From NCBI GenBank assembly GCA_033442325.1, contig JAWQFM010000020.1:969863-1033862 (forward strand): DNA of 64,000 nt. Direction: 5' to 3'. Positions 1 through 64,000 of the stretch are shown here, one piece after another. The notes beneath the pieces are model-generated. The model worked only from the letters and a program-made list of their open reading frames with translations, was not told where the DNA came from and made no database searches. Made by a program: the position numbers and the translations under genes. Position 1 is the stretch's first letter, and each line of letters opens with the position of its first letter. The stretch comes from Salpingoeca rosetta. Lineage: Eukaryota; Protista; Choanoflagellata.

Positions 1-18497: not shown

Positions 18498-19386
18498 GGT
18501 GATGATGATGATGATAATGATGGCAGCAAGGCGGCATCGCACATTGTCACCAAACTTGAGGCCAGTGCAGCGTAAGTGCACGTGTGTGTGTGTGTGTGTG
18601 TGCATCTGCGTGTGTGTGCGCATGTGTGCGTCACGTCTCACGTATTGCTCCATCTTTGATGTATCACAGAACGGCATCGCACGGCGCAAATACTCTTTGC
18701 AGGTGCGAATGTGCGTGTGCTTGTGCTTGTGCTTGTGTGTGTGCGTGTGTGTGTGTGTGCATTCCTGTGTTTGGTTTGCGCTTCCCTGAACTTCAGCAGC
18801 TGCATCGCATTCACATCATTCTGTGTGTCTTCTTTTGTGTTATGATGTCGTGTCCTCCACAGCCCATTTTGGCGCCACGGCGTTACGGACCGAATCTCCG
18901 GTCGTCTTGGCAGATGCGTTGCCGGCACCTCCCCACTCCTCGCACACCTGGAGGTCAGGCAGTCATGTGTGCGCGCGTGTACATATGCGTGTGCACTTGT
19001 GCGCGTATGTTGTTGTGTGTTTGTGCGTGTGCCTCTTTGTGTGTTTCACACATCTCATGCATGTGCGCGGGCACAATGCTCCACTGTACTGCACTTCTCA
19101 TGCTTCCCTCTTCAGCTCTGTGTCCGCTGTGGATCAAGCGGCGTGTTCACAGACGGCAATGACAGCACCAATAGCGGCTACAACAGCAGCAACAACAACA
19201 GTCACAACAACAGTGCCGATGGTAATGCTACAAAGAGCACACCGTCACCTTCATCGTCCCTCGCGTTCGTGCACTGTCGCGTGTGCTGCCAGCCATACCA
19301 CCGCTTCTGCACCGGTGATTCCAGGTTTGTACTTTTGTGAAGTTGTGCGCATATCACACCCCGATCCAAGACACGCACAAACACAC

Positions 19387-19447
<61 letters not shown>

Positions 19448-21171
19448 CACGCACGCACACATTGGTTTACAGACGTTCATTTCACCCTCTCCTTCACCCA
19501 CCATGACATGCTGTCCGATATTCTTGGTGGTGGTTTGTTGTCACGTTGTACGCGTCATCGTCGTGCTGGTTTGTGTTTTGTGCTGGTTTGTGTTTTGTGC
19601 TGGTTTCCATCATTGCAACAGGTTGCAATCTGACGAGCGATGGCGAGACGCGGCGGAACAGTGGATGTGCATCGACTGCCAGACGTGCTGTGCGTGCGGA
19701 CAGGCGGAACCACGTTCCACTCTCCTCACCTGCGCCAAGTGCACGCGACACATCCACTCGCATTGTACGAAAACAACACAGCTGTACACGTTGTGCGCGC
19801 GCTTCTGTGTGTGTGTGTGTGTGTGCACGTGCGTGCGTGTATGTGTGTGTGAGCGTGGTTGTGTGCGCGAGTTTGCGTGAGTGCGTGGTTGTGTACCGGC
19901 CTTGCTGTTGTGCATCTCACACCCATCCACTCGTCCCTTCATTCCCTTCCCTCTTGCACAATGCAGGTGCTGGTGATGGCGTTCCCCAAGGACTCAAGCG
20001 AGACGACGTGTACATGTGCTCCGCGTGCGTCGTATGCACGAAATGCGGCTCAACCTCGGTATGCGTGTTTGTGTGCGTGCGTGTGTGCGTGTGTGTGTGT
20101 AATACGAATGCGTGTATGTGTGTGCACATTTTCGCTTGAAGTCTTCTCAACACACGCACACGCACACGCACACGCACATACACACATGCGCAACGTGTAC
20201 TCATGTTTCTCGTTCACGCGTGTGTCCATCGCACCGATCTGGCTTGCGTCGCATCAGCCTGGAGAATTCAAAGGCAGCACGTGGCACTGTCAGTTTGAGC
20301 TGTGCGAAGAGTGTCATGGACAGACGCTCAAGGGCAACATCTGCCCAATGTGCGACAAGCTGTACAGGTGAGAACGTTTTACCTGTGTGATGTGTGTGTG
20401 TGTGATGTGTGCAAGTGTATGTGTGTGTGTGTGTGTGTGCGTGCGCCCGTGCATGCACGAACGCTCTGGCCTGTTTGCCACCCCCCCCCCCGCCGATCAT
20501 CTTGATTTGGTTCGTTCCTGTGACCTCGTCAACTCCACGTCACATGGCAGCGATGACGACTTCGACACTCCAATGTTCTGCTGCGAAAAATGCGAACGGT
20601 GCGTGCTGTGTTTGCTTGCCTCGCGTGTTTTGGTTTGTTTTGATTACGTTGTTTTGATCACGTCGCTTCCTTTGCTGTTCGGTGTGTGTATGTCACGCAT
20701 ATTTGCACCGACGCCTTCTGTCCCCCCCCCTTCACAAGATATGCAATGACACGCCGTTGATTCTCCGCGTGCTCACGCATGTGCGCGTCACAGGTGGCTG
20801 CACGCGACGTGCGTTGACCCGGCGTTTAAGACCAACATGGAGCTCTATTACCTCATCTCCGGCGTGCAAACCATCGACTACCACTGCCAGGACTGCGTGT
20901 GCGTGCACACGGACTCATGCGTTTTGTTGTTCGTCTCATAGGCTTGCCGCTCTTGCTGTCGCTCGCGCGCGCGCGCGCGCGTGTGTGTGAATGCACATAC
21001 GCACATGTTATTCGTCGGGTGAAGGTTACATCACCAATGAACTGACTTGTTCTTCATGCTTGATTGTCTTGCGTCATGCAACAGGCGCCTGTCTAAAGGA
21101 GTGCTCCCCGATTTTGCGGCGCTCTGGAAGGTGCATGTTTGCACGTGTGTGTGTGTGCATGTGTGTGTGTG

Positions 21172-21213
<42 letters not shown>

Positions 21214-21216
21214 CGC

Positions 21217-21251
<35 letters not shown>

Positions 21252-22527
21252 CGTGCGTGTGTTTGGTTGAAAGTGGTACCGTGCTCTCCGGCATCAACAC
21301 ACACAAGCACAACCACCCACAGTCTCAATTCAACTCACACACACATGCACACACACACACGCACATACACACACACACACACACATGCACGCGTGCATAT
21401 GGCCGTGTTGGTTTTCAGGCGACACAAGCGGCGTTTCAGGAGAGACTCGTTGGGTTGGTGGAGGACATGAAGCAGCAGGAGGGGTACACTGCACTGGCAG
21501 CGGTCTCACCAGCACCGGTGCGCGATCACACCAGCGATGACACACGCACGCGCGCCAGCGATGACACACGCACGCGCCCCAGCACTGGTACTGACGAGGA
21601 CGGAAATGATGGGGAGGCTGAGGGCCACAACGGGAGCACGTTTGGATTGGAACAGTTTCTGGAAAGCGTAGAGCAAGGGCTTTATCGCCTTCCCTCCCGC
21701 TTTGCCGATGCATTTAAGGGACTGGTTGAAGGTTGCCTGCAAGCACACCTCGATACCATCATGGTGACCCGCTGGCAGGTGGACGCCGCAGTTGCCTTGT
21801 ACGTGGACATGTGCTGCATGCGCTTGTGCTGGTGCGTGCGTGTGTGCATGTGCGTGCATGTGTGTGTGTGTGTGTTTGTGCATGTGCGTGCGTGCGTGTG
21901 TGTGTGATGGGTGCGTGCATGTGCGTGCATGTGCGTGTGTGTGTGTGTGTGTTTGTGCATGTGCGTGCGTGCGTGTGTGATGGGTGCGTGTGTGCGTGTG
22001 TGTGTGTTTGTGCGTGCGTCGCAACTGCTTTGCATTTGTACCTCAATCACCAAATCATGCATCTTCACCTCACCCCACCTCCTCCTCCTCACCACCACCG
22101 CCACTTCTGTCTCGCCCGCAGGAAGAAGAGCATCACGCACCTGGAGAATGCAGCAAAACTGTTTGACTGGTGCATGGACCAACTGCAGAAACGCACCAGT
22201 GTCGCCGAGTTCAAGGCTCCACCTCTGGCAATGACGTACGCCGACATCAAGAGTGTGCTGTCTCCCAAGCTGTTGTTATTCGATGGCACATGGTGCCCGG
22301 CCACGCTTGATGAGTGCGTCCAATACGTTCAGGACGAAAAGGCCAAGAAAGAGGCAAAGCGACAAGCCGCACGAGGTGTGTTGACATGTGATTGTTCTTG
22401 TTGCTGTGTGTTTTTATCGTGTGATTTGCTCGCTCACGTGTGCGTATGTCTGTGTTTGTGCATGTGTGTGCGTATGTTTGTGTTTGTTTTATGCGTACAT
22501 TTGTGTTTGTTTTATGCGTTCGTTTTT

Positions 22528-22562
<35 letters not shown>

Positions 22563-24245
22563 CTCATGTTTTTGTCACTGTTGGTTTGCATGCTTCAATC
22601 ACCGCCAACTTGCTGCTCACCATGCGTCCACCGCGACTGCCAGAGAAAACAAAAGCAAGGAGGGCCAACCTGAAGGACAATACCCCGAAGAAGCAGAGCA
22701 AGAGCAAGAACAAGAGGAGTAGAGGCAAGACGAGGCGAGCGCGGGCGAGCAACGCACAGGCACCACCAGCAGAGCCAACAACAGACGCAGCCTCAACAAC
22801 TGCAGAGGAACAGGCAACGGCGTCAACAACAACCGCAACAGAAGCAGCAGCAGATACAGCCGATGCAGCAACAGCAACAGCCGATGCAGCAACAGCAACA
22901 GCAGATGCAGCAGCAACAACAGCGGATGCAGCAACCGCAACAGTATCAGGGGCAGCAGATGCAACAACAACAACAACAATATTAGGAGCAGCAGATGCAG
23001 CAGCAGCAACAGCGGTGTCTTCTTCGATCGCGTCATCGGCCGTCACGACACCGTCGACGTCAGCACAGCCATCGCAGGGGTCGCACGTGGTGAGTAGTGC
23101 ATCGCAGCAGAGCGAGGAGCTGCATGGCAGCCAGTCATCAGCAACAGACAATGATGGTGGTGATGGTGGTGATGGTGGTGATGGTGGTGATGGTGGTGAT
23201 GGTGGTGGTACAACTGGTGGGCCAGGCACAGACCATGCGCAGCAGCAGCAAGAGTTGCAGGACGGTGAGCTGGTTGCAAAGCGAGCAAAGCTGCAGGACG
23301 TGAAGCAAGAGCAAGCGACCGCGACCGCGGAGGTAGCAGTACTGGCAGGCGAGAACACAAATGGAAGTGCGCAAGACGAAGCAGTGCAACATGAACCACC
23401 CGCTGAAGCAAACGAGCAACAGGGACACATGTACAGCTGCCTGGACATGTCAACCCCGGCAAATGATGATGGCGTGACTGTGCGGCTGTTCCAACAAGGA
23501 GAAGGCGGCGACTGCGGTGATGAAGATGACATGAAGGAGTTGGTTGGGCGCTTGTCTGAGGACACGCGCATGTGCTGTCTCTGTCACCAGCACGGCGATT
23601 TGGATCCGAAAGACGGTGGCAGGCTCCTCCCACTGGAGGTGCTGTCCTGTTGGTTGTAGTTGCGTTGTTTTGTGGTGGTGTGAATGCGTGTTCGTGTTTT
23701 GGTTTTGTTTCGTTTTTGCACTTGTGTGATGTGTTGTGGTTTTGTGGTTTTGTGTGTGTTTGTTTGTGGTTGTGGTTGTGTTTATTTGTGTGAACGTGTT
23801 TGCGTTAGCGTGTGTGTGTTGTGGTTGTGATTATTTGTGTTGACGTGTGCGTTTGTTTGTGTTTGTGGTTGTGTTTACTTGTGTTCACACGTGTGTGTGT
23901 GTGCCATGCACCGACACACTACCACCGCCGCCAAGTGTACCCTTTGTCTGACTCCTCTCACACTCGCGTCTCCCTTCTTGCATGTGTTGTGCACGTCAGG
24001 TCGATGGATGGGTGCATGTCAACTGTGCCCTGTGGAGCAGTGAGGTGTTCGAAGACACAGACGGCACGCTGCAGCTGCTTGATTCCGCCATTCGTCGCGG
24101 AAAACGCATGCGGTGCACGACGTGTGACCACACCGGCGCCACCATCGGCTGCTGCTCCTCTTCGTAAGCGGTTTATGTGTTTGTGTCTTTGTTGTGAGGA
24201 AATGTGTGTGGGTGTATGTGTATGTGTGTTGTGTGTGTGTTGTTT

Positions 24246-24282
<37 letters not shown>

Positions 24283-24628
24283 TTGTGCGTTGTTTGTGCG
24301 TGTGTGTGTTGTTTGTGTGTGTATGCGGTCCATGCATGTGGGTTTGTTTGTGTGCATGCCACACATGCACGCGCTCGCCAGTGTGCACCAGTTGAGATAT
24401 CATTGGCACAAACGCAATTCGGCTCATGGCTCGTCGTCTCGCTCCCTGCAGATGTAAAGGCAACTTCCACTTTGGGTGTGGGCTTGACAGTAACACGCTC
24501 TTCCTGAGCAAGGAGGTGTTCTGCAAGACACACGCGCAGCGCCTTCCCGGCCACAAGACTGACATGGTTCGTCGTGCGTGTTACATGTTGCATGTGTACA
24601 TGTGTGCATGTGTGCGCGCACGTGTGTT

Positions 24629-24672
<44 letters not shown>

Positions 24673-26871
24673 CACCCGATTTAGCCCGAGTGCGCATTGC
24701 GAACGGTACACGCTGCTCCCATGTGTGATCCCATCACACGCACACACACCTTGCCTTGTATTCATCCCCTGTATGTGTGTGCACGTGTGTGGCATGTCTT
24801 TGTTGTTGTGTCAGGGTCAATTTGAGGTGCAACGCAGCGTAATTGCACCCCCAATGCACACGAGCGTGGAGGATGTCCTTGAATGCCTCAAGCGACCAAA
24901 CCCCGCAGACAGAAAACTCAACGGTGAGGGACTGCTCAGTTGTTGGTTTGTTGGTTGGTTTAATGTAACACGGTGTCGCTCGTTGTGTGCTACGCCGTGC
25001 ACACTGACTTCCCTTGTATTTCTGCGCACCCTGACATGAGTGTTGTTGCTCTTCTCATTCACGCAAACACACACAACTTATATTTCCCGTGCACGCCTTG
25101 TACCACCACCAACCACCACCAACCACCACTGCCTTCAGCACTGTCGTCTGTGGGTGCGCGCACACTTGACTTTCAGATTGATGACCTGCTGGTGCGCTGC
25201 GGTGGACTTGCCGTGATTTGTTTGGGCGCGATCAAGCACACGTCCCCAGCCATGCACACCCGTACCCGCATCTACCCGGATGGGTTTGCGAGCGTGCGCA
25301 CCTTCTTTGACCTCCACGACCCTTCAACGACAGCCGTGTACCTGTGCCGCATCTGCACAACGCCAGCACAGCAGCAGTCGCAACACCAACGTAAGTCACA
25401 GCACGACGGGAGCCAAGGCAACCAGAACCACGCGAGCTGTGGTGATGACCACACGGTGCCTTCGTCACAATTGTCGGCGTGCGCTTCCTCACAAACGAAG
25501 AGCGAGAGTGTTCCTCGCTTTCAAGTCATCTACCTTCCACCCCGTCCTTCCCGCGACACAGCAGCCACATCCACATCAGACGCACCAACAACCACATCCA
25601 CATCAGACGCACCAACAACCACATCCACAACTAAAACCACAGCAGCAGGGACATCAACGGCGACCAACACCGCTCAGCGTCGTGCTGTTGTGTTTGAGGG
25701 CCCGACACCGGAAGCAGTGTGGTCGCGTGTGATTGCGACGCTCCGCACAAACGGGTGGGACAAGCACGACGTCGCAAGGCCGCCAGCGGGCGTTCACCTG
25801 TTTGGCCTGGACGTCCCATATGTGGTGCGGTTGATTGAAGCACTCCCCAATGCCGCTCGCTGCGAGAAGTACGAGTTTGTGTTTGCGCGGCCGCCACCGC
25901 CGGCTGACGAGGCGAACACGGGGCGCGTGAACGCAAACGGGTGTGCGCGGTGTGAGCCGCTGTCGGTGTTGCGGAAGAAACGACAACGGCGGCGTCCGCA
26001 CGCCACGCTCGCTGCTGCAAACGCGGGCACCAGCACCACTGGCACCACTCAGGCGCCATCGTCGCTCGCAATTGCTGGTGGTGGGGACAGCAGCAGCAGT
26101 GGTGGTGCGAGTTCTGGTGGCGGCAGCGCTAGTGGTGGTGATGGAGCAACGAACGGCAGCGGGAACGGCCGTCGCGCTGCCCCCGCAAGTGCGATGGGTC
26201 ACATGCAGAGCCACCTCTCGGACGCCATGCAGTACCGGCAGTGCAAAGAGCGCATGCGGGAGACGGTGCGCGTCGGCTACTCGAAGATCCACGGGTTTGG
26301 GCTGTATGCCCAGCGCGACATTAGCGGCGGCGAGATGATCGTGGAGTATGTTGGGGAGGTGATACGGCCAGAGCTCACGGACAAGCGGGAGCAGTTCTAT
26401 GACGCACGCAACATGGGCAGTTACATGTTCCGCATTGACGACAAGCAGGTGGTGGACGCAACGCTGACGGGTGGGCAGGCGCGGTTTGTGAACCACAGCT
26501 GCGACCCCAACTGCATCTCACGCATCATCTCCACGGATCGCGGCAAGAAGATTGTCATTGTGGCCAAGCAGCACATTTGCAAGGGTGACGAGCTCACATA
26601 CGACTACCAGGTGCGCGCGCGCGCGTGTGTGTGTGTGTGGGGGGGGGGCGTGTGTGTGCTTTGTGCTCAATGCTTGTATGGTCGTGTGTTTGTGTTTGGT
26701 GTTTTTCTGGCTATGTCGCTCTGTGCTGTGCGTGCGACTCACACTTGGTGCTGGTGTGTGTGCGTGCGTGCGTGCGTGCGTGTGTGTATTGCGTTGCAGT
26801 TCCCGCTGGACGACGACAACAAAGTTCGCTGCTCGTGTGGCGCTGCCAACTGCCGCGGATTCATGAACTGA
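16009..26871 (+). CDS. Trithorax/MLL1-type (KMT2A/B-like) histone H3K4 methyltransferase: basic N-terminus, RAMA-like domain, PHD1-3, bromo-like region, extended PHD, FYRN, FYRC, WIN motif, SET, post-SET
   Basis: Spliced motifs [24 protein letters not shown]; [14 protein letters not shown]...FELCEEC...[34 protein letters not shown]; DTRMCCLC...[24 protein letters not shown]; [12 protein letters not shown]; [17 protein letters not shown]; GCARCE; [28 protein letters not shown]|[16 protein letters not shown]. Confidence 0.93.
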
Positions 26872-26885
26872 CGCGCAACGCAGTT

Positions 26886-26933
<48 letters not shown>

Positions 26934-27247
26934 TGCCTATGGAAACGATGGCTTTTCGCAGCAGTGTGTGTGTGGCACCGTCTTTCTGTTCCTGCTTTGC
27001 CTGTCTCCCATGACTATGAGTTGCTGTGGGTTGATGAACGTTGCTAAGTGTGTATGGCGACGGATGCTCGCCGAGCACAAGCTTCGTGCGTGTTACATTC
27101 AATAAACGGCTATTTGAGTACGTGCGCACGTCTACGAAGGAGGGGGTGGAATTATGTGTTTGCATGTCTGGCTCTGTGTGTTTGTGTTACAGAAACTATG
27201 TGCAGAACCACGTGCTTGCGTGTCGATGTTTGTTTGTGGTTGAGTGT

Positions 27248-28063
27248 TTAAGCGGTTGCCACCCTTGCGCGCTTGCTCTCCTTCTGTAACACAGACATGC
27301 ACGCGTGACAGCGCGGTGTAGGTGTGTGTATGTGTGTGTATGTGAGAGTGTGTGTGATTGGCAGGAAGACATCGCTTGTGTAGCACGTGTTACACGTGGT
27401 GCATGTGTGTGTATGTATGTGTGTCAATGTAATGTGCTGAAGCTTCATTACCACTGCGGGGGTCAGGCTGTCATATCTGCAGCGTGTGTGTACATGGCAT
27501 GCGACCAACGCACCTCAAGCGAGGTGAGGTACTGCACGCGGTGCTGGTTGTCGTCTGCGGGCCGGTTGATGGGCGTCCATTTTGGCTCATCCTTGAACAG
27601 CCGCTTCGCCTGGCATCACATGTGTACATGCGCACGAAGTTGTGCGCGTGTGAGCGGGTGCGGGTCAGTGGGTTATTGTGTGTGTGTGTGTGCTTGCAGT
27701 GTATCAAGGCATGCAATCATGTATGTAAATGTGTGAACGCCTGCTTGCTCAACTTGGACAGCTCCAAGCCATTGGTCATGCACCTGAATGAAGTTCTTCT
27801 CGTCAAGAGTGAAGCGGTGGTAGATGCCGGCAGGCTGTGAAATGCAACATGTGGCGTGATGACAGGTGTTGTAATGCAAGCAGGGCAACGGCACAGCAGT
27901 GAGACAGAGCACGTTAGCGGTTCGAGTTGAGGGACTGCAAACATCAAGCAGCTGCACTGGTGGCCATGCCGCAGACAAACACACACAGGCACACACACAG
28001 GTACACAGGCAGAAATACACATGGGCAGACATAAACACACAGACAGACAGACAGACACACAGA

Positions 28064-28094
<31 letters not shown>

Positions 28095-29154
28095 TCGATG
28101 CGCACCAGCACGAGAAGGTCTCCGGCCGTGACCTCAATACGAATCCACTTGTCGTCGCGGTCGCGAACGTCAAAATATCCGCTGCCATCAACAATGTACC
28201 GGATCTCCTCATCCTCGTGAAGGTGTCTGAATCGCACACACACACGCACGAATACGCGCGTGTTTGGACACAAATAAGAGTTGGCGCGGGCTGGTGAGAG
28301 GAAAAAAAGATGTTGAACGTGTACGTGCAGAGCACTTGTTGAGGAGCGTCTGCCTCACACGTACGATGATCCCAGCACAACACCACTTTGCCACAGCACA
28401 TGCAACATGACGATAGGTGCGCTCACTCTTGGAAAAAGGACTTGATCTTCTCCTCATAGTTGGGCAGCTTCTCCTTGGAGCAGGTGATCTAGTGGTCAAG
28501 GAAGCAACGCACACAGGGTGCTGTGAGCAGGAAGTGGATGACAGCCAAGGTAATTAGAACAAAGCTGGCCGTATGCAGGCAAGGGTGTGCAGTCAATGTG
28601 TTTCTTGTGCTGTTCACCTTTGAAACGTACCACGTCTTGGTTGGCATAGTTGCGCTCCTTGCACACCTTGGCCAGTTCATCCTGCAGTGTATGTGTGTGT
28701 GCATGTGTGAGGCGAATCCGTGTGCACGGCGTGCTGTGGCATGCAATGCAGCTGCTGCTGGCGGTGCAAGATGTGCTCAGCAGACTATCCTTTACTTGCA
28801 CACACACACATATGTACCTCGTGCTTCTCCACTGGGATGTTCCAGTAGAGCACGCCAAGGTCCTTCAAGTCTTCCACCGACACCTGTTCCATGAAGTTGA
28901 ACATGAAGGGGAGTGTGTTCATGAGAAAGAACCAAGGGAGGCAAGGTGCGCGCACACGCACACACAAGTACACAAGTACACGAGTACAAACACACACAAG
29001 TACACAAGTGCACACGAGTACACACACGCGCACACACAAGTACACAAGTACACACGAGTACAAACACATACACACACACCTCCTTGACCGGGTCGGTCTT
29101 GTGTGGGAGGCGCTGGTCAGTGTCAGCATCGTCCATGTACCACGCAGCCACCAT
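27248..29154 (-). CDS. ADI1: Acireductone dioxygenase (methionine salvage)
   Basis: [32 protein letters not shown]|[49 protein letters not shown]; probable last exon [11 protein letters not shown]. Confidence 0.93.
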
Positions 29155-29416
29155 CTTCACTGTTGTCTTTGTTTCTTCGGTCTCAGTTGGGAAAATTATT
29201 GAATGATTTCATCAAATTGACTGCGTTGGTCCTGCCTGCAACCGTCGCTCACTCATCGCCGCTGCTCTCTTGCTCTGCGCCTCTGCTCCGCTTTCTTGCT
29301 TGTTGCTTGCTTCATCGAGCCATCCATCCCGTGTATCCACCCATCCACACGATCCACCCCTCCACACGATCCATCCATCCACACGATCCATCCATCCACA
29401 CGATCCATCGGCAGCC
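29155..29416. promoter_or_regulatory. Putative bidirectional promoter/5'UTRs between ADI1 and the HSK-TS gene, containing a tandem (ATCC)/CCACACGATCCA repeat
   Basis: Divergent ATGs ~262 bp apart; four CCACACGATCCA units at ~29345-29407. Confidence 0.5.
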
Positions 29417-37579
<8,163 letters not shown>

Positions 37580-37888
37580 TGTTGGCTGTGTCCAACTGTG
37601 CTTGGCTTTGTTGCCGTGCGTGATGCGACTTTGATTCATCGCATGCAGTTCACAGCATCACTGTTACTCTCCTGTGTGCGTGTGCGTGTGCGTGTGTGTG
37701 TGTGCGTGTGCGTGTGCGCATGTGCGTGTGTATGCATGTGTATGCATGTGTGTGTGTGCGTTGTGCAACAACAACAACCAACAACAACAACAACTGCAAC
37801 AACTACAACAACAACAACAAAAAAAAAAACACATTCATTTTGGAGAAAACATGAAAGATTTCCATTCATATTCTGCAAACAAACAACG

Positions 37889-42650
<4,762 letters not shown>

Positions 42651-43031
42651 TGGAGGTGGTGGTGATGATGTGGCAGTGATGCTGAAGGTGGTGATTGTGT
42701 GGCTGTGGTGGGATGCATGATTGTGGAGCCTTTTGCTGTGGTATTGCATGTGATATTGCGTGTGTATGCGCCTCTGGTGTCCGTTGTTCCTGTTGCGCGT
42801 GTTCGTTATCATGCTTTATTGCATCGGCCACCACGCGAGCGTGGGTGCAGTTGCGAAGGAATTCATCTCGAAAGAGTCAAAACAAACCGGGGTGACATGA
42901 TTGCATCAAAGGAAAGAATGAAGGAAAGCACAACAGCATCCGGCAGACACAATGGCACATTCATCAATAGTTGAGGTCCACATAATTCGCAAACTCACGC
43001 ACTCACACCTTAACCCCCCCCTGTCACCTTT

Positions 43032-43115
<84 letters not shown>

Positions 43116-43153
43116 ACACACATCAAGGGTGTGTTTGTACAGGGTGCTGCTTA

Positions 43154-43426
43154 CTACTCCTCGTTGACATAGGGGAGGTGGATCTGGTGCCCATATGGAC
43201 CGCCAACACCGCGGCCATCGGCGGCGCGCGCACTCGGCTGCTCCAGCTCGCGACGGAAGTACTCAATCGTCTTCTTCAGTCCATCAACCACCTTCACCTT
43301 CGGCTCCCACCTGTCGAGCGAATCAGGGAGTGTTGATTGTTGGTAAGGGTGAGCGGGGAAATATGCGATGAAATGTGTGTGTGTATGTATGTGTGTGTGT
43401 GTGTGTGTGTGGTTGTGTGTGTGCGC

Positions 43427-43457
<31 letters not shown>

Positions 43458-43906
43458 TGTGTGGTTGTGTTTGTGTGCGTGTGTGTGTGAATGAAACAGC
43501 AAGGCCTGTCGACACACAGAGTCATTTCACCATGAGCATCGTCAACACCAAAACCATCATCAACGCAATCACGGCAACAACAAACACATAGTCGCGACGA
43601 CAGAGTCGTACCCAAGGTGCTGCTTGGCGCGGGTGATGTCTGGGCGGCGGCGCTGTGGGTCGTCCTGGGTGGCGGGCTTGTGCGTGATCTCAACTTTCGG
43701 GTCGCCGACAAGCTCCCGGATCGACTTGGCAAAGTCAACCATCGTGTACTGGAGATGGTGGTTGGGGGGGGGGGATGAGGTGGTGGAGATGGAGGTGGAC
43801 GGAAGTCACATGTTCAAAAACAACACCGGCGGATACACGCAAAGTCACACACAGGCGCACACAGACACAGACACAGACACATACACAAACACAGACAGAC
43901 AGACAG

Positions 43907-43942
<36 letters not shown>

Positions 43943-44227
43943 ACACACAGACACATAGACACACAGACCCACATACACAGGCACAGACACAGATCTCCCC
44001 CCCCCCACACACAGACACAGACACAATGACCCACCTCCTCTGGGTTGCCGATGTTGACGGGGTCCGAAAAGTCGCTGTTCATGAGCGCCATGAGCCCGTC
44101 GACAAGATCACTCACATACTGGAACGACCTGCAGCGGCGGCCATGGTGGCGGGGGACAATTCATGGATGATGTGTCAGGGGGCGATGGAGAAGGGACGAA
44201 TGTACAATACAGCGTGAAATGTGTATG

Positions 44228-44285
<58 letters not shown>

Positions 44286-44707
44286 AGCACAGCGGTGCAC
44301 ACCTCGTCTGCTTTCCCTCGCCGTAGACGGTCATGGGCTGGCCCTGCAATGCCTGGATGATGAAGTTGCTCACAACTCGCCCGTCACCAATGTGCATGCG
44401 TGGTCCAAACGTGTTGAAGATGCGAGCAACGCGCACCTCGACCCCGCTCTGCTTCTGGTACGCATAGCACATGGTCTCTGCAATGCGCTTGCCCTCGTCG
44501 TAACATGCGCGCGGACCGTCTGGGTTGACGTTGCCAAAATATGTCTCCGGCTGAGGGTGAACCTGATGGGGGGAATGTGATGTGATGCGATGTAGGTGGT
44601 GGTGAGGCGATTGCAGGTGGTGGTGATGTGATGGCAGGTGGTAGCGCACTTACACCGATGCATGTATGCACACATGCATACACGCCCAAACACACACACA
44701 CACACGC

Positions 44708-44794
<87 letters not shown>

Positions 44795-45170
44795 GCACGT
44801 CGATTGTTCGTTCTCACCGTTGGGTTCCCGTAGACCTCCGATGTGGACGCGAGCAAGAGACGCGCACCCACGCGCTTAGCCAGGCCAAGCATGTTGATGG
44901 TGCCGAGGGTGTTGGTCTTGATGGTCTTGATCGGGTTGTACATGTAGTGGGGCGGGCTGGCTGGCGATGCGAGGTGGTAGATTTCGTCAACCTCAATCAT
45001 GAACGGCTCAACAACATCGTGGTTGATCAGCTCAAAGTTCGGGTGCCTGATCCTAATGGTGGCGGTGTTGGCGGTGGTGGTGATGGTGATGGAGAGGAAG
45101 CGGGGGAAGGGGGCACAGTGGTGGCGTGAGGGTTTGAGCGTGCACGGTGAGGGGCGGGGGGAGACGTGTG

Positions 45171-45260
<90 letters not shown>

Positions 45261-46169
45261 GATGATACATGTGTAGATAGAGAGAGACAAACATATGATA
45301 CACATGTACAGACAGACGGACACACATGCACACATACATATGACATGCACGTACACATGGCATGCACGTGTGCCTGACCAGTGCTCGACGTTCTTCTTTC
45401 GCCCAGTGAAAAAGTTGTCCATGACGGTGACCTCGTGGCCCTGCTTCATCAGCGCATCCGTCAGGTGCGACCCAACAAACCCTGCAGCGTGTACACAGGT
45501 GGAGGGTGCGAGTGAGTGAGTGAGTGAGTGAGTGAGTGAATTGGGTTTACACAAATGGCGTGGGTGGAACCGATGCAGTTGAGAGCTAGGCAAGCGGACA
45601 AGCAAGCAGACACGGAGCAGAGGCGAGAAGCACCCTGTACATAAGAACACACACAGCCACACACAGCCACACACAGCCACACACAGCCACACACAGCCAC
45701 ACACACACAGACACAGACGTGTTGCAGACCTGCTCCGCCTGTGATGAGGATGCGCTTGCGGTCGAATTCGTTGCGCGGGACGACGCTGGGGAAGGTGTTG
45801 GTGCTGGCGTTGCGGAGGTCAAGCAGCTGCTGCTTCAACCGGCTCAGCTCCCGCTTGCTGCACATGGTGGTGGTGATGGCCGTGTTGATGACGTGAGCAC
45901 GTGCGAGAGACCCCAGCGAGTGCACATGTGTTGTGTGTGTATGGGGGCGGGAGGTGTGATAGTGGTGGCACGCGAGTGTTTGACCGATGAGTTGCCAACG
46001 CCATCACCAGCAACAGTGCCAGCGCCAGCCAGCCAGCACGGCAAGACTTACGCCTTGTCCATTTCCCGCTGGGTCTTCTCGAGGTTGCGCACGTGGTCCT
46101 CCAGCGCGCTCTCGCTGCAAAGCCAGCACATCAAAGGTCGCACACACCAGCCATCAGCACGGTCGCGCT

Positions 46170-46216
<47 letters not shown>

Positions 46217-46860
46217 GTAGACATGCAGAGACATGCACATGCACATGCATACACTCACGTACACACCTCCTTCGGATTGCATCTTCCGTGTCATCTTCCT
46301 TGAGCTGCTGTGAGTTCATCGGCTCAATTGGTACGCCCCGCGTTAGAACCACTGGGCAAAAACAGGCATCAGGGGGGCGTGTGAGGTCGAAGGGAGTGCG
46401 TCACAGTGTGCAAGCGAGGATGTCGGGTTCGCGACAATTGTCTTTGTCTCACTGCCATCACGTGAGCACACGCGCAAGTTTCAAGCCCACTCACCGAGGA
46501 GAACCAGCGCGCTCACTGCGAAGAACACAGCGAACCTGGATGGCATGAAGGCAGATGGAAACGGACACGAGGTGAAGGTGACAATGAGAGTGAGTGAGGC
46601 GGAGACGAGGGAACAGAGAGGAAGGAAAGACAGACAGGCAGGCAGACGGACAGACAACCAGACGGACGAACAGACGAACAGCAAAATACACAGACACAGA
46701 CACACAGACACACAGACACGCACAGACACGCACAGACACACACAGACACACACAGACAGACAAGACAGCCAAGCACATCGATCCCGTCCCACATCCTCTC
46801 CATCAGCACGCACTTTTTGGAAGCGGTGTCGGCGCCCATGGCTCGAAGTGTCACTCCCAT
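43154..46860 (-). CDS. UXS1: UDP-glucuronic acid decarboxylase (UDP-xylose synthase), type II membrane protein
   Basis: N-terminal anchor [14 protein letters not shown]; RILITGGAG|[39 protein letters not shown] (SDR YxxxK), [19 protein letters not shown]; stop at 43154-43156. Confidence 0.95.
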
Positions 46861-47720
46861 TGAGATCTGTTACACACCGAGATCTTGAAACAAACCCACA
46901 AAAGGAAAGGAAAAAGGAATGATAAAGACTCTGTTAGAGAGAGCCGTGTCAGCAGAGATCAGCTGTTGCAGCGACAACGTTGATGGGGAGGCGAGGGAGA
47001 CGAGGGATAGACAGGCCAGTCGAGTTCAACGCATCGAAGACAGAGAGTGTCACAACAATAATGGCAAAGAGATAAATGGCGCGCGCCACAGCGGTACCAA
47101 CAGTACATCGTCACAACCACAGCTGCCACAGCTGCCACAGCTGCCACAGCTGCCATAGCTGCACTGTGTTCTCTCACCTGACCAGGCAGCTTAAAGTGCG
47201 CTGCCGGTGGCGATGTCCGTGCCGTGTTCAAGGTCACAACTATCACAACTATGTCTGGCACAACCTCTGGAATCACAAACGTTGCGTTGGCGTTGGAGAG
47301 GTGCGGTTGTTGGCGCAGCGTGCAGATGGATTTGATGCAGCAATCATCAAGCAAAGCAAAAGAATGCGAAACGTTTTTTCACTTTTGTCATGTTGTGAAT
47401 CTTGCAGACGACAGACGACACACAAACACATGCATGTTCATGGATTGTGGGGAGTTGCACGAAGGACCGCCAACCAGCAACAATAAACCCCACCAGCAAC
47501 ACAGCGAGAGCACTGCACACGAACGGCAACTACCGATCCAGCAACACAGCACACATCAACAGCGTGCAAGGAAGAAAAGCTCGCCTTTGACAGAAGGAAC
47601 TGTTGGCTTGCTGACGACACCATCTAGCCATATACATTTATTCGCTCTCGACGGTTCTGCCATCGTCATCAACATCAGCACTCAACGCACAGCCGCAAAC
47701 AGCAGCACCGAACAGCAAAG

Positions 47721-49061
47721 ATGAACAGCAACACAAGCGCAAGCAAGTCTTCAGCGGCTGCGACATCAAAGCAGCACAGTCAGCATGGCAAAGCAGCAGT
47801 CTGCAGGAGCGCAGCCGTCGTGGGCGGTGGCGTGGCTGGCTTAGCGACTGCCATGGCACTGCGACAGGTTGGCGTGGAGGTGGTGGACGTGTACGAGGCG
47901 TACGACGTCTCTGCCGGCGTGGCGATTGGTGCGTGGCTCACCATCGCCGTCAACGGCTTGGCGGCCCTGCGTGAGCTTGGCCTTGACAATGCCGTCATGC
48001 AGTGCGGCTTCCCATCGGAGGAGATTGAGTTCCACAGCGGCAGCGGCAAGCACCTGGGACGGATCCCAATCGGCGGCACCCTGGACGACGGCACCGTCAC
48101 ATGCACGCTTCGCCGTGCGGATCTCTACCGCGTGCTGCTGGAGGAGGCCAAGCGACGCGGCGTCAATGTGCACTCGCGCAAGAAGCTGGCCCGTATTGAA
48201 TGGCAGACGACAGCGGACGGCACAGAGACCAACACAGCGTCCACCTTGACCTTTGAGGACGGCTCGTCCGTTCCTGCCGCAGACCTGGTTGTGGGCGCAG
48301 ACGGCATCCACTCTGCGGTGCGCCAGCACCTCAACGCAGACAGGCAGGTGCAATCTCGGTTCATGGGCATGGGCAACACGGGCGGCTTCCTGCCGCACGA
48401 GGTTGTGGAGAGCGTCATGGACGCGCGCACGAAGCAGGAGCTCTCACGCGGCCTCTACCGCATGCTCTTTGGCTACAAGTGCTTCTTCGGCTACACGGTG
48501 CACCCTGACACGGGCGACGTGTGGTGGTTTGCCAACCCTCCGCTCGACCACCCCTTGTCAAAGGAGGAGGCCAAGGCCGCGGACTGGCGCGAGCGCCTGG
48601 TGACCATGTTCGCCGATGACGCCGGGCCCGCGGCAGACGTGATCCACAACACGCCCGAGCACATCACCGTTGCCAGCCAGTACGACCTCCCGCACGTGCC
48701 CGTGTGGTACCGGGGCAACGTGGTGCTGCTTGGCGACGCTGCGCACGCGGCATCGCCGTCGTCCGGCCAGGGCGTGTCGCTCGGCGTAGAGGACGCGGTG
48801 GAGCTGGCGCGCTTTGTGCAGTGCCAGACCACGGTGGCAGATGCCGTGGCCGTCTTTGTGGCGCATCGTCGCCCGCGCGCGCAGCGCGTTGTTGAGTATG
48901 GGGCACGCATGAGCAGCCAGAAGGTGCCTGGCCCCATTGGGCGCTTCTTCAGGGATCTGATCATGCCGTGGATCCTGTGGTTGGTCAAGAACCAGACGCA
49001 GGACTGGCTGTTCTCCTACCGCGCACGCATCGCAGAGAACACTGAAGAGGCCACAAAGTAG
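47721..49061 (+). CDS. Group A FAD-dependent monooxygenase (UbiH/salicylate hydroxylase-like fold), intronless
   Basis: Single 446-aa ORF with VVGGGVAGL (Rossmann), VVGADGIHSAVR (DG motif), LLGDAAHAASPSSGQG (GD motif). Confidence 0.93.
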   Translation: MNSNTSASKSSAAATSKQHSQHGKAAVCRSAAVVGGGVAGLATAMALRQVGVEVVDVYEAYDVSAGVAIGAWLTIAVNGLAALRELGLDNAVMQCGFPSEEIEFHSGSGKHLGRIPIGGTLDDGTVTCTLRRADLYRVLLEEAKRRGVNVHSRKKLARIEWQTTADGTETNTASTLTFEDGSSVPAADLVVGADGIHSAVRQHLNADRQVQSRFMGMGNTGGFLPHEVVESVMDARTKQELSRGLYRMLFGYKCFFGYTVHPDTGDVWWFANPPLDHPLSKEEAKAADWRERLVTMFADDAGPAADVIHNTPEHITVASQYDLPHVPVWYRGNVVLLGDAAHAASPSSGQGVSLGVEDAVELARFVQCQTTVADAVAVFVAHRRPRAQRVVEYGARMSSQKVPGPIGRFFRDLIMPWILWLVKNQTQDWLFSYRARIAENTEEATK

Positions 49062-49196
49062 GGGTTGACATTGTGAGGGGTGGGGGGCGAGGAACAAGGG
49101 AGAAACCACCGATGACAGTGCGAACTGGACCAACGACGGTACGAACCGGTGGCAACTGCGTTTGGGTCCAAGCAACCCCACGATCCATCAAGCCAC

Positions 49197-49266
<70 letters not shown>

Positions 49267-49675
49267 TTCACTTGTCGTTGTTCCAGTGACAACCAAACCA
49301 AAACGTTCACGAACAGCCACGCCTTCGTTACGCATGCACATGCTGTTGCACATACATAGAGAACTGCCTGTACACATGATGTACAACAGCAAAGGCACAC
49401 AAGGAGGTGGAGAGCACGATGAACAAACAGAGAGGTCAGGCAGCGAGGGAGTGGAGGAGAAGGTCTGCATGCCCTCAGCGAGGAAGGACCACTTGACGGA
49501 AATTTAGCGATGATGCCAATCAAAACTCATCAACCGCCACCACACCACAACGCGACAGCCACAACAGCGCCTCTCCTTCACCACCCCATTCCACCCACCA
49601 CCACCATCACCCCAACAATCATCGGTCCTCTGAAGCGACTGTAGTGTGCTCTTGTGCTCTTGCTCACACACTGCG

Positions 49676-50649
49676 ATGGCACGGCAGCGGTGTTTGCTGT
49701 GGCCGCTGTCATCGCCATGCCGCATCACCGCCTCCTGCGTCCACCTTCTCTTTGCTTTGCTTCTGCTGCTGTTGAGCGCACCGGTTCTGACGCCCGCACA
49801 AACCACACCCATATCCACAACTGCAAGTGCAACTGCAACTGCAACCACCACCTCGAATACGACAACGACAACAACAACTGTTGCGTTTTGGCACTGTGCG
49901 AGCTCGACATGGCCCAACGGGGATGAGGATACGCTGGGAGTGTTGGCTGACATGGCGCTGAAGCACGTGCTGGCCGATGAAGCCACGTTGGTCAACACGG
50001 TGGACATTAGTGTGCGGCGTGCAGCGGCGTGGTGGCGTGACGCCGACGCGCAGTTTGGCGGATCTTCGCCAAACATCATCGTCTTAGCGTGCCCAGAGAT
50101 CCCTCTGCGCTGGCAGCTGCTGCTTGCCGACTTGCTCGTGGGCAGCAGCAGCAGCTCCTGCGCGCTGGAGACAATGGGCGCGGACGTGGACGTGGCGCAT
50201 CTCGTGCCGTCTGTCTGCTTCTTCACCCTGCGAGCGGATTTCACCTCCATCGCCGACACCGTGATTCGAGCAGCCTCTCCGATCCATCCCGTGTTCATGC
50301 TGGTGGACGACAACCAAGTGGAGGCTGTCCTTGACATTCGGCGCACCATCCTCGCCGAAAGCAACAACGATGACGACCCAGAGGTTCCCAAGCGTGACAC
50401 CACCATGCCCATCGTGCCAGTCAGAAACTCGCTCACCGAGACGGTCGATGCCCTGGTCATGTCCGTACCAAGTTCCGTTGTTCTGCTTGCTCGCCCAAGC
50501 GCCAACCGTGCTGCCCACCTCAACATCGTCGCCACCACCCTCGATGCCAACAAGTCCGTCTTGTGTGTGTGTGTGTAGTGTGTGTGTGTCTGTGTGTGTG
50601 TGTGTGTAGTGTAGTGTGTGTGTCTGTGTGTGTGTCTGTGTGTGTGTGT

Positions 50650-50697
<48 letters not shown>

Positions 50698-50921
50698 TGG
50701 AGTGAGTACACGTGTGTGTAATGTGGGTGTTCGTTGGGGTGCAAAAAACCCCTGTGTGTTGTCGCCCCTGTTGTCCACCCACCCCTGTCCCTCAATATAC
50801 CTGGGTCATGCGTATATCCGCAGTCCCATCTTCCTGTGCATGCATTATCTCACCCACACTCGTTCATGCAATCGCACACACACACATACACACACATACA
50901 CACACATGCACACACACTCAC

Positions 50922-50995
<74 letters not shown>

Positions 50996-51972
50996 CAGGG
51001 TGACGCTGGCTGTCCTGGCATGGAGTGAGCTGGACATTTTGAGGAGCGTTTCGGTATCACCCAACACGTGCTCGGTTCATCTCTTCGATATCGACTGTAG
51101 CCTCGCAGAGAAAGCGACGGCCATCTTGCGCGTGCCCGTGCCTGCAAGCACGAACCCAAGCGCGCCAGAATGGCAACAGTTCCTTTCACAGTTGCTCTCT
51201 GATGACGAGAGGGGCAACGCATCCACATCCGCCACGGTTGCTGCCGCATGGGACGCGGCACAGATTATCCAGCAATCCATCACAGCGACAGCACAAGATG
51301 ACCGCCCAGGAAGCAGCGGTCGCTTGCAGTTTGTGCTCAACTCCACTGGCTTTGATACGACATTCACAGGCCGCGTGCACCTCCGCACTCTCCCCTCCTC
51401 GTCATCGTCATCATCGTCATCGTTTCCGTCACCACTGGCAGCCGTGCCCTCGGCCATGTGGATTGCCACAACAGCCGCCTGCGCTCTACCAGACGCAGGC
51501 GGGGTGTGTGCCGCGCAATTCAAACGCACGTCTGTTAACGCCACAGGCACAGCACTGCTGTCGTCGACGCTTGCGCTGTTGCCGCAGCGGCTTGTGCTTC
51601 GTCTGGCTGTGGCGCTACCACTGACTGTGCCTGGGTACAGCACTGGCCGCAGTGCAGAGTGGCGGGCGGCAATCGACGTGGCAGCAGAGGGGCTGGGCCT
51701 CACCAACAACGGGCTCGTCACCATCAAGACAACCGTCTTTGACACCAACGCAGACTGCTTCCAGGTTTGCGGGCGTTGGGAGAGGGGGTAGGGGATGGTC
51801 GTGTGGGTTTGTGTTGGTATTTTTTTTTGTGTTGTAAGAGTGTGCGCGTGCGCTGATGTTATAATGATGGCAACATGTGATGAGATTGCCCTTCCTCTTT
51901 GCAATATTGTGAACACTCATGCATATTCATACATATTCATACATGTACGTATACGCACGCACACACTCACTC

Positions 51973-52004
<32 letters not shown>

Positions 52005-53063
52005 ACAAACACACACAAACACATACACACACTCACAGCTTGGGCGCACGATTGGGCAGCAGTCGTTCCACGCGGTGATTGGTGCCGTGCGGTCGTCGTG
52101 TTCTGGTCCGCTCTCCCTCGGCCTTCGCCCATATGGCGTTCCTCAGGTCTCCTTCGCATCCACGGCCCCATCCCTCTCCAACACCACGCGCTACCCGACG
52201 CTGTTCCGCATACCGCCGTCCGACCTCCACCAGGGGCGTGTGCTTGAGCTGCTGTGTCGCCGCTTCAACTTCACGCACGTGGCCGTGCTCATGCAGGACG
52301 ACACATACGGGCAGGGCCTCGCTGCTGCGTTTGCAGACGCGTTCCTCGCCAACAACGGCACCATCACATTCAGGGGCACCATCCCCGCAGGCGACCAGCC
52401 CCACTCGCTGTTTCGCGGTCTCCTGCAGCAGGCGCGCGCGTCCGGGACCAGCGTCATCCTCACGTTTGCTCTGCTGGTCCCGACACGACAAATGTTCGCA
52501 GCGGCCGAGGAATTGGGGATGCTGGGGGAGAACTGGGTGCATCTCACCGTCGACGCAAACACGTTTGCAAACACCGCGTAAGCTCAAAGCACCGCGTTTG
52601 CCTTGCATCGGCTCTGCTTTTCCTTGGCCTCGTGGCTCAAATGTACCGATGGAATTGTGCGCATGGCGTGATTCTGCTTATGTGTTGTGTGCTTCTTCGT
52701 TTGTGATCAGGCACAACGTCATGCTTCCTCACATCCCATACAACACAACACACACACACACACACACACAATCGATTCATGAAACAGGGCGGAGGACACG
52801 GTGATTGATGGTGTGGTTGGGGTGCGTCCACGCACTGGTGCTGGCGCTGTCTATGAAGGCTGGCTTAACTACACCAGCGCTTCAGGCGTACGTAATGGCT
52901 GCACATGCCTTGCTTGTTATGCTATGTTTGTGTTTCGCATGAGAAACACTTGACGTCCACACTCACGCACACGCCATCAATTGATCTTGTGCTTCTCACG
53001 CTTGTGTTGCTCACACCGTTGTGCATGCACGCATACACCTTCTCCCTCCCTCTATGTGCGTGC

Positions 53064-53150
<87 letters not shown>

Positions 53151-53636
53151 CGTGCGTGTGTGTGTGTGTGTTTGTGCGTGTGTGTGCACAGGTTGGAGAG
53201 GCATTTCGGCGCCGCTTCTCGCTGCCCACCGGTGATGGCGGCTTCAACCCAAACACGTGAGTGATCGTGTTGTGGCACTACCCCGAGTAATATTTTTTTT
53301 TGTGAATTATGCAAGTCGTGCTTCACTTGCACACCGCTCTCACTTGCGCGCTTCCACCTGCACACTCACACGCTCACATGCGCTCACACGTTCAACCTGC
53401 ATTGTTTCACACACCCTTTCAGTTACGTCCCCCACAGCCTGGATGCGGTGCAAGTGCTGCATGTTGCTGCAACGCGTGCTGTGGAGAGCAAGGCAACCCT
53501 CTCCACCTTCCCGTCGGTCTCCCTCGTGCGCACGAGTGTTCTCCATGAGTTACAGGCCATGACTGACCCTGCGCTCGGATTTCGCGGATCAACGAGCTCG
53601 AACGTGCGCCGCAACCACTGTTGCATTGCTGGATAC

Positions 53637-53679
<43 letters not shown>

Positions 53680-55758
53680 TGTGTGTGTGTGAATCTTTCT
53701 TTGTTTAAATGTGGGTTTGTATGTGCATGAGTGGACGAATAATGCCTTGTTGTTCTGCTTGCACTCATGCAGCACACACACACACACATACACATCACGT
53801 CTGCGCATGGCATCAATGCAGGTGTACTTCTCGCCCGAGGGCGATGGGCGCATCGTGTATTCAATTGCAAACGTCGCCGACAACCTCCTCCTTGGCGTTG
53901 GTGTTGCAGATGAGGTCGAGTCGCGTCTGCGGCTTTCGCTGCAGCAGCCAATTGTCTGGGGTGGTGGGAAACCTGTGCCGCCATCCACATTCTCCGTCGT
54001 CAGAAGGTATGCTGGAGTATGTGTCTGTATGTGTGTGTGTTTGTGTGTGTGTGTGCGCGCGTCTGTATGTGTGTGTCTGTATGTGTGTCTATATGTGTGT
54101 CTGTATGTGTGTTTGTGCATCTGTGTGTGTCTATGATGGAGTGGGAAAGCAAGACTGTCGTTGCACCGCCAACACGTGCGCAATCACTACGTGCGAGTTC
54201 ATCTGTCTCACAACCTACCATCACCACCACCATCATCAATCACCCCCACCCTCCCCCTTTCGAAGAACCATCACGGTTGCGTGCCTTGCGCTTGTGGATG
54301 AGAGCGAGCTTGAGGACGAGTTGGCAGCGGCCTGCACGTGGTCCGCGGGTATCGTGTCCAACCTCAACAACATCGACGTCACCGCCAGCATCATCACGCG
54401 TGAGACGGTGCTTGGTGCAGAGGAGGCAGGTAGCGCCCACACCTCGCTGTTGTCGCTGGAAGCACACATGCGGTTGTGCAACAGGACGCAGGAGTATCTT
54501 CTCAATGCCACGCTTGAGAAGGATTTGGTGGCTGTTGTGGGCGTTGTGCCCTCGCTCTGTCAGCAGGACTGGGCGCCGCAGCTCACCCTCTTGGGGCTGC
54601 CGCAGTTTGTCGTGTCATCCTTTCCTCGCCTCAACCCTTCACCATCAACAACACCGCCAACAGCGTCACAGTCGTCACAGCAAGCGGGCACGGGCAACAG
54701 TACAAGCACAACGGGTAGTGGTGGTGATGACGATGATGATACCAGTGGTGTCGGCGGTGATGGTGGCTTCAATGACGCAGGCGCCAATGACGATGATGGT
54801 GCGACGCGCCAGTCGCCGCTGTTCCTGCTCGATGGCAGCGCGCATCTTCACATTGATCAAGTGCTCCTCGTCCTGCGCAACAACAACTGGACCCGCTTCT
54901 CTGTGCTCTGCCACAATACCCTCGTGCCGCACACGCAGGAACTGATGTCAGTCGCCCGCAACCACGGCTTCAACCCGCTCGGTTTCACACCGGCGCCAGA
55001 GGCCGCCACACACAACAGCACGGCACTGCAGCTCCTGATGCAGCGTCATCGCACCCTTGACGCAAGCATCACCATCGTCCTCGCTCCCGACTTTCTCCAC
55101 GCGGACGCTTACTTGCGGGTGTGTGGGTGCGTGTGTGTTGTGTGTGTGTGTGTGTGTTGTGTGTGCTTATGTGTGTGTGTGTCAGCTTTGCGGTTTCTGC
55201 TCTTTGTGTTGTATTTGAACTTGCATCGTCTGCAGATGCTTTGCCCTCACGAAGTCCTCATTGTTGCCATCATTCTCACCTCATATGACCACCTCAACTG
55301 CACTTTGTCGCTTCTCTGTACTTAGGCTGCAGAACGTGCCTTCATCACGGGCGAAAATTGGGCGTGGATCCTCGCTTTTGGTAAGAAGCAACTGCTTTGG
55401 TCGGCATGCTTGCAAGCAGCAAATACATTGATTCCCACGGCCTGCACAACCCTTTCTTCTTCAACTGCTATCAGCAACATACATTGTCCGCAATCACAAT
55501 CATACACGCGTCAACAATTTACACGCACTCACGCACAAACACACACACACACACACACGCATACACGACGTGATGCTGCGCAGGGAGCTGGCGTGGCATC
55601 CACTTCAGTCGCACTGTCACCTTTCGCGATGGTGCGTGTACATGACATGTACGCTTGCTTCTGCTGGCTTTGTGTGCTGACCCGAGTTAACGTCTTGATC
55701 GCCGCTAGACCAGTGCTGGTGATGTTATGCTGTCCATCGCATCAATTCCACCACCACC

Positions 55759-55798
<40 letters not shown>

Positions 55799-57264
55799 CC
55801 AACACACACACACACACATCCGAACACACGCATGGCGCTAACTCCCAACCCCCAACTTGCTCACATCTCAACACACACGCGTGTACGCCACCATGCGCAG
55901 CTGTTGTTGTGCTGAGTCCGCCTTCAGGCAGCGGCATGGCATTCCAGAACTTCCTGCCGAGCACGTCCACGTCTGCTGGGCGCCTCTTCTCCTTCTCCTT
56001 CCAGTCAGCGGGGATTGCAGGCGACATTGGGCCCTCGCTGCTGTCGCTTCGCGTGCATGACGGCATGCTGGTGCTGGCCCGAGTGCTTCAGGATGCAGTG
56101 GAGCGTCGACTGATTGACTACCGCCAGTCCCCTGCTGACCTCCGCGCTGTCATCGTGCACGAGACAAATGCCGCCCTTGACAGCAACCACAAGCAGCAGA
56201 ACTGCGATGAAGACGGTGGTTTGGGTTTGCAGCTCACGTCTGGCCTGTGTGTCTCGCGCGCAGACAACTTTGGCCGCGTGCACGACGTGCACACGACTCC
56301 CACAGCCAGCGCCAACAGCGCCAACAACATCAACACCACCCACACCACCACCACCCACACCACCACCACCCACACCACCACCACCCACACCACCAACAGC
56401 ACCGTTCACGAGCTGCCCATGATGACAGCTGATACCGTGACGGTGCTGGATCCTGGTACGCAGGTGCTGAACGTTGGTGCCGGCGTGTTCACGGAAGCAG
56501 GGCGCATTGCGGGCGGCCGCGTCACCATCAGCAAGCGCATCATATGGGGTGCTGGTGCCCTGCACCCGCCCAGCGATGTGCCCGTGCTGGTGGCGGAGGT
56601 GCTGGTGAAGTATGTTGTCATTGCACCGCTCTCCCGTGCGCTGACGGAGCAAGAAGGGCTGCTATACGACCAGCTGGCTTCCATTTCCACCATTGTTCCG
56701 TCCCTGAACCAACTGACAGGCTTCTCCGACACGCTGACAGTCCGCATTTTGCCGGTGCGCCTCAATGTGGACGCTTGTTCCTTCCTCTCCCCGCCAATGC
56801 AGCCGGACAATGCAGCCGACATCTGGGTTGTGGTTGGTCCGGAATCATGCATCCTGTCCATGGGGCGCATGGCGCGCCGCTTCCACCAACCACTGATGGG
56901 CGTGGTCACTGCGTACGACATTGGGCTGTCGCCGCAAGACTCAAACCTGCTGCAACAATGGAGCATGCCTGCAAATGCGTCTCAGGCCGCCAACAGGCCA
57001 CAGGCGCGTGACGTGACGAGCGGTCGTGAGGATAACGTGCGTGAAGGTGCTGCGGGCGCCCGTGGAAAGCCATCGCCAATGACGCAACACCGCAGATCAA
57101 CAGACACTGCTAAATCACCACACACACCTGCGAGCAGCAGCAGCAGCAGCAGCCGCAAGCACGGCAACAATGAGGGCAGCAGAACCAAACGCAACAACAA
57201 CAACAACAGCAACAACAGCAACAACAAGACCCTCAAGCTATCAACCATCATGCACCAGAACACC

Positions 57265-57349
<85 letters not shown>

Positions 57350-59034
57350 GCAGCAGCAATGACGGCAGCAACAGCAGTGACGCTGCTGGCCACGGCGACC
57401 AATCGAGTGCGCCAGGGGGCGGGCGAGGAAGAGGCCGCCACACTCGTAACAACAGGAGGCGTGGCTTCATGCGTGTGTTGGCGGCAGTGACGCACCGCAA
57501 CCGCAGCAGCCAGAGCACGACCACGGCAGCCCCCACCACCACCCCCAGATCAGCCACCACTGGCAGCGGACCAAGCAGTGGCAGCACGCTGGCAAGATCG
57601 GCATCCATGACTGGAATGGCAACAGGAAGTGGTGGCAAGGATGGCGCGAAACAAGGCGGTGGCGTGTGCAAGGAGCTTGAGGAGTTTATGCGGGAAGCGA
57701 GCGTGCTGTGTCAGATGAAGGACAAGAATGTTGTCGGTTTCATTGGCGTGTGCACGACGCTGCACCCGTTCCTCCTGGTCACGGTGTACTCTGCAAAAGG
57801 GTCACTGCTGTCTCTGCTTCGCGAGCGCAAGGAATCTCTCAATCCACTTCCGCTGTGGGGAAAACTCATGATGGCGCGCGATATTGCTCGCGGCCTGCGC
57901 ACCGTCCACCAGAAGGGATTCGTGCACCGGTGGGTCTAAGGTTGTGTTTGTGTGTTTGTGTATGTGTGTTTGTTTGTTTGTTTGTGTTTAATTTGTTTGT
58001 TTGTTTATGTTTATGTTTATGTTTATGTTTGTGTTTGTGTTTGTGTTTGTTTATGTTTGTGTTTGTTTGTTTGTTTGTTTGTTTGTTTGTTTGACGGACG
58101 ATGTATCCACCTTGTCAATTCGGCTTCAACTCACAATTCGCATGTTCTGCTTCATGCTCTACTTGTTTTTTTTCGTCGACGGACAGTGATATTGCTGCTC
58201 GCAACATTCTCGTGGATGAAGACTTTGTTTGCAAGGTTTGTTGGTGTGCGGGTGCACTCTGTGGTGAACAAGACCTTGGTCTTGTGGGGTTTGTGGATGC
58301 AACCATAGTTTCCTTTGTCACTTCATTTCGTGAACACACTTAGTAACCTTGTCTTGCATCCACGCACGCGCATCCGCCTACACTCATCACACCACCAACA
58401 CCACCTTCATCACGAACACCAACACCACTCCGCGTCTGGACTTTTCAGGTCGCTGACTTTGGGCACGCGCGTGCGAAGACCAACGGGCAGTGCCGCGTGA
58501 CGGATGATCGTGTTGCTGTTGCGTGGACCGCACCGGAAGCACTGGACACGCGCGTATTCTCCGAGCAGACAGACATCTGGTCATACGGTGAGTTGTGTGT
58601 GTACGCACGCAAGTGGTTATGTACATGTGTGTGCCGTTTATGTGTGTTTGTGTGTGGACGTGTGTGTGTGTATGTGTGTGTGTACACGTGCACGTACATG
58701 TGTGTGTGTGTGTGTTGTGACACGCTTGCTTTGTGGTTGGCAACATGTCACCTGCTGCTAATTTAATCCTCCTTCAACAACACTGGTTCCTGTTTCATCG
58801 TCCCTCCGTCCCCCCCCCCCCCCCTTGAAAGGCGTGACGGTGTGGGAGCTGTTCAGCGATGGCACGATGCCGTACCTTGGGCTCAAGAACTCCACCATCT
58901 TCCGCCTCCTGCAGAAGGGGCACCGTCTCGGCAAACCAGACGGATGCCCGCGCGACGTCTACATTGTACGATGACATGGCAATGGGGGCAGGTTCAATGG
59001 GGTTGCTTTCACACTCTTGCTGCACACACGCGCG

Positions 59035-59097
<63 letters not shown>

Positions 59098-61413
59098 CAC
59101 ACACGCACACACACACGCACGCACGCACACTGCACACACACACTGCACACATCGCTCATCTCACGTTCTGCGCTTGCTGGTTGACCCGTGTTCTGGTCCA
59201 CAGCTGATGCTGGCGTGCTGGGCGACGGATCCGAGCGAACGACTGTCGTTTGCCGAAACATGCGACATGCTCGACACTGGTGCGTACACATAGTGAATTG
59301 GAGACAGATACAGGTTACAAAGATGTGTCCGTGTTTGATAGGGGAGAGCACAACCACGAACACTGTGACCCATGAAACTCACATAACCCTCAAACTCACA
59401 CTTCAACACACCCACTCACCAACACTCCCCAACACATGCACGCAATCATACACAGCACTGCAAGGGGCGGAGGTCGCGCCGATGGTGAACGAACAGATGC
59501 AGGTTGTGGAAGAGAATGTGGAGGCGTGGTTGCGACAGAGCCAGGCCTCAGCCACCTCCAACACTGACGGTGGTGATGGTGGCGATGGTGGTGACGATGA
59601 TGACAACGGTGATGGTGATGATCGCGGCCATGGGCGCACGGACGGCGAATGTGGATGCCATGAGGATAGCGGCACTGCTGGCACCAACACGGGCGAGAGC
59701 AGCGGCAGCGTGAACCGCGATGAGCTCTTCTATGCGGGCAGCGGAGGCGCACGCAGCAGCAGCACCGTTGCAAGCGAGGGCATGAAGCGCAACGCTTCCA
59801 GTTGTGTGTCCTTGCATCGCGAGAAATATCATCCCCACCTTCACCTCCCTGGCCTTCGCCATGATCTCTCACGCCGCGGCACAGCAACGCCAAAGGCGCT
59901 CTTGAACGTGCACCTGCAGATCCCAACACGCGAAAGCAACGCATCCAGTGCTGGTTCCAGCAAGCGTGGAAGTGCCGTGCAGCTGCACCCTGATGTCAAG
60001 CAATCACCGCCTCACGACTTTGATCGCCACGCATATGTGGATTTGTTTGAGACGCGCGAGACTGTTGTTGCCAGCAACAGCTCTTCACACAACGCAAGCC
60101 AGGTTGGTGGTGGAAGACTGTGCGTGTGCACGCTCGTGTGTATGTGTGTGTGTGTGTATACGCTTGTGCACAGCTGAGCTTCCTGTTTTGCTGCCTTTGT
60201 GTGCTCCGCACAACGTTTGATCTACCTTACTGGTGGTGATGCTTGTCACTTACCCTGCTGCGACGTTATCGTCCGTGTGTTCACTGCTCCTGTTGTGCGT
60301 GTGCGTGTGCGTGTGCGTGTTGCGCCATTGCGTCTGATAGCGGTCCTCTCAGGCGGTGGAACAAGAGGAGAGACACGACGCGACTTCAACGGAGGAACGC
60401 AGCGATCGCGCACAGTCGCAGCAAGTCATTCGCGTAGAGACTGAATCAGCTGATGATGATGACGACGATGGTAGCGATGATGAGAACAGCGATGGTGTTG
60501 GTAGTGATCATGATGCTGCTCGGCGTCCTGCCAGCCGTGATGATCGCGACGGACGGAGGAAGAGCAGTGTTGCCGGTACTGGACAAATTGCGATTGTGGC
60601 TGTTGAAAGCGAGGAACACAAAGACGCCAGTGACAGCGACAGCGATGAGCTGGACGTTGATGACATGCTGACAGCAACAACACCAGCAAGCAGCAGAGGC
60701 AAGCTGGACACCATTGACGAAAGCAGCAGCGATGGTGACATCAGCCGTGATGGCGAACACACGCAAGGCAACTGCAGTGGGGTGCCGAAGTCAAGGAGCC
60801 ACAGGGAACAGCACCAACGCCGCCAACACGGAGTGGATTTCAGCTTCTCGCGGCACCCGTTTGTGAAGACGAATGCAGTGGTGAGCGACTCTGCTGCTTC
60901 CAGCTCCACACTCGCCAGCGTCATGTCAGTGGCTGCACTGGCCACTGCGCCTGCTGACAATGTTGCTGCGACGTCCCCTGATGATGTGGATGGCGGTGAT
61001 GTGCGTGGCGATGATGACGAGTTGTCTTACGCTGCAAAGGACGCGAGGGCGAGCAGTGCATCTCTTTCACTGATGCAGATGCACACGGATCACGTCACGC
61101 CCGTGCGGTATGCCCGATCAATGCCGCATCACACGCCAGCGGCGCAGCAGAAGCAGCAGAAGCAGCAGAAACAGCGCAAGCGGCGACGAAAGCAGCAAGT
61201 GCCGACGCTTGGCAAGTCAGCAAGCGATGGGTCCATGTCGGCAAGGCCACTTTCTTCGGCAGTGGAGGTGGATACGCCCGTGCTCGCGTCGATGCTGCAG
61301 CAGACGCTGCACGACAGCTCACAACGTACGCGATCAGGTGTGTTTGGTTTGGTTTGTTTGTTTTGGTTTGTTTGTGCAGTGTTGCGATGCACTGTGGCTC
61401 CTCGTGTGTCAGA

Positions 61414-61494
<81 letters not shown>

Positions 61495-62572
61495 CACTCA
61501 CTCCTGTTGATCCATTTCTCTCGCAACATTCACAGGTCGGACGCTGGGTCCTCGCCAAGCCACCGTCGCCAAGTTGATGGCCGCACGAAGCAGAATGACG
61601 TCCAACATACCCCTCACCAGAGCGTGAGTGCATTTCTTGCGCGTGTGGTTGTTCGTGTGTGATATACTTTTTGTGTTTTGCACGTACATGATGGACATGA
61701 GAGATGGGAGAGGCTTGCATGGACCACTGATATGAGATCTGTGTCATCGTGTGACTTGACGTTTTGTTTCTCATGTAATTTGTATCTTGCTGGTTCTGCT
61801 CCCCCTCGGCTGTGTCTTCCACGCCGCCGAATCCAGCGACATGATGGCAGAGGTGCGTCGGACACGTTGATCGTGTCAGCAGCTCATTGTACATCATGCG
61901 CATGTATGCACATTGTGGTGTCCTCGTCTGCTGGAACTTGTCGAGCCCGCCCCCTCCACCTCCAAACCACACCGCCACCGTTGCTGAGTGTCACTACAAC
62001 AATTAAACACACCCAATACATGCTCGCACACGTGCTCACACATCCTTACACGCGTGCTCGCTCGAACACACACGTGCACACATGCACCGATGTGACAGCT
62101 GGAGATGACGGCCTTTGCGAAATCGGACGACAGCACGGAAGCGCGGCGGCGGCGGATCTCTGGTCCGGAATCGCCAATCATGATGGAGAGACCAGCGCTT
62201 GCACGCATGCAGGACTGGATGCGACAGGCAACTCTGAAGGAGGAGGAGGCGGAGACAGAGGATGACGACAGCAACAACAATGGGGACAGAAACGATGGTG
62301 GTGTGCGTGACAACGGTGGTCGGGATGGAGGAGGTGATGTTATGCCTGGCGAGGCAAATAGCAGCGAGCGCAGAGAGGAAGCAGAAGTAATCGAGATGAA
62401 CGAAGTGTTTGACATTCAGAATACACCCAACGGCAAGCCCAACAGCCCTCAGCAACAACAACAGCAGCAACAACAACAACAGCAGCAGCAACAACGCCGC
62501 CAGCCCTCTCCTCTGATGCAACAGTTGAATGAGAGCGCGCTGTCAACATCGTATCAGGTGTCCCTGTGCTGA
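49676..62572 (+). CDS. Receptor-type tyrosine kinase with signal peptide and tandem Venus-flytrap (ANF-receptor/PBP1) domains; long disordered C-tail
   Basis: Hydrophobic N-terminus [18 protein letters not shown]; VFT motifs [51 protein letters not shown]; kinase EEFMREA, FVHR|[28 protein letters not shown]|[23 protein letters not shown]. No TM segment or kinase subdomains I-II were found (see findings). Confidence 0.75.
57190..57360 (+). repeat. Coding (AAC)n repeat encoding poly-Asn
   Basis: Directly visible aacaacaac runs in frame. Confidence 0.9.
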
Positions 62573-63429
62573 GGAGCCGATCATGCTGGGCGTGTCGTAG
62601 TTGTTGTGGTGGTGGCAGTCACAGCAATGGTGGTCGTTACAGTGGTGGTCGATGCGTTAGTGTTGTGTGCCTGCATCGTGCATTGTATCGCCACAGCATG
62701 TTGTTTTGTTCCGTAAATGCTGTGCATTGATTCCTTTGGCCATTAGCGCGTCTGTTGTTGGCTGGCTCACATGAGACAGCGCCTGTTGCTTTGATCTGTT
62801 ACTGCCTGTTCTGTTTCAATTTTAGTCCGTAGAAATGTGATAGATGATGCTTGTGCTCTGATGTTTTGTGGTGTGCTTGCTGTATTGTCACACATGCCCC
62901 CTTACGTTTGACAAGCAGGCAAGCTGGTAGTAACTGCCCCCTCCTTCAAATACAAGCAAAAGCGAATTCGCATCCACGCAACCAAAACGAGTCTGTTGTA
63001 TTGTGTTGTTGGACACTGGAGGCAACAAAACTCTGGTCTTGTGCGTCTTCGAGAACAGCAGTTTGGGAGAGGAGGGGGACCTATCAGACAGAGCGGAGAC
63101 AAAGCAAAAGGAAGCTAACTTGGACCTTGATCTTGAAACGGGCGGCTAAAGACACATGAACCCGACAACATATGAAGTCAATTGTTGAAACGGGCGATGT
63201 GAGATGGAAAGAAGGCAAAAGGAAGACCGGAAGACCGACGGAAGATTGGACAAGGTGATGAATAGAAAGATAAAGTTGATGCACCATGTTGGTGATTGGA
63301 GTGCGATCGGGTTGTGGTGTGATGTGACGTGGTGCTTGGCAATGGACAATGAAAACGCCCCAACAAAGCGTGTGCTGTTGGCTGGTTGGTTGCTTGGCAA
63401 CCGGGAGGGCTGGACTTCCATCGTGCCGG

Positions 63430-64000
63430 CTATGCGCTCGTTTCTGTGTCGATGTCAATGTAGCAGATTTTGAAGTGTGGGCGTGTGAGCAGTCACGAAG
63501 GAATCCCACAGCAGCAGTGAGTGTGCGTGTGTGTGTGTGTGGGGGGGGGGGTGCTGGGACAAGGGTTCGGGCGAATAACATGAAGAAGACAATATCATCG
63601 TATGGGGAGAGGGTGTTGTATGTGTCATCTCAACGTTGCACAGCACGCACTTACCCGCCAATTCCGCAAGCTCTTCGCCAATGTCCACCAAAACCTTTGG
63701 AAAATAAAACCACGCAGGCGAGGTGATGAGAGGATGAGGTGGGAAAAGAGGACAACAAGTGACAGACCCACAGCAAACGACAACACGGACGAAGAAATGT
63801 CACCGTCACACAAATACACAACGTCAAGCACACATACACACGCACACACACACACACACACACAATATCATGCACACACATACATACACACGCACACACA
63901 CACACACCTGGTGGACCATGTGCACGGATGGCCGGTCTGCACGATTTGCCTTCCAGCAGTCCACCATGAGCTCCCACAACTCATCCGGGCACATGTCGGG
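63430..64000 (-). CDS. 3' end of a second protein kinase, probably tyrosine-kinase type (gene continues beyond window)
   Basis: Reverse strand 64000-63909: PDMCPDELWELMVDCWKANRADRPSVHMVHQ (subdomains X-XI); exon ~63654-63693 VLVDIGEELAELA; probable last exon ETSA* ending at 63430. Confidence 0.75.

Follow-up and report, generated by a model that had tools for sequence, protein, structure and literature searches.

Venus kinase receptors (VKRs) are invertebrate receptor tyrosine kinases (RTKs) with a Venus-flytrap (VFT) ectodomain that are activated by amino acids, L-arginine above all, and VKR-like architectures in Salpingoeca rosetta and M. brevicollis were already pointed out in the papers that describe them (PMC3703292, PMC4026697). 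The statement in a preliminary description of the present locus that animal RTKs do not use flytrap ectodomains is contradicted by these same papers (PMC3703292, PMC4026697) and is wrong. ANF domains are also mentioned in a figure legend on the tyrosine kinase families of ichthyosporeans and corallochytreans by Suga et al. (PMC4342544). The accessible parts of Fairclough et al. (2013) give five RTKS genes for S. rosetta, and the present locus was not found, by kinase peptides and coordinates, in the kinome table as contained in those parts. Flytrap receptor kinases tie the sensing of nutrients or small molecules directly to phosphotyrosine signalling, and since they occur in the nearest relatives of animals, they are relevant to the origin of such signalling.

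Here, we analyzed a window of 64,000 nucleotides from S. rosetta (contig JAWQFM010000020.1, positions 969,863 to 1,033,862). All coordinates below are positions in this window, and all features of the gene lie on the plus strand.

Gene model and domain order

In GenBank, the locus is annotated as a single product of 2625 residues that starts at position 49676, and the flytrap and kinase exons thus belong to the same gene model. Our reconstruction contains 15 exons and 2036 codons without a stop, and each of its splice junctions matches the sequence of the Microstomoeca roanoka orthologue across the junction. The spliced translation was joined only for the counts of stop codons, hydropathy and length, while similarity searches were run exon by exon.

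Exon 1 (49676..50562) was delimited by the GenBank start, a tblastn match to residues 26-222 of the M. roanoka protein P0006 and a donor site. It encodes the start codon, a signal-peptide-like N-terminus and the beginning of an N-terminal unit, U1; strong hydrophobicity is seen nowhere in the model except at this N-terminus. The remainder of U1 is found in exon 2 (50999..51764; P0006 residues 245-445, splice sites), which also contains the beginning of VFT2 at approximately 51588, recognized by a 12-residue sequence. The core of VFT2 with five signature residues is encoded by exon 3 (52039..52577), for which the Pfam ANF_receptor profile was matched and T1R3 and mGluR6/8 were the best solved relatives. 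The second lobe and the end of VFT2 are encoded by exons 4-7 (52788-52887, 53192-53256, 53423-53603 and 53822-54006), which are colinear with P0006 residues 614-810 and connected by GT-AG junctions in frame.

A degenerate flytrap, VFT3 (54266..56571; P0006 residues 789-1250), occupies the exons 54266-55118, 55326-55380 and 55584-55631 and the first part of a large exon that begins at 55901. It is followed by the start of VFT4 (56572..56982), of which only the first ~135 residues were identified, with the tblastn match ending at P0006 residue 1368, corresponding to position 56919. The next segment (56983..57669) is an in-frame low-complexity linker rich in Ser, Asn, Thr, Gly and Arg that contains (AGC)7 and (AAC)~33 and displayed no match to P0006 residues 1369-1791. 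The tyrosine kinase, from helix alphaC to its end, is encoded at 57670-57929, 58187-58235, 58449-58587, 58832-58965 and 59204-59279, as identified with the PK_Tyr_Ser-Thr profile and P0006 residues 1792-2017. Two C-terminal exons of a low-complexity tail (59456..61507, at about 59456-60119 and 60403-61507) are tentative and were placed by enumeration of GT-AG sites against the annotated length; with these exons included and the linker read through, eight solutions give exactly 2625 residues. The similarity between the C-terminal tails of S. rosetta and M. roanoka was not significant.

VFT2 and its pocket signature

VFT2 starts in exon 2 at about 51588 and ends at 54006, with six canonical GT-AG junctions, in close agreement with the span of 51590-54010 suggested in the preliminary description. 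The peptide and the signature quoted there are present, all within exon 3 (52039-52577, plus strand). The translation of this exon matched ANF_receptor (PF01094) with 113.6 bits and an E-value of 1.3e-32 over profile positions 52-214 of 353, as compared to a curated cut-off of 25.4 bits, and the scan of the whole genome with this profile gave 109 bits at the VFT2 locus. The nearest solved relatives are flytraps of class C GPCRs (T1R3, mGluR and CaSR), and a profile of the VFT2 family aligned over the full domain with mGluR7/6/4 at E-values of about 1e-35. An AlphaFold model was obtained for VFT2 of M. roanoka, which is 58% identical to that of S. rosetta over exon 3 (pLDDT 84, pTM 0.84), and the best Foldseek matches of this model were CaSR and mGluR2/3 (E ~1e-23, TMq ~0.72). 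Judged on the model of the M. roanoka orthologue, VFT2 is predicted to have the bilobed alpha/beta flytrap fold.

The class C pocket is characterized by a motif of eight residues, and in mGluR1 the residues S165, T188, D208, Y236 and D318 contact the glycine moiety. The corresponding motifs of VFT2 are an 11-residue motif at 52072-52104, FAST at 52153-52164, PPSD at 52213-52224, DDTYG at 52297-52311 and LTVDAN at 52543-52560. They contain Ser (52093-52095), Thr (52162-52164), Asp (52222-52224), Tyr (52306-52308) and Asp (52552-52554), which are the aligned equivalents of S165, T188, D208, Y236 and D318, respectively. The proposed class C amino-acid-binding signature is thus borne out for five of five mGluR1 ligand residues. 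A pairwise alignment with CaSR paired VFT2 with S147, S170, D190 and Y218, and a pairing with mGluR6/8 was likewise obtained. The last signature Asp is two columns off E297 in the pairwise CaSR alignment and meets the Asp of the GSD motif only at the level of the family profile.

The five residues are common to eight related VFT-kinase sequences, which represent five named choanoflagellate species and two environmental sequences, except for a change of Tyr to Trp in three and of Asp to Asn in one. Since the five contacts are kept in VFT2 and in the eight relatives and lost in the neighbouring flytraps, selection appears to have acted on the pocket. The alignments support VFT2 as a flytrap of class C type in which the alpha-amino-acid signature is complete, and by analogy with the class C receptors its ligand would be an amino acid or a close derivative. 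The further suggestion that bacterial prey cues are sensed found no support in the data.

The flanking units

The more degenerate flytrap-like units that were suspected beside VFT2 turned out to be true flytrap homologues, with hhalign probabilities of 99.5% and 99.7%. For VFT3 (unit U3), the comparison with the VFT2 family covered 392 columns at an E-value of 6e-23. Reading of the aligned sequences indicated that the Ser position alone of the signature is retained in VFT3, which also contains two low-complexity loop insertions specific to S. rosetta. The unit U4 is a full flytrap in the relatives (E 2e-26), and the homology of S. rosetta VFT4 to the orthologue ends near WSMPANAS (56959-56982). 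The I(V/I)WG.G...PP motifs that had been taken as unit ends are real and consist of 11 residues each, at 53951-53983 at the end of VFT2 and at 56539-56571 at the end of VFT3. The two degenerate flytraps are probably spacer or dimerisation modules.

A tandem array of three to four flytraps had been proposed, and the array was recovered as three flytrap-homologous units plus an N-terminal unit, based on hhalign and on the Pfam analysis of the environmental homologue P0030. For U1 as a fourth flytrap, no match was obtained in Pfam or the PDB, and hhalign detected no flytrap signal beyond the region that overlaps VFT2. The AlphaFold model of U1 from its single sequence had a pLDDT of 35, and its look-alikes according to a language model were periplasmic binding proteins (0.95, few shared features).

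Relatives with the complete architecture

The closest relative is P0006 from M. roanoka, a complete transcript ORF of 2385 residues. It begins with a signal peptide and an N-terminal unit, followed by three flytraps and then by a TM helix and a complete tyrosine kinase; an intact pocket is found in the first of the three flytraps only. The Pfam analysis assigned ANF_receptor to residues 411-756 and a complete PK_Tyr domain to residues 1758-2015. The environmental homologues P0030 and P0033, from two marine eukaryotes, each encode three flytraps, a TM helix and the start of the kinase in one uninterrupted genomic ORF, and in P0030 three of three flytrap units scored above the Pfam cut-off. The TM helix is thus present in P0006, P0030 and P0033 alike. 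The suggestion that flytraps and kinase belong together holds in that they are encoded on the same strand and in one GenBank product in S. rosetta, and in single ORFs in M. roanoka and the two environmental homologues. The top multi-flytrap matches, P0001-P0005, were discarded; these are Polypterus models named 'CASR, partial' that look like merged tandem genes.

A linker in place of the TM helix and kinase N-lobe in the assembled sequence

In the S. rosetta assembly, approximately 400 residues of the relatives' protein are replaced by approximately 230 in-frame low-complexity residues (56983-57669). The missing segment begins within VFT4, extends through the TM helix and the juxtamembrane region and includes the kinase strands beta1-beta3. 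No counterpart of P0006 residues 1369-1791 was found by tblastn in the window or in the 68 contigs of the genome, barring weak matches to other kinases, and no hydrophobic 19-mer was observed outside the N-terminus in the 2036-codon model. The kinase covers positions 43-258 only of the PK_Tyr_Ser-Thr profile, whereas nothing corresponds to positions 1-42, where the Gly-rich loop and the lysine of beta3 would lie. The motifs HRDIAARN, DFG and APE are intact and the lysine of VAIK is gone, while the remnant is 64-76% identical to P0006 residues 1792-2017. The proposed wiring of the flytraps to phosphotyrosine signalling thus fails for the S. rosetta copy as assembled, in which the TM helix and the first 42 kinase profile positions are lacking.

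The coding frame of the linker contains no stop codon, as compared to 9 and 4 stops in the other two frames, and its GC content is 0.58-0.65, as compared to 0.49 in the introns of the same gene. Both unique flanks of the microsatellite resemble exons in their GC content and lack stop codons in the coding frame, and the right flank passes in frame straight into helix alphaC without beta1-beta3. The stop density in the introns of the gene is 0.017 per codon, and at this low density the probability that an open frame over ~215 non-repeat codons arises by chance is ~0.03, which is only moderately low. The (AAC)~33 array is pure; such arrays occur at at least 50 loci, and only the microsatellite part of the linker recurs elsewhere in the genome. 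Assemblies can collapse at pure microsatellite arrays. No assembly gap is present in the gene, and the only run of N in the window is located at 11256-11355. Positions 56500-58000, around the linker, correspond to about 250.0-251.6 kb of GL832974.1. A MAFFT alignment was suggestive of the linker as a decayed TM/juxtamembrane remnant, but in shuffling tests only a single homologue out of seven reached significance (z 3.6, 4 of 500), and the HMM comparison of the linker with the TM/juxtamembrane region gave no score. The S. rosetta copy is either a crippled derivative or the product of a local misassembly.

Interpretation of the locus

We favour, with moderate confidence, the interpretation that the S. 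rosetta locus is an orthologue of the tandem-flytrap RTKs that was recently crippled or repurposed and is not a working receptor kinase, and we infer a biological origin of the lesion, as opposed to an error of the assembly. The competing interpretation is that the gene encodes an intact tandem-flytrap RTK and that the assembly, or our exon reading of 56983-57669, is wrong, so that the true genome or mRNA would contain coding sequence for the N-lobe, the TM helix and what is missing of VFT4. The intact state of the other exons and their junctions, the 64-76% identity and the conserved C-lobe motifs of the kinase would be unexpected for a long-dead kinase; they could be explained either by a lesion of very recent date or by sequence missing from the assembly. 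Such missing sequence would also agree with the full architecture of the closest orthologue and two distant homologues, with the position of the break at long microsatellites, which are common genome-wide, and with the intact single-flytrap paralogue XP_004995117.1 that S. rosetta retains. However, the gene is free of gaps, the missing segment is absent from 68 of 68 contigs, the unique flanks of the microsatellite are open with exon-like GC, the right flank enters alphaC in frame without beta1-beta3, and the annotated 2625 residues can be reached by reading the linker through. We regard an intact receptor as unlikely. A merge in the annotated model of two genes or transcripts, one for a secreted multi-flytrap protein and one for a truncated kinase, is very unlikely. 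The absence of a TM helix between the flytrap and kinase parts and the presence of in-frame Met codons in the linker, shortly before the kinase remnant begins, would suit such a merge, but the coding frame between the two parts is without any stop codon, GenBank gives one product, the orthologues are single ORFs in the same order, and a kinase that begins at alphaC would be nonfunctional too.

As to the pocket, it is quite improbable that VFT2 is not a sensor of free amino acids but has either no ligand or a different small one (an ion, a modified amino acid or a peptide), with the conserved residues being structural. CaSR and T1R flytraps respond to ions, sweeteners or peptides, and these flytraps, with similar backbones, are the closest structural matches to VFT2, which is consistent with another ligand. 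The retention of five of five alpha-amino/carboxyl contacts in VFT2, and likewise with minor substitutions in the eight relatives, together with the loss of the same contacts in the neighbouring flytraps of the protein, argues for an amino acid.

In its intact form, the receptor would begin with a signal peptide and the N-terminal unit, continue with three ANF_receptor flytraps and a single TM helix, and end with a tyrosine kinase and a disordered tail; this architecture is similar to that of VKR except for its tandem flytraps. The mechanism of VKRs and class C receptors suggests, by analogy, that VFT2 would close upon binding an amino acid or a close derivative, and the closure would re-orient the receptor dimer such that the kinases could trans-phosphorylate. 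Returning to the crippled S. rosetta copy that we favour, the replacement of a discrete segment by the linker suggests that the protein most likely starts with a signal peptide but is not anchored by a TM helix. VFT2 may still be capable of ligand binding, while the kinase remnant would be unable to bind ATP.

Comparison with known receptor classes

The tandem family and the VKRs of Schistosoma, insects and Nematostella both have a class-C-like flytrap joined via one TM helix to a tyrosine kinase, and the pocket Ser is conserved in both. However, VKRs have a single flytrap, as compared to three plus an extra N-terminal unit in the tandem family, and conservation of the signature in VKRs is strict for the Ser and weaker for the other four residues, whereas VFT2 keeps five of five. 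The VKR kinase is described as insulin-receptor-like, whereas the complete kinase of M. roanoka is nearest to Eph, Abl and EGFR among solved structures. VKRs also have the TM helix and the kinase N-lobe, both of which are missing from the S. rosetta copy. No metazoan VKR was present among the kinase-bearing proteins in the best 150 flytrap matches.

Tyrosine kinases with a single flytrap are found in choanoflagellates, namely the intact S. rosetta paralogue XP_004995117.1 (989 aa) and homologues in S. urceolata, H. balthica, M. roanoka and S. infusionum. These belong to the same flytrap subfamily, with invariant signature Ser, Thr and Asp and a related tyrosine kinase, but differ in that a single flytrap, an evident TM helix and a complete kinase are contained within 800-1400 residues, as compared to 2385-2625 residues.

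The flytraps of class C GPCRs (mGluR, CaSR and T1R) are the closest solved sequences and structures and have the same alpha-amino-acid contact positions. Their output is a 7TM domain, whereas the output module of the tandem-flytrap gene is a kinase, and neither the cysteine-rich NCD3G domain nor 7TM was found in the exon translations or in the M. roanoka orthologue. Receptor guanylyl cyclases of the natriuretic peptide receptor type, with the order ANF_receptor, TM, kinase-homology domain and cyclase, likewise have an ANF_receptor ectodomain followed by a kinase-like domain, possibly catalytically dead. However, VFT2 is nearer to class C receptors than to ANP receptors, and the S. rosetta kinase has the tyrosine-kinase motif HRDIAARN. 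The downstream open frames at 59185-62569 gave no match to a guanylate cyclase domain, and the receptor guanylyl cyclase architecture was rejected because this domain is absent.

More tentatively, and with considerable doubt, we propose that a distinct family of tandem-flytrap RTKs exists in some marine unicellular eukaryotes, among them at least the choanoflagellate M. roanoka, with one ligand-competent amino-acid pocket of class C type followed by two decayed flytraps. The family would represent an origin of signalling from amino acids to phosphotyrosine that is either separate from that of animal VKRs or earlier than the metazoans, and the S. rosetta gene would have undergone a natural conversion to a secreted flytrap array that has a dead kinase remnant and lacks a TM helix. 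New relative to the earlier descriptions is that the choanoflagellate version is tandem with one pocket preserved, and that the full alpha-amino-acid signature, as judged from the alignments, extends with minor substitutions to eight related VFT-kinase sequences. It is also new that the copy in the genetically tractable S. rosetta appears to be without the parts needed to signal, and experiments would be better directed at the M. roanoka protein or at XP_004995117.1, the intact paralogue.

Gene model and annotation

With the Microstomoeca roanoka orthologue as a guide, 15 exons of the flytrap kinase gene were mapped, starting with an ATG at 49676 and reaching the C-terminal end of the tyrosine kinase domain at 59279. 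The splice junctions that were checked are GT-AG, and the local spliced model contains no stop in the 2036 codons from the start through the kinase end. The local sequence style is eukaryotic, with short exons and introns rich in (CA)n/(GT)n. In GenBank (GL832974.1, assembly GCA_000188695.1), the annotated gene begins at window position 49676 and has a product of 2625 residues, showing that the flytrap and kinase exons already belong to one public gene model. A local model in which the large exon 55901-57929 is read through and plausible tail exons are included gives exactly 2625 residues, which agrees with the public model without proving it. The end of one such model crosses a GT-rich stretch, hydrophobic in translation, and a (CA)n tract (THTHTH..) at 61380-61507 (+); the C-terminus given in the annotation may be artefactual and no membrane anchor.

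Amino-acid signature of VFT2

The Venus-flytrap (VFT) unit placed at about 51590-54010 in the preliminary description corresponds to VFT2, the first flytrap, which extends from about 51588 to 54006 (+) in the traced model. The peptide quoted there is encoded by the core exon of VFT2, 52039-52577 (+), which matches Pfam ANF_receptor with an E-value of 1.3e-32 (113.6 bits, profile positions 52-214 of 353), and the motifs reported to end two units at about 53950 and 56540 were located at 53951-53983 and 56539-56571. The solved structures nearest to this exon are class C GPCR flytraps (T1R3, 1.7e-15; mGluR6/8/3/4, about 1e-13), and a family profile of nine flytraps matched mGluR7, mGluR6 and mGluR4 at about 1e-35, with the whole domain covered. 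For the AlphaFold model of M. roanoka VFT2 (pLDDT 84), the best Foldseek matches were CaSR and mGluR2/3, with a TMq of about 0.72.

VFT2 in the window has S, T, D, Y and D at all five positions of the class C amino-acid-contacting signature. In pairwise alignment, the Ser, Thr, first Asp and Tyr stand opposite CaSR S147, S170, D190 and Y218, and the same four stand opposite the corresponding residues of mGluR6/8. The last Asp is two columns off CaSR E297 in the pairwise alignment, and is opposite the conserved GSD Asp only at the family-profile level. All eight related VFT-kinase sequences keep Ser, Thr and the first Asp; three of them have Trp instead of Tyr, and one has Asn instead of the last Asp. 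The claim that VFT2 retains the signature is supported by the aligned residues and by the predicted fold of the orthologue. The more degenerate flanking units noted earlier were recognized as flytraps by profile-profile comparison (unit 3, 99.5% probability, E 6e-23; unit 4, 99.7%, E 2e-26); from our reading of the aligned sequences, they have lost the signature positions except for the Ser in unit 3. Searches with the N-terminal unit, U1, yielded no fold assignment.

Relatives of the flytrap kinase

The spliced S. rosetta gene was compared with the databases exon by exon. With exon 52039-52577 as the query, an exhaustive similarity search turned up no protein identical to it. The full-length relative nearest to it is an M. 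roanoka transcript ORF, complete at 2385 residues, with ANF_receptor at residues 411-756, a TM helix at about 1706-1725 and a complete PK_Tyr domain at 1758-2015. Two distant homologues, one from a Tara Oceans scaffold and one from an SRA assembly, each carry the units, the TM helix and the kinase start in one uninterrupted genomic ORF, and three units exceed the Pfam cut-off in one of the two. Tyrosine kinases of this subfamily with just one flytrap were found in S. rosetta, S. urceolata, Hartaetosiga balthica, M. roanoka and S. infusionum. Exon-sized matches of the S. rosetta paralogue, XP_004995117.1, to this genome are 73-97% identical, most of them at about 90% or above. At least six ANF_receptor loci are present in the genome.

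Flytrap-like domains are also present alongside protein kinase domains in the amoebozoan Mastigamoeba balamuthi (P0076, P0099), and in long multi-flytrap proteins of other protists such as Rhodelphis marinus (P0018); flytraps and kinases may have been combined on several occasions. Five Polypterus senegalus entries (P0001-P0005, 'CASR protein, partial') of 2200-3900 residues have 5-10 flytrap matches each, and the one that was scanned also has NCD3G domains. These models, which crowd the top of similarity searches, resemble tandem receptor genes merged into one.

A segment missing from the assembled S. rosetta gene

The window is colinear with M. roanoka residues 26-1368 and 1792-2017. Residues 1369-1791 have no counterpart in it, and the rest of the 55.4 Mb genome yielded nothing beyond weak matches to other kinases. 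This segment comprises most of flytrap 4, the TM helix, the juxtamembrane region and the kinase Gly-rich loop with the VAIK lysine. Because it is missing, the Pfam kinase match starts only at profile position 43, and no hydrophobic stretch outside the N-terminus is present in the whole S. rosetta model. The place of the segment is taken by an in-frame, low-complexity linker of 687 bases (56983-57669, +), in which (AGC)7 and (AAC)~33 occur. Arrays like those at 57130-57360 occur at 50 or more other genome loci with 74-100% identity, the repeat being shared but not the flanks. Low-complexity insertions absent from M. roanoka are also found in flytrap 3 loops, at 54560-54760 (Asp/Gly-rich) and 56180-56420 (Thr/His-rich). 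Microsatellite-driven expansion within coding sequence seems to be common in this gene.

We consider it fairly probable that the lesion is real. The coding frame of the linker is open, as compared to 9 and 4 stops in the other two frames, its GC content is 0.58-0.65 versus 0.49 in the introns of the same gene, and the gene contains no assembly gap, all of which argue for real coding sequence and against an assembly or annotation fault. Such a fault is a possible, if rather unlikely, explanation. Three observations speak for either an artefact or a lesion of very recent date: every other exon is intact, HRDIAARN, DFG and APE are preserved in the kinase remnant with 64-76% identity to the orthologue, and such microsatellites are frequent in the S. 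rosetta genome. The window's sole run of N is a 100-N scaffold gap at 11256-11355. Of the proposed tandem sensor joined to a kinase, the tandem units and their place in one public gene model stand; the TM helix, Gly-rich loop and VAIK lysine are lacking, and in its assembled form the S. rosetta copy is incapable of receptor kinase function.

Comparison with Venus kinase receptors

The statement that animal RTKs do not use VFT ectodomains is wrong, since the Venus kinase receptors (VKRs) of invertebrates are RTKs that carry a class-C-like flytrap, with amino acids, L-arginine above all, as activators (PMC3703292, PMC4026697). The gene class is already known: in 2013-2014 the VKR authors drew attention to VKR-like architectures in S. 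rosetta (RTKS) and M. brevicollis (UTK12) (PMC3703292, PMC4026697). For S. rosetta, Fairclough et al. count five RTKS genes (PMC4054682), and a figure legend in Suga et al. names ANF domains among ichthyosporean/corallochytrean tyrosine kinase families (PMC4342544). In contrast to VKRs, the S. rosetta gene has tandem flytraps, retains all five signature residues and has a kinase nearest to Eph, Abl and EGFR, not the insulin receptor, among solved structures. No metazoan VKRs were present among the kinase-bearing proteins in the best 150 flytrap matches. Tandem flytraps with one preserved pocket are a modest novelty.

Neighbouring genes

Directly upstream of the flytrap kinase gene lies an intronless gene of 446 residues (47721-49061, +), for which the GenBank annotation is exactly that ORF. 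It matches Pfam FAD_binding_3 (flavin monooxygenase-type) and is unusual beside its intron-rich neighbours. At the window end, an open frame at 63824-63994 (-) encodes a tyrosine-kinase-looking C-lobe fragment (..WELMVDCW..RPS..), which, judged from sequence, would belong to a second kinase gene, oriented oppositely and extending past the window end.
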